Shown: positions 1 through 50,228 of the stretch, piece by piece
How positions within the stretch are numbered: the first letter of the stretch is position 1
Layout of the letters: every line of letters begins with the position of its first letter
Translations under genes and position numbers: made by a program
Assembly (NCBI GenBank): GCA_905235385.1
Contig: CAJOLB010000001.1
Span: 1 to 50,228, forward strand
Reading direction: 5' to 3'
Source of the DNA: an uncultured Alphaproteobacteria bacterium
GTDB taxonomy: Bacteria; Pseudomonadota; Alphaproteobacteria; RF32; CAG-239
Length of the DNA: 50,228 nucleotides
Notes under the pieces: model-generated
The model's database searches: none
What the model was told of the DNA's origin: nothing
Seen by the model: only the letters and a program-made list of their open reading frames with translations

Positions 1-1582
1 AAGCCATGGGCATCAATATATTCATAACACGCTGCTGTGCGCTGAGAATCATCGAATTTGCCAACTTTTCTTCATCAAAATGTGTTAGCGCATAGCTAAA
101 TTCTTCATCACCTGCAAAACGAGCTTTATGCGCAATGCGCAACTCTTGTTCAATTTCAGGATACGTGGCGATTGTTTTTTCTAACGGTAAATGCTTCATA
201 CAGGTTTTACATAAATAAATTCTAGCACTTGTATTCGGACCTGATTCTGCTATAGCAACCACTTGTCCTGAAAGCTCCGGTTGTGCTTTAACGATTTCCC
301 TTAAGGCGTCATAAGCACGCCAAAGCGCTTCGTCATCATTTTTCTCTGATTGCAAACCGATTTGACAAGTTTTTAAAACCTGATCTGCTAATTCCGGCTG
401 AGCTTTAACGATTTCGCCGAGAGCCTCATAGGCTGAATATAGAGAATCCCCATCATTTTCTTCTGATTGTAAAGTTGTTTGAAAAGTTTGAAAAACCTGA
501 TCTGCCAATTCCGGCCGAGCTTGAACGATTTTACCGAGACCATTATAGGGAGAATGCGAATAATTATCTGATTGCAAAGTTGTTTGAAAAGTTTGAAAAA
601 CCTGATCTGCCAATTCCGGCTGAGCTTTAACGATTTCGCCGAGAGTATTATAGGCTGAATATAGAGAACGCGAATAATTATCTGATGGCAAAGTTGTTTG
701 AAAAGTTTGAAAAACCTGATCTGCCAATTCCGGCTGAGCTTTAACGATTTCGCCGAGAGCCGCATAGGCTGAATATAGAGAATCCCCATCATTTTCTTCT
801 GATTGTAAAGTTGTTTGATAAGTTTGAAAAACCTGATCTGCCAATTCCGGCTGAGCTTTAACGATATAGCTGAGAGCAAAATAAGCTGATTGTAGAGAAT
901 CTACATTATTTTTCTCTGATTGCAAAGTTGTTTGAAAAGTTTCAACGACCTGATCTGCCAATTCCGGCCGAGCTTGAACGATTTTACCGAGAGCTTTATA
1001 GGCTGAATCTAGAGCACGCGAATAATTATCTGATTGCAAACCGATTTGACAAGTTTTTAAAACCTTATCTGCCAAGTTTGGCTGAGCTTGAACGATTTCA
1101 CCGAGAGCATCATAGGCTAATTTTAGAGAATACCCATAATTTTCTTCTGATTGTAAAGCGGTTTGAAGGGTTTGAAAAACCTTATCTGCCAAATCCGGTC
1201 GAGCTTTAACGATTTCACCGAGAGCATCATAGGCGTATGTTAGAAAATACCAAGTATTTTTCTCTGATTGTAAAGCGGTTTGACAAGTTTGAAAAACCTG
1301 ATCTGCCAATTCCGACTGAGCTTGAACGATACTTTTGAGAGTACCATAGGCTGATCGTAGAGAATCCCGATTATTTTTCTCTGATTGTAAACCGATTTGA
1401 TAAGTTTTGAAAACCTCGTCTGCCAAATCCGGCCGAGCTTGAACGATTTCACCGAGAGCATTATAGGCGTATATTAGAACATAGCTATCACTTTTCTTTG
1501 ATTCAATTCTTTTTTTAATTTTTCTGATTGAATTTCTTTTTTTAAGCCCATCTAATTGTTGTAACGCTTTGTTTTTATCCAT
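1..1582 (-). CDS. HEAT/ARM-like tandem helical repeat protein (11 repeats of ~39 aa); 3' end runs off the window; absent from the ORF track
   Basis: Hand translation from ATG at 1582 (MDKNKALQQL...) is stop-free for 527 codons to position 2. GGAGA RBS at 1591-1595. Repeat consensus SLxSAYxALGEIVKAQPELADQVFQTFQTxLQSE(E/K)N. Confidence 0.9.
   Translation of the reverse strand, partial: MDKNKALQQLDGLKKRNSIRKIKKRIESKKSDSYVLIYAYNALGEIVQARPDLADEVFKTYQIGLQSEKNNRDSLRSAYGTLKSIVQAQSELADQVFQTCQTALQSEKNTWYFLTYAYDALGEIVKARPDLADKVFQTLQTALQSEENYGYSLKLAYDALGEIVQAQPNLADKVLKTCQIGLQSDNYSRALDSAYKALGKIVQARPELADQVVETFQTTLQSEKNNVDSLQSAYFALSYIVKAQPELADQVFQTYQTTLQSEENDGDSLYSAYAALGEIVKAQPELADQVFQTFQTTLPSDNYSRSLYSAYNTLGEIVKAQPELADQVFQTFQTTLQSDNYSHSPYNGLGKIVQARPELADQVFQTFQTTLQSEENDGDSLYSAYEALGEIVKAQPELADQVLKTCQIGLQSEKNDDEALWRAYDALREIVKAQPELSGQVVAIAESGPNTSARIYLCKTCMKHLPLEKTIATYPEIEQELRIAHKARFAGDEEFSYALTHFDEEKLANSMILSAQQRVMNILMPMA
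270..1490. repeat. Coding tandem repeat, 11 units, period mostly 117 bp
   Basis: The anchor AACGAT recurs at 290, 407, 524, 629, 743, 860, 977, 1091, 1208, 1325 and 1442. Spacings are 117, 114 or 105, all multiples of 3. Confidence 0.95.
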
Positions 1583-1611
1583 TATCAAAATCTCCGTAAA
1601 AACTATAGTTT

Positions 1612-1640
1612 ATTATAGCAAAAACAAGTACTGAAGTCAA
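1612..1640 (-). promoter_or_regulatory. sigma70-type promoter of the repeat-protein gene
   Basis: Minus strand TTGACT-N17-TATAAT with an extended TG. Confidence 0.7.
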
Positions 1641-1740
1641 TCGTTTTCCTTACGTTTATAGATTATAGTTTGTGGATAGAAAAAATGTATTTCTTGAGAA
1701 TTTTAAGGGCTTTGATAAGTTATGCTTTAAGGAAATCAAA

Positions 1741-2757
1741 ATGTCGCCTGTTTGGAAACAAAGAAAAAATGCTTTTTTGAAAAATGCACGCGCCAAATAC
1801 GCGCTGATTGTTTTTAGCTTTATCTTTGTTTTGTCGCTCTTTTCTGAACTGATTGCAAATGACAAGCCTTTGATTTTAAAGTATAATCATCATTATTATT
1901 TTCCCGTCGTTCAAACTTTGACCGACAAGTTTTTAGGCGGCGATTTTGAAACACCGGCAGATTATAAAGACCCATTGATTAAATCAAATATCAACAAAAA
2001 CGGCTTTATGCTTATGCCGCTCATTCCTTTTTCATACAACACCGTTGATTATGATTTAACGACACCAACACCGTCCGCACCATCAAAAACACACTGGCTC
2101 GGCACAGATGATGAAGGAAGAGATATTGTGGCGCGTATTCTTTACGGCATTCGATTATCCGTTGTGTTCGCATTTGTTTTAACGCTTTTTTCTTCGGCTC
2201 TTGGTATTTTAATCGGCGCGGTGCAAGGCTATTTTGGCGGAAAAATTGATATTGTTTTTCAACGTTTTATTGAAATTTGGGATAGTCTGCCGCAGCTTTT
2301 TATCTTAATCATCATTGCAAGCCTTTTTATCCCGACATTTTGGACTCTTTTGATTATCTTAATGCTGTTTTCGTGGACATCGCTAACCTCTATGGTCAGG
2401 GCTGAGTTTTTGCGCACACGCAATTTTGAATATGTCAAAGCCGCTAAAGCCTTAGGTGTGAACAACTTTCGCATTATCTTAAAACATATTTTGCCCAATG
2501 CTTTGGTAACCTCTCTGACTTTTATTCCGTTTATTTTATCTGAATCGATTGTTGCGCTGACGTCGCTCGACTTTTTGGGGCTTGGGTTGTCCGAAGAATA
2601 TCCATCACTTGGCGATTTGGTGCGCCAAGGAAAAGACAATCTCCAAGCGCCATGGATCGGTGTAACAATTTTTATTGTTCTTGCCGGATTGTTGACTATG
2701 TTGATTTTTATCGGCGAAGGTGTGCGAGATTCGTTTGATACGAGGAAAAGCAAATGA
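1741..2757 (+). CDS. yejE: Oligopeptide/microcin C ABC transporter permease
   Basis: ELIANDKPL, HWLGTDDEGRD and EAA-loop-like RAEFLRTRNFEYVKAAKALG. Start placed at ATG 1741 after AAGGA. Confidence 0.85.
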   Translation: MSPVWKQRKNAFLKNARAKYALIVFSFIFVLSLFSELIANDKPLILKYNHHYYFPVVQTLTDKFLGGDFETPADYKDPLIKSNINKNGFMLMPLIPFSYNTVDYDLTTPTPSAPSKTHWLGTDDEGRDIVARILYGIRLSVVFAFVLTLFSSALGILIGAVQGYFGGKIDIVFQRFIEIWDSLPQLFILIIIASLFIPTFWTLLIILMLFSWTSLTSMVRAEFLRTRNFEYVKAAKALGVNNFRIILKHILPNALVTSLTFIPFILSESIVALTSLDFLGLGLSEEYPSLGDLVRQGKDNLQAPWIGVTIFIVLAGLLTMLIFIGEGVRDSFDTRKSK

Positions 2758-4307
2758 CGGCACTTTTAGAGGTTAAAAACTTAAAAATTTCGTTCAAAGG
2801 AACGCCTGCCGTCAAAGGCATCAGCTTTGAGCTCAATAAAAACGAGGTTTTGGGCATTGTCGGCGAAAGCGGTTCGGGCAAATCTGTGACGGCACTTTCT
2901 GTTTTAGGGCTTATCAATAATGCCCAGTACGGTAAAGAAAGCTCAATTAAGTTGGAAGGTCTTGAACTCATCGGTGCATCGAATCAAACGTTAAGACAGG
3001 TAAGGGGCTCAAAGGTCGGTTTTATCTTTCAAGAGCCGATGAGCTCATTAAATCCGCTCCACAAAATCGGCGCACAGGTTGCCGAAACAATTTTATTGCA
3101 TCAAAAAGTCACAAAAAACGAGGCAAAAACGCAAGCGCTTGAGCTCTTAAAAAAAGTCGGGCTCAAAAAGTATGAAGAGCGATATAAGGCTTATCCGCAT
3201 GAACTTTCAGGCGGCGAACGCCAAAGAGTGATGATTGCCATGGCGATATCTAATAAACCGGATATTTTAATTGCCGATGAGCCGACCACGGCGCTTGATG
3301 TGACTATCCAAAAACAGATTATTGACCTGATTTTAGAGTTAAAAAAAGAACTCGGTATGTCGGTTATTTTTATTTCACATGACTTAAAACTTGTTTCACA
3401 TATAGCCGACAAAATTGTTGTGATGTATCGGGGCAAAATTGTGGAGCAGGGCAAAACAAAAGATGTGTTTGAAAACCCGAAAAATAGTTATACTAAAAAA
3501 TTAATTTCATCAATTAATTTATTGAAAGAAAATAAAAAACAGAAAAATCATGTTTTGCTTTCGCTAAACGCTTTAACGGTTCAATATCCGCTTAAAAAGA
3601 ACATATTCGGCAAAGTGAGTGCTTATCTTAATGCCCTAAATAATGTTTCGCTTGATATTTTTGAGGGTGAAACGTTGGGCATTGTCGGCGAAAGCGGGTC
3701 AGGTAAAACGACGCTCGGACAATGCGTTGTTAATTTGATTAAATATCAAGGACTTATAAGGTTCAACCAAAATTTAAGCTCAAAAGATTTCAGAAAAACC
3801 GTGCAGATTATTTTCCAAGATCCGTATAACAGCTTAAACCCCAGAATGAACATTTTAGAGATTGTGGGCGAGGGGCTTAAAGTTCATCAAAAAGATATAA
3901 ATAACAAAGAGATAGAGGAAAAAGTCGCTTTAATAATTGAAAAAGTCGGCTTAACAAAAGAGAGCTTATATAAATATCCGCATGAGTTTTCAGGCGGCGA
4001 GCGCCAAAGAATTGCGATTGCAAGGGCTATGATTTTAGAACCGAAAATTGTTGTTTTAGATGAGCCGACCTCAGCGCTTGATGTAACCATTCAGCAGCAA
4101 ATTATCAAACTCTTAAAAGATTTGCAGCAAAAAATGAATATGACTTATATCTTTATTTCGCACGATATGCGCGCCGTTAAAGCCATCTCTGACCGAATTG
4201 CCGTCATGAAAGACGGAAGGATTGTGGAAACGGGAAAAACGGACGATATTTTAAGTCATCCGCAAAAAGATTATACAAAAGCTTTAATCAATGCTTCGAT
4301 TTTTTAA
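2754..4307 (+). CDS. yejF: Oligopeptide ABC transporter ATP-binding protein, duplicated NBD
   Basis: Two GESGSGK Walker A motifs, two YPHE(L/F)SGGERQR signatures and DEPT motifs. ATGA overlap with the permease. Confidence 0.88.
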   Translation: MTALLEVKNLKISFKGTPAVKGISFELNKNEVLGIVGESGSGKSVTALSVLGLINNAQYGKESSIKLEGLELIGASNQTLRQVRGSKVGFIFQEPMSSLNPLHKIGAQVAETILLHQKVTKNEAKTQALELLKKVGLKKYEERYKAYPHELSGGERQRVMIAMAISNKPDILIADEPTTALDVTIQKQIIDLILELKKELGMSVIFISHDLKLVSHIADKIVVMYRGKIVEQGKTKDVFENPKNSYTKKLISSINLLKENKKQKNHVLLSLNALTVQYPLKKNIFGKVSAYLNALNNVSLDIFEGETLGIVGESGSGKTTLGQCVVNLIKYQGLIRFNQNLSSKDFRKTVQIIFQDPYNSLNPRMNILEIVGEGLKVHQKDINNKEIEEKVALIIEKVGLTKESLYKYPHEFSGGERQRIAIARAMILEPKIVVLDEPTSALDVTIQQQIIKLLKDLQQKMNMTYIFISHDMRAVKAISDRIAVMKDGRIVETGKTDDILSHPQKDYTKALINASIF

Positions 4308-4434
4308 CAGCTTCGCGTTTTGAAAGATAATCTTCAACAATCCATTTGATATATTTTTTCATCACTTCATGAAGCGTTAAAAGTGTTAAGATGATAATTG
4401 AAAACCAAAGAAGTATTACAAAAAAGAGAGCCAT
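4288..4434 (-). CDS. Putative 48-aa single-pass membrane protein
   Basis: MALFFVILLWFSIIILTLLTL hydrophobic N-terminus and basic tail. AAGGA upstream of ATG 4434. Confidence 0.45.
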   Translation of the reverse strand: MALFFVILLWFSIIILTLLTLHEVMKKYIKWIVEDYLSKREAVKKSKH

Positions 4435-4663
4435 TTCAAAAATCCTTTTTATAAAATTGATATATTTATAAAATAGGACATAATTTTTTATAAATTGTAA
4501 AGATTTTTGATTTAATATCAAATTATCTAATATATTGATATTTTTAAAAAAATGATTTTTAAAACTATACATAATAAAGATTATGCGACAAATATTCTAG
4601 ATATGAAAAGAATGTCCCCGTTTTAATGACTAACTGAATTATCTTTTCAATAAGGCAATTGAT

Positions 4664-5266
4664 TTAATTCATCACGGCCTTGTCGCCGATGTCTTTAATC
4701 TTTGGCCTTGCAAAGTTTTCTATCAGGAAGGAAATTGCTTTTTGAACCATTTTATCCGTTTCTTTTAAGGTTTTAAGCAAAACATCATCGGCCTCACCTT
4801 TTTGTGCGCGCGAAGCAATAATTTCATAAACATCGGCAAGCTCTGAAAGCTGATCAACAATTTGAGCAATATAGGCGGGTATTTTTAAATTTTCCTGTCC
4901 GCCCCAAAAACCTTCCAAAAAGCCAAGTTCAATTTCATCGTAACGGTTGGCGGCTATATCAAAAGCCGAATGACTTTCGTTTTTCGGCAATTCAAGTTTG
5001 TTAAAACCGATATCTTGAAAAATCTTATCCCAAAGCCCCATAAAAAACTTAAAAAACAATTCCGCCTCTTTCTTAGTCTCAAGCCGCGGTTCTTCTCCTT
5101 CCCGCCAAAACGATGAAATGACATCTGTCGGGCGTAAATCATAGTTCGGAGAGCATATCGCGCCGGCAAATTTCATCTTTACGATATTCAAGGGTGTCGG
5201 GCACGCGTAATGGGTAAGAAATTTTTTGAAATTATCATCTCCAATATATTCATTTTGGCTTTGCAT
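4664..5266 (-). CDS. Hypothetical protein, possibly UPF0149 (YecA/YgfB)-like helical protein
   Basis: 200-aa ORF with a normal composition. The GFLEGF motif is only weakly reminiscent of UPF0149. Confidence 0.7.
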   Translation of the reverse strand: MQSQNEYIGDDNFKKFLTHYACPTPLNIVKMKFAGAICSPNYDLRPTDVISSFWREGEEPRLETKKEAELFFKFFMGLWDKIFQDIGFNKLELPKNESHSAFDIAANRYDEIELGFLEGFWGGQENLKIPAYIAQIVDQLSELADVYEIIASRAQKGEADDVLLKTLKETDKMVQKAISFLIENFARPKIKDIGDKAVMN

Positions 5267-5328
5267 TTTAAATCTTCTTCGTATATGATGCAGTTAATTT
5301 ATGATTTAATATAAGGAAATAAATAAAA

Positions 5329-5646
5329 ATGTCCAGTATAAAAATAGCATCCGTCAGCGTTTTTATTCTTTTGCTGACCGCCTGTTCTATTTGGGAGCCT
5401 TTCGTTGACCGACGGCGCAATGCCGGTGTAACGGATATAAGAAATCTCTATGTCGGAAAATCAACCCCGAACAATCCGGCTATTTGTTCAAACCCGATAT
5501 GGACATCTCAACAAACCGTTCAGGCAATGGCAGACGCGGAATGTGAAAAACATCACCCCGGAACACATGCCGTTCAGACCGACATAAAGTATTTCTCCTG
5601 CAAACTTTTGTTACCAACACGTACATTTTTTAAATGTGAAAAATAG
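5329..5646 (+). CDS. Small Cys-containing lipoprotein
   Basis: Signal peptide with lipobox LTAC, four further Cys residues, AAGGA RBS. Confidence 0.8.
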   Translation: MSSIKIASVSVFILLLTACSIWEPFVDRRRNAGVTDIRNLYVGKSTPNNPAICSNPIWTSQQTVQAMADAECEKHHPGTHAVQTDIKYFSCKLLLPTRTFFKCEK

Positions 5647-5655
5647 GAAAAAAAT

Positions 5656-7392
5656 ATGTTATCTCTCGAAAAACAATTAAATGAAAAAATAAAAAATATT
5701 TTTAAAACTTCGGGTTTCGATGAAAAATTTGCTTTTGTTAAACCGTCAGACAGACCTGATTTAAGCGATTTTCAATGCAACGGCGCATTAGCTTTAGCCA
5801 AAAGCTTAAAACAAAATCCGCGTGAAATCGGTCAAAAAATTGCTGATGAACTGGCAGATGATAATGACATTGAAACCGTTTCGGTTGATGGTCCGGGGTT
5901 TATCAACATCAAACTCAAAAACGAGTTTGTTGCACAAAATATGAATGAGATGGCTGTCGATTCGCGCCTTGGTTGTGCTAAAACAAAAAATCCGAAAACC
6001 GTCGTGATGGATTTTGGTGGTCCGAATGTGGCTAAAGCTCTTCATGTCGGGCATTTGCGCTCGGCTGTGATCGGTGAAAGCATCAGAAGAATTATTGATT
6101 TTTTGGGCAATAAGGTGATTTCAGATGTTCATTTCGGCGATTGGGGAACACCGATGGGAATGATTTTATCGCAAATCATCTTTGAAGACGGTGATTTATC
6201 AAAGGTTGAAACTTATGATATTGAAGCCATTTCCGCATTTTACAAAAAAGCAAATGTGCGCTGTAAAGAAGATGAAAAAGCAGCCGAAACAGCACGTCTA
6301 ATTACAGCAGAATTACAAAACGGCAACAAAGAATATGTTAAAGCGTGGAAGCATTTAAGGGCTGTCTCTGTTAATGCCGTTAAAGAAAATTATGATGAAC
6401 TTGATGCGCATTTTGACTTATGGCTCGGTGAAAGCGATGCGCATGAAATGTGTGAAAAAATTGTTCAAATAGCAAAAGACAAAAACATCTCTGAAGTTGA
6501 TGAAGGGGCAACGATTATCAGATTGCCTGAAACAAACAAGCCGATGCCTCCGGTTATTTTGGTCAAATCTGACGGCGGATTTGGTTATCAGCTGACCGAT
6601 ATTGCAACCATTAAAATGCGTGTTGATGACCTGAAAGCCGATGAAATTATTTATGTCGTTGACAAGCGTCAGTCGCTCCATTTTGAACAGGTCTTTCAAG
6701 TTGCCAAAATGCTTTCAATTGCCCCTGATGTAAACTTGAAACATGTCGGTTTCGGCACGGTCAACGGTGCGGACGGAAAGCCTTTCAAAACGCGTGACGG
6801 CGGCGTGATGAACCTTAAAGATTTGATTGAGATGAGTAAAAATAAAGTCCGTTCATCTATGCCAAAGCCTGACGAAGTTGAGGGCTATGGTAAAGCCGAG
6901 ATTGAAAAACTTGTTTCAGAAGTTGCCATGGCTGCCATCAAGTTTCAGGATTTGAAAAATACGGCAGCTTCCGGTTATATTTTCGATTTAGAAGATTTTG
7001 CAAAGTTCGATGGCAAAACGGGCCCTTATATTCAATATGCGATTGCGCGTATCAATTCAATTTTAAGAAAAGCCGATGAAAGCGGTGCAATCCAAGGAAA
7101 AATCATCATATTTGAAAATGATGAGCGCACACTCGCACTAAAATTAGCCGGTTTCGAAAATGCTGTTTTGCGTGCAGGAATAGATAAAGAACCAAGTATT
7201 ATCGCTGATTACGCTTATTCTTTAGCGCAAATATTCAGCTCATTTTATAATACCTGCCCGATTATGAGTGCTGAAAACGAACAAGTAAAGGCTTCGCGTT
7301 TGAAACTTGCGGCACTTGTGCGTGATGTATTGAAGCAAGCACTTTATCTTTTGGGCATAAAAGCTCCCGAAAAAATGTTAAAAGCAAACTAG
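5656..7392 (+). CDS. argS: Arginine--tRNA ligase
   Basis: PNVAKALHVGHLRS (HIGH motif), GDWG, KPFKTRDG, GPYIQYAIARINSI. Confidence 0.97.
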   Translation: MLSLEKQLNEKIKNIFKTSGFDEKFAFVKPSDRPDLSDFQCNGALALAKSLKQNPREIGQKIADELADDNDIETVSVDGPGFINIKLKNEFVAQNMNEMAVDSRLGCAKTKNPKTVVMDFGGPNVAKALHVGHLRSAVIGESIRRIIDFLGNKVISDVHFGDWGTPMGMILSQIIFEDGDLSKVETYDIEAISAFYKKANVRCKEDEKAAETARLITAELQNGNKEYVKAWKHLRAVSVNAVKENYDELDAHFDLWLGESDAHEMCEKIVQIAKDKNISEVDEGATIIRLPETNKPMPPVILVKSDGGFGYQLTDIATIKMRVDDLKADEIIYVVDKRQSLHFEQVFQVAKMLSIAPDVNLKHVGFGTVNGADGKPFKTRDGGVMNLKDLIEMSKNKVRSSMPKPDEVEGYGKAEIEKLVSEVAMAAIKFQDLKNTAASGYIFDLEDFAKFDGKTGPYIQYAIARINSILRKADESGAIQGKIIIFENDERTLALKLAGFENAVLRAGIDKEPSIIADYAYSLAQIFSSFYNTCPIMSAENEQVKASRLKLAALVRDVLKQALYLLGIKAPEKMLKAN

Positions 7393-7405
7393 AAAGGAAA
7401 AAAAG

Positions 7406-8752
7406 ATGCATCAGTTGGAAGAAATTTTATCTCATTACGGCGTTGAAGGAACGGTTGAGGGTGAAGGTAAAGGCCCGCTTATTAAACAAATCAGGTTTAA
7501 ACCGAAACCCGGTACAAAAATTAAAAATATTACCTCATCGGTGGAAGATATTGCGCGTGAAATGGGGGTTAAAACCTTGCGTATCAGTAATGTTTGTGAG
7601 GGTGGATGCATCGGCTTTGAAATTGCAAACGACACGTTTCAAACCGTGCCGCTTCAAGATGTTTTAGAATCTGAACAAGCTAAAACGGCCAAAGGTGCCC
7701 TCCCCATCAGCTTAGGTGTTAAAATTGACGGAACACCAGTTTTTGCAGACCTTGCAAAAATGCCTCATCTTTTGGTTGCCGGCGCAACCGGTTCCGGTAA
7801 ATCCGTCGGTTTGAATGCTTTTATCATTTCGCTGATTAAACGCAAAAAGCCAAATGAATTAAAATTTGTGATGATTGATCCGAAACGTATTGAATTTTCG
7901 GTTTATAATGATCAAAAATATATGCTGATGCCCGTTATCACAGACAATTCTGACGCTTCGGAGGCTTTGCAGTTTCTTGTTGATGAAATGAACAAACGTT
8001 ATGAAAAACTTGAAAAGAGCCTGACAAAGAACATCGAAGAATATAACGAAAAAGAAGGCGGTATGCCCTATATTGTCGCAATTGTTGATGAGTTTTCAGA
8101 CTTAGTTTTATCAGACAAAACAGTAGAAAAGAAAATCCAGATCTTAGCACAAAAAGCAAGGGCCGCAGGTATTCATCTTGTGCTTGCGACACAGCGCCCA
8201 TCTGTTGATGTCGTTACCGGCTCCATTAAAGCAAACTTCCCTTCCCGTATGGCGTTTAAAACAGCATCGGGGGTTGATTCAAAAACCATTTTAGACACGA
8301 CCGGCGCTGAAGATTTGGTCGGTCGCGGCGATGCTCTCTTTTTAGCCGGAAACGGCGAGCTGTCGCGCATTCATGGTGCGTATATTTCAACGGAAGGCAT
8401 TGAAGAAATTTTAAAACCGTATCGTGCAAAAGTCGCACCCGTTTTAACAAAGAAAGCGCTTGAAACGGAAGAGAAAAATGCTGTTGCAACAAACGGCAAA
8501 AAAGCCGAAAAGAAAAAAGAGTTTTTCTTGCTTTCTTGGATTAAAGGCGTTTGGGGTTGGCTTTCAAAAACAGAAAAGAAGAAATTCTTAAAAATGATTT
8601 GGCTCTTGCTCATCGGTGCTTTCGTCGGGTCAAAAACACAAAATAAAAGCGGACAGATTTTTGATTCGATCGCCGACAACTTAACAAAAACAAAACGCCG
8701 CACCTATACGACAACCACGCGAAGAAAAACAACTTCAAGAAGAAGATATTAA
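7406..8752 (+). CDS. FtsK/SpoIIIE-family ATPase lacking the N-terminal membrane domain and the gamma domain; C-terminal hydrophobic helix and basic tail
   Basis: DLAKMPHLLVAGATGSGKS, IDPK, IVDEFSDL, ARAAGIHLVLATQRPS, GAEDLVGRGD. Confidence 0.9.
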   Translation: MHQLEEILSHYGVEGTVEGEGKGPLIKQIRFKPKPGTKIKNITSSVEDIAREMGVKTLRISNVCEGGCIGFEIANDTFQTVPLQDVLESEQAKTAKGALPISLGVKIDGTPVFADLAKMPHLLVAGATGSGKSVGLNAFIISLIKRKKPNELKFVMIDPKRIEFSVYNDQKYMLMPVITDNSDASEALQFLVDEMNKRYEKLEKSLTKNIEEYNEKEGGMPYIVAIVDEFSDLVLSDKTVEKKIQILAQKARAAGIHLVLATQRPSVDVVTGSIKANFPSRMAFKTASGVDSKTILDTTGAEDLVGRGDALFLAGNGELSRIHGAYISTEGIEEILKPYRAKVAPVLTKKALETEEKNAVATNGKKAEKKKEFFLLSWIKGVWGWLSKTEKKKFLKMIWLLLIGAFVGSKTQNKSGQIFDSIADNLTKTKRRTYTTTTRRKTTSRRRY

Positions 8753-8753
8753 A

Positions 8754-8785
8754 TATAAAGCGCACTTTTAAAAGTGCGCTTTATA
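8754..8785. terminator. Bidirectional terminator, perfect 32-bp palindrome
   Basis: TATAAAGCGCACTTTT/AAAAGTGCGCTTTATA between convergent genes. Confidence 0.75.
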
Positions 8786-8788
8786 CAC

Positions 8789-9235
8789 CTACTTATACCG
8801 TATCCTAAAAGTATTTCCATTGGATCGAGAAAGAGCTTCTGCTTCTTGAACGGTATATATACATTTACCTTTCAATCCGATAAGATTACCGTTTGCATCA
8901 TAGATTGTAGTTGTTTTGTCATTTGCATTATAAACAACTGTTGAGCCATCGGCATTTTTCTTGATGTATGATTCTTGTGCAAAGGTAAAAGGAAACCAAT
9001 CTTCTCCCATCAAATCTTTGTATACCTGTGGAATCGTTATAGCAGCCTTGCAAGCCTCAATTTCCCCTTTACAGTTAATAAGGAAATTCTCCGTTTTGTT
9101 AAAAAGATTTTGTTTGGCCTGTTCAAGTTCTTCTTGATAATAAGCAAGACCATAATCGTACATATCTTTCATCCACTCGTACGAACCATCTGCTTTTGCC
9201 TGTTCAATCATTTCTTCTGTGCGTTGTATCCACAT
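8789..9235 (-). pseudogene. Probable 5'-truncated remnant of a surface/secreted protein gene
   Basis: No signal peptide. The frame stays open upstream only to a TGA within the 42-bp site copy. C-terminus TTIYDANGNLIGLKGKCIYTVQEAEALSRSNGNTFRIRYK. Confidence 0.55.
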
Positions 9236-9266
9236 GAGTGCACTAGAATATGCTCCGGTATCTAAT

Positions 9267-9294
9267 AAATAGGTTCCTTTTTTCTTTACGATTC
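9267..9294 (-). repeat. Solo partial copy of the 42-bp AA-centred palindromic site
   Basis: Minus strand GAATCGTAAAGAAAAAAGG-AA-CCTATTT matches the copies at 19521, 19617 and 45832. Confidence 0.75.
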
Positions 9295-9433
9295 ACTAAA
9301 TTATATTCATCTATTTCAAACACTTGATATAATGCACATAAAACTTATGCAAACTTTCAATATGCAATCTTGCTTATTGAAAAGAAATTTGTTATATATA
9401 AAGCATATCAATTATTTTTTAGGAGTTCTTATC

Positions 9434-10324
9434 ATGTTTCAAAAACCGGAAGTTTGTATTTTACCGGTCGCAGGTTTATCTACCCGCAATCTACCGGCAA
9501 CGAAAGTTCTTCATAAAGGCTTCTTAACCTTAAACAATTTACCGATTATTCAATATGCCGTTGACTGTTGCAGAGAGATCGACATCAAAGAAATTGTTTT
9601 TATTTACAGCGATCAATCTTGCAAACATTTATTTGAACAATATTACGCTCCCTATCCTTTTTTAGAAAACCACTTAAGAGAAAAGAATAAACTGGATTTA
9701 CTTAAAATTTTAGAAGATATTATCCCTGAAGGCATGAAATTTTCATTTGCGCTTCAAGACAAACCTCTTGGAAACGGACATGCCATTTTAATGGCAAAAG
9801 AAATTGTAGGCAAACGCAATTTTATTGTGATGTGGCCTGATGACGTTTATATCAACTTAAACGGCTCGTGTGTCTTAAAAGAACTTTGCGATGTTTATGA
9901 AAAAGAAGGCGGTGTAGTGGAAAATATTATGGAATTTCCACGCGAAGAAATGGTGCGTTACGGTGCTTTGATCGGAGCTATGAAAGATGGCAATGTCGTG
10001 CGCGCCAAAGGTTTGGTTGAAAAGCCGGCATTGGCTGACGTACCTTCAAATTTTGCAAGTATGGGGCCATACATATTGCCCAATGTTGTGATGGATTTGT
10101 TACCGGAAGTCCGAAAAGGAACAAACGGCGAAATCAATTTAACGGATGCCATCAATTTAGCCGTGCAAAGAGGTGAAAAATTAACCGGAGTTTTAAGCCA
10201 TTCAGTCCGTTTTGATTGCGGCACAAATAAAGATTTAGCCAAAGCAAACATCAAACTCAGTTTAATGAAAAACGAAGAATTGCGTCAATATGCACGTGAA
10301 GTTCTTTCAGAGCTTGAAAATTGA
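9434..10324 (+). CDS. galU: UTP--glucose-1-phosphate uridylyltransferase (divergent)
   Basis: PVAGLSTRNLPATK, QDKPLGNGHAI, LVEKP, GEINLTDAI, RFDCG. AGGAG RBS before ATG 9434. Confidence 0.85.
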   Translation: MFQKPEVCILPVAGLSTRNLPATKVLHKGFLTLNNLPIIQYAVDCCREIDIKEIVFIYSDQSCKHLFEQYYAPYPFLENHLREKNKLDLLKILEDIIPEGMKFSFALQDKPLGNGHAILMAKEIVGKRNFIVMWPDDVYINLNGSCVLKELCDVYEKEGGVVENIMEFPREEMVRYGALIGAMKDGNVVRAKGLVEKPALADVPSNFASMGPYILPNVVMDLLPEVRKGTNGEINLTDAINLAVQRGEKLTGVLSHSVRFDCGTNKDLAKANIKLSLMKNEELRQYAREVLSELEN

Positions 10325-10343
10325 AATTTTTCATCTTAAAAGC

Positions 10344-10368
10344 AAAGCCCTGAAAAAATCGGGGTTTT
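10344..10368. terminator. Terminator between convergent galU and spoT
   Basis: AAAGCCCTGA-AAAAA-TCGGGGTTTT hairpin with G-U pairs. Confidence 0.6.
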
Positions 10369-10372
10369 ATTT

Positions 10373-12508
10373 TTATTCTGCAGCACGTGATACGGAATGA
10401 ACAACTTTTGAAGACTTTAAAGATGAAACAATATGGGTTAAATGTTCCACATCTTTGACTTCCAAGTCAATCAATAATTCGAAATAGGCCGGCATTCTGT
10501 TGGCGATATTTAAGTTTGAAATATTTGCCCCTTCTTTAGCGATTAAATTTGAAAGATCACCGAGTGCGCCGGCTTCGTTGCTTAACATCACCTTAATACG
10601 TGCAGTATGTGATTCGTTAATGGCTTCATCACCCCAGTCAATATCAAGCCAACGTTCCGGCTGATTATTAAACTTCTCAAGAGCTTTGCAATCTGTTTTA
10701 TGAACAGTAACACCTTTACCTGTTGTTACGATACCGACAATTCTATCGCCCGGCAACGGATGGCAACATTTCCCGAAATTAACCGCCATATTATCAATAA
10801 GTCCTTTAATTTTAAGGGGCTCTGTCTTCTTTTTCTTTTTAAACAGAGGTGCCTTTAAACTTTCGACAACTTTTTCGATTTTTGATTGTTTATAAGCAGG
10901 ATAAGCGGCTCTTAAAACATCCCATCCGGTAACAAGCCCCTCACCGACTTTGCTGAATATATCATCAATCGTTTCCGCATTAAAGTTTTGTAAAACATTA
11001 ACCAAAACTCTATCAGAAAACTCAAGGCTTTCCCCCTTAAAGAGGCGTTCCAAAATCTCTTTTCCCAAAGACACGAATTGTTCGCGTTTTGTTGCTCTGA
11101 CATATCGTCTTATAGCTGCTTTTGCCTTACCGGTAACGACAAAGCGATCCCATTCCGTCGACGGATGCTGAGCCTTAGACGTTAAAATATCAACTTGATC
11201 TCCGTTTTGTAAAACGGTTCTTAAAGGAGCAATCTCGCCGTTAACTTTAGCCCCGACACAGGTATCTCCGACACGAGAGTGAACCGCATATGCAAAATCT
11301 ACCGGCGTAGAACCACGAGGAAGTCCGATTAAATCTCCTTTAGGTGTAAAACAGAAAACTTGATCATTATACATTTCAAGTTTTGTATTTTCCAAAAATT
11401 CCTCAGGATTATCTGCTTGTTCCAAAATTTCCAAAAGTTCTCTGATCCACCTGAAATGCATACCTTCGGCTTTTTGTCCTTGTTTATATGCCCAATGTGC
11501 CGCCACACCTTTTTCGGCAATTTCATGCATTTGATAAGTTCGTATTTGAACTTCAATACGTGTATCTTCCGGACCGATAACACCGGTGTGAATCGACTGA
11601 TAACCATTTGGTTTTGGGGTTGAGATATAATCCTTAAACCGTCTCGGAACCATGTGATATTTACTGTGAATCACACCTAAAGCCTGATAGCAAGCCGCCA
11701 CATCATCAACGCAAATACGAAACGCCATAATATCTGAAAGTTGTTCAAAAGAAGCATTTTTCTGCTGCATCTTTTTCCAGATGGAATAAGGCGCTTTTTC
11801 TCGCCCCGTAACCGTGGCTTCAATACCATTTTCTGACATATCGTGTTCCAAAGTTTCAATAATCTTCGGAATAATGTCACTGCCCTGCTCACGTAAAAAG
11901 CTCAAACGGGCAATAATGGAATCATGAGCTTCTTTATACAATTCAGAAAACGCAATTTCTTCAAGTTCATCTTTGACTTCCTGCATACCGATTCGTTCAG
12001 CTAAGGGTGCATATATATCAAGCGTTTCTTTCGCGATTCTCGCCCTCTTGTCTTCAGGACAATAATGAAGAGTTCTCATATTATGTAATCTATCTGCTAA
12101 TTTAATCAGCAAAACCCTGATATCATCAGACATCGCAAGTAAGAGTTTTCGAAAATTTTCAGCCTGTTTGCTGCTACCGGATTTTTGCTCAATAGTTGCA
12201 AGTTTTGTTAAGCCGTCAACCAAAGAAGCAACTTGATCGCCGAATAAACGACGCACTTCATCAATTGTTGTATCTGTATCCTCAACAGTATCATGAAGCA
12301 ATCCGGCAATAATAGAGGCGCTGTCTAATCTGAATTTTGTTAAGATGCCCGCAACTTCAATAGGATGAGAATAATAAGGATCGCCCGAAGTGCGAAACTG
12401 CCCGCTATGCTTTTTCATAGCAAAGACATAAGCCCTGTTGAGTGCATCCTCATCAGCTTCAGGATCATACGACTTTACCAAATCAACCAATTCATACTGT
12501 CTTAACAT
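10373..12508 (-). CDS. spoT: Bifunctional (p)ppGpp synthetase/hydrolase (long RSH)
   Basis: HD hydrolase LLHDTVEDT, RFKDYISTPKPNGYQSIHT, EVQIRT, TGS domain DFAYAVHS, C-terminal ACT domain. Confidence 0.96.
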   Translation of the reverse strand: MLRQYELVDLVKSYDPEADEDALNRAYVFAMKKHSGQFRTSGDPYYSHPIEVAGILTKFRLDSASIIAGLLHDTVEDTDTTIDEVRRLFGDQVASLVDGLTKLATIEQKSGSSKQAENFRKLLLAMSDDIRVLLIKLADRLHNMRTLHYCPEDKRARIAKETLDIYAPLAERIGMQEVKDELEEIAFSELYKEAHDSIIARLSFLREQGSDIIPKIIETLEHDMSENGIEATVTGREKAPYSIWKKMQQKNASFEQLSDIMAFRICVDDVAACYQALGVIHSKYHMVPRRFKDYISTPKPNGYQSIHTGVIGPEDTRIEVQIRTYQMHEIAEKGVAAHWAYKQGQKAEGMHFRWIRELLEILEQADNPEEFLENTKLEMYNDQVFCFTPKGDLIGLPRGSTPVDFAYAVHSRVGDTCVGAKVNGEIAPLRTVLQNGDQVDILTSKAQHPSTEWDRFVVTGKAKAAIRRYVRATKREQFVSLGKEILERLFKGESLEFSDRVLVNVLQNFNAETIDDIFSKVGEGLVTGWDVLRAAYPAYKQSKIEKVVESLKAPLFKKKKKTEPLKIKGLIDNMAVNFGKCCHPLPGDRIVGIVTTGKGVTVHKTDCKALEKFNNQPERWLDIDWGDEAINESHTARIKVMLSNEAGALGDLSNLIAKEGANISNLNIANRMPAYFELLIDLEVKDVEHLTHIVSSLKSSKVVHSVSRAAE

Positions 12509-12522
12509 GATATTTCCACAAC

Positions 12523-12555
12523 AAAAAAAATGGCAGAATCAAAATTTCTGCCATT
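12523..12555 (-). terminator. Intrinsic terminator between rpoZ and spoT
   Basis: Minus strand AATGGCAGAA-ATTTTGA-TTCTGCCATT followed by a T run. Confidence 0.65.
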
Positions 12556-12584
12556 CAGTATAAAGTCAAAAGATTGAAAGAATA

Positions 12585-13043
12585 TTAAAATTCTTCCCCT
12601 TCATCAGCAAAATCTTCGCTTGAATCATCAAAAGATTCATCAGACAGCTCTGAATCGTTAATGTCATCTAAAGCATCATCCATGCCATCTTTAATTTGCA
12701 TTGTATCATCCAAGTCTTCATCTAAAAGCATTGAAGTATCAAATTGAGCGTCCAAATCAGCCAATTCTTTTTCTGCGGCAACGATTTCAATTTCTTCTTC
12801 TTCAGGTTCTTCAACTTCAACATATTTTTGCAAATTCAAGACCAAAGATTTTTGTAAATCTTCAATGCTGACTTTATCTTCAGCAATTTCACGCAAAGCC
12901 ACAACAGAGTTTTTATCATTATCACGCTCAACACGCAAAGGCGAACCTTGTTCAATATCTTTTGCTCTTTGAGCAGCGACCATTAAAAGTTCATAACGAT
13001 TCGGAACTTTTTCAATACAATCTTCAACAGTTACACGAGCCAT
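12585..13043 (-). CDS. rpoZ: RNA polymerase omega subunit with acidic tail
   Basis: MARVTVEDC...NRYEL...RDNDKNSVVALREIA; located upstream of spoT. Confidence 0.96.
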   Translation of the reverse strand: MARVTVEDCIEKVPNRYELLMVAAQRAKDIEQGSPLRVERDNDKNSVVALREIAEDKVSIEDLQKSLVLNLQKYVEVEEPEEEEIEIVAAEKELADLDAQFDTSMLLDEDLDDTMQIKDGMDDALDDINDSELSDESFDDSSEDFADEGEEF

Positions 13044-13150
13044 GTTTTCCACCCTATATAAGAAATTAAATTCAACTTTTGTAACCTTATAACGACTCTT
13101 ATTTCAAAATGCAAGATTTTTTTTCTTATTTTATATAAAATATATTTATT

Positions 13151-14383
13151 TCAGTCACTTAAAGGAGAAGTTAACATCATTGAGCCGAAAGGTTTCAGCT
13201 TTTCTTTGATAATCGATTCGTTTTTTAAGGCTTGTCTGACATCATTTTCAGTTGTTTTATACATTTCTAAAAAGCTTTGCAAAGTCGCATATTGCCTGTT
13301 TCGCCATTTAGGCGACAAACTTTTCAAATGTGCATTATAGAGTCCTTTTTTATACTCTTGCAACATCGTTAATTTAGCATCTGAAATAAGAATGGTTCGA
13401 TAAGCCTTGATTGTCTTATCACAAGTTAACGCCCACTCTTTGAGGTTAAAACCTTCTTTTGAAACAATTTTCAAAAACTCGGTTTCAAGCCCCGCCCACC
13501 TGATTTTCAAAGCAAGCCGCTGACAAGGATTAACAATGTCTTTTAAGGTATTCATCTCAAGCGCTGTATCATTTTTTTCCTCATAATAATCAAGCAATCT
13601 CTCTGCTTGAATAAGTTTATACTTATTATCAAGAGTTGAAAAAGCCAAAACACCGTCCAAAGTATTTGTAAAAGCTTTAACATCAGCAGTTGTTAATGGC
13701 GAGGATTTTGTAATTTTGAGGGTTCGTAAATTATCCGATAATGTAATTTGAGAAGGTTCGTTAGAGCCGCCGTAACCGCCCTCTTTAATTTTTTTTGATA
13801 AATTTTTATAAAAATCGGGAGTATAAGGAATCTTTGGAATTTTAGCACGTCTTATCTTAGGTGTTTCAATATCCTTGTTATTTTCGGGCCACATTTCAGG
13901 CATCAGTAAGATATATAAATAAGGAGAAAGAAATTCTAAATTCTCCACATCAGCCAATTGCGGAGCTATGCGCTCCGGAAATTTGTGCTTTGTTTCTTTA
14001 ATACCCGGCAAATTAAGAATCTTTTCTGGTATTCCGGGAGCTGAATGCAAAAACGGACCGATATAAGGATAAAATTCTTTAGGAAGCGTGAGAATCATTT
14101 CAACCAAATCATCTTCACCTGCTGCCCGAATACGTTTTTCACTTGTTCCATATGTTCGAATAACATATCGCCATATATTGTCAAAAGTTGTTCCCATATC
14201 CCAAGAAAGAACATAACGCGGTTCATAAATAGCTGAGATTTTATTAAGTTCTTTGCTTAGTTGTTGTAAATCAGGAACGGGAGAATCAAGATCAACCTCA
14301 AAATATTTACTGTAATCAAGAGATTCAGCCAAACTTGAACAGCTAAAAAGAAGACACGATAAAAATACTAAAAGCTTTGTCAT
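13151..14383 (-). CDS. Exported hypothetical protein
   Basis: 410-aa ORF with an N-terminal signal peptide and GAGGA RBS. No family recognised. Confidence 0.8.
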   Translation of the reverse strand: MTKLLVFLSCLLFSCSSLAESLDYSKYFEVDLDSPVPDLQQLSKELNKISAIYEPRYVLSWDMGTTFDNIWRYVIRTYGTSEKRIRAAGEDDLVEMILTLPKEFYPYIGPFLHSAPGIPEKILNLPGIKETKHKFPERIAPQLADVENLEFLSPYLYILLMPEMWPENNKDIETPKIRRAKIPKIPYTPDFYKNLSKKIKEGGYGGSNEPSQITLSDNLRTLKITKSSPLTTADVKAFTNTLDGVLAFSTLDNKYKLIQAERLLDYYEEKNDTALEMNTLKDIVNPCQRLALKIRWAGLETEFLKIVSKEGFNLKEWALTCDKTIKAYRTILISDAKLTMLQEYKKGLYNAHLKSLSPKWRNRQYATLQSFLEMYKTTENDVRQALKNESIIKEKLKPFGSMMLTSPLSD

Positions 14384-14520
14384 ATTAAATCCTCACCAAA
14401 AGCAAAATAACATATAAAAATAAGAAAAAAAAGTGATATTTTGAAAAATTAACTCTAGACTTATTTTAATTCTTACATTAAAGTAAAGCCAGAAGTTTAA
14501 TTCATTAAATGGAGGGAAAA

Positions 14521-14958
14521 ATGGCTTGGACCAATGAAATGATTGATAAATTAAAACAGATGTGGAAAAAAGGATCAACAACGAACGAAATCGCAAAAGA
14601 GTTGGGTGTATCCAAAAATTCCATCATCGGAAAAGTACATCGCTTGAATTTAACCGCTCGTCCTTCTCCGATAAAGAAAAAAGAAAAACCCGTTCCACAA
14701 ACACCTGCTGCTGTTTCTCCTGCAAGCACAAAAGAAACAAAATCTACGAAAATTACCGTTAATCCGATCGAAGTAACTGCCCATAACAACACCTGTCTTA
14801 AATTAAGCGAATTGGACAGCCACACATGCCGTTGGCCGATCGGCGACCCGAAAGATGACAATTTCTGTTTTTGCGGCAAAAAAGTTCGCGCCGGACAAAC
14901 CTATTGCGATGAACACGCTGCCATAGCATATGTCAAACCGGGAAAGAAAGAAAAATAA
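14521..14958 (+). CDS. gcrA: Cell-cycle regulator GcrA
   Basis: MAWTNE...IAKELGVSKNSIIGKVHRL; TCRWPIGDP...FCFCG...YCDEH. GGAGG RBS. Confidence 0.95.
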   Translation: MAWTNEMIDKLKQMWKKGSTTNEIAKELGVSKNSIIGKVHRLNLTARPSPIKKKEKPVPQTPAAVSPASTKETKSTKITVNPIEVTAHNNTCLKLSELDSHTCRWPIGDPKDDNFCFCGKKVRAGQTYCDEHAAIAYVKPGKKEK

Positions 14959-15356
14959 TGGTTCAAAAACAAATTGCTGCCGGCATTATCACACATGCCG
15001 GCAAAATTTTAATCGGGCAACGTAAAAAAGGGAAAGACCTTGAATTTTTATGGGAACTTCCCGGTGGAAAGTTGGAAGAAGGCGAAACTCTTAAAGATTG
15101 CCTAAAGCGTGAACTCATGGAAGAAATGGGGCTCAAAGTTCAAGTCGGCTCTCTTTTTATGCAAAAAGCTTATGACTATGATTTCGGAAGCTTTGTCATT
15201 AATGCCTTTTTCGCCGAGACGGAAAATTTTGATATTCCGAAAATTTGCGAGCATGAAAAAGTGCTCTGGGTAAAACCGGAAGACATACTGAAATATGAAT
15301 TTTCACCTGCGGATATTCCGATTATCAAGGCCTATCTTAATTCTCTGAAACTTTAG
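14958..15356 (+). CDS. MutT/NudG-type Nudix pyrophosphohydrolase
   Basis: Nudix box WELPGGKLEEGETLKDCLKRELMEEMG; PADIP. Confidence 0.9.
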   Translation: MVQKQIAAGIITHAGKILIGQRKKGKDLEFLWELPGGKLEEGETLKDCLKRELMEEMGLKVQVGSLFMQKAYDYDFGSFVINAFFAETENFDIPKICEHEKVLWVKPEDILKYEFSPADIPIIKAYLNSLKL

Positions 15357-16347
15357 TCGGTAATTTACCGTTATGTCCCCCGTATCCCATACCTACTTTA
15401 CGGCCGATACTTTGAATCTTAATTCCGATACAGGTGCGGCATTGAAGCGGTTGTTCGTTCACGCAAATCTTTCCGGGATAAAGTTCATAATATTTTCGAT
15501 ATTCACCCTCCGTAACATTCGGCATCACAACATTAGCACCGGCTTGAAGTGCAAGTATTCTCCCTTTCGGATGAAGACTTTCCATAGCCGTGGTCGCCGG
15601 AATATTAATATCCGGCATTAATATGCGCATAACAGCCATTGTTCTGAGAGCTAAGCTCAAAGTGCCGTTCTTTTCATCTTTAAGCGGTGTATCTTGATGC
15701 GCAATAAACGGACCGATTCCGGCCATATCGACACCGATTTTTTTAAGATAAAGCAAATCTCCCGCAATACTTTCAATACTTTGTTCCGGCAACCCGACCA
15801 TAATTCCCGACCCGAGTTCATAGCCGAGTTCTTTAATCATTAACAGACATTCGTGCCTCTTATCCCAACTCATATTCGGATTGAGCTTATGGTATAAATC
15901 TTTGTCTGTCGTTTCAATGCGCATTAGATAACGATCGGCGCCGGCATTCTTGAATGCTTTATATTCATCATAAGTTCTCTCCCCGATACTTAAAGTAATT
16001 GCCACATCAAACTTTTTAATAGATTCGATAATATGACACATACGCAATGTATTATAATACATATCTTCACCGGATTGCATAACAATCGTCTTAAACCCCA
16101 TATCGGCAGCTTTATGAGCAGTATCAATAAGTTCATCCTCACTCATACGATAACGATGTGCATTTTTATTATCTTTTCTGATGCCGCAATACAAACAGTT
16201 GTTTCTGCATATATTCGAAAACTCAATAAGCCCGCGCAGATGCACTTCATCACCGACATATTGCTTGCGCAAATCATCGGCTTTTTTAAAAAGGCATTGC
16301 TCATCATCTGTTTTCAGAAGATTAAAAATTTCTGTTGTATTCATCAT
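15337..16347 (-). CDS. hydE: [FeFe]-hydrogenase maturase, radical SAM
   Basis: RGLIEFSNICRNNCLYC, GADRYLMRIET, PATTA, YELYPGK, C-terminal CX7CX2C. Confidence 0.88.
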   Translation of the reverse strand: MMNTTEIFNLLKTDDEQCLFKKADDLRKQYVGDEVHLRGLIEFSNICRNNCLYCGIRKDNKNAHRYRMSEDELIDTAHKAADMGFKTIVMQSGEDMYYNTLRMCHIIESIKKFDVAITLSIGERTYDEYKAFKNAGADRYLMRIETTDKDLYHKLNPNMSWDKRHECLLMIKELGYELGSGIMVGLPEQSIESIAGDLLYLKKIGVDMAGIGPFIAHQDTPLKDEKNGTLSLALRTMAVMRILMPDINIPATTAMESLHPKGRILALQAGANVVMPNVTEGEYRKYYELYPGKICVNEQPLQCRTCIGIKIQSIGRKVGMGYGGHNGKLPTKVSEN

Positions 16348-16442
16348 AAATGCAAGTATATAAAAGCAAAATTTAAATGCAATTATTTTTTTAAATGCTT
16401 TTTAACTTTCTAAATTTATATATAAAACAAAAGGGGAAAGCC

Positions 16443-17225
16443 ATGGAATTAACTTTATCTACATTTTTAATCGTATGCCCGTTTGCTTTTTTAGCCGGTT
16501 TCGTTGATTCTATCGGTGGTGGCGGCGGACTTATTTCTTTGCCTGCTTATGTTATCGCCGGCCTTCCGGCAAACACGGCCGTATTTACGAACAAACTGTC
16601 AGCCTGTTTGGGAACAATCGTTGCAACAGCACGCTATTGTAAAAATAATTTCATTGATAAAAGTTTAGCTTTGGTCGGCATTTTAACGGCGGCATGCGGC
16701 GGATTGATAGGCGCAAGATGCGCTCTGATGGTTGATGAAGTCATATTTAAGATTTTGCTTCTCGTGTTATTGCCTCTTATTGCAATGTATGTCTTATTAA
16801 AAAAAGATTTAGAGCCGAAAGATACACAAACCTTATCCAGAAACAAGCAATACATCATTGTTTCAATTGCTACTTTCTTTTTAGGAACATATGTCGGTTT
16901 TTATGGTCCCGGCTCAGGAACATTTTTGATTTTGGCTTATGCCGGACTTGCAAAAATGAACATTCTAAAAGCAGAAGGCAATGCTAAATTGGCAAATATG
17001 ACGGCTGATATGTGTTCTCTTTTCATTTTTCTTGCCAACGGAGTCGTGATTATTCCTTTAGGTCTGACCGCGGCTGCTTTCAGCATTGCGGGAAATTATA
17101 TCGGCGCAGGTGTGGCAATGAAAAATGGTAGTAGAGTTATCAGAATCGTTGTCCTATCTGTTTTAGCTATATTATTTATAAAAGTTATATGGGATTCCGG
17201 AAAATATTTTATTAACTGGTTTTAA
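16443..17225 (+). CDS. TauE/SafE (TSUP) family permease
   Basis: AGFVDSIGGGGGLISLPA, GFYGPGSGTFL, multiple TM helices. Confidence 0.9.
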   Translation: MELTLSTFLIVCPFAFLAGFVDSIGGGGGLISLPAYVIAGLPANTAVFTNKLSACLGTIVATARYCKNNFIDKSLALVGILTAACGGLIGARCALMVDEVIFKILLLVLLPLIAMYVLLKKDLEPKDTQTLSRNKQYIIVSIATFFLGTYVGFYGPGSGTFLILAYAGLAKMNILKAEGNAKLANMTADMCSLFIFLANGVVIIPLGLTAAAFSIAGNYIGAGVAMKNGSRVIRIVVLSVLAILFIKVIWDSGKYFINWF

Positions 17226-17226
17226 T

Positions 17227-17254
17227 AAAAAAAAAGCCCGAAAACTCGGGACTT
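17227..17254. terminator. Terminator between convergent genes
   Basis: A-run, CCCGA-AAAC-TCGGG hairpin. Confidence 0.55.
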
Positions 17255-17257
17255 AAT

Positions 17258-18022
17258 TTATTTTGTCTTATTTAAGGCTTGCCATTCAAACCATTTGGCG
17301 ATTTTTAAAAACCTGAAATAAGCATAAGATGTTGCCATCCAAAAACCGCATGTGCCATATAAAAAATAGCGACGACAGAAATAATAAAACAAAAACTGAC
17401 GCGGCATTTCCGTATATAAACGAAGTTTTGAATATTTCTTGTTTTTCTTTAAAGCCGTTTGAACAAGTTCATCCGTATACATATTAAGCTTAAACCAAAG
17501 TTGCGTAAGTGACACGTAAGAATAATGCCAAACTTTTGACTTTAACTGTTCAACTTGGCAATTCTCGCCCAAAACAACGCGGTCGTGCGTCAAGTCATCC
17601 GGCATATTTGCTTTTTCACGGTTATATAAACGAACTTGATTGTATGTTTTTGCAAAACGACGCGGTTTTTTATCACCGGGAAGCATATCGCATATTTTCA
17701 TTTTATAAGCATCTGCCGACGGTGCTTTTTTAATTTCTTTAATTTCTTTAATCAAGTCATCAGATAAGACCTCATCGGCATCAAGCGACAAAACCCAATC
17801 ATTTTTGCATTTGTTTTGCGCGAAATGCTTTTGAGAAGAAATATTTTTCCATTGATGGAAAATAAAGTTTGCTTTGTTTTTCAAAGCGATTTCTTTTGTT
17901 TTATCCGAGCTGCCACTGTCAACAACAATTATTTCATCAGCCACTTTGGCAGCCGCCTTTAATGTTTTATCAAGGCGTTTTTCCTCATTTAAGGTGACCA
18001 AATAAACAGAAAGTTTAATCAT
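17258..18022 (-). CDS. GT2 glycosyltransferase (WaaE/KdtX-like LPS core glucosyltransferase)
   Basis: NEE...IIVVDSGSSDKT, DWVLSLDADE. Confidence 0.88.
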   Translation of the reverse strand: MIKLSVYLVTLNEEKRLDKTLKAAAKVADEIIVVDSGSSDKTKEIALKNKANFIFHQWKNISSQKHFAQNKCKNDWVLSLDADEVLSDDLIKEIKEIKKAPSADAYKMKICDMLPGDKKPRRFAKTYNQVRLYNREKANMPDDLTHDRVVLGENCQVEQLKSKVWHYSYVSLTQLWFKLNMYTDELVQTALKKNKKYSKLRLYTEMPRQFLFYYFCRRYFLYGTCGFWMATSYAYFRFLKIAKWFEWQALNKTK

Positions 18023-18838
18023 CTAAAATTGCTCCAAAACCTCAGCCAATTCTTTGGCTTTGTCAATGTTAAACATGGCTGTTTGATGGAAACCTGCGTC
18101 CACATGAACAACTTCTCCGGTGATAGCCGAACCTAAATCAGAAAGCAAAGCAAGCGCCGTATTACCAACCTCATCTTGCGTTACATTGCGGCGAAGCGGC
18201 GTATTCAGTTCATTGTATTTCAAAATTTTCTTAAAATCGCCGATGCCTGATGCCGCCAAAGTTTTAATCGGACCGGCTGAAATGGCATTAACACGGACGC
18301 CTTGCTTGCCTAAATCTGCAGCAGCATATCTGACCGATGCTTCCAAAGCGGCTTTTGCCACACCCATAATATTATAATTCGGAAGCGACCTTTCAGCGCC
18401 GATATACGTTAAAGTAAGTACAGCTCCACCCTCATTTAAAATAGGCGAAGCGTTGCGGCAGGCCTCTAAAAAAGAATAACACGAAATGTGCATTGTGTTT
18501 AAGAAGTTATCAAGCGTTGTATCAATGGTCCGACCTTTCAGCTGATCTTTATCCGAAAAGGCAATAGCGTGCACAACAAAATCAATTTTACCCCATTTTT
18601 CAAAAAGTTCTTTAAAACAATTTTCAACGGAAGCCCCGTCTGTGACATCGCATTTAATAAGCATTGTTTCGTTGGCAAGTTGCTCAGATAGAGGTTTTAC
18701 TCTTTTTTCTAAAGCCTCATTTTGGTATGAAATAGCTATTTTAGCCCCTTCTCTATCCAAAGCCTTAGCTATTCCCCAAGCGATTGAGTGATCATTGGCC
18801 AGCCCCATAATGAGCCCCTTTTTACCTTCCATCAACAT
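18023..18838 (-). CDS. fabI: Enoyl-ACP reductase
   Basis: GLANDHSIAWGIA, YNIMGVAKAALE, SAGPIKTLAASGI. Confidence 0.96.
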   Translation of the reverse strand: MLMEGKKGLIMGLANDHSIAWGIAKALDREGAKIAISYQNEALEKRVKPLSEQLANETMLIKCDVTDGASVENCFKELFEKWGKIDFVVHAIAFSDKDQLKGRTIDTTLDNFLNTMHISCYSFLEACRNASPILNEGGAVLTLTYIGAERSLPNYNIMGVAKAALEASVRYAAADLGKQGVRVNAISAGPIKTLAASGIGDFKKILKYNELNTPLRRNVTQDEVGNTALALLSDLGSAITGEVVHVDAGFHQTAMFNIDKAKELAEVLEQF

Positions 18839-18918
18839 ATAAACAAATCCTTTTAATATTAACAGATAGCTTTTTATTAGCCGATTTTATAAAAAAAGTA
18901 AACTGTTTTTATATCTTT

Positions 18919-19509
18919 TTAAGACCATATAAAAAAGAAATGACAAGTTGAAGCGTCATCACAAACGCTGCAAAGCTCTTGCATACGATTAATTGTTAAA
19001 GTTTTAAGAGCATTCCTTGTAACATAATTCGTATGTTGACCGCTGACATTTTCGTTGTATTTAACAAACAGCGTTTCTAATAAGAAATCAGCCCTTGGAA
19101 CAGCCTGTTTATAAAGGTTAACACAAATATCATAGGCATCTTTTTTAATCTGAACTCTCAAACCAAAATAGTACGCACAAGTTTCACAGGAACGGTTTCG
19201 ATAGAGTAAAACTTGATTTTGAAAAGAATCATAAACAAAGGCGCTATTGTCTTTAACCATTTCTTTTGGAATAACCCCAAGAGAATTGAAAAAATTTTTT
19301 GCATAGTATGGAACAGCGCTTAAATCAATGCCCTGAGAATGCAAAACAGCAGAATTATCCAAGATATACCCGATTTGTTCGGCTTGTTTGTTTAAACGAT
19401 GTTGATACATGGCTTTTGAGTATCCGGCTAAACCACCGGCGGATAAAACCCCGATAATCGCTAGAACGCCCAGCATTTCAACCATACTTCTACCCTTTTG
19501 ATGCATCAT
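18919..19509 (-). CDS. Type IV pilin/pseudopilin-like protein
   Basis: Class III signal QKG|RSMVEMLGVLAIIGVLSAGGLAGY (G-1, E+5) and a Cys-rich C-terminal domain. AGGGGAG RBS. Confidence 0.88.
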   Translation of the reverse strand: MMHQKGRSMVEMLGVLAIIGVLSAGGLAGYSKAMYQHRLNKQAEQIGYILDNSAVLHSQGIDLSAVPYYAKNFFNSLGVIPKEMVKDNSAFVYDSFQNQVLLYRNRSCETCAYYFGLRVQIKKDAYDICVNLYKQAVPRADFLLETLFVKYNENVSGQHTNYVTRNALKTLTINRMQELCSVCDDASTCHFFFIWS

Positions 19510-19520
19510 AACTCCCCTTT

Positions 19521-19658
19521 AAAAGTGTAAAGAAAAAATGAACCTATTTTTTTTACACTTTTTAAAATTTCATTTTAATTGATTCTTAAGGGAAATTTTA
19601 GTACAATAATCTTAAAGGAATCGTAAAAATTTAAGGTTCCTTTTTTCTTTACACTTTG
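19521..19658. repeat. Inverted pair of 42-bp palindromic sites (candidate invertible promoter segment)
   Basis: 19522-19545 matches the reverse complement of 19634-19657 at 23/24 positions. Each site is a dyad centred on AA/TT (19541-42 and 19637-38). Confidence 0.85.
19575..19607 (+). promoter_or_regulatory. sigma70-type promoter with overlapping CtrA-like box, inside the inverted pair
   Basis: TTGATT(19579)-N17-TACAAT(19602); TTAA-N7-TTAA at 19575-19589. Confidence 0.65.
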
Positions 19659-19768
19659 AGCAATATTTATTCATTTTTAAATAATATTTCACATCAATCA
19701 TTTTTTATCTTGACCATTTGTTACTTTTAAGATACAAAACTCACATAAAGTAACAAAGGAGAAATATT

Positions 19769-21943
19769 TTGAAAAATTTTGTGAGATTTTGCCTTCGGAC
19801 ATTTTTTTATGTTTTTAAGGTCAGATGTCAGTTTCAGTTCGATTTAAAAAAACTCCCTAAAAAAGGTGTATATGTTTCGAACCACGTATCATATTTGGAC
19901 CCTGTTTTGTTATTTGCCTTTCTGCCAGGAAATCCGATCTTTGCCTTAAACGGACACCTATATCGTCGCCGTTTTATTCGTTTTTTGATGAAAACGGCAG
20001 ATATCATGGAATATAATCCCATTGAACCGGCAGATTTAAAAGAATTAATTAATAAAGTTAACGACAATCGTTTAGTTGTTATTTTTGCTGAAGGGCGTAT
20101 TACTGAAACAGGCGGTTTAATGAAAATTTATGAAGCCCCCGGACTTTTGGCGGATAAAACTCAAGCGCCAATTATTCCGATTTGGATCGAGGGTCCTCAA
20201 TACAGCTATTTTTCAAAAACAAAAGACAAATTACCGCATCGCCCGATGCCTAAAATGTTGATTACGGTCGGCGCACCCAAACCTTTGAAACTAAAAGATG
20301 AGTTGCGCCGTCAGCGTGACCACTTAAGCAATGAAATTTATCATATTTTAACGGATATGCAGTTCAAAATTACATATAATCCGGACATTTCAATTTTTGC
20401 ACAGCTTGTCAAAACTTCTAAAGTTTATTCTAAGAAAGGCTTTTTCTTTAAGCGCCCGATGGTTATTGAAGATATCAACCGCAAGCCTTTGAGCTATAAA
20501 GACTTATTATTAAGGGTTTATTTGCTTGGCAAGTTTTTTAAGAAAAAAGCTGCCCATTTTGAACATGTCGGTTTGTTGCTTCCGAACACGATCGCAGCAG
20601 TTGCAACATTTTTAGGATTATCCGCTTATGAGCGTGTGCCGGTGATGCTGAACTTTTCGGTTGGTGCAAAAAATATGCTCTCCATGTGCAGAACGGCTCA
20701 GGTTAAATTTGTGATTACCTCATTAACCTTTATCCGCACAGCTAAAATGGAACCTGTTGTCGAGCTTTTAAAGTCAAGTGGTATTGAAGTGTTTTATCTC
20801 GAAAGTCTAGCTAAAAAACTTGGAATCATCAGCAAACTCGGCGCTCTTTTACGATATAAAACAAAGCGCGTACCGCACAGACACGGTGGAAACAGAAAGG
20901 CAGCTATTTTGTTTACTTCCGGTTCTGAAGGTGCTCCAAAAGCTGTTGTTTTAAGCCATGCTAACATTATTTCAAACATCAAACAGGTTACAACTGTTGA
21001 AACAATAAACATGAAAGATTTGGTGTTTAATGCTATGCCTATGTTTCATAGTTTTGGCTTAACCATAGGTACTCTGTTTCCGCTCTTGGAAGGTGGGCGT
21101 GTATTCCTTTACCCCTCACCTTTGCACTATCGTGTGATTGCTGAGTTAATTTATGAACTTGGTGCAACGATTCTTTTTGGAACAGATACCTTTTTCAGAG
21201 GTTACGGTCGTATTGCGCACCCTTATGATTTCTATAACGTTCGTTTTATGTATGCCGGTGCTGAAGCTGTTAAATTAGATACAAGAAACTTATTTATGGA
21301 ACATATGGGCGTTCGCATTATGGAAGCCTACGGTGTAACAGAATGTGCCCCGTTTGTTGCGGCAAATAATCACGTGTATAACCGCTTTGGCTCGATCGGT
21401 AAAATCGTGCCGGGTATTGAATATAAAGTTGAACCTGTTCCGGGTATAGAAAAAGGCGGTGAACTCGTCGTTAAAGGACCGAACATTATGCTCGGATACA
21501 TTATGCCTGACAATCCCGGAGTACTTGTGCCCTTAGAGGGCGGATGGTATCATACGGGTGATGTGGTTGAAATTGATGAAATCGGATATGTCTATATTAA
21601 AGACCGTATCAAACGCTTTGCTAAAATCGGCGGCGAAATGGTTTCTTTAAATGCCGTTCAGGATATGGTTATCAGCGCTTATGAATGGATGGGACCTGAT
21701 TTCAGCTACGGCATTGTTGCCGTCCCACACGAAAGCAAGGGTGAACAAATTGTTTTGGTTACCAACAACATGCAGGTCAAGCAAGAAGTTTTGCACGATT
21801 ATATCAAAAACAACGGTATGTCCGAACTCTTCTTGCCGCGAACGATTTTGTATCATGAGAAAATCCCCGCTTTCCTAACAGGTAAAACCGATAATGTTAC
21901 CTTGAAAAAAGAAGTGATGGAAGAACTCGGATTAAATAAATAA
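19769..21943 (+). CDS. aas: Bifunctional acyltransferase / acyl-ACP synthetase
   Basis: NHVSYLD, FAEGR, FTSGSEGAPK, EAYGVTE, WYHTGD, KIGGEMVSL. Confidence 0.92.
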   Translation: MKNFVRFCLRTFFYVFKVRCQFQFDLKKLPKKGVYVSNHVSYLDPVLLFAFLPGNPIFALNGHLYRRRFIRFLMKTADIMEYNPIEPADLKELINKVNDNRLVVIFAEGRITETGGLMKIYEAPGLLADKTQAPIIPIWIEGPQYSYFSKTKDKLPHRPMPKMLITVGAPKPLKLKDELRRQRDHLSNEIYHILTDMQFKITYNPDISIFAQLVKTSKVYSKKGFFFKRPMVIEDINRKPLSYKDLLLRVYLLGKFFKKKAAHFEHVGLLLPNTIAAVATFLGLSAYERVPVMLNFSVGAKNMLSMCRTAQVKFVITSLTFIRTAKMEPVVELLKSSGIEVFYLESLAKKLGIISKLGALLRYKTKRVPHRHGGNRKAAILFTSGSEGAPKAVVLSHANIISNIKQVTTVETINMKDLVFNAMPMFHSFGLTIGTLFPLLEGGRVFLYPSPLHYRVIAELIYELGATILFGTDTFFRGYGRIAHPYDFYNVRFMYAGAEAVKLDTRNLFMEHMGVRIMEAYGVTECAPFVAANNHVYNRFGSIGKIVPGIEYKVEPVPGIEKGGELVVKGPNIMLGYIMPDNPGVLVPLEGGWYHTGDVVEIDEIGYVYIKDRIKRFAKIGGEMVSLNAVQDMVISAYEWMGPDFSYGIVAVPHESKGEQIVLVTNNMQVKQEVLHDYIKNNGMSELFLPRTILYHEKIPAFLTGKTDNVTLKKEVMEELGLNK

Positions 21944-21945
21944 CA

Positions 21946-21977
21946 AAAAGCCTCTCAAACGAGAGGCTCTTTTTTTT
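21946..21977. terminator. Bidirectional terminator
   Basis: AGCCTCTC-AAAC-GAGAGGCT flanked by A and T runs. Confidence 0.75.
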
Positions 21978-24002
21978 CTATAAGCTGCCTGTTTTCAAAA
22001 GTTTGTAATATTTATAAACAGATCCGTCCTGAACGCTCCAACTGAAATCCTTTTTCATGGCATTGATTTTCATAGCCTTGATAACATCCGGCGTTCTGTA
22101 AAAACAGTACAAAGCTTTTTGTAAAGTATCGGCATAAGCATTAACATTATTTTTTAGTTTTTGAGCTTCGGTATTTGAACCATACACTTTTTGACCGTCA
22201 GCAAAAAAGACATCTGTCCTGAAGCCGTTAACCCCGCTTTCTATTGTATCAACCAAACCGCCGGTCGAAGTAGCGATAGGAAGCGCCCCTTTAGCCATAG
22301 CCTCCATTTGTGTCAGACCGCAAGGTTCAAACAAAGAAGGCATAAGATAAAAGTCAGAAGCAAGTTGCAAAGCGTATGCGAACTCATCTCTGTATCCTCT
22401 GAAAACAAAAATTCTTTCTGCTGCTTGTGAACTTATTTTAGAAACTTTATCGCGAAATTCTGTCAGCATTTTATAAAGCCTGACATCTCCGGCACCGCCC
22501 ATAGCAACAATCGGAAACTCATATTTCATCTCTTTTATTTTAACAAGCGTCTTTAAAAGAGATTCACAGGCAATATCATATCCTTTTTGTTCGACAAGAC
22601 GACTCGTTGCACACATAAAAGGAATTTTTGATGCACTTTTTGCAAGAGCGGATAAATCCGAAAACTTATAAATATCTATAAGAGGAATCACTTTGTTTTT
22701 GAATGTGTTATCCGAAGCAATTCGAGACAATAGTTTAATGCATTCTTCTTTGTTCTTGGTTTTATTGGCAAGAGTGTTTTCATCATAAATTTTAAAATCA
22801 AACCCCGTAAAATAAGAATTTAAGCGCTGAATTTTTGCCTGATTCGGAGAGATTAATTTTTTCTCATATCCATTCACGATACCAAAAAATGTATGATAAT
22901 TTTTACGTATTTTCAAAATATCTCTGAAATCAAGACCCAACCCTAAATCTTTCGAAACCTCTTCCATATAGTTCTTTGAAACGGTAACAATACGATCTGC
23001 CAAATGAAAATTAGAAGAAGCCTGATTGTAACAATCATAAACGAGTAAAGTATTGGTTGTCCGCGGATTGCTGTTTTTAACCGTTTTGGCATTTTTAAAA
23101 ACATTCACGGTGTATTCTTCATAAAGACCATTAAGCAACCGAGCCGTATTGGGAAAATCCCATCCTTGATATCCTAAATGGTGCGCAATATGAATAATCG
23201 GCAAATTCCGAATGAGTGTTGATGATTCTTGAGTTATTTTACCGTCGCCGGCCTGAAGAGGAGATAAATATTTGCATAATCCGCTCAAAGCGCCGCTGTG
23301 CCAATCATTGGCCACAATAATATTCGGCGCTTTCAGATTCCGTATATGAGCTTCCGAAGATTCCACTAAGATTGTATAAACAGCCTTAGAGAAAAAGGCA
23401 AATCTCTCAACTTCATCAATATTGCTTTGATTTAAAACATAACACCCGTCTTGCGTAGAAGGATTTTTCGGCGAAGGATTGATACCAAAAAAATGCTGAT
23501 TTCGCAAAAAGATATAGCGAACATCATTAAAAACACCGGAATATAACTCAACGTCATATTCTTTAAGATTTGACTCACCGTCAACAAATACGACCGAAAC
23601 AGCCCCCAAAAGAGAAACGGCCACTTTTTGATTTTCAGCGCCGTAATATATATTGTTTTCCAGTTTTGCTGATTTTTTGCCGGTATTCCCCTCATACATC
23701 GGGGTAATAATCGACATTCTGTGAGACAAATGTTCAAATGTTTTATTAAAATTTTCCGGCAACTCGGAAGCAACCATACCAAGACCGCCCCACTTCATGA
23801 AAGTAGCTGTCTCGGAAGACAAAATCCAAGCATCAATCAAATCAATTTGAGGCCATTCTTTTTCTCCCAGACAAGAAATTTGGGCAATTGTTTGAATAAA
23901 TGAAAAATCTGTCTGATCCGTCTTAGAAGTAAATGGTAATGATTTGTTCTTATTGAAACCCTCTTCAAGGAATCCTGATGATAAATTTGAATTTTCAGAC
24001 AT
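21978..24002 (-). CDS. glgA: Glycogen/starch synthase (GT5)
   Basis: KxGGL (KWGGL), NDWH, GIVNG, SRLVEQKG, MPSLFEPCGLTQM, TGGLVDT. Confidence 0.85.
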   Translation of the reverse strand: MSENSNLSSGFLEEGFNKNKSLPFTSKTDQTDFSFIQTIAQISCLGEKEWPQIDLIDAWILSSETATFMKWGGLGMVASELPENFNKTFEHLSHRMSIITPMYEGNTGKKSAKLENNIYYGAENQKVAVSLLGAVSVVFVDGESNLKEYDVELYSGVFNDVRYIFLRNQHFFGINPSPKNPSTQDGCYVLNQSNIDEVERFAFFSKAVYTILVESSEAHIRNLKAPNIIVANDWHSGALSGLCKYLSPLQAGDGKITQESSTLIRNLPIIHIAHHLGYQGWDFPNTARLLNGLYEEYTVNVFKNAKTVKNSNPRTTNTLLVYDCYNQASSNFHLADRIVTVSKNYMEEVSKDLGLGLDFRDILKIRKNYHTFFGIVNGYEKKLISPNQAKIQRLNSYFTGFDFKIYDENTLANKTKNKEECIKLLSRIASDNTFKNKVIPLIDIYKFSDLSALAKSASKIPFMCATSRLVEQKGYDIACESLLKTLVKIKEMKYEFPIVAMGGAGDVRLYKMLTEFRDKVSKISSQAAERIFVFRGYRDEFAYALQLASDFYLMPSLFEPCGLTQMEAMAKGALPIATSTGGLVDTIESGVNGFRTDVFFADGQKVYGSNTEAQKLKNNVNAYADTLQKALYCFYRTPDVIKAMKINAMKKDFSWSVQDGSVYKYYKLLKTGSL

Positions 24003-24152
24003 ATTTTCTCTCTTAGGTTTGTGGTATATTATTTGTTATAGCATTTATTTTGAATAAAACAACTAAAAAAACTTAAATCTCTTGACTTGTGAATGTTTAA
24101 TCACTAAGTTGATAATATATCAATAGGATTTATAAATTAAAGAGGTTTAGCT

Positions 24153-24707
24153 ATGAAAAAACATCATCATTTTGAAGATGAAAAAGAAATTGAAAGCCAA
24201 TCAACAGAAGAATGTCCCGATAAAAATCAAGAAACAGATACAAAAACAGATGAAGATTTGACTGCGGCGCTTGAAGAAAATCAAAAATTAAAAGACGAGC
24301 TCTTACGTGCTTTGGCCGAATCGGAAAACATCAAAAAAAGATGTGCCGCTGAAATCGAAAAAACAAACAAATATGCCGTTTCATCATTTGCCAAAGATTT
24401 GCTGGGCGTTGCCGACAATTTGGATCGAGCTCTGAACGCTGTCCAAAATGAAACGAGCGATGATGCCAAGGCACTGCTTGAAGGTGTTGAACTCACGAAA
24501 AAAGAACTCACGCACGTCTTTGAAAAATTTGGTATTACAAAAATGGAAAGCATGGGAAAACCCTTTGACCCGAATTTCCATCAGGTTATTCAACAAGTTT
24601 CAGACCCGTCAAAACCTGCCGGAACAATTATTTCCGAGCTGCAAACGGGATATATGATTAACGGGCGTATCTTACGCGAAGCGATGGTTGTCGTCGCCAA
24701 AGACTAA
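24153..24707 (+). CDS. grpE: Nucleotide exchange factor
   Basis: RALAESENIKKR, LLGVADNLDRAL, FDPNFHQ, GYMINGRILR. Confidence 0.96.
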   Translation: MKKHHHFEDEKEIESQSTEECPDKNQETDTKTDEDLTAALEENQKLKDELLRALAESENIKKRCAAEIEKTNKYAVSSFAKDLLGVADNLDRALNAVQNETSDDAKALLEGVELTKKELTHVFEKFGITKMESMGKPFDPNFHQVIQQVSDPSKPAGTIISELQTGYMINGRILREAMVVVAKD

Positions 24708-24724
24708 ATTTTTTAAGGTCTGCC

Positions 24725-26446
24725 ATGTCTTTTGACTTAATGTTTCAAAAAGCAAATGAACTATATCTCAACGGAGCTTACAGACAAGCTGAAAGGATTT
24801 ATCGGCAGATTTTGGCTTTTGCGCCTGAAAATGCAGATGTTTTGAATATGCTCGGGCTCGTTGCGGCCGCTCAAAACGAACATGAAGAGGCTGTCAGTTG
24901 CTTTTACGCAGCCTTAAAAAGTGCCACGAACCCCTTACCTGTTTATTTTAATCTTGCTGTGTCTCTGACATATATATCAAAATTTAACGAGGCAATAGAA
25001 GCTTATGAGCATATTTTAAAAATCGCTCCGAACACCAAAGAAGCCTATAACAATTTAGGCGGTATTTATGAAAAGACAGGCGATATCCAAAAGGCTAAAA
25101 TAAGTTATCAAAAAGCCATTGAATTAGATCAAAATTATATTGATCCTTTAGTCAATATTGCCTTTTTAGAAAAAGATGAATCAACCCTTGAAGCAACAGC
25201 TTTGAAGTTTAGCGCTTCTCCAGTGCCTTTTTATTATCTTGCCTTAATGAATTATGAAACAGGTGATTACAAAAAAGCATTATCCTTCATTTTAAAAGCC
25301 GATCAATTAGAAGAATCATACGATATTAAAAACCTCACAGCTCAAATTTATCTAAAGCTTTCAGAAAACGAAAATGCCATAAAATATTTTCATCAAGCAC
25401 TTATTTTGGCCCCGAAAAGTCTGGACGCTCTTATCGATTTAGGCACATTGGAACAAAATGAATCATATTTAAAAAAAGCAATATCCATCAACTTTCAAAA
25501 CCCTCAGGCACACCTTGCCTATGCTGACTTTTTATCCCACGAAAACCGAAAAGCTGAAGCTTTGGAAGAATATCGCCAAGCACTTCTGTTAGGAGCTAAA
25601 AATGCAGCTTTATGCAACAATATCGCTTTGATTTTAAAAGATATGGCAGATTATAAAGGTGCACTTGATTTGTTCTTAAATGCCTTTTTGGAAGATCCTG
25701 AAAATCAAAATATTGCAATCAATATGGCTGAAACTCTTGTTCTTCTTTACAATTCAGAACCTGATGCTGCCATAAAAATAGCAAAACTTTGGGAAAAGAA
25801 CGCACCCGAAAATGTGTTTGCCAAGAAAACGCTTGCCTCTTTTGAAAACAACACCGAAAAACAAGTTGAGGGTTATACCGAGCAATTATTTGATAATTTT
25901 GCTCATATTTATGATGAGCGCATGAAAGAAATCAAGTATAATGTTTTTAATAAAATCAAAGAGTTAGAATTACATCTTGAGGGCAATATTTTAGATTTGG
26001 GGTGTGCAACGGGATTGGCTCCCGAAAATCTAAAAACCCAAAACAGCCGTTGGACCGGCGTCGATATCTCGGAAAATATGCTCAAATCAGCCAAAGATAA
26101 AAAGCTGTATGAGACTTTGCACCAAAGCGATATAGAACAATTTTTAAAAGATAATTCAAAGACTTATGACAATATTTTATGCTTAGATGTTCTCGAATAT
26201 ATTCAACATTATGAAAATATCTTCAAACTCTGTTGCCCTTCCCGCCTCATTTTAACAATCGAAACAGCGCCGAAAAACATCAAAACCGTAACCTTATCGC
26301 CTCAAGGTCGCTATCAGCACAATCCGAAACATATTGAAGAACAACTTCAAAAAGCCGGATATAAAACGATTAACACACATAAACTCGTTTTAAGAAAAGA
26401 AAACGGCAAAGATGTGGAAGGTGTCTTGTTTATTGCAAATGCATAA
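24725..26446 (+). CDS. TPR-repeat protein with C-terminal SAM methyltransferase domain
   Basis: Multiple TPRs (AYNNLGGIY), LFDNFA, ILDLGCATG, GVDISENM, GRYQH. Confidence 0.88.
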   Translation: MSFDLMFQKANELYLNGAYRQAERIYRQILAFAPENADVLNMLGLVAAAQNEHEEAVSCFYAALKSATNPLPVYFNLAVSLTYISKFNEAIEAYEHILKIAPNTKEAYNNLGGIYEKTGDIQKAKISYQKAIELDQNYIDPLVNIAFLEKDESTLEATALKFSASPVPFYYLALMNYETGDYKKALSFILKADQLEESYDIKNLTAQIYLKLSENENAIKYFHQALILAPKSLDALIDLGTLEQNESYLKKAISINFQNPQAHLAYADFLSHENRKAEALEEYRQALLLGAKNAALCNNIALILKDMADYKGALDLFLNAFLEDPENQNIAINMAETLVLLYNSEPDAAIKIAKLWEKNAPENVFAKKTLASFENNTEKQVEGYTEQLFDNFAHIYDERMKEIKYNVFNKIKELELHLEGNILDLGCATGLAPENLKTQNSRWTGVDISENMLKSAKDKKLYETLHQSDIEQFLKDNSKTYDNILCLDVLEYIQHYENIFKLCCPSRLILTIETAPKNIKTVTLSPQGRYQHNPKHIEEQLQKAGYKTINTHKLVLRKENGKDVEGVLFIANA

Positions 26447-26700
26447 TTAAAAACATATCCGCGCCTGCTGCTCATCATCATTTTACGATGTTGGGTTTTA
26501 CGCATGAACTTCTTTCGTGGTCGTTTTCGTTTAGCTCTTCACAACGATTTTTGACATTTCTCCAGACACAAAAAAAGACAGAACTTGATTACTATCCTTT
26601 CCTGCTGGTATAGCGACGTAAGAAAAAATGAGATATCTATCAATTTGATGTGTTTGTAATTTTGTTCTTGCTTTATTTTTATCATAAGATATGATGTTTT

Positions 26701-26960
26701 TGTACCATTTAGGTGCAAGGCTGTCAGAAGCCTCATACACGAAACGGTGTTTTACATTAAGGATATAGCATCGTCATTTATGCTCTTTATATTAAAGAAC
26801 ATAATAAATATATCCCCGATTTTAATATCTCTTATGGTCGGGGGGCTTTTAGCGAATGTTCAAGGATATATCCCAAAGGCTAAAAGAGTCATTTTTTCGT
26901 GTATGATTTCTGAACTCCCTGACCACCTGACTGGTGGTTGTTTTTTTTATTTTCAGGGAG
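26701..26960 (+). ncRNA. Candidate structured RNA / attenuating 5' leader (family not recognised)
   Basis: Upstream TTGCTT-N16-TATGAT, nested stems with plus-strand G-U pairs, a terminal hairpin plus T run, and an anti-SD stem. Confidence 0.5.
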
Positions 26961-26970
26961 ATTTTTAAAA

Positions 26971-28734
26971 ATGGACATCTTTTTTGCTGTCAACAACGAA
27001 TATGTTTCGAAGCTTTGTGTGACGATTTTTTCGATTTTGGAAAACAATCGACAGGTGCCTGTCTGTTTTTTTCATATTTTAAATACAGATATAACAAATG
27101 AAAGCAAAAAAAAGATTGAAGAGTTGCTCTGTCTATTTTCAAACGGTTATATTGAATATATCAATATTGATACCTCACTTTTTGATAAATTTAAGATGAA
27201 TATTGAATACATTACAAAAGAAACATATTTCAGATATATGATCGCCGAAGTCGCGCCTTATTTAAGCAAATGCCTCTATTTAGATGCAGATATTGCCGTT
27301 AATGGAGATTTATCTTCTCTTTATAATCAGGACATACACGATTTTTACGCTGCCGGCGTAGAAGATTCTTATATTCAAAGCATCAATTACAAAGATAAAT
27401 TGGGATTTAACCCCGAAGATTTATACATAAACGCCGGTGTTCTGCTTCTTAATTTAGAAAACATCAGAAAAGACGGCATCATAAAAAAACTTTTTGAAAA
27501 TACAGCCAAATGGCAAAATAAAATTATGTTTCAAGACCAAGATGTAATTAATATTACTTTCAAAAACAAAATTAAGCCTCTTGACAGTATCTATAATTTC
27601 ATGACAGAAAATGCAAAGACAGAGAAGAACAAACGCAAAAACGCTATTGTTATCCACTATACAGGCAAACGCAAACCTTGGGATTCAGGTTGTCACAACA
27701 AAATGCGTAAAATTTGGTTACGGTATGAAAAAAAATATCAAAAAAGGTCTTGTGGCTTTATTTCTAAAATCAAAAATCTATTTCATCGACAACCAGATTT
27801 TGATATTGATCTTGTCTATTTATGGTGTGACGGAAATGATCCTGCATTCATTAAACGTAAAAATGAAGCCCTTTTAAAAGAAGGAAAGCTTGATATTCAA
27901 GCAACGGCCAACGGACGTTTCAGACAAGTTGATGAGTTAAAATTTTCATTGCGTTCAGTTGAAAAATATATGCCGTGGATTCACCATATTTTTATTGTAA
28001 CCGATAGGCAAGTTCCGAAATGGCTTAATTTAGAGAACAAGAAAATCAGCATTATTGATCATAGCAAAATTTTACCTCAAGAAGTTATTCCGACTTTTAA
28101 TTCATCTGCCATTGAAGGTGCATTGCACAAAATCCCCAACCTTTCGGAACATTTTTTATTTGCTAATGACGACACATTTATCGGAAGAAAAGTTAAACCC
28201 TTATTCTTCTTTACAAAAGATGGAAAAATTATTTTTAGATATAAAAAAGATAAACTCCACCTTGAGAGTTTATATAATAGACAATTGCTTTATACACAAA
28301 ATAAGATGACAGAAAAATTTAATATTTTATACGACTTTTTGCCACACCATAATATCGATTCTTATTTGAAATCAGATTTTGAAATATGTACTGAAATTTT
28401 TAAAACTGAATTTAATGAAACCATCCACCATACATTTCGAAAAGAAACAAGCATTTTAAGGCAAGTTGTTGATTTTTATTCTCTTACGGAAAATCATGCA
28501 AAACCTAAAAATGTCTCTATTAAAAAATGGCAAAAATATTTGATTAGGTATACACCATTTTGTCGTGTTGATTCTTTTTATCAAGGCAACAATCAAAAGT
28601 TACGAAGAATTAAACAATATAATCCTGCACTTTTTTGCATTAATGATACAGAATATTCTTCTGACAAGGATAGGCAGGTTGCTTTTGAATTTTTAAACAA
28701 ACGGTTTCCCTCAAAATCAAGTTTTGAAAAATAA
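26971..28734 (+). CDS. GT8 glycosyltransferase fused to a Stealth-family hexose-phosphotransferase
   Basis: GT8 motifs YLDAD, YINAGVLL, DQD, HYTGKRKPW. Stealth motifs DIDLVYLWCDGND, ELKFSLRSV, PTFNSSAIE, FANDD, FCIND. Confidence 0.9.
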   Translation: MDIFFAVNNEYVSKLCVTIFSILENNRQVPVCFFHILNTDITNESKKKIEELLCLFSNGYIEYINIDTSLFDKFKMNIEYITKETYFRYMIAEVAPYLSKCLYLDADIAVNGDLSSLYNQDIHDFYAAGVEDSYIQSINYKDKLGFNPEDLYINAGVLLLNLENIRKDGIIKKLFENTAKWQNKIMFQDQDVINITFKNKIKPLDSIYNFMTENAKTEKNKRKNAIVIHYTGKRKPWDSGCHNKMRKIWLRYEKKYQKRSCGFISKIKNLFHRQPDFDIDLVYLWCDGNDPAFIKRKNEALLKEGKLDIQATANGRFRQVDELKFSLRSVEKYMPWIHHIFIVTDRQVPKWLNLENKKISIIDHSKILPQEVIPTFNSSAIEGALHKIPNLSEHFLFANDDTFIGRKVKPLFFFTKDGKIIFRYKKDKLHLESLYNRQLLYTQNKMTEKFNILYDFLPHHNIDSYLKSDFEICTEIFKTEFNETIHHTFRKETSILRQVVDFYSLTENHAKPKNVSIKKWQKYLIRYTPFCRVDSFYQGNNQKLRRIKQYNPALFCINDTEYSSDKDRQVAFEFLNKRFPSKSSFEK

Positions 28735-28799
28735 AGCAAGTGTTATCCTTGATTATGACACCATATATCTTTACTCAAAAAATGTTTTTAATCACCTCA

Positions 28800-28835
28800 A
28801 ACAAAGAACCGCTTTTTTAAAAGCGGCTCTTTGTT
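28800..28835. terminator. Bidirectional terminator
   Basis: AACAAAGAaCCGCTTT...AAAGCGGcTCTTTGTT long hairpin between convergent genes. Confidence 0.7.
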
Positions 28836-28871
28836 AAACGATAATGTCAGTTTATCGCATCCTAATAAAAA

Positions 28872-29594
28872 TCAGTAAAAATTCTGATCATTTTTGATTT
28901 TAACATTTGAACGATAATCAACCAATTTTCCGTTTTTAAGCAAAACTTCGCGGTCCATCTTTGCCGCCAAATCCATATTATGTGTGGCAATCAAAGCAGA
29001 CAACCCTGTTTCTTTCACAATATTTAAAAGTTCTAAGAAAACATTATCAGATGTATTCGGATCCAAATTACCTGTAGGCTCATCAGCCAAAAGTATTTTA
29101 GGCGTATTAGCCAAGGCCCGCGCAATAGCCACTCTTTGCTGTTCACCGCCGGAAAGCTCCGCAGGACGATGTTTCAAACGTTCTTTCAAGCCTAAGCGTT
29201 CCAAAAGCCATGAGGCCTTTTCTGTCGCTTGTTTTTTTGATTTTCCGGCAATGAGTTGAGGAATCATCACATTTTCAAGGGCATCGAAATCAGGTAACAA
29301 GTTATGATATTGATACACAAAACCTAAATAATCACGCCTGAGCGATGTACGCAAAGCATCATTTGCCACGGAACAATCTGTTCCGTCTAAAAAAACTTGT
29401 CCTGATGTCGGCCTTTCCAAAAGTCCTGAAATTTGCAGCAATGTAGACTTTCCTGATCCCGAAGGTCCGACCAATGCAATAATTTCTTGAGGCTTGATCG
29501 ACAAATCAAGACTTTTTAAAACCTCAAGCTTTTGTGTCCCTTGATAAAAGTGTTTAGAAATCGATTTTAATTCTAAGGTCGGTGTTTTATTCAT
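28872..29594 (-). CDS. lolD: Lipoprotein-releasing ABC ATPase
   Basis: GPSGSGKS, GFVYQYHNLLPDF, LSGGEQQR, DEPTGNLD. Confidence 0.93.
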   Translation of the reverse strand: MNKTPTLELKSISKHFYQGTQKLEVLKSLDLSIKPQEIIALVGPSGSGKSTLLQISGLLERPTSGQVFLDGTDCSVANDALRTSLRRDYLGFVYQYHNLLPDFDALENVMIPQLIAGKSKKQATEKASWLLERLGLKERLKHRPAELSGGEQQRVAIARALANTPKILLADEPTGNLDPNTSDNVFLELLNIVKETGLSALIATHNMDLAAKMDREVLLKNGKLVDYRSNVKIKNDQNFY

Positions 29595-30840
29595 ATCTTA
29601 ATGCCTCCACAGGATCATATTTCGCGGCTCTGTAAGCAGGATAAATTGTTGCCAGAAAACAAAGCACAAGAGCCACAACGGCAACAATAGAAACTTCTGT
29701 CCAGTTAATTTCAGCAGGCAATTGCGATAAAAAGTATATTTCTGCCGAGAACAAATCACGCCCCGATAAAAACTCAAGGAAATGACGAACGTGTTCGATA
29801 TTCAAACAAAACACAATTCCCAAAACAACGCCGATAAGCGTTCCGACAATTCCGATATACGCACCGTCCGCCATAAAAATACGCATAATCATGCCTTTTG
29901 TCGCACCCATCGTCCTGAGCACGGCAACATCTCTTGCCTTGTCTTTGACAAGCATAATCAATCCTGTGATGATATTAAACGCTGCCACAAGTATAATCAG
30001 TGTTAAAATCAGAAACATCACGTTCCGCTCAACATCAACAGCATTAAAAAACGCGGAATTACTTTGTTTCCAATCATAAACATAAGCGTCTAACCCCACA
30101 CTCTCTTCAATCATATGACGCATTTGTTTTAAATCATCTCCGTTTGAAAGGGTAACATCAATCTGAGTTGCCGCCCCGTAAAGACCGAAAAACTTCTGAG
30201 CAGCCTCAATCGGCATAAAAACAAAATTTGAATCATATTCATACATACCGACATTAAATGTTCCTAAAACGACATACGATTTCATTCTCGGAACCGTTCC
30301 AAACGCCGTCACCTTTCCGTTAGGCGAAATAAGCGTGATTTCATCTCCGACCATAACCCCAAGCTTATCTGCCAATCGCTCGCCCAAAATCACATAATCA
30401 TCATCAAAAGCCTCTATATTAACATTTTTCAAACCATCTCGTAACACGTCTTTTTTGATAATATCCGCTTTTGAAATCCCTCTGACAATTGCACCTTCAG
30501 CAACTGTTCCGGTTGAAATCAATAATTGCTTTTCAATCATCGGGATTGCAATTTCAACACCTTCTAACTCTTCCAAATCTTTAGTCGCCGACAAATAATC
30601 CGTGAAAGGATAGCCTGGCGTTGAAACAACCATAATATGTCCGTTTAAACCCAAAATACGGGATAAAAGCTCACTTTTAAATCCGTTCATAACGCTCATA
30701 ACAATAATAAGCGTTGCAACACCGAGTGCAATCCCCGTAAACGCAAACCCCGTAATAACGGATATGAAACCTTCTTTTCTTTTAGCCCTTAAATAGCGCC
30801 ACGCCAACATTCGTTCAAATTTTGAAAATATCATCGGCAT
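29587..30840 (-). CDS. lolE: Lipoprotein-releasing ABC permease LolC/E
   Basis: AWRYLRAKRKEGFISVI, MSVMNGF, AAFNII, DPVEALRYE. Confidence 0.92.
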   Translation of the reverse strand: MPMIFSKFERMLAWRYLRAKRKEGFISVITGFAFTGIALGVATLIIVMSVMNGFKSELLSRILGLNGHIMVVSTPGYPFTDYLSATKDLEELEGVEIAIPMIEKQLLISTGTVAEGAIVRGISKADIIKKDVLRDGLKNVNIEAFDDDYVILGERLADKLGVMVGDEITLISPNGKVTAFGTVPRMKSYVVLGTFNVGMYEYDSNFVFMPIEAAQKFFGLYGAATQIDVTLSNGDDLKQMRHMIEESVGLDAYVYDWKQSNSAFFNAVDVERNVMFLILTLIILVAAFNIITGLIMLVKDKARDVAVLRTMGATKGMIMRIFMADGAYIGIVGTLIGVVLGIVFCLNIEHVRHFLEFLSGRDLFSAEIYFLSQLPAEINWTEVSIVAVVALVLCFLATIYPAYRAAKYDPVEALRYE

Positions 30841-30846
30841 ATATCC

Positions 30847-31986
<1,140 letters not shown>

Positions 31987-31991
31987 TTAAC

Positions 31992-32888
31992 CTATTTATT
32001 TGTATTTGTTAATTTAGGACTAACCCACATTTGACCTTGCCTTAAAAATTCCGGCAATTCTTTTAATGCCGAAGCACCCGCAGCCTTTGCATGCCCTCCG
32101 CCTCCGAACTTCATGGCAATTTTAGAAACATCAACATCATCTTTTGCCGTATAGAAAGACAAATTCCAGCAATTTTTCTTATTCATAAAAAAATTAATCA
32201 TAACATCATAGTCTTGAATATCGTCCAAACTGTCATAAAACTCGGAATAACCCTGAGCAATATTCGCGCAGATACAACGATAACCCTCATATTCAGTCAC
32301 AAAAGCTTGAGCACGAGCCAACCTGTAATTTCGATTATGAATATATGATAAAATCGCTCTTCCTTTTTCAACCATCGGATTAATTTCAACTTCATCACGA
32401 ATAAGTTGCCCCCAAATTTTCTCATTCGGTTTGTTAACACCCATAGCTTGCATCGCATATTCGAAAGGACGAACGCGCTTATCCGATAAATCAAAAACAT
32501 CATTTAATCCCAAAAGCTTAATACCAAGCGGAATTTTCTTTAAAGGATAAAAATATTGCCAAGTTAAAATAATCGCAGCAGTTCCAACCTGACGTATACC
32601 TTTGATCTCTTTTTCACCTTCTTTGACCTTTTCTTCATAAGCTTCAATAATAGACACATGATGATCTATCCATGTTAAATCTTTCCTTTGATTAAGGTCG
32701 AACATATAATCAAGCGGCAGAGCAATGTCACAAATAACAATTTTATCATGCTTTTCAATTTCATCATATGGCAATTCGCTGTCATGATTAAAGGGCAAAA
32801 ACTCAACATCGGGATAAACGCTTTTAACAATCGCCGCCGATCCTTTTCCGTCATGATCTGCCATATGGTATATACATAACATATTCAT
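31992..32888 (-). CDS. DHH/DHHA1 phosphoesterase (nanoRNase-like)
   Basis: YHxxDxDG, WIDHH, GGGHAKAAG. Confidence 0.85.
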   Translation of the reverse strand: MNMLCIYHMADHDGKGSAAIVKSVYPDVEFLPFNHDSELPYDEIEKHDKIVICDIALPLDYMFDLNQRKDLTWIDHHVSIIEAYEEKVKEGEKEIKGIRQVGTAAIILTWQYFYPLKKIPLGIKLLGLNDVFDLSDKRVRPFEYAMQAMGVNKPNEKIWGQLIRDEVEINPMVEKGRAILSYIHNRNYRLARAQAFVTEYEGYRCICANIAQGYSEFYDSLDDIQDYDVMINFFMNKKNCWNLSFYTAKDDVDVSKIAMKFGGGGHAKAAGASALKELPEFLRQGQMWVSPKLTNTNK

Positions 32889-32896
32889 TCCCTTTC

Positions 32897-33691
32897 CTAA
32901 AATTCAACAACCATACCGTCATACGCTACAAGCACATTCTCCGGTGTTAAAGCATTAACATTATCATAATCACACTCTGCAGCCATATGATTGATAATCG
33001 CTCGCTCGGGTTTAATCAGATTAACATATTCTAAAAGTTTATCAAGTTCCATATGATATTTTTTAGGATATTGTGATTTAATAACCGTCAGCGGAAGAAC
33101 TAAAATCTTAGGTTTGACCTTAATCAAATCCAATCCCTCTTCTGAAATTTGACTGCAATCGGCTACATAAACAACTTCCCCGTCATTAAACACATATCCG
33201 TTTGAAGCAACCGTATGCCCCTCAAGACCTAAAAGATTAACTTTCAAATCATCAAGATATAAAGGCTCTTTGTCTTTAATAACATGAGCATTTAGGCTCG
33301 CTTTAAATATGCCTTTGCAAGGAAAAAAACTATCCCCGATCAAATAAGAAAAGCGAGTCTCAATTTCTTTTATCGTACCCGCCGAGCCGTAAATATCAAG
33401 AGGCTTTCCGCTGATACGATTAATCTCTCTTAAATCATCAATTCCGTGTAGATGATCAGCATGCGCATGGGTGTAAAAAACCGCATCTAAATATCGGATA
33501 TCAGCATCTAACAATTGCGAGCGTAAATCCGGCGAAGTGTCTATCAAAAAACATTTTCCGCCAAGTTCTATATATGTGCCTATACGTCTGCGCCTGTTTT
33601 TAGGATTATTCGGATTGCAATCCCCCCATCCCCTTGAAAGTGATGGAACACCGGGCGCCGCACCCGTTCCTGTCATAATTATTTTATTCAT
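32897..33691 (-). CDS. PhnP-like metallo-beta-lactamase-fold hydrolase
   Basis: GTG..GVP, IDTSPDLR, THAHADH. Confidence 0.9.
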   Translation of the reverse strand: MNKIIMTGTGAAPGVPSLSRGWGDCNPNNPKNRRRRIGTYIELGGKCFLIDTSPDLRSQLLDADIRYLDAVFYTHAHADHLHGIDDLREINRISGKPLDIYGSAGTIKEIETRFSYLIGDSFFPCKGIFKASLNAHVIKDKEPLYLDDLKVNLLGLEGHTVASNGYVFNDGEVVYVADCSQISEEGLDLIKVKPKILVLPLTVIKSQYPKKYHMELDKLLEYVNLIKPERAIINHMAAECDYDNVNALTPENVLVAYDGMVVEF

Positions 33692-34467
33692 AGCTTTTTT
33701 GCCTTTTGAAACAATTTAAAAAAATTATCCGTTGTCACGTCTGATATATAAGAAAAATCTACTTGTTTAATATTTGCTAAAACTTGAGCAGTATGCACAA
33801 CAAAAGAAGGCTCGTTTATATGTCCGCGCATCGGCACGGGAGCTAAATAAGGCGTATCTGTTTCAACAAGAAGCCGATCAAGCTCAATTTGCTCAAAATG
33901 TTTGCGTAATTCCTCCGCATTTTTAAAAGTAATCATACCTGAAGCCGAAATGTAAAAACCGATTTCCAAAGCTTCTTTAGCAAGCTCTAAGCCGGAACTG
34001 TAACTATGAATCACACCGCTAAACGGTTTTTCCTTATAAGCATCTGAAAGCAAAGTCATTGTATCAACATCTGCTTCTCTTGTATGCACGATGAGAGGAA
34101 GCCCGCTTTCTTGTGAAGCTCTTATCATCTCTTTGAAAACTTTAATCTGCGTATCTCTCGGCGAAAAGTCATAAAAATAATCAAGCCCGCATTCACCGAT
34201 CGCCACGACAAAAGGATTGAGCGTATTCTTTAACACATCTTCTGCCTTGATTTCACAAAAATCTTTGGCATCATGAGGATGAACTCCGGTTGAGGTAAAG
34301 ACACAAGAAAAACGCTCACAAATATCTTTTTGCATATCAAATTCATCAAATCTGGAACCGGCATTTAAAAAATAACAAACACCGGCATTCTTTGCTCGTT
34401 TGATAACAGAATCTATTTGATGATAAATGTCTGTATTTGAAAGATGGCAATGACTATCAACCAACAT
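33688..34467 (-). CDS. tatD: TatD-family DNase
   Basis: DSHCH, GVHPH, IGECGLD, ETDTPYLAP. Confidence 0.93.
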   Translation of the reverse strand: MLVDSHCHLSNTDIYHQIDSVIKRAKNAGVCYFLNAGSRFDEFDMQKDICERFSCVFTSTGVHPHDAKDFCEIKAEDVLKNTLNPFVVAIGECGLDYFYDFSPRDTQIKVFKEMIRASQESGLPLIVHTREADVDTMTLLSDAYKEKPFSGVIHSYSSGLELAKEALEIGFYISASGMITFKNAEELRKHFEQIELDRLLVETDTPYLAPVPMRGHINEPSFVVHTAQVLANIKQVDFSYISDVTTDNFFKLFQKAKKL

Positions 34468-35512
34468 TTGACACCGCCTTTGTAACCGAATGGCAAATAT
34501 GAATAATCGCTTGTCTCTTGTCCATATTTAACGATATAACATCTTGATTTTGTTTCAAAATATCAGCATATAGTGAAAACAGTTCGTCAACATGTTCACC
34601 TGATTTGATCATTTCCGAAATAAATTGTAACATCAAATTGATAATGAGTTCCCAAATATTCTCATCACTTGAGGCCATACTGGCAAGTTCCAATCCTTGT
34701 GACAAATCAAAGCGTTCCCCCGAACAAAAAACAGATTTTACGGTCTGATAGATCTCCAAAGCGTCATAATGTGCATAGTCAAGCGCACGACCGATACTTC
34801 CTTGGCTTATTTTTGCCAAATCAACAACTTTCTTTTCTGATAATTCAGGAAGATACCTCCTCAATAAAGTCGCCACATATTCCTCAGAGAGAACATCCAA
34901 ATGTAATCTCGAACAGCGCGAACGGATAGTCGGTAAAAGTTTCGACGGATTGTGTGAAATAAGTAACAACACACTTTTTTCCGGAGGCTCTTCTAAAATT
35001 TTTAAAATAGCATTGGCACTTGCCGTATTTAAATCATCAACGCTGTCTATCAGAACAACGCGCCACAATCCGTCAAAAGATTTTTTGCTCAAAAATTGAT
35101 TGATTTCTCTGATTTCATCAACTTTTATAACGGCCGATCTTTTTAAAGATTGTAAATCATCTTCATCCATCGGCTCTCCGTCACGAATAGCCTTAATAAC
35201 TTTCTTTTTATCCGTTTCGGTATAACCTCTTTCAATCAACTTAAAATTAGGATGAGAGCCGCCTGAAATTTGAGAAAAGACAGGGTTCGTTTCCAAAACA
35301 TTAAGAGAAACACATTTTGAATATTCACTTTCATCTGTCGCAAGCAAAAAACGAGCGATTTTATAAGCAAACGTTGCCTTTCCGATACCTTTCATACCAT
35401 CAATCAAAAAAGCATGATGAAGTGTCTTACGCTTGACACAATCCAAAAACAACTTTTCGGCTTTTTCATGACCGATTAAATATGAATTATCTTTCGGAGA
35501 AACATATGCCAT
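34457..35512 (-). CDS. holB: DNA polymerase III delta' subunit
   Basis: HAFLIDGMKGIGK, ANAILKILEEPP, LLPTIRSRC; follows tmk. Confidence 0.92.
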   Translation of the reverse strand: MAYVSPKDNSYLIGHEKAEKLFLDCVKRKTLHHAFLIDGMKGIGKATFAYKIARFLLATDESEYSKCVSLNVLETNPVFSQISGGSHPNFKLIERGYTETDKKKVIKAIRDGEPMDEDDLQSLKRSAVIKVDEIREINQFLSKKSFDGLWRVVLIDSVDDLNTASANAILKILEEPPEKSVLLLISHNPSKLLPTIRSRCSRLHLDVLSEEYVATLLRRYLPELSEKKVVDLAKISQGSIGRALDYAHYDALEIYQTVKSVFCSGERFDLSQGLELASMASSDENIWELIINLMLQFISEMIKSGEHVDELFSLYADILKQNQDVISLNMDKRQAIIHICHSVTKAVSNVG

Positions 35513-35515
35513 ATT

Positions 35516-36160
35516 CTACAAGCCAAACCTTTCTTGAATAAGCTTAACGATATCAGAGTGAAGGCTTTCAACGGATTGGTCTGCGTTCAGCACAGAGCAT
35601 CTGTCCGGCTCATTTCGGGCAATTTCCAAATATCCTAAACGCAAATTTTTATGCCATTGTAAAACGCGTTTTTCATTTCTTGTTTCTTGAACATCCATTG
35701 TTGACGCCTTCTTAAAAGAGCGTGCCAAACCGATTTCGGGATCAATATCTAAAATAATGGTCAAATCGGGCTTAAAATCGCCGACAGAAAAACGATAAAG
35801 CATTTCAATGTTCTCTTTAGACAAACGCTTGTCATAAGCATAATACTGATATGCTGTTGTTGAATCGGCAAAACGATCACTGATAACCCATTTTCCCTCT
35901 TTAAGCGCCGGCCATACTTTTTGAGTCATATGAATACGCCTGTCAGCAAAAAACAACAAGGCTTCGGCATTTGCATCCATCTTATCGGCAGATCCTTGAA
36001 CAAGAAGTTTTCTGAGTTCCAATCCAATAGGCGTGCCGCCGGGTTCTTTAGTAACAACGACATCAATGCCTTTTGAAAGCAAAAATTGATTCAGAAGGGC
36101 AATCTGTGTTGATTTTCCGCTGCCTTCCCCGCCCTCAAAAGTAATGAACGGTGCCTTCAT
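35516..36160 (-). CDS. tmk: Thymidylate kinase
   Basis: FITFEGGEGSGKSTQ, EPGGT, DRFADST. Confidence 0.96.
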   Translation of the reverse strand: MKAPFITFEGGEGSGKSTQIALLNQFLLSKGIDVVVTKEPGGTPIGLELRKLLVQGSADKMDANAEALLFFADRRIHMTQKVWPALKEGKWVISDRFADSTTAYQYYAYDKRLSKENIEMLYRFSVGDFKPDLTIILDIDPEIGLARSFKKASTMDVQETRNEKRVLQWHKNLRLGYLEIARNEPDRCSVLNADQSVESLHSDIVKLIQERFGL

Positions 36161-37296
36161 TATTTGCTACCTCTGATATAATATTTGGCATTTTCAATAA
36201 TCTTTTTAAGCAAACCTATACGAGCAACATCTTTAGCCGCAACCAATTGAACGGTTTTGACATCGCCTGAAGGCGCAATCAATTCAACCACACCGACGGT
36301 GCTGCCTTTCTTAATCGGGGCAATCAAGGGTTCATTATAAATCACCTTAAAGCGGTAATCCTTAATTTGATTTTTTTGCAAAGTCAAAAGAACATCATCT
36401 GAAACGACCATATCAACTGTTTGGTCCGTCCCATACCAAACTTTTGCTTTTTCAATAACAGTACCTTTTGATAAAACTTTATAATTAGCAAACTCTCTAA
36501 AACCGTAACTCATTAAGCGTTCTGATTCTTCCGAACGTTCTTTGTTGCTGCTCAATCCGCCCACAACTTCTATTAAGCGTCTTCCTCCGCGAAGAGCAGA
36601 ACCCGTCAAACAAAAGCCGGCTTCTTCCGTGTGTCCTGTCTTCAACCCGTCCGCACCTGTCATCGAATACAACAGCGGATTGCGGTTGCCTTGTTTAATA
36701 CCGTTATGAATAAACTCTTTTTCTTGAAAAATATGATAATATTCCGGATATTCTTTAATAATGGTCCTTGCTAAAATAGCCAAATCTTCAGCCGACATAC
36801 GCTGATTTTCATCAGGCAAACCTGTCGAATTAGCAAAGATAGAATTTTTCAAACCGATTTTGCGAGCCGTTTCGTTCATCAAAGATGCAAAGTCCTCCTC
36901 CGAACCTGCAATATTTTCTGCTGCAACGATACAAGCATCATTTCCCGATTGAACAACAATTCCACGAAGTAAATCGTCTATTTTAACATTTTCACCAATT
37001 TTCAAAAACATTGTAGAGCCGCCGCTCGCCGCACCGCCTTTACGCCAAGCATTTTCACTAACCGTAAACTCATCATCAAGTGAGAGCAAACCTTTTTTAA
37101 GTCTGTCGAAAATAATATAAACCGTCATCAATTTGCTCATAGAAGCAGGCGCCATAGGTTCTTGATGATTTTTGGTATAGATATATGTCCCTGTATCAAA
37201 ATCCATCAAAATTGCATTTTTGGCAGCCGTTTCAAAAGCATAACCATTTGAAACAAACAAAAGACTAAATACAGCCGATAAAAGTATTTTTTTCAA
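36160..37296 (-). CDS. dacA: D-alanyl-D-alanine carboxypeptidase (PBP5/6)
   Basis: SxxK (SMSK), SGN and KTG motifs; signal peptide. Confidence 0.92.
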   Translation of the reverse strand: MKKILLSAVFSLLFVSNGYAFETAAKNAILMDFDTGTYIYTKNHQEPMAPASMSKLMTVYIIFDRLKKGLLSLDDEFTVSENAWRKGGAASGGSTMFLKIGENVKIDDLLRGIVVQSGNDACIVAAENIAGSEEDFASLMNETARKIGLKNSIFANSTGLPDENQRMSAEDLAILARTIIKEYPEYYHIFQEKEFIHNGIKQGNRNPLLYSMTGADGLKTGHTEEAGFCLTGSALRGGRRLIEVVGGLSSNKERSEESERLMSYGFREFANYKVLSKGTVIEKAKVWYGTDQTVDMVVSDDVLLTLQKNQIKDYRFKVIYNEPLIAPIKKGSTVGVVELIAPSGDVKTVQLVAAKDVARIGLLKKIIENAKYYIRGSK

Positions 37297-37308
37297 TTTT
37301 TTTCTCCT

Positions 37309-38139
37309 TTATTTTTGAACGATTCTTGCATCTCTGAAACCAGCAGATTGTAAACTTAATAATTTGTTATGAGCCGAATCTTCATTAAGAGGTCCTAAGC
37401 GAACTCGATAATAAAGCGCACCGTTGACATATGCCTCTTCAATATCTGTAGAACCGAATTCCTTAAGTTTATTTTCAAACTGCAAGGCTAAATCTTTTTC
37501 TCGAAATGAGCCTGCTTGTATGAACTTTCCGCCCGAAGCCGTTGTCGCTCCTGAAACAATAATTTGAGAAGAGTTTGATGCGACTGTAGAAGATTGTGAA
37601 AGAACCGGCGTCTCAACGTTTTGACCTAAAAGCGCATTTTTTAGGGCCTTGCTCTCCTGAGCCATGATTTCGACCTTAACTTTTGCCGTCCCTTTGGTCT
37701 GATAGCCTAAAAGCTGAGCCCCTCGTTTTGAAATATCAATAATACGTTCTTTAGCATACGGACCTCGGTCATTAACTCTTAAGACCAAAGATCTTCCGTT
37801 TTCCAAATTCGTTACTTTAACAATTGATGGCAAAGGCAATGTTCGATGTGCCGCCGTTAAGGTATTCATATCATAACTTTCGCCGTTTGCGGTCCTTTTT
37901 GCATGGAAATCATCTCCATACCAACTGGCGATACCGACCTCCGAATAATTATAGTCTTCTTTCGGATAATACCATCTGCCCATAATTTGATAAGGATTGC
38001 CGACTTTATAAACGCCGCCGTATTGCTTAATGACCATAGCTTGAGCCTTAGGTGACAAACCGGCAAGTTCGGGCGTTCCATGAGTTGAACATCCGGTAAC
38101 AAAACAAATCAATAAAAAGATTTTGAAGTATTTAAGCAT
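37309..38139 (-). CDS. rlpA: Septal lytic transglycosylase lipoprotein with SPOR domain
   Basis: Lipobox VTGC, GIASWYG, TAAHRTLP, VNDRGP, C-terminal SPOR. Confidence 0.93.
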   Translation of the reverse strand: MLKYFKIFLLICFVTGCSTHGTPELAGLSPKAQAMVIKQYGGVYKVGNPYQIMGRWYYPKEDYNYSEVGIASWYGDDFHAKRTANGESYDMNTLTAAHRTLPLPSIVKVTNLENGRSLVLRVNDRGPYAKERIIDISKRGAQLLGYQTKGTAKVKVEIMAQESKALKNALLGQNVETPVLSQSSTVASNSSQIIVSGATTASGGKFIQAGSFREKDLALQFENKLKEFGSTDIEEAYVNGALYYRVRLGPLNEDSAHNKLLSLQSAGFRDARIVQK

Positions 38140-38314
38140 ATTTATCTTATCTTTCGTTCATAACAGATAAGATAAACTAGCGTTTTTTTTAGCTTTCATC
38201 AAGCATGATTACAAGGTTATACAATAAAAATCTTCTCTGATTGATAACTTTGACATCACTTTCTTAACAAAGTTAAAACTTAAGAGAATATTCTGAAACC
38301 AGTGAATGAAAATC

Positions 38315-39592
38315 CTATTTTCTCTTCTTCTTGGGCTGAACGGGAATATTAAATCCGAGTTTTGCGTTATAATTATCAATTTTTTTCAACAATTGATAAT
38401 CCGGATAGCCGTCTTCATGCATTTTTGCCTTAGCTTGAAGCTTTTTAACCGCTTCTTTGGTCTTTGGACCAAGCTTTCCGTCAACTTTAAGATGAGTATG
38501 TAAAATTTTATTTGAAAATGTTTGAACTTTTTCAATATCTTCGTTGGTTAAAGCATACTGTCCGTACGACGAAATCTGTGCATATTTTTGCGAACCTGAA
38601 ATATAGTCCGCAAGCAAGCTCACCGCCAATGCATAATTTTCGGAGCGGTTCCAAATCATAATTCGTCTGAAATTTCCTAAAACAAGATATGCCCGTCCCT
38701 TTCTTCCGTCCGGAATTATAATTGAACCCTTCAACTCCGGATTAATCTTCAATTTTTTGCCGCTTTTATCTAAAACGCCTAATTTTGACCATTCTTCAAC
38801 AGTTTGTCTTGTTTTATAACCCGTCAAGGTATAATCAAAATTCCATGGTAATTGAACACGTTGCCCCCACGGCTCATCAATTTTCCAACCTAAATCACTC
38901 AAATAATTTGCAGCCGAGGCAATTGCATCATCAAAGCTGTCCCAAATATCAATCACGCCGTCATTATCATAATCTATTGCATAAGCGTTATACGTTGAAG
39001 GCATAAACTGAAAATGCCCCATAGCACCGGCCCAAGAACCGAGCATCTTATCATTTGAAAGATCAAATTTATCCATAATCTTCAAAACTTGATACAGCTC
39101 ATTTTTGAAAAATTTAGCGCGCCTGTTTTTGTAGCTCAGATTTGTTAAACCATCGATTAAATGATATTTTCCTTTGTTTTGACCGAAGTTTGTTTCAACG
39201 GCCCAAAACGCCGTCAAAAATGAAATTGGAACACCGTATTCCTTTTCAATTTTGCCATATTTTTTTTGAAGGTTTTTATAATGCTCACGAGCGCGTATCA
39301 CTCGGCTTTCGCTAACCAAGCGATTAAGATATTCCCTTGAAGTTAAAACAAATTCAGCCTGCTTTTTGTCTTGCTTAATAACTTCGGGTTGGGGATGATA
39401 ATATGTTTCTTTTCCATAGGCCTGTCTGATTGTCTTTTCAGAAATTCCTTTGGAAATCATCTCTTGTTTTAAATTTTCTATAAACGTAAGCCACTCTTTT
39501 GGAGGTTCTTTTACATCAGAGGCAGCAAAGCAAGGATTTATCAGCAGAAAAATCCCGAAAAACAAACAAAATTTTACATTTTTTAAAAACAT
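38315..39592 (-). CDS. Lytic murein transglycosylase (MltB/SltB family) with peptidoglycan-binding domain
   Basis: ETNFG, GSWAGAMGHFQFMPS, DAIASAANYL, DGKLGPKT. Confidence 0.92.
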   Translation of the reverse strand: MFLKNVKFCLFFGIFLLINPCFAASDVKEPPKEWLTFIENLKQEMISKGISEKTIRQAYGKETYYHPQPEVIKQDKKQAEFVLTSREYLNRLVSESRVIRAREHYKNLQKKYGKIEKEYGVPISFLTAFWAVETNFGQNKGKYHLIDGLTNLSYKNRRAKFFKNELYQVLKIMDKFDLSNDKMLGSWAGAMGHFQFMPSTYNAYAIDYDNDGVIDIWDSFDDAIASAANYLSDLGWKIDEPWGQRVQLPWNFDYTLTGYKTRQTVEEWSKLGVLDKSGKKLKINPELKGSIIIPDGRKGRAYLVLGNFRRIMIWNRSENYALAVSLLADYISGSQKYAQISSYGQYALTNEDIEKVQTFSNKILHTHLKVDGKLGPKTKEAVKKLQAKAKMHEDGYPDYQLLKKIDNYNAKLGFNIPVQPKKKRK

Positions 39593-39672
39593 ACGAACCT
39601 CTTAAAAGCTGCAAATAATGTAAACTGTTTTTTTAAAACAAACAAGCAATTGTTTCGGTTATAAAGATATTT

Positions 39673-40761
39673 TTAAGAGCATAGTTCTTCAATAATTTTA
39701 TCTAAAACTAAAAACCCCTTATCTGTGGCAAAAACCTGATCTTTTTCATTTTTAATCAATTTTAATTCACACAATTCATCAATTTTCTGCTGAGATACGA
39801 ATGTATCGAAATTTAATCCGCATATCTCATTAAAATATTGTTTATTTATCCCTTTTTCAAGCCTTAAGCCCATAAGAATTAACTCTTGAGCCCGCTCATA
39901 AGAGCTTAGCTTTTCTTTGAGGTTCGGATACTCCAACGCATAGTGTTGTCTTTCTATTTTCAGCCTGCCGTGAGCTCCTTTACCTATCCCGATATAATCA
40001 TCTCCCGTCCAATAACATTTGTTATGGACCGACTCATATTCTTTTAAAGAAAAATTTGAAACCTCATATCTCGGATAGCCGTTATTTCTTAAAAAATCAA
40101 CTGTTTGCTGATACATTTCGGCAGCATTCTCATCATCTAAAGCCTTAACTCCTTTTTTTTCAAAAACCGTTCCTTCCTCAATCGTCAGCTGATAAACAGA
40201 TAAATGCTTAAACCCGAAAGACACTGCTTGTTCTAATTCGCTTGTCCAAGAAGACATCATCTGGTCAGGCCTTGCATAAATCAAATCCATCGAATGATTG
40301 TCAAAAACGCGCAGAACATCGTCTATACTCTTTAAGGCATCTTTTAGGGTATGGGTACGCCCCAAAAATTTTAAGTCTTGTTCATTTAAAGCCTGAACAC
40401 CAAGTGAAAGACGGTTAATGCCGGCCGCATGAAGATTAGAAAACATCTGCGGACGGTTTGTGTTCGGATTTGCCTCCAAAGAAATTTCCATATTTTGCCG
40501 AACAGGCCAAAGCTTATAAATATGATTAATAAGACGCTCTATATATTGCGGCTCAATAAGCGACGGCGTTCCTCCTCCGAAAAACACCGAACGTATCACA
40601 CGATTTGGAAGCATATGATGATAATCATCCAAATCTTTGATATATTTATCTATAATTTCGGTCTGATTGAGATTGCGATCAATAATTTTATAAAAATCAC
40701 AATACGGACATTTACTTTTACAATACGGCCAATGAAAATATATCGAAACTTCCTTTTTCAT
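39673..40761 (-). CDS. hemW: Radical SAM heme chaperone
   Basis: YFHWPYCKSKCPYCDF, GGGTPS, YEVSNF, HNKCYW. Confidence 0.92.
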   Translation of the reverse strand: MKKEVSIYFHWPYCKSKCPYCDFYKIIDRNLNQTEIIDKYIKDLDDYHHMLPNRVIRSVFFGGGTPSLIEPQYIERLINHIYKLWPVRQNMEISLEANPNTNRPQMFSNLHAAGINRLSLGVQALNEQDLKFLGRTHTLKDALKSIDDVLRVFDNHSMDLIYARPDQMMSSWTSELEQAVSFGFKHLSVYQLTIEEGTVFEKKGVKALDDENAAEMYQQTVDFLRNNGYPRYEVSNFSLKEYESVHNKCYWTGDDYIGIGKGAHGRLKIERQHYALEYPNLKEKLSSYERAQELILMGLRLEKGINKQYFNEICGLNFDTFVSQQKIDELCELKLIKNEKDQVFATDKGFLVLDKIIEELCS

Positions 40762-40908
40762 ATGTTCAGACTAAGCATTTAACACCACAAAAACAAGTTT
40801 TATCTCTCGTTTATACAATTTCTTAAAAAAAACTTGACAAATTAAACAAAATAATGTATAGATTGAGCAGTTTTTATATAATTATGTCAAACCTTATTCT
40901 CATATATT

Positions 40909-41493
40909 ATGATCAAATACTACAAAAAAATGAGGCAAGAGAGAACGAACACTCTCAGCCCTGCCGTTATGGCAAAACCTATCACCGAGTTTCTCCGCGA
41001 TGCCTATGGCATGATCACCAAAGACATGCAGGAAGAAGGCGTAGACTCTGTCAAACGCCTCAAATCTGCCAAGAACTTCCTCTCATTCTGTAAGGAGAAC
41101 AAAGAAATGGTGGAAGCTTTCGGTCTGTTCATCGGCGACCATCGCGGCTATTACGACAAATTGCCGCGCTTCTACAACTGGCAGACGCTCGATCCTTTCG
41201 TAGAGGCCATCTTCCGGTTCAAGGTCGAGATGCCTAACAAATCAAGGCTCCTCGAAATCTCCGGCAAGTATGAGCTAGCTCGGTTCGCCATGTATGATGA
41301 TGATGTCGCCCGTTTCGTACTCGCCAATTTCGACAAGTACGCCGAAATCAAAGACAAGTTCGAAGACAAACATGGACGCGCCATCTGCGTCCTCGAAACT
41401 CTTTATCTCGAACTCTGCAAGAGCCGCGGAACGGTCGCTTCGCCTCAGTGGGCCTTAGAGGTTCTCATCAAGAAGATGTGCTACAACCTCTAG
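40909..41493 (+). CDS. Orphan hypothetical protein, elevated GC
   Basis: 194-aa ORF with C-ending codon bias. TTGACA-N17-TATAGA upstream, terminator downstream. Confidence 0.75.
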   Translation: MIKYYKKMRQERTNTLSPAVMAKPITEFLRDAYGMITKDMQEEGVDSVKRLKSAKNFLSFCKENKEMVEAFGLFIGDHRGYYDKLPRFYNWQTLDPFVEAIFRFKVEMPNKSRLLEISGKYELARFAMYDDDVARFVLANFDKYAEIKDKFEDKHGRAICVLETLYLELCKSRGTVASPQWALEVLIKKMCYNL

Positions 41494-41509
41494 AACAACC
41501 CTCAACAGT

Positions 41510-41538
41510 AAAACCCCGTGCATTACGCACGGGGTTTT
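41510..41538. terminator. Bidirectional terminator
   Basis: AAAACCCCGTGC-ATTAC-GCACGGGGTTTT. Confidence 0.8.
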
Positions 41539-41555
41539 GTGTTTGAGAAACGCGG

Positions 41556-41942
41556 TCAGTCCTTGATAAACTCGCTGATGTCAGGAATCTTCTCGATTCT
41601 CATCGTTGCATAGTTTCCGCCCCTCATGTCCGAAAGCAAGCCGCGAAGAGCATTTTCATTTTCTCGAGCAAGCTCCGGATATTTCTTGAGGAGCTCGAAG
41701 AACCCTTCAAAGGAAAACTGATCGGAATGAAAAGCATCAAGCCTTGTTTTCGGAAAGTGTTCCTTAAACCATCGACGAAGCTCCTCAAGAGCAATGTCAA
41801 TGCCGCTGACACACTCTCGACGCCTCTTTTGAAACTCTGACACACCATATTCACTGATAGAGCGAATGGAAATAGAATTAACTGCCCTCTTAGAGTTCAG
41901 CAGTGCGCCATAAGCCTTTTCAAAATTCACAAAATTTTTCAT
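41556..41942 (-). CDS. Orphan hypothetical protein, elevated GC
   Basis: ~128-aa ORF converging on the shared terminator. Confidence 0.65.
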   Translation of the reverse strand: MKNFVNFEKAYGALLNSKRAVNSISIRSISEYGVSEFQKRRRECVSGIDIALEELRRWFKEHFPKTRLDAFHSDQFSFEGFFELLKKYPELARENENALRGLLSDMRGGNYATMRIEKIPDISEFIKD

Positions 41943-42005
41943 ACGCAATAATATTAAGATGACATAAGCTTAAAATTTCTGAGATTAACTATAAAAAACG
42001 AGCCA

Positions 42006-43097
42006 TCATTTGTCAATGGATTTTTTTTGAGCAAAATCAGATATTTTTTCAGCCAAATCAATATTATTTATCGCCTTAAAGCCGGAATTTTTCATAGCTT
42101 CTATATATTTATCTCTGTTTTCATAAACATTATCGATTGTGCCAAGGAATAAATAATCATCCGCGAGCTTTTCATCAGGAATGATTTCAGCATAACCCTT
42201 GGCTTGAAAAGATTTAGCATTCAGCATTTGCTCGCCTCGGCTCGACCCTGTCGGCAACGGAACAAGAATCATAGGCTTTGAAAGGCTTAAAAGTTCAAAA
42301 ATAGCATTTGAACCCGCTCGTGAAATAACAACATCGGAAATTGCCATCAAATCTTTCAATTCTTTATCGATATATTCAAATTGTTTGTACCCCGATGCCG
42401 TATATGAGGGATCTTCCTGACCTTTACCGCACAAATGAATAATCTGATATTTTTTAAGCAACGTCGGAATATGTCTGCGAACAACATGATTTAAGCTCTT
42501 AGCACCAAGGCTGCCCCCCATGAACAGCAAAACAGGTTTTTCCGGCGTAAAGCGGCAAAATTCAAACCCGCGTGTCTTATCCGCTCCCTCAAACCTGTTG
42601 GACATCACAGGTCCGATACATTCAACTTTTTCCTTATCGCGAACATATTTTTCCGTGTCTTCAAAGGTTGTAAAAAATTTGCTCACAAAACGCAGAGACA
42701 TTTTATTGGCAAGTCCGGGGGTTACATCAGATTCATGCATTAAAACAGGAACTTTGCGAACAAAACCGGCAACAACAACCGGAAATGAAACAAAGCCGCC
42801 TTTTGAAAAAATAATGTCCGGTTTTTCTTTTATGACAATACGAACTGCCTGTAAAATACCAACCGGAATTTTCAAAGCATCCAAAAAATTCTGCCAAGAA
42901 AAATAGCGCCGAAGTTTTCCTGTTTGGATCGGATAATATTTAACTTTCGGAAATTTTTCAAGCAATTCGCGCTCAATACCGGTATAAGAGCCGATATAAC
43001 AGACGTCCCAACCTTTATCCAAAAAAATCGGAATAAGAGCCAAGTTAAGAGTAACATGCCCGGCACTTCCTCCGCCCGTAAAAATAATCCTACTCAT
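42006..43097 (-). CDS. murG: Lipid II GlcNAc transferase
   Basis: TGGGSAGH, GKLRRYF, HESDVTPGLAN, GGSLGA, SRAG, GEQMLNA. Start overlaps the rmuC stop. Confidence 0.93.
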   Translation of the reverse strand: MSRIIFTGGGSAGHVTLNLALIPIFLDKGWDVCYIGSYTGIERELLEKFPKVKYYPIQTGKLRRYFSWQNFLDALKIPVGILQAVRIVIKEKPDIIFSKGGFVSFPVVVAGFVRKVPVLMHESDVTPGLANKMSLRFVSKFFTTFEDTEKYVRDKEKVECIGPVMSNRFEGADKTRGFEFCRFTPEKPVLLFMGGSLGAKSLNHVVRRHIPTLLKKYQIIHLCGKGQEDPSYTASGYKQFEYIDKELKDLMAISDVVISRAGSNAIFELLSLSKPMILVPLPTGSSRGEQMLNAKSFQAKGYAEIIPDEKLADDYLFLGTIDNVYENRDKYIEAMKNSGFKAINNIDLAEKISDFAQKKSIDK

Positions 43098-44472
43098 CGT
43101 TTGAAACCCTTTCATCAAATTCAATTAAATTATTATCTTTATTTTCTAACGCTATGTTTTTGTTAGTTTTTGCGCCTTTTTCTTTAAGTTGCATCGCAAA
43201 CGAAATTGCTCCGCCCTTTCCGGCCAGTTTTGTCATTGCATCACGATAATGGGTATGTGTTGCATTCAAGGATTTATCAATCTGTTTCATATCCTCAACA
43301 AAACCGGCAAGTTTATCGTAAATTTTGCCGCCGATTTCAGCCAATTGAGCCGCACTTTTATTTCTTTTATCAAGTTGCCATAAATTTTCAACCGTCCGTA
43401 ATAATGGCAACAAAGACGATGGCGTTGTAATTGCAATATTTTTACTCAAAGCATAATCATATAGAGTTAAATCAGCCTGAGCTGCCTCAACATAAGCACC
43501 TTCAATCGGAATAAAAATCATCACATAATCAAGGGCTTTGTCTCTTAAAAGTTTTTGATATTCTTTGCTTGAGAGTTCATCAATATGCTTTTTGATACAA
43601 GATATATGCTTTTTCAAAGCCTCCGCACGCTCGACCTCATTATCCGCATTAACAAATGCCACATAATCATTTAAAGAAACTTTGCTGTCGATAATAACCT
43701 GACGATCATCCGGAAGCTGAACAATCACGTCCGGACGAAGCATTTTGTTATTTTCATCTCGGAAAGTCTCTTGGGTAAAGTAATTAATTCCTTTTTCCAA
43801 ACCCGAAATTTCAAGCACACGTTCAAGCTGAAACTCGCCCCAATTTCCTTGTATTTTTTTATTTCCTTTCAATGCGTTGGTTAAATTTTCAGCTTCATTA
43901 CTTAAAGTTTGATTAAGCGAAAAAAGCATTTTTATCTGTTCATCAAATTTCAGATTATCTTCGTGTGTCGCCTCCATTTTTTTCTTAAAATCAATGAGCT
44001 GATCTTGAAACGGTTTAAGCATAAGACTCAACAAATTTTTCTGATTTTCACCGAATGAGGAATTTTGAGCCCGTATAACTTCTGCAGAAATATCCTTAAA
44101 TTTCAAGCTCATTTCTGCTTTACTTTTTTCTAAAAAATCAGCTTGTTCCGAAATATACTTGTCTTTAAAAACACTATCTGATTTCAAACGTTCGTTTTCT
44201 TGTATAAGAGAAAGCTTTTCCATCATCAAATCTGAAATTGTCTCTTTCTGAGCAGATGTTTCATCTTCTTTCAAATATCGCCATGTATTAAATTCAGCTT
44301 CTTTAAGCTTAAGGACGGATATTTCTTTTTTCTTTTTAACATTTAAAACAAAAAACATAATAAAAAGGATAAAGAAAACAAAACAACATATTGAAACAAA
44401 TAAAAAAATATAGTCTTTATTTTGTAAAAACGTTTGCAACATTATTTTCTCCATGAACCATATTCTACACAC
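43090..44472 (-). CDS. rmuC: DNA recombination protein RmuC
   Basis: N-terminal TM and coiled coil, QGNWGE, RPDVIVQLP, IIDSKVSL, MIFIPIE. True start probably a few codons downstream. Confidence 0.92.
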   Translation of the reverse strand: MCRIWFMEKIMLQTFLQNKDYIFLFVSICCFVFFILFIMFFVLNVKKKKEISVLKLKEAEFNTWRYLKEDETSAQKETISDLMMEKLSLIQENERLKSDSVFKDKYISEQADFLEKSKAEMSLKFKDISAEVIRAQNSSFGENQKNLLSLMLKPFQDQLIDFKKKMEATHEDNLKFDEQIKMLFSLNQTLSNEAENLTNALKGNKKIQGNWGEFQLERVLEISGLEKGINYFTQETFRDENNKMLRPDVIVQLPDDRQVIIDSKVSLNDYVAFVNADNEVERAEALKKHISCIKKHIDELSSKEYQKLLRDKALDYVMIFIPIEGAYVEAAQADLTLYDYALSKNIAITTPSSLLPLLRTVENLWQLDKRNKSAAQLAEIGGKIYDKLAGFVEDMKQIDKSLNATHTHYRDAMTKLAGKGGAISFAMQLKEKGAKTNKNIALENKDNNLIEFDERVSNDE

Positions 44473-44560
44473 CCATTTTTGCTTTTCAATATAATAAAAA
44501 AAATGAACACAACAAAAATCAAATCTTGATTTTTAAATTTTTCAAAACATAATATGAACC

Positions 44561-45217
44561 ATGATTGAAATTGCTTTTGATAAAAACCTGAATAACACAT
44601 TTAAGGACAAAGAATACCCGCTTTTAACCCCGCCTTTACTTAAAGGAAAAGATTTTGAGCAATATATTCATTATGCTTCATCTGTGTTTCAAACATTACA
44701 AAAAGACAAATATATCATTGTATTTGAACAAAAAAAACTTTTTGAGATAAACAAATTAGCCTTTGCTTTTTTTGTTGTATCTTGTTTTAACTCAGATAGC
44801 AATTTAGAATGCCTTGTGATTAAAACCAAAGATGAAAAAGAGGCTTTTAACAACTACAAACCATATGTTGCTTTAAGTATTGCCGTTAAATATGCTATCC
44901 GCATATGTCAAGAAAACACTCAAACAATCTATAAAGAATTAGAAACATTAACTTATCTTAATTTTTCAGTTCATAAAAATTTTTCAAATAAGACTTTAAT
45001 TTACAAGACAAAAACAGATCAACCCTTGAAAAAGATTGAAACAAATTCATTATTAGAATCCATTGCCCGTGTCAGCTGGCTAAAATTTTTATCCTTAAAT
45101 GAAATAGAAGAAAATATTGAATTAATTGTCAATATCTCTGATAAAGAAGAAAAAATTGCCCAAAAAGAAATAACTAAAAAAATTCTTGAATTTTCAAGGC
45201 CTTATATCTTAATATAA
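44561..45217 (+). CDS. Hypothetical protein
   Basis: 218-aa AT-rich ORF. No family recognised with confidence. Confidence 0.7.
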   Translation: MIEIAFDKNLNNTFKDKEYPLLTPPLLKGKDFEQYIHYASSVFQTLQKDKYIIVFEQKKLFEINKLAFAFFVVSCFNSDSNLECLVIKTKDEKEAFNNYKPYVALSIAVKYAIRICQENTQTIYKELETLTYLNFSVHKNFSNKTLIYKTKTDQPLKKIETNSLLESIARVSWLKFLSLNEIEENIELIVNISDKEEKIAQKEITKKILEFSRPYILI

Positions 45218-45249
45218 AAAAAAGCCCCCACGATTTGTATCGCAGGAGC
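45216..45249 (-). terminator. Intrinsic terminator
   Basis: Minus strand GCTCCTGCGAT-ACAA-ATCGTGGGGGC followed by T8. Confidence 0.7.
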
Positions 45250-45263
45250 AAAAAACAGCTAAG

Positions 45264-45752
45264 TTATTCGGTTGCAAAGAAGTGAGCTAACTCTGCATAA
45301 CTATACGAATCAGGAAGATGAAAAAGATAACCACACCTCGACAGCTGCTTTCCGGTAGCCGCTTCAAGAAGTTCTGTCAAATCTTCCAAAAAAGGTCGGT
45401 TGATAAAATTATCGCCGATTGTTCCGTTTTTGAAGTAATCTAAAGGCAAACCTGATGCCTGCGTAAAAACGCAATATACGTCATCTACCGAAAAACGCCC
45501 GATCAAATCGGAAACCCATTGCCCTATCGTCGGTTTGTAAAAAACACATTTGTGCGGCACCAAATTAAACCGCTTCCTAAGCAGTGTTTCAATCTCGCAT
45601 TTCAAAACAGAATCGATATTTGCATCAACATCAAGGTTTTCTAGAAAACGGATGTATTCTCCTTCATCTAAAGCACCTTTTGCTTCGGCCACAATCGGCT
45701 CCAACTTAGCCATTTTCAGACCAACGTACTTAATAATTAGTTTTTTCTTCAT
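45264..45752 (-). CDS. Hypothetical protein with two acyl-carrier-like segments
   Basis: IDSV..EI...L..RF......F..PTI pattern followed by a second degenerate unit; own terminator. Confidence 0.65.
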   Translation of the reverse strand: MKKKLIIKYVGLKMAKLEPIVAEAKGALDEGEYIRFLENLDVDANIDSVLKCEIETLLRKRFNLVPHKCVFYKPTIGQWVSDLIGRFSVDDVYCVFTQASGLPLDYFKNGTIGDNFINRPFLEDLTELLEAATGKQLSRCGYLFHLPDSYSYAELAHFFATE

Positions 45753-45832
45753 AATAGTATAAAATTAGGAATAATGATAATTCAAGTGAGAGTGAATTTA
45801 CCATCTTTAAAACAAAAATCAAGGACATTTTG

Positions 45833-45875
45833 AAAGTGTAAAGAAAAAAGAAACCTTAAATTTTTACGATTCCTT
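45833..45875 (+). repeat. Solo copy of the AA-centred palindromic site
   Basis: 42/43 identity to the reverse complement of 19615-19657. Confidence 0.92.
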
Positions 45876-45877
45876 CG

Positions 45878-45970
45878 CTTTCAAAAAGCTGTATTACAAA
45901 CCTGACTTTAAGCCAAATTGATGAAATCTGCTCAACAGAAAACGGGCGCTCTCTTGTCCTGAAATTTTAA
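45878..45970 (+). pseudogene. 3'-terminal fragment of a pilin-like gene
   Basis: Reads [30 protein letters not shown], similar to LKTLTINRMQELCS near the C-terminus of the 18919-19509 pilin. No start codon. Confidence 0.55.
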
Positions 45971-47769
45971 TCGTCACCGATTCTTAAGGCTTCAATAAAG
46001 GCAGATTGCGGCACCTCAACCTTTCCGAACTGACGCATACGTTGCTTACCTTTCTTTTGCTTATCAAGAAGTTTGCGTTTACGCGTTACATCACCGCCAT
46101 AGCATTTAGCGGTAACATCTTTGCGCAAGGCAGAAATTGTCTCACGCGCAACAATTCTGCCACCGATGGCAGCTTGTATCGGAATTTTAAACAGGTGTCT
46201 CGGAATCAAATCTTTTAAGCGTTCACAAATCTGACGTCCCCTCGCCTCTGCTTCGCTGCGGTGCGTCAAAAATGCCAACGCGTCAACAGGTTCTTCATTT
46301 ATTAAAATCTGAACTTTAACCAAATCCGACTCCTGATAGCCCGTCAGCTCATAATCAAAACTTGCGTAACCGCTTGTAATGGACTTTAAGCGGTCGTAAA
46401 AATCAAAAACAATTTCATTTAACGGAATGTTATAAACCACCATCGCACGTGAGCCGACATACGTTAATTCGACTTGCTCGCCTCGGCGCTCGGTGCAAAG
46501 TTTCAAAACCGCACCCAAATAATTATCCGGCACTAGAATCGTTGCCCGAACCATCGGTTCTTCAATTGAGCGAACCGTCGACAAATCCGGCATATCGGCA
46601 GGCTTATGAAGCATCATATCACCTCCGTCCGAAAGATGAATCTTATAAGCAACCGAAGGAGCCGTCGTGATGATATCCAAATCAAATTCCCGCCCGATTC
46701 GTTCTTCTATGATTTCCATATGAAGAAGCCCTAAAAATCCGCAACGAAAACCAAGACCTAAAGCTTCCGAATTTTCGTTTGTATAGTCAATACTCGCATC
46801 ATTTAATTTAAGCTTCGCAAGCGCATCTTTGAGTGCTTCATATTGACTTGAATCTGTCGGAAACATTGAGCAAAAAACAACCGGAACGGAAGGCTTAAAA
46901 CCTTCAAGCGGCGCATCACACGGCGTTTTGTTATCTGTAATGGTATCTCCGACGCGTGTATCGCTGACAGATTTGATGCTTGCCGTAATAAACCCGACCT
47001 CTCCCGGATAAAGCGCGTCAATATCTTGCATTTTAGGCGTAAAAATACCGACTTTTTCAACCTGATAGACCGTCCCGTTTGACATCATCCTGATGTTTGT
47101 TTTCTTTCTTAAAACACCGTCATGAATACGAACCAAAATAACAACCCCGAGATATGAATCATACCAGCTGTCAATCAAAAGGGCTTTTAACGGCGCATTT
47201 TCATCACCTTTTGGCGCCGGCAGACGTTCAACAATCGCTTCTAAAAGCTCAGGAACACCCAAACCGGTTTTTCCTGATGTTTCAATCGCATTTGAAGCAT
47301 CCAAACCAATAACATCTTCTATCTGCTGTTTAACTTTCTCAGCATCAGCCGAAGGTAAATCAACTTTGTTTAAAACCGGCAAAATTTCATGATTATTTTC
47401 AATTGCCAAATAAACATTGGCAAGTGTTTGAGCCTCAACGCCTTGCGTTGCATCAACCACCAAAACACTTCCCTCGCATGAAGCAAGAGAGCGCGAAACC
47501 TCATATGAAAAGTCAACGTGCCCGGGGGTATCCATCAAATTAAGCTGATAGGTTTTGCCGTCTTTGGCCTTATAATTCAAGCGAACGGTTTGCGCTTTAA
47601 TGGTAATTCCGCGCTCTTTTTCAATATCCATACTATCTAAAACTTGCTGCGTCATCTCACGTGCGGACAGCCCGCCGCAATATTCAATCATACGGTCGGC
47701 AAGGGTTGATTTGCCGTGGTCAATGTGGGCGATAATCGCAAAATTTCGTATCAAACTCAAATCTGTCAT
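45967..47769 (-). CDS. lepA: Translation elongation factor 4
   Basis: [42 protein letters not shown]. Confidence 0.98.
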
Positions 47770-47893
47770 TTGTTTTTATTTCCTGTAATATGGGCTATTG
47801 ATAAATTATTTTTTTACTTTATGCAATATAATATTGAAAAAAATTAGAAAATATGTTTTAATAAAGGCAAAACAGAAAACGGAGTAAAAAATT

Positions 47894-48331
47894 ATGAAAA
47901 AAATGATAGATGTTGATTTTGGCTCAACGCGCTATGATGAGTTGGTCGAGCTAAGATATAAAGTCCTCTTGGAACCGCTCGGATTAAAATTTTTGGATTC
48001 ATTCAGAAATAAAGAAATTTCATATCTTCATATCGGCTGTATTGAAAGTCTGGATGACAAACTTATCGGCGGTTTAATTCTTGCCCCCGTAAATGACAAA
48101 GAAATCCGCCTGATGCAAGTCGCTGTTGACCCCGTCCATCAAGGTGAAGGCGTTGGCCGAGCTTTAGTTGAATATGCCATCAAACGGGCAAAAGAAGCGG
48201 GTTTTACAAAAATTGTCATGCACGCCATGTTATCTGTTGTCGCTTTTTATGAAAAACTCGGTTTCAAGCAAGAAGGTGCTTTTTTTGAAGAACAAGGCAT
48301 CACTTTTGCTAAAATGGTAAAAAAAATTTAG
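47894..48331 (+). CDS. GNAT-family acetyltransferase
   Basis: QVAVDPVHQGEGVG motif A, FYEKLGF. Confidence 0.9.
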   Translation: MKKMIDVDFGSTRYDELVELRYKVLLEPLGLKFLDSFRNKEISYLHIGCIESLDDKLIGGLILAPVNDKEIRLMQVAVDPVHQGEGVGRALVEYAIKRAKEAGFTKIVMHAMLSVVAFYEKLGFKQEGAFFEEQGITFAKMVKKI

Positions 48332-48349
48332 CATAAAAGGAGAAATCCA

Positions 48350-49411
48350 ATGCAAGATGAAGATAAGATTTTCAGAACCTATGTCTTAAAACGTTTGCAA
48401 GAAGATGTTTCTTTTGAACACAGAGAAAATATAGATCCTTCGGATTTTCATCTTCAGTACTCTGAATCATTGGATTATCTGGCTAAAGAAACCGGCATTT
48501 CTCTTTCAGAAGTATCACCGAGATGGATAACTGAAGAATCAGATGATGAAGAATTTAATCACTACAGAGATGAAAAAGAACGTATATATTGCATTCCTGT
48601 AAGTGATATTTTAGACGCACGAGCTAAAGATATCAGAGCCATTGTCAAAAAATTGCCGAATATTGCATCTAAAATTCAAACTTTCGAACAACAAACAAAA
48701 TATCTTTATGCCCCCGCTTTTTCTTCCAAAGAAAAAAGAGCCGATGAGCTTCTTAAGGTCATACCTCTCTTTAATTCTGAAAATCAAACAGACTTAAAAA
48801 TTAAAATTTTAATCAACAAACACTTGCGCGCTTTAGGTGTTGATTTGGAACCTAAAGCTCAAAAACAGACCATAGAAGTCACAAAAGAAGATAAAAAGCA
48901 AACACAATTCTACGATTTAATCTCTCAGATTTATAAAGCTCCGAACAAACAGACTTTAACACTTATATTCACTCAGTTGTACTATCTTGCAGATGGACAA
49001 AATCCTCAAGACGTGCTTGACTTTATGAAAGGAAATTCTTATCACCTCACCCCTTCATTAAAAGGTCGAATCAAGAAAGAACTAAAAAGGGATATTGCAG
49101 AACAAATGGTTCGACTCTCTCATGCCCTCTTAAAACAAAGCAACGCACAATGGTGGCAACAAGAATTAGATGCTTATAATAAAGCCCTTTCAAGAAGTAA
49201 CCTCAAAGGGCGTATTCTTGGTCCTCAAGGAGCTTTTGCAATGGGCGGCTTATATGGTCCTGACAGCAAATTTGCCCCAAACATTAAACCATCTCCTACA
49301 ACGCAACAAACACAAGCGGTTCAGCCTTCTTCACAACAAAAACCCAACAAACCTAAAACACCTAAGATAATTGAACCCTTGTTATTTTCTGACAAAGATT
49401 TTGAATATTAA
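48350..49411 (+). CDS. Hypothetical protein with P/Q/K-rich C-terminal tail
   Basis: 353-aa ORF with AGGAG RBS and a downstream terminator. Confidence 0.8.
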   Translation: MQDEDKIFRTYVLKRLQEDVSFEHRENIDPSDFHLQYSESLDYLAKETGISLSEVSPRWITEESDDEEFNHYRDEKERIYCIPVSDILDARAKDIRAIVKKLPNIASKIQTFEQQTKYLYAPAFSSKEKRADELLKVIPLFNSENQTDLKIKILINKHLRALGVDLEPKAQKQTIEVTKEDKKQTQFYDLISQIYKAPNKQTLTLIFTQLYYLADGQNPQDVLDFMKGNSYHLTPSLKGRIKKELKRDIAEQMVRLSHALLKQSNAQWWQQELDAYNKALSRSNLKGRILGPQGAFAMGGLYGPDSKFAPNIKPSPTTQQTQAVQPSSQQKPNKPKTPKIIEPLLFSDKDFEY

Positions 49412-49439
49412 AAAAGACGGGCAAGCCCGTCTTTTTTTT
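49411..49439. terminator. Bidirectional terminator
   Basis: AAAAAGACGGGC-AA-GCCCGTCTTTTT. Confidence 0.8.
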
Positions 49440-49452
49440 CACAACACCCTGA

Positions 49453-50228
49453 TTAATGGCAGCGCGTTTCTTCAAGCGTTTGTTCTGCCGTAAATGTTAA
49501 TGTTTTGTCTTCATCTCCATTTAAAGCAATACGCCATTCATATTCTGCGCTGTTTTTTTCAGAAATTTGACCGGCAATATTTTCCTGAATAATCTTCGTA
49601 TTCGGATTAAGCGGTTGTTTAAAGACAACTTCGGCCTCTTTGGACCCGCCGTTGTGAAAATCAATCACGACATCATAAGCCCGAACCATTTTATAACGCG
49701 GACAGCTGGATAATGTAATCTCCTTCAAAACTTCTTCGGAAACTTTTCGAACATTATCGACTTTACCGTTCACAAACACATCAAACATTTTACCGATAGC
49801 CAATTCAATTTTCTCGCCTTTAGCAACGTGTCCGATTGAATTTTCACCGATAAATTGCATATTTCCTTTAGAATCATCTTCATAGAAACGAAAAACACCT
49901 TGTGGCAATGGAACACCTAAATTTGAATTTTCATCGTTTTTGATAATATAATAAACCTCAGGATGAGCTTTTTCAAATTTCGGTTTATTCTCGCCACTCA
50001 AATAAAGACGAGAATAAACCCTGCCTTCTTTATGATATTTTACCTTATTTTGTTCAATCAATGCCAACTGTTTTGTTTGTTTATCTTGAATGGTTGTTCT
50101 ATTCGGAAGAGTATATAATTGGTACGAGCTGAAGCTTTCTTGCTCCGGCATGACCTCCTCCGCACTGTTAAAAGAATCTGTCGCAAAAGTCATAGATTGT
50201 TTCATCATTATGACACCTCGCGCCATAC
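49453..50228 (-). CDS. DUF4139-type protein, 5' end probably beyond the window
   Basis: LYTLPNRTTI..KQTKQ, LGVPLPQG.FRFY, FIGENSIGH, YEW. The frame is open to the window edge. Confidence 0.75.
   Translation of the reverse strand, partial: MARGVIMMKQSMTFATDSFNSAEEVMPEQESFSSYQLYTLPNRTTIQDKQTKQLALIEQNKVKYHKEGRVYSRLYLSGENKPKFEKAHPEVYYIIKNDENSNLGVPLPQGVFRFYEDDSKGNMQFIGENSIGHVAKGEKIELAIGKMFDVFVNGKVDNVRKVSEEVLKEITLSSCPRYKMVRAYDVVIDFHNGGSKEAEVVFKQPLNPNTKIIQENIAGQISEKNSAEYEWRIALNGDEDKTLTFTAEQTLEETRCH

Follow-up and report, generated by a model that had tools for sequence, protein, structure and literature searches.

Regulons in which a master invertase flips many promoters are best known from Bacteroides. 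In the Mpi regulon of Bacteroides fragilis, the closest system to the one analysed here, promoters with inverted repeats at many scattered places are flipped in trans by one small serine recombinase, which thereby controls surface structures; each of these features has an apparent counterpart in the elements described below. In the Hin/hix and Gin/gix systems the recombinase gene lies in or beside an invertible segment of 1-3 kb, the sites are 26 bp long and a Fis-bound enhancer is needed; as at the present locus, the sites are dyads with an asymmetric 2-bp centre, and partner sites stand in inverted polarity. Inversion of the fimS promoter of E. coli by FimB and FimE sets a pilus subunit gene ON or OFF, a likeness in outcome to the switch proposed here; these enzymes are tyrosine recombinases acting at a single locus, on a 314-bp segment with 9-bp repeats, and the product is a chaperone-usher fimbria. 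Type IV pilins are likewise varied by site-specific inversion in Moraxella (Piv) and in the R64 shufflon, where coding segments are inverted and the pilin C-terminus is altered. Correia-type MITEs are about 140 bp long, carry terminal inverted repeats and an internal promoter, and occur in many copies.

The window, that is, the whole 50,228-nt stretch of DNA analysed here, carries a 138-bp element upstream of a predicted type IV pilin gene. We think it probable that this element belongs to an active, multi-locus inverton regulon of the Mpi-like kind, and that the window copy is OFF for its pilin. The principle, Mpi-like promoter invertons at many loci, is a known one; what is distinctive is the 94-bp segment, the long dyads at fixed spacing, the pilin and YD-repeat targets and the host. 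Mpi-like logic would here operate in an uncultured alphaproteobacterium with a reduced genome, not in a member of the Bacteroidota, and would be tied to type IVb-like pilins and YD-repeat proteins, not to the capsule operons that Mpi targets. A -35/-10 promoter motif of sigma-70 type, a 94-bp segment and 42-bp dyads also set it apart from the Mpi regulon. Unlike in Hin and Gin, the candidate recombinase is unlinked, the segment of 94 bp has no room for a recombinase gene and the conserved dyad spans 30-42 bp. It differs from fimS in its candidate serine-type recombinase, its many loci and the predicted type IV pilin fold of the product, and from Piv and the shufflon in that a promoter would flip and whole alternative pilin genes would be chosen.

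One inverton catalogue (PMC11602134) gives more than 75% of 10,983 catalogued invertons as shorter than 300 bases, and a second study (PMC9881135) reports that the surroundings of programmed inversions are enriched in, among others, genes for Mpi-family recombinases and for pilins. Our literature search found no such system described in this group of Alphaproteobacteria (RF32/CAG-239) and no promoter-inverton repertoire described for type IV pilins, although elements of this sort may be listed in the inverton catalogues of PMC11602134 and PMC11892184.

Paired dyads and a promoter motif upstream of the pilin gene

Two 42-bp dyads were located in the window, at positions 19521-19562 and 19617-19658, and with the sequence between them they make up the element of 138 bp (19521-19658). 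The proximal dyad, a putative recombination site of the 'behind-promoter' type, reads AAAAGTGTAAAGAAAAAATG-AA-CCTATTTTTTTTACACTTTT and has its AA centre at 19541-42, in the register common to all 30 dyads of the family. The distal dyad, of the 'ahead-of-promoter' type, reads CAAAGTGTAAAGAAAAAAGG-AA-CCTTAAATTTTTACGATTCC on the minus strand, with its centre at 19637-38. As the proximal centre is AA and the distal one TT on the plus strand, the asymmetric centres stand in inverted polarity. They are 96 bp apart, with 94 bp between them (19543-19636). This interior, which contains both inner half-sites and the promoter motif, is the predicted invertible segment, delimited by reference to breakpoints at paralogous and orthologous loci.

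The outer halves of the two dyads match at 22 of 24 positions in inverted orientation, and thus the intergenic segment is bounded by inverted repeats. A first-pass annotation of this DNA had described two inverted 42-bp dyads with asymmetric AA centres around 94 bp, and the sequence at both sites is as it was quoted there. The value of 23/24 that it gave for the outer parts is obtained when 19522-19545 is aligned with 19634-19657 in reverse complement; the 24-nt parts as printed yield the lower figure. Its description of the sites as hix-like is a loose one, the dyads (about 30-42 bp) being longer than the 26 bp of hix and the recombinase gene not being adjacent to them.

The core 16-mer of the outer half-site, AAGTGTAAAGAAAAAA, was found five times in the window with at most two mismatches, against 0.35 expected, and none of 100 shuffled sequences reached five. 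Besides the paired dyads, the window contains a solo dyad of the same family on the plus strand at 45834-45875, a remnant with neither partner nor interior, and a degenerate solo half-dyad on the minus strand at 9260-9293, with three mismatches to the dyad pattern. An Rfam search of the dyads returned no family at E <= 1 except a chance match to a Plasmodium sRNA, and the dyads folded as RNA no better than shuffled sequences (z from -1.8 to +0.2). On these two grounds a reading of the dyads as riboswitch, terminator or sRNA was dropped.

The gene that the switch would control, a type IVb-like pilin gene encoding 196 aa, occupies 18919-19509 on the minus strand. Its RBS, AAGGGGAG, was read from the sequence at 19512-19519 (minus strand) and is separated by 1 base from the proximal dyad. 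The interior of the element holds a promoter motif of sigma-70 type, TTGATT-N17-TACAAT, on the plus strand at 19579-19607, which leads away from the pilin gene and towards the divergent aas-like gene (19769-21943, plus strand; acyltransferase and AMP-binding domains), itself outside the switch. Since the motif points towards aas, the pilin gene is read as OFF. The aas gene has a promoter candidate of its own outside the element, TTGACC-N17-TACAAA, read from the sequence at 19710-19738 on the plus strand. Both motifs had been named in the first-pass annotation, the former as pointing away from the pilin, and both were located. The region of the second is retained upstream of aas in relatives that lack the element, as TTGACC in G005 and G003 and as TTGACTTGACC in G008.

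A single copy of such a promoter-like motif is not above chance: 3 sites were found in 601 bp, against 2.8 +/- 1.9 in shuffled sequences. The motif carries weight because an equivalent is conserved in all 15 copies of the element on the same relative strand. It occurs on one strand only in every copy and always leads towards the GGAATCGTAAA-type inner half. On this conservation we regard it as a putative working promoter.

An element family with both orientations at homologous loci

The whole genome (G000; 1.33 Mb in 89 contigs, 39% GC) was searched, and the paired sites that the first-pass annotation had suggested scanning for were found as 15 complete elements on 12 contigs, beside pilin-like or YD-repeat genes, together with solo or truncated dyads. 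All 15 elements are 138-139 bp long and are bounded by inverted repeats. For comparison, each of the 30 dyads was written as outer half, centre and inner half. The central AA is present in 30 of 30, with inverted polarity within pairs (in one dyad an insertion of 1 nt shifts it); on the inner side the next two bases are CC in 29, and the two outer-side bases at the centre are variable (GG, CG, CC, TG or AC). The dyads have the form GTAAA-N7-GG-AA-CC-N7-TTTAC, with a conserved span of about 30-42 bp. The interior of subfamily A reads TTGATT-N17-TAnnnT and that of subfamily B, in which the inverted repeats are perfect over 41 bp, reads TTGACT-N17-TATGAT or TTGACT-N17-TATTAT. Subfamily elements are 70-78% identical to the window element, and in both subfamilies the -35/-10 pair has the same orientation with respect to the inner half-sites; across the family, whole elements are 70-92% identical. 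A scan of sequence collections with the inner half-site found seven short metagenome contigs and five contigs of one related assembly, the rumen-derived uncultured Rhodospirillaceae bacterium isolate RUG803.

A gene start adjoins 14 of the 15 elements. Eight elements adjoin pilin-like genes (C1, C3, C4:8256, C4:33559, C4:46540, C5, C22 and C44), that of C5 being broken into two ORFs. The others adjoin genes for signal-peptide proteins rich in YD-type repeats, of which the C17 gene matches RHS_repeat; the C39 element sits between two such genes in divergent arrangement. The promoter motif faces the pilin gene in one of the eight pilin-linked copies (C4:46540) and away from it in seven. In the non-pilin copies it faces the adjoining gene at C17 and the right-hand gene at C39, and leads away from the gene at C11, C12, C25 and C57 and from the left-hand gene at C39.

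To compare orientations within G000, elements were aligned by their promoter and the 150-bp flanks were compared. The flank that lies ahead of the promoter at C4:46540 recurs behind the promoter at C5:18817 (97.3% identity over 150 bp) and at C4:33559 (96% over 75 bp), and the flank ahead at C39:21393 matches that behind at C57:7160 (94.7% over 150 bp). In these paralogous pairs the gene-side flank is kept together with its 24-bp outer half-site (which bears the 'ACGG' signature), the far outer half-site is kept as well, and the sequence between the dyad centres is reverse-complemented. The interior of C4:46540 differs from the reverse complement of the C4:26336 interior by one mismatch. Each of the 15 elements was also flipped in silico and the 30 resulting junctions were searched against G000. 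Full-length matches at 93% or more came from four of the searches, all within the two paralogous pairs and one of them 100% over 111 nt; the search of G000 gave no match for the flipped junctions of the window's own locus.

The same was observed between genomes. Over 2361 nt, G005:C195 runs collinear with G007:C11 at 94.5% identity, with a 108-nt element region on the opposite strand at 95.4%; about 190 columns on the left are identical through the dyad, and identity resumes at the other dyad. Four homologous loci with both dyads intact could be compared between genomes or samples, namely C4:8256 in G000 and G005, the window locus against the X3 strain (to 19581 only), L029 against L032, and G005:C195 against G007:C11, and one of the four is flipped; two further locus comparisons, outside this count, concern remnants that lack one dyad. 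That only one in four is flipped is a point against active switching. Flipped copies in paralogues or relatives had been set as a test of the invertible-promoter reading in the first-pass annotation; they exist in the two pairs of G000 and in the G005/G007 pair, and the window locus itself has so far supplied none.

The two orientations also place the point of exchange. The outer bases of the gene-side dyad are CG in the ON copy and CC in OFF copies, those of the far dyad are GG in both states, and the inner halves (TTAAAT... and TATTTT...) swap sides. The exchange therefore falls within AACCT, which includes the invariant AA, in keeping with the earlier suggestion of crossover at the asymmetric AA. 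Serine recombinases of the Hin/Gin/resolvase family make a 2-bp staggered cut, and the AACCT/AA pattern is as that cut requires. We are highly confident that the dyad centres are breakpoints of site-specific recombination. GGAACC was also considered as a 6-bp overlap for a tyrosine recombinase, a reading that was rejected because its first two bases differ between partner sites in at least 7 of the 15 elements; it is further countered by the three PF00589 matches of G000, which are two putative XerC/D frames and one Xer-type fragment.

The exchange of interiors bears on three other explanations. A Correia-like MITE with an outward promoter, inserted in either orientation beside genes, would account for a length of about 140 bp, terminal inverted repeats, an internal promoter, at least 15 dispersed copies with solo ends, and the many contig ends that lie within copies. 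We consider it improbable, as insertion of a whole element would flip everything, and in the pairs above the outer half-sites stay with the flank and the interior alone flips, which also distinguishes these elements from Correia-type MITEs. No transposase is linked to the element, nearly all complete copies adjoin a gene start, and in the three cases of presence or absence between genomes (C54 and C52 of G000 against G005, and C2 of G000 against G005 and G007) gene and element are gained or lost together, never the element alone.

Operators for a dimeric or tetrameric repressor, looping 96 bp around a fixed promoter with no DNA inversion, had been named in the first-pass annotation as an alternative to an invertible promoter. 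Such a loop would suit two dyad-symmetric sites that have a promoter between them, stand some nine helical turns apart and keep their spacing strictly. It would leave unexplained both the reverse-complemented interiors between homologous flanks and the invariant asymmetric AA centre, always in inverted polarity, and the promoter points away from the RBS-adjoining gene in most copies. The interior flips and the invariant centre thus favour an invertible promoter, as the annotation had preferred, and we judge the operator explanation very unlikely.

The differences in orientation might, lastly, be artefacts of assembly at inverted repeats, with likeness among the sites due to chance. All compared genomes are metagenome assemblies, and the B-type elements have 41-bp perfect repeats, two points in favour of this view. 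This we find scarcely credible in view of motif enrichment far above that in shuffled sequences and of opposite orientations in three independent pairs, two of paralogues in G000 and one of orthologues in the G005 and G007 assemblies. In addition, 'k87' in the RUG803 contig names may denote an 87-base assembly word; if so, the word exceeds the 24-41-bp repeats and real reads would fix the junctions.

The candidate invertase and the genes beside the elements

The first-pass annotation had found no recombinase in the window and had proposed one encoded elsewhere, comparable to Mpi. Both points agree with a search of the genome, in which all matches to PF00239 (Resolvase) and PF00589 lie on contigs other than that of the window. 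There are two PF00239 matches. One is the single small serine recombinase of G000, a 202-aa protein on contig C48 with a Resolvase domain, a C-terminal HTH and an N-terminal YIRVST motif that holds the predicted catalytic serine. The NCBIfam family that it matches best is NF009949, 'master DNA invertase Mpi family' (248.8 bits, E 3.7e-74, residues 1-197 of 202), and its score is below the curated cut-off of 272 bits, a second point against the active reading. The closest solved structure is chain 4m6f, a 'DNA-invertase' (E 5e-12) that we take to be Gin. The gene is flanked, to go by product wording, by a PpiC/SurA-like gene and dnaA. The other PF00239 match, a 545-aa protein on C18, has large serine recombinases (CcrB, XisF) as its best NCBIfam matches and is presumed to be phage- or island-borne. 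The three PF00589 matches are frames of 312 and 317 aa on C9 and C5, presumably XerC and XerD, and, on C12, a fragment of 157 aa that best matches Xer-type proteins.

The small recombinase on C48 and the 15 complete elements on 12 other contigs would form an arrangement of one enzyme and unlinked targets. That the C48 protein acts on the dyads is suggested by its being the only candidate, by its assignment to the Mpi family and by its co-presence with the elements in G000 and G005. At E <= 1e-10 its homologues were found in 20 of 41 relatives, with identities of 98% in G005, 76% in G002, 70% in G003 and at most 53% in the rest. Orthologues in G002 and G003, both of which lack the dyad pattern, are evidence against the active reading. 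Uncultured Alphaproteobacteria have numerous homologues at about 70% identity, which the sources call 'recombinase family protein' or 'invertase'.

The pilin gene of the window encodes a class III signal-like N-terminus, and at 18.4 bits its N_methyl motif falls short of the cut-off of 21.2. Among the eight pilin paralogues the N-terminal 40 or so residues are invariant, with the helix GRSMVEMLGVLAIIGVLS, overall identity is only 28-39%, and the variable C-terminal domains have conserved Cys residues. An AlphaFold2 model of the window pilin (pLDDT 85.1, pTM 0.78) has type IVb pilins of the TcpA and CofA type as its best PDB matches (TM 0.60-0.66), including TcpA in the TCP filament (E 1.8e-5, TM 0.64/0.66) and the ETEC type IVb pilus (TM 0.60). 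The genome encodes a prepilin peptidase (Peptidase_A24) and three T2SSE-family ATPases. Assignment of the window ORF as a type IV pilin is thus supported by the N-terminal signal and helix with Glu5, the predicted pilin fold and the peptidase in the genome. The genus has a large family of these pilins; G002 alone gives 37 matches.

The window locus in related genomes and the proposed switch

Elements were matched in G000, in G005 (15 matches) and in G007 (13, in a genome 59% complete), and G001 and G008 gave one weak match each; the dyad pattern was found in none of the five genomes G001, G002, G003, G006 and G008. At the window locus, fabI and aas are adjacent in G003 and G008, with neither pilin nor element between them. 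G005 retains about 65 nt of the pilin 3' end, followed by 13 other bases and then by the outer half of the distal dyad from its centre, and G007 is masked there. Runs X1, X2, X3 and X7 were compared over 18700-20500 as assembled Logan contigs, in which repeats cause breaks and minor variants are lost. One contig from run X7 has the same deletion as G005, skipping from 18983 to 19637, and in both the deletion of pilin and element ends at the distal dyad centre. In run X3, a 4706-nt contig that is about 86% alike holds the pilin, the proximal site and the adjoining 19 nt of the interior, oriented as in the window. On these comparisons the cassette is a lineage-specific gain, and one deletion ends at the crossover point. 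No flipped copy of the window locus was found in the G000 assembly or among the G003, G005, G008, X3 and X7 loci. Among the listed contigs of run X1, in which the window occurs, none spans 19571-19627 without mismatches, the ends being at 19510, 19570 and 19628; because the element is a repeat, these breaks are uninformative on mixing of orientations. One further X7 contig, at depth 7.5 and with a side of 33, joins 19523 and 19618 on opposite strands; at 85% likeness it comes from a relative or a paralogue, and it is not safely interpretable.

These comparisons leave a further explanation to be weighed, in which the dyads are real recombination sites and inversions are rare evolutionary events, so that the switches are now essentially static and there is no phase variation within a population. 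In its favour, the evidence for both orientations comes entirely from paralogues or different genomes and none from a single population, seven of the eight pilin-linked copies share one orientation, and several copies have decayed (the solo dyads, the broken C5 pilin gene and the G007 remnants). Against it, the central AA has been kept in 30 of 30 dyads and the length at 138-139 bp despite whole-element identities of 70-92%, which points to continuing selection on recombination competence. The flipped orthologues, at 94.5% identity and with about 190 identical bases beside the element, point to a recent flip, and the C48 recombinase gene is intact in G000, with its orthologue conserved at 98% in G005. 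Static switches are in our assessment unlikely, if less so than the explanations weighed above, and the active regulon remains the preferred reading. Under it, switching may be frequent and reversible, and the surface of this bacterium, a gut organism with a small genome, is probably varied by about 15 flip switches.

The mechanism that we propose from the sequence comparisons is as follows. The Mpi-type serine recombinase encoded on C48 would bind both dyads of an element, cut at the central AA and rotate the interior, by which the inner half-sites would be swapped and the direction of the promoter reversed. In the state seen in the window the promoter would face aas and the type IVb-like pilin gene would be OFF. 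Once the interior was inverted, transcription from the promoter would cross the distal-type dyad to reach the pilin RBS, and the transcript would have a 5' leader of about 60 nt. Switching of eight pilin-like genes (one predicted to be ON and seven OFF) and several genes for YD-repeat secreted proteins would result in variable expression of surface proteins. Judged from the Hin and Gin systems, a loop of 94 bp is very short for synapsis by a serine invertase.

A wider picture may be drawn, which we hold only tentatively and which is more doubtful than the regulon itself. A single Mpi-like invertase might run about eight alternative type IVb-like pilins and several YD-repeat proteins in this 1.3-Mb gut alphaproteobacterium, using unusually small invertons of 94 bp whose fixed 96-bp spacing would force a pre-bent synapse. 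Mostly one pilin would be ON at a time, which would amount to antigenic variation by promoter choice, and the same sites would mediate deletions and the exchange of interiors between loci. In that case the recombinase would help to determine the set of surface genes that a strain possesses, besides which of them are expressed.

Active switches would provide a ready-made handle on adhesin variation in such organisms. They would also offer a compact system for the study of serine-invertase synapsis between sites only 96 bp apart, consisting of 42-bp sites, a 94-bp segment and a 202-aa enzyme. Many contigs of these genomes terminate within copies of the element, and such contig ends are a practical warning for annotation and assembly.

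Possible role of dyad sites in deletions

The fabI-aas locus, which carries the window pilin gene, was compared with the orthologous locus of the relative G005 (contig C112, positions 1400-1500 of the excerpt L099). Relative to window positions 18919-19658, the pilin gene and most of the promoter element were deleted in G005, and a deletion of the pilin gene and most of the element at this locus was also found in an assembled contig of sequencing run X7. One end of the deletion coincided with the centre of the distal dyad (19617-19658), which suggests that the dyad sites also mediate deletions. Other dyads of this family stand alone, lacking both a partner and an interior; they were located in the window at 45834-45875 and 9260-9293, and elsewhere in the same genome at C8:23243, C15:16913, C89:69 and C20:64. 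These solo dyads may be the leftovers of site-to-site deletions.

Possible exchange between loci and genomes

The C3 element of the window's own genome (C3:15486-15593) has an A-type interior, but at the orthologous locus (rplJ side) of a metagenome relative (contig L031, 1-150) the interior was of B-type. This difference hints that interiors have been swapped between loci. In an alignment (A1) of G005:C195 with G007:C11, which come from assemblies of two different species, about 190 nt to the left of the element were 100% identical; the right flank contained several substitutions, and the locus overall was 94.5% identical. The identical stretch could reflect either a recent transfer or the presence of one contig in both bins.

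Genes adjoining the elements

On C39 of the window's own genome (L038, 138-2364), one B-type element lay between two divergent YD-repeat protein genes. Judging from this arrangement, a single flip of the element would turn off one of the two genes and turn on its neighbour. The sole ON pilin-like gene has an OFF paralogue on C5 of this genome (L017, 1669-2415); this paralogue is split into ORFs of 70 and 138 aa and is therefore probably a pseudogene. A leader of about 65 nt between the element and the start codon was common to three pilin-like genes (L014, C4:46400-46540; L017; L020). It contained an inverted repeat, GATCCCTTGACG...CGAGGGATGAC, which was found again within the N-terminal extension of a 220-aa protein.

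Pilin-like genes of relatives without dyad elements

In G002 (L065, L069, L079) and G006 (L075), relatives that lack dyad elements, several pilin-like genes were preceded, at a distance of about 60-200 nt, by a conserved motif roughly 110 nt long (CCCCGA..TCGGGGAGCC..GATGTnCAnGATTTT..TCTAAAG..GTCAT..CTCCCCGA). Some of its stems look as if they had undergone compensatory changes between copies. No Rfam family reached its gathering score with the motif, which may represent a novel cis-regulatory RNA or some different type of switch. The G002 genome is small (1.5 Mb), yet its pilin repertoire is very large, with 37 pilin-like matches, part of them in tandem arrays.
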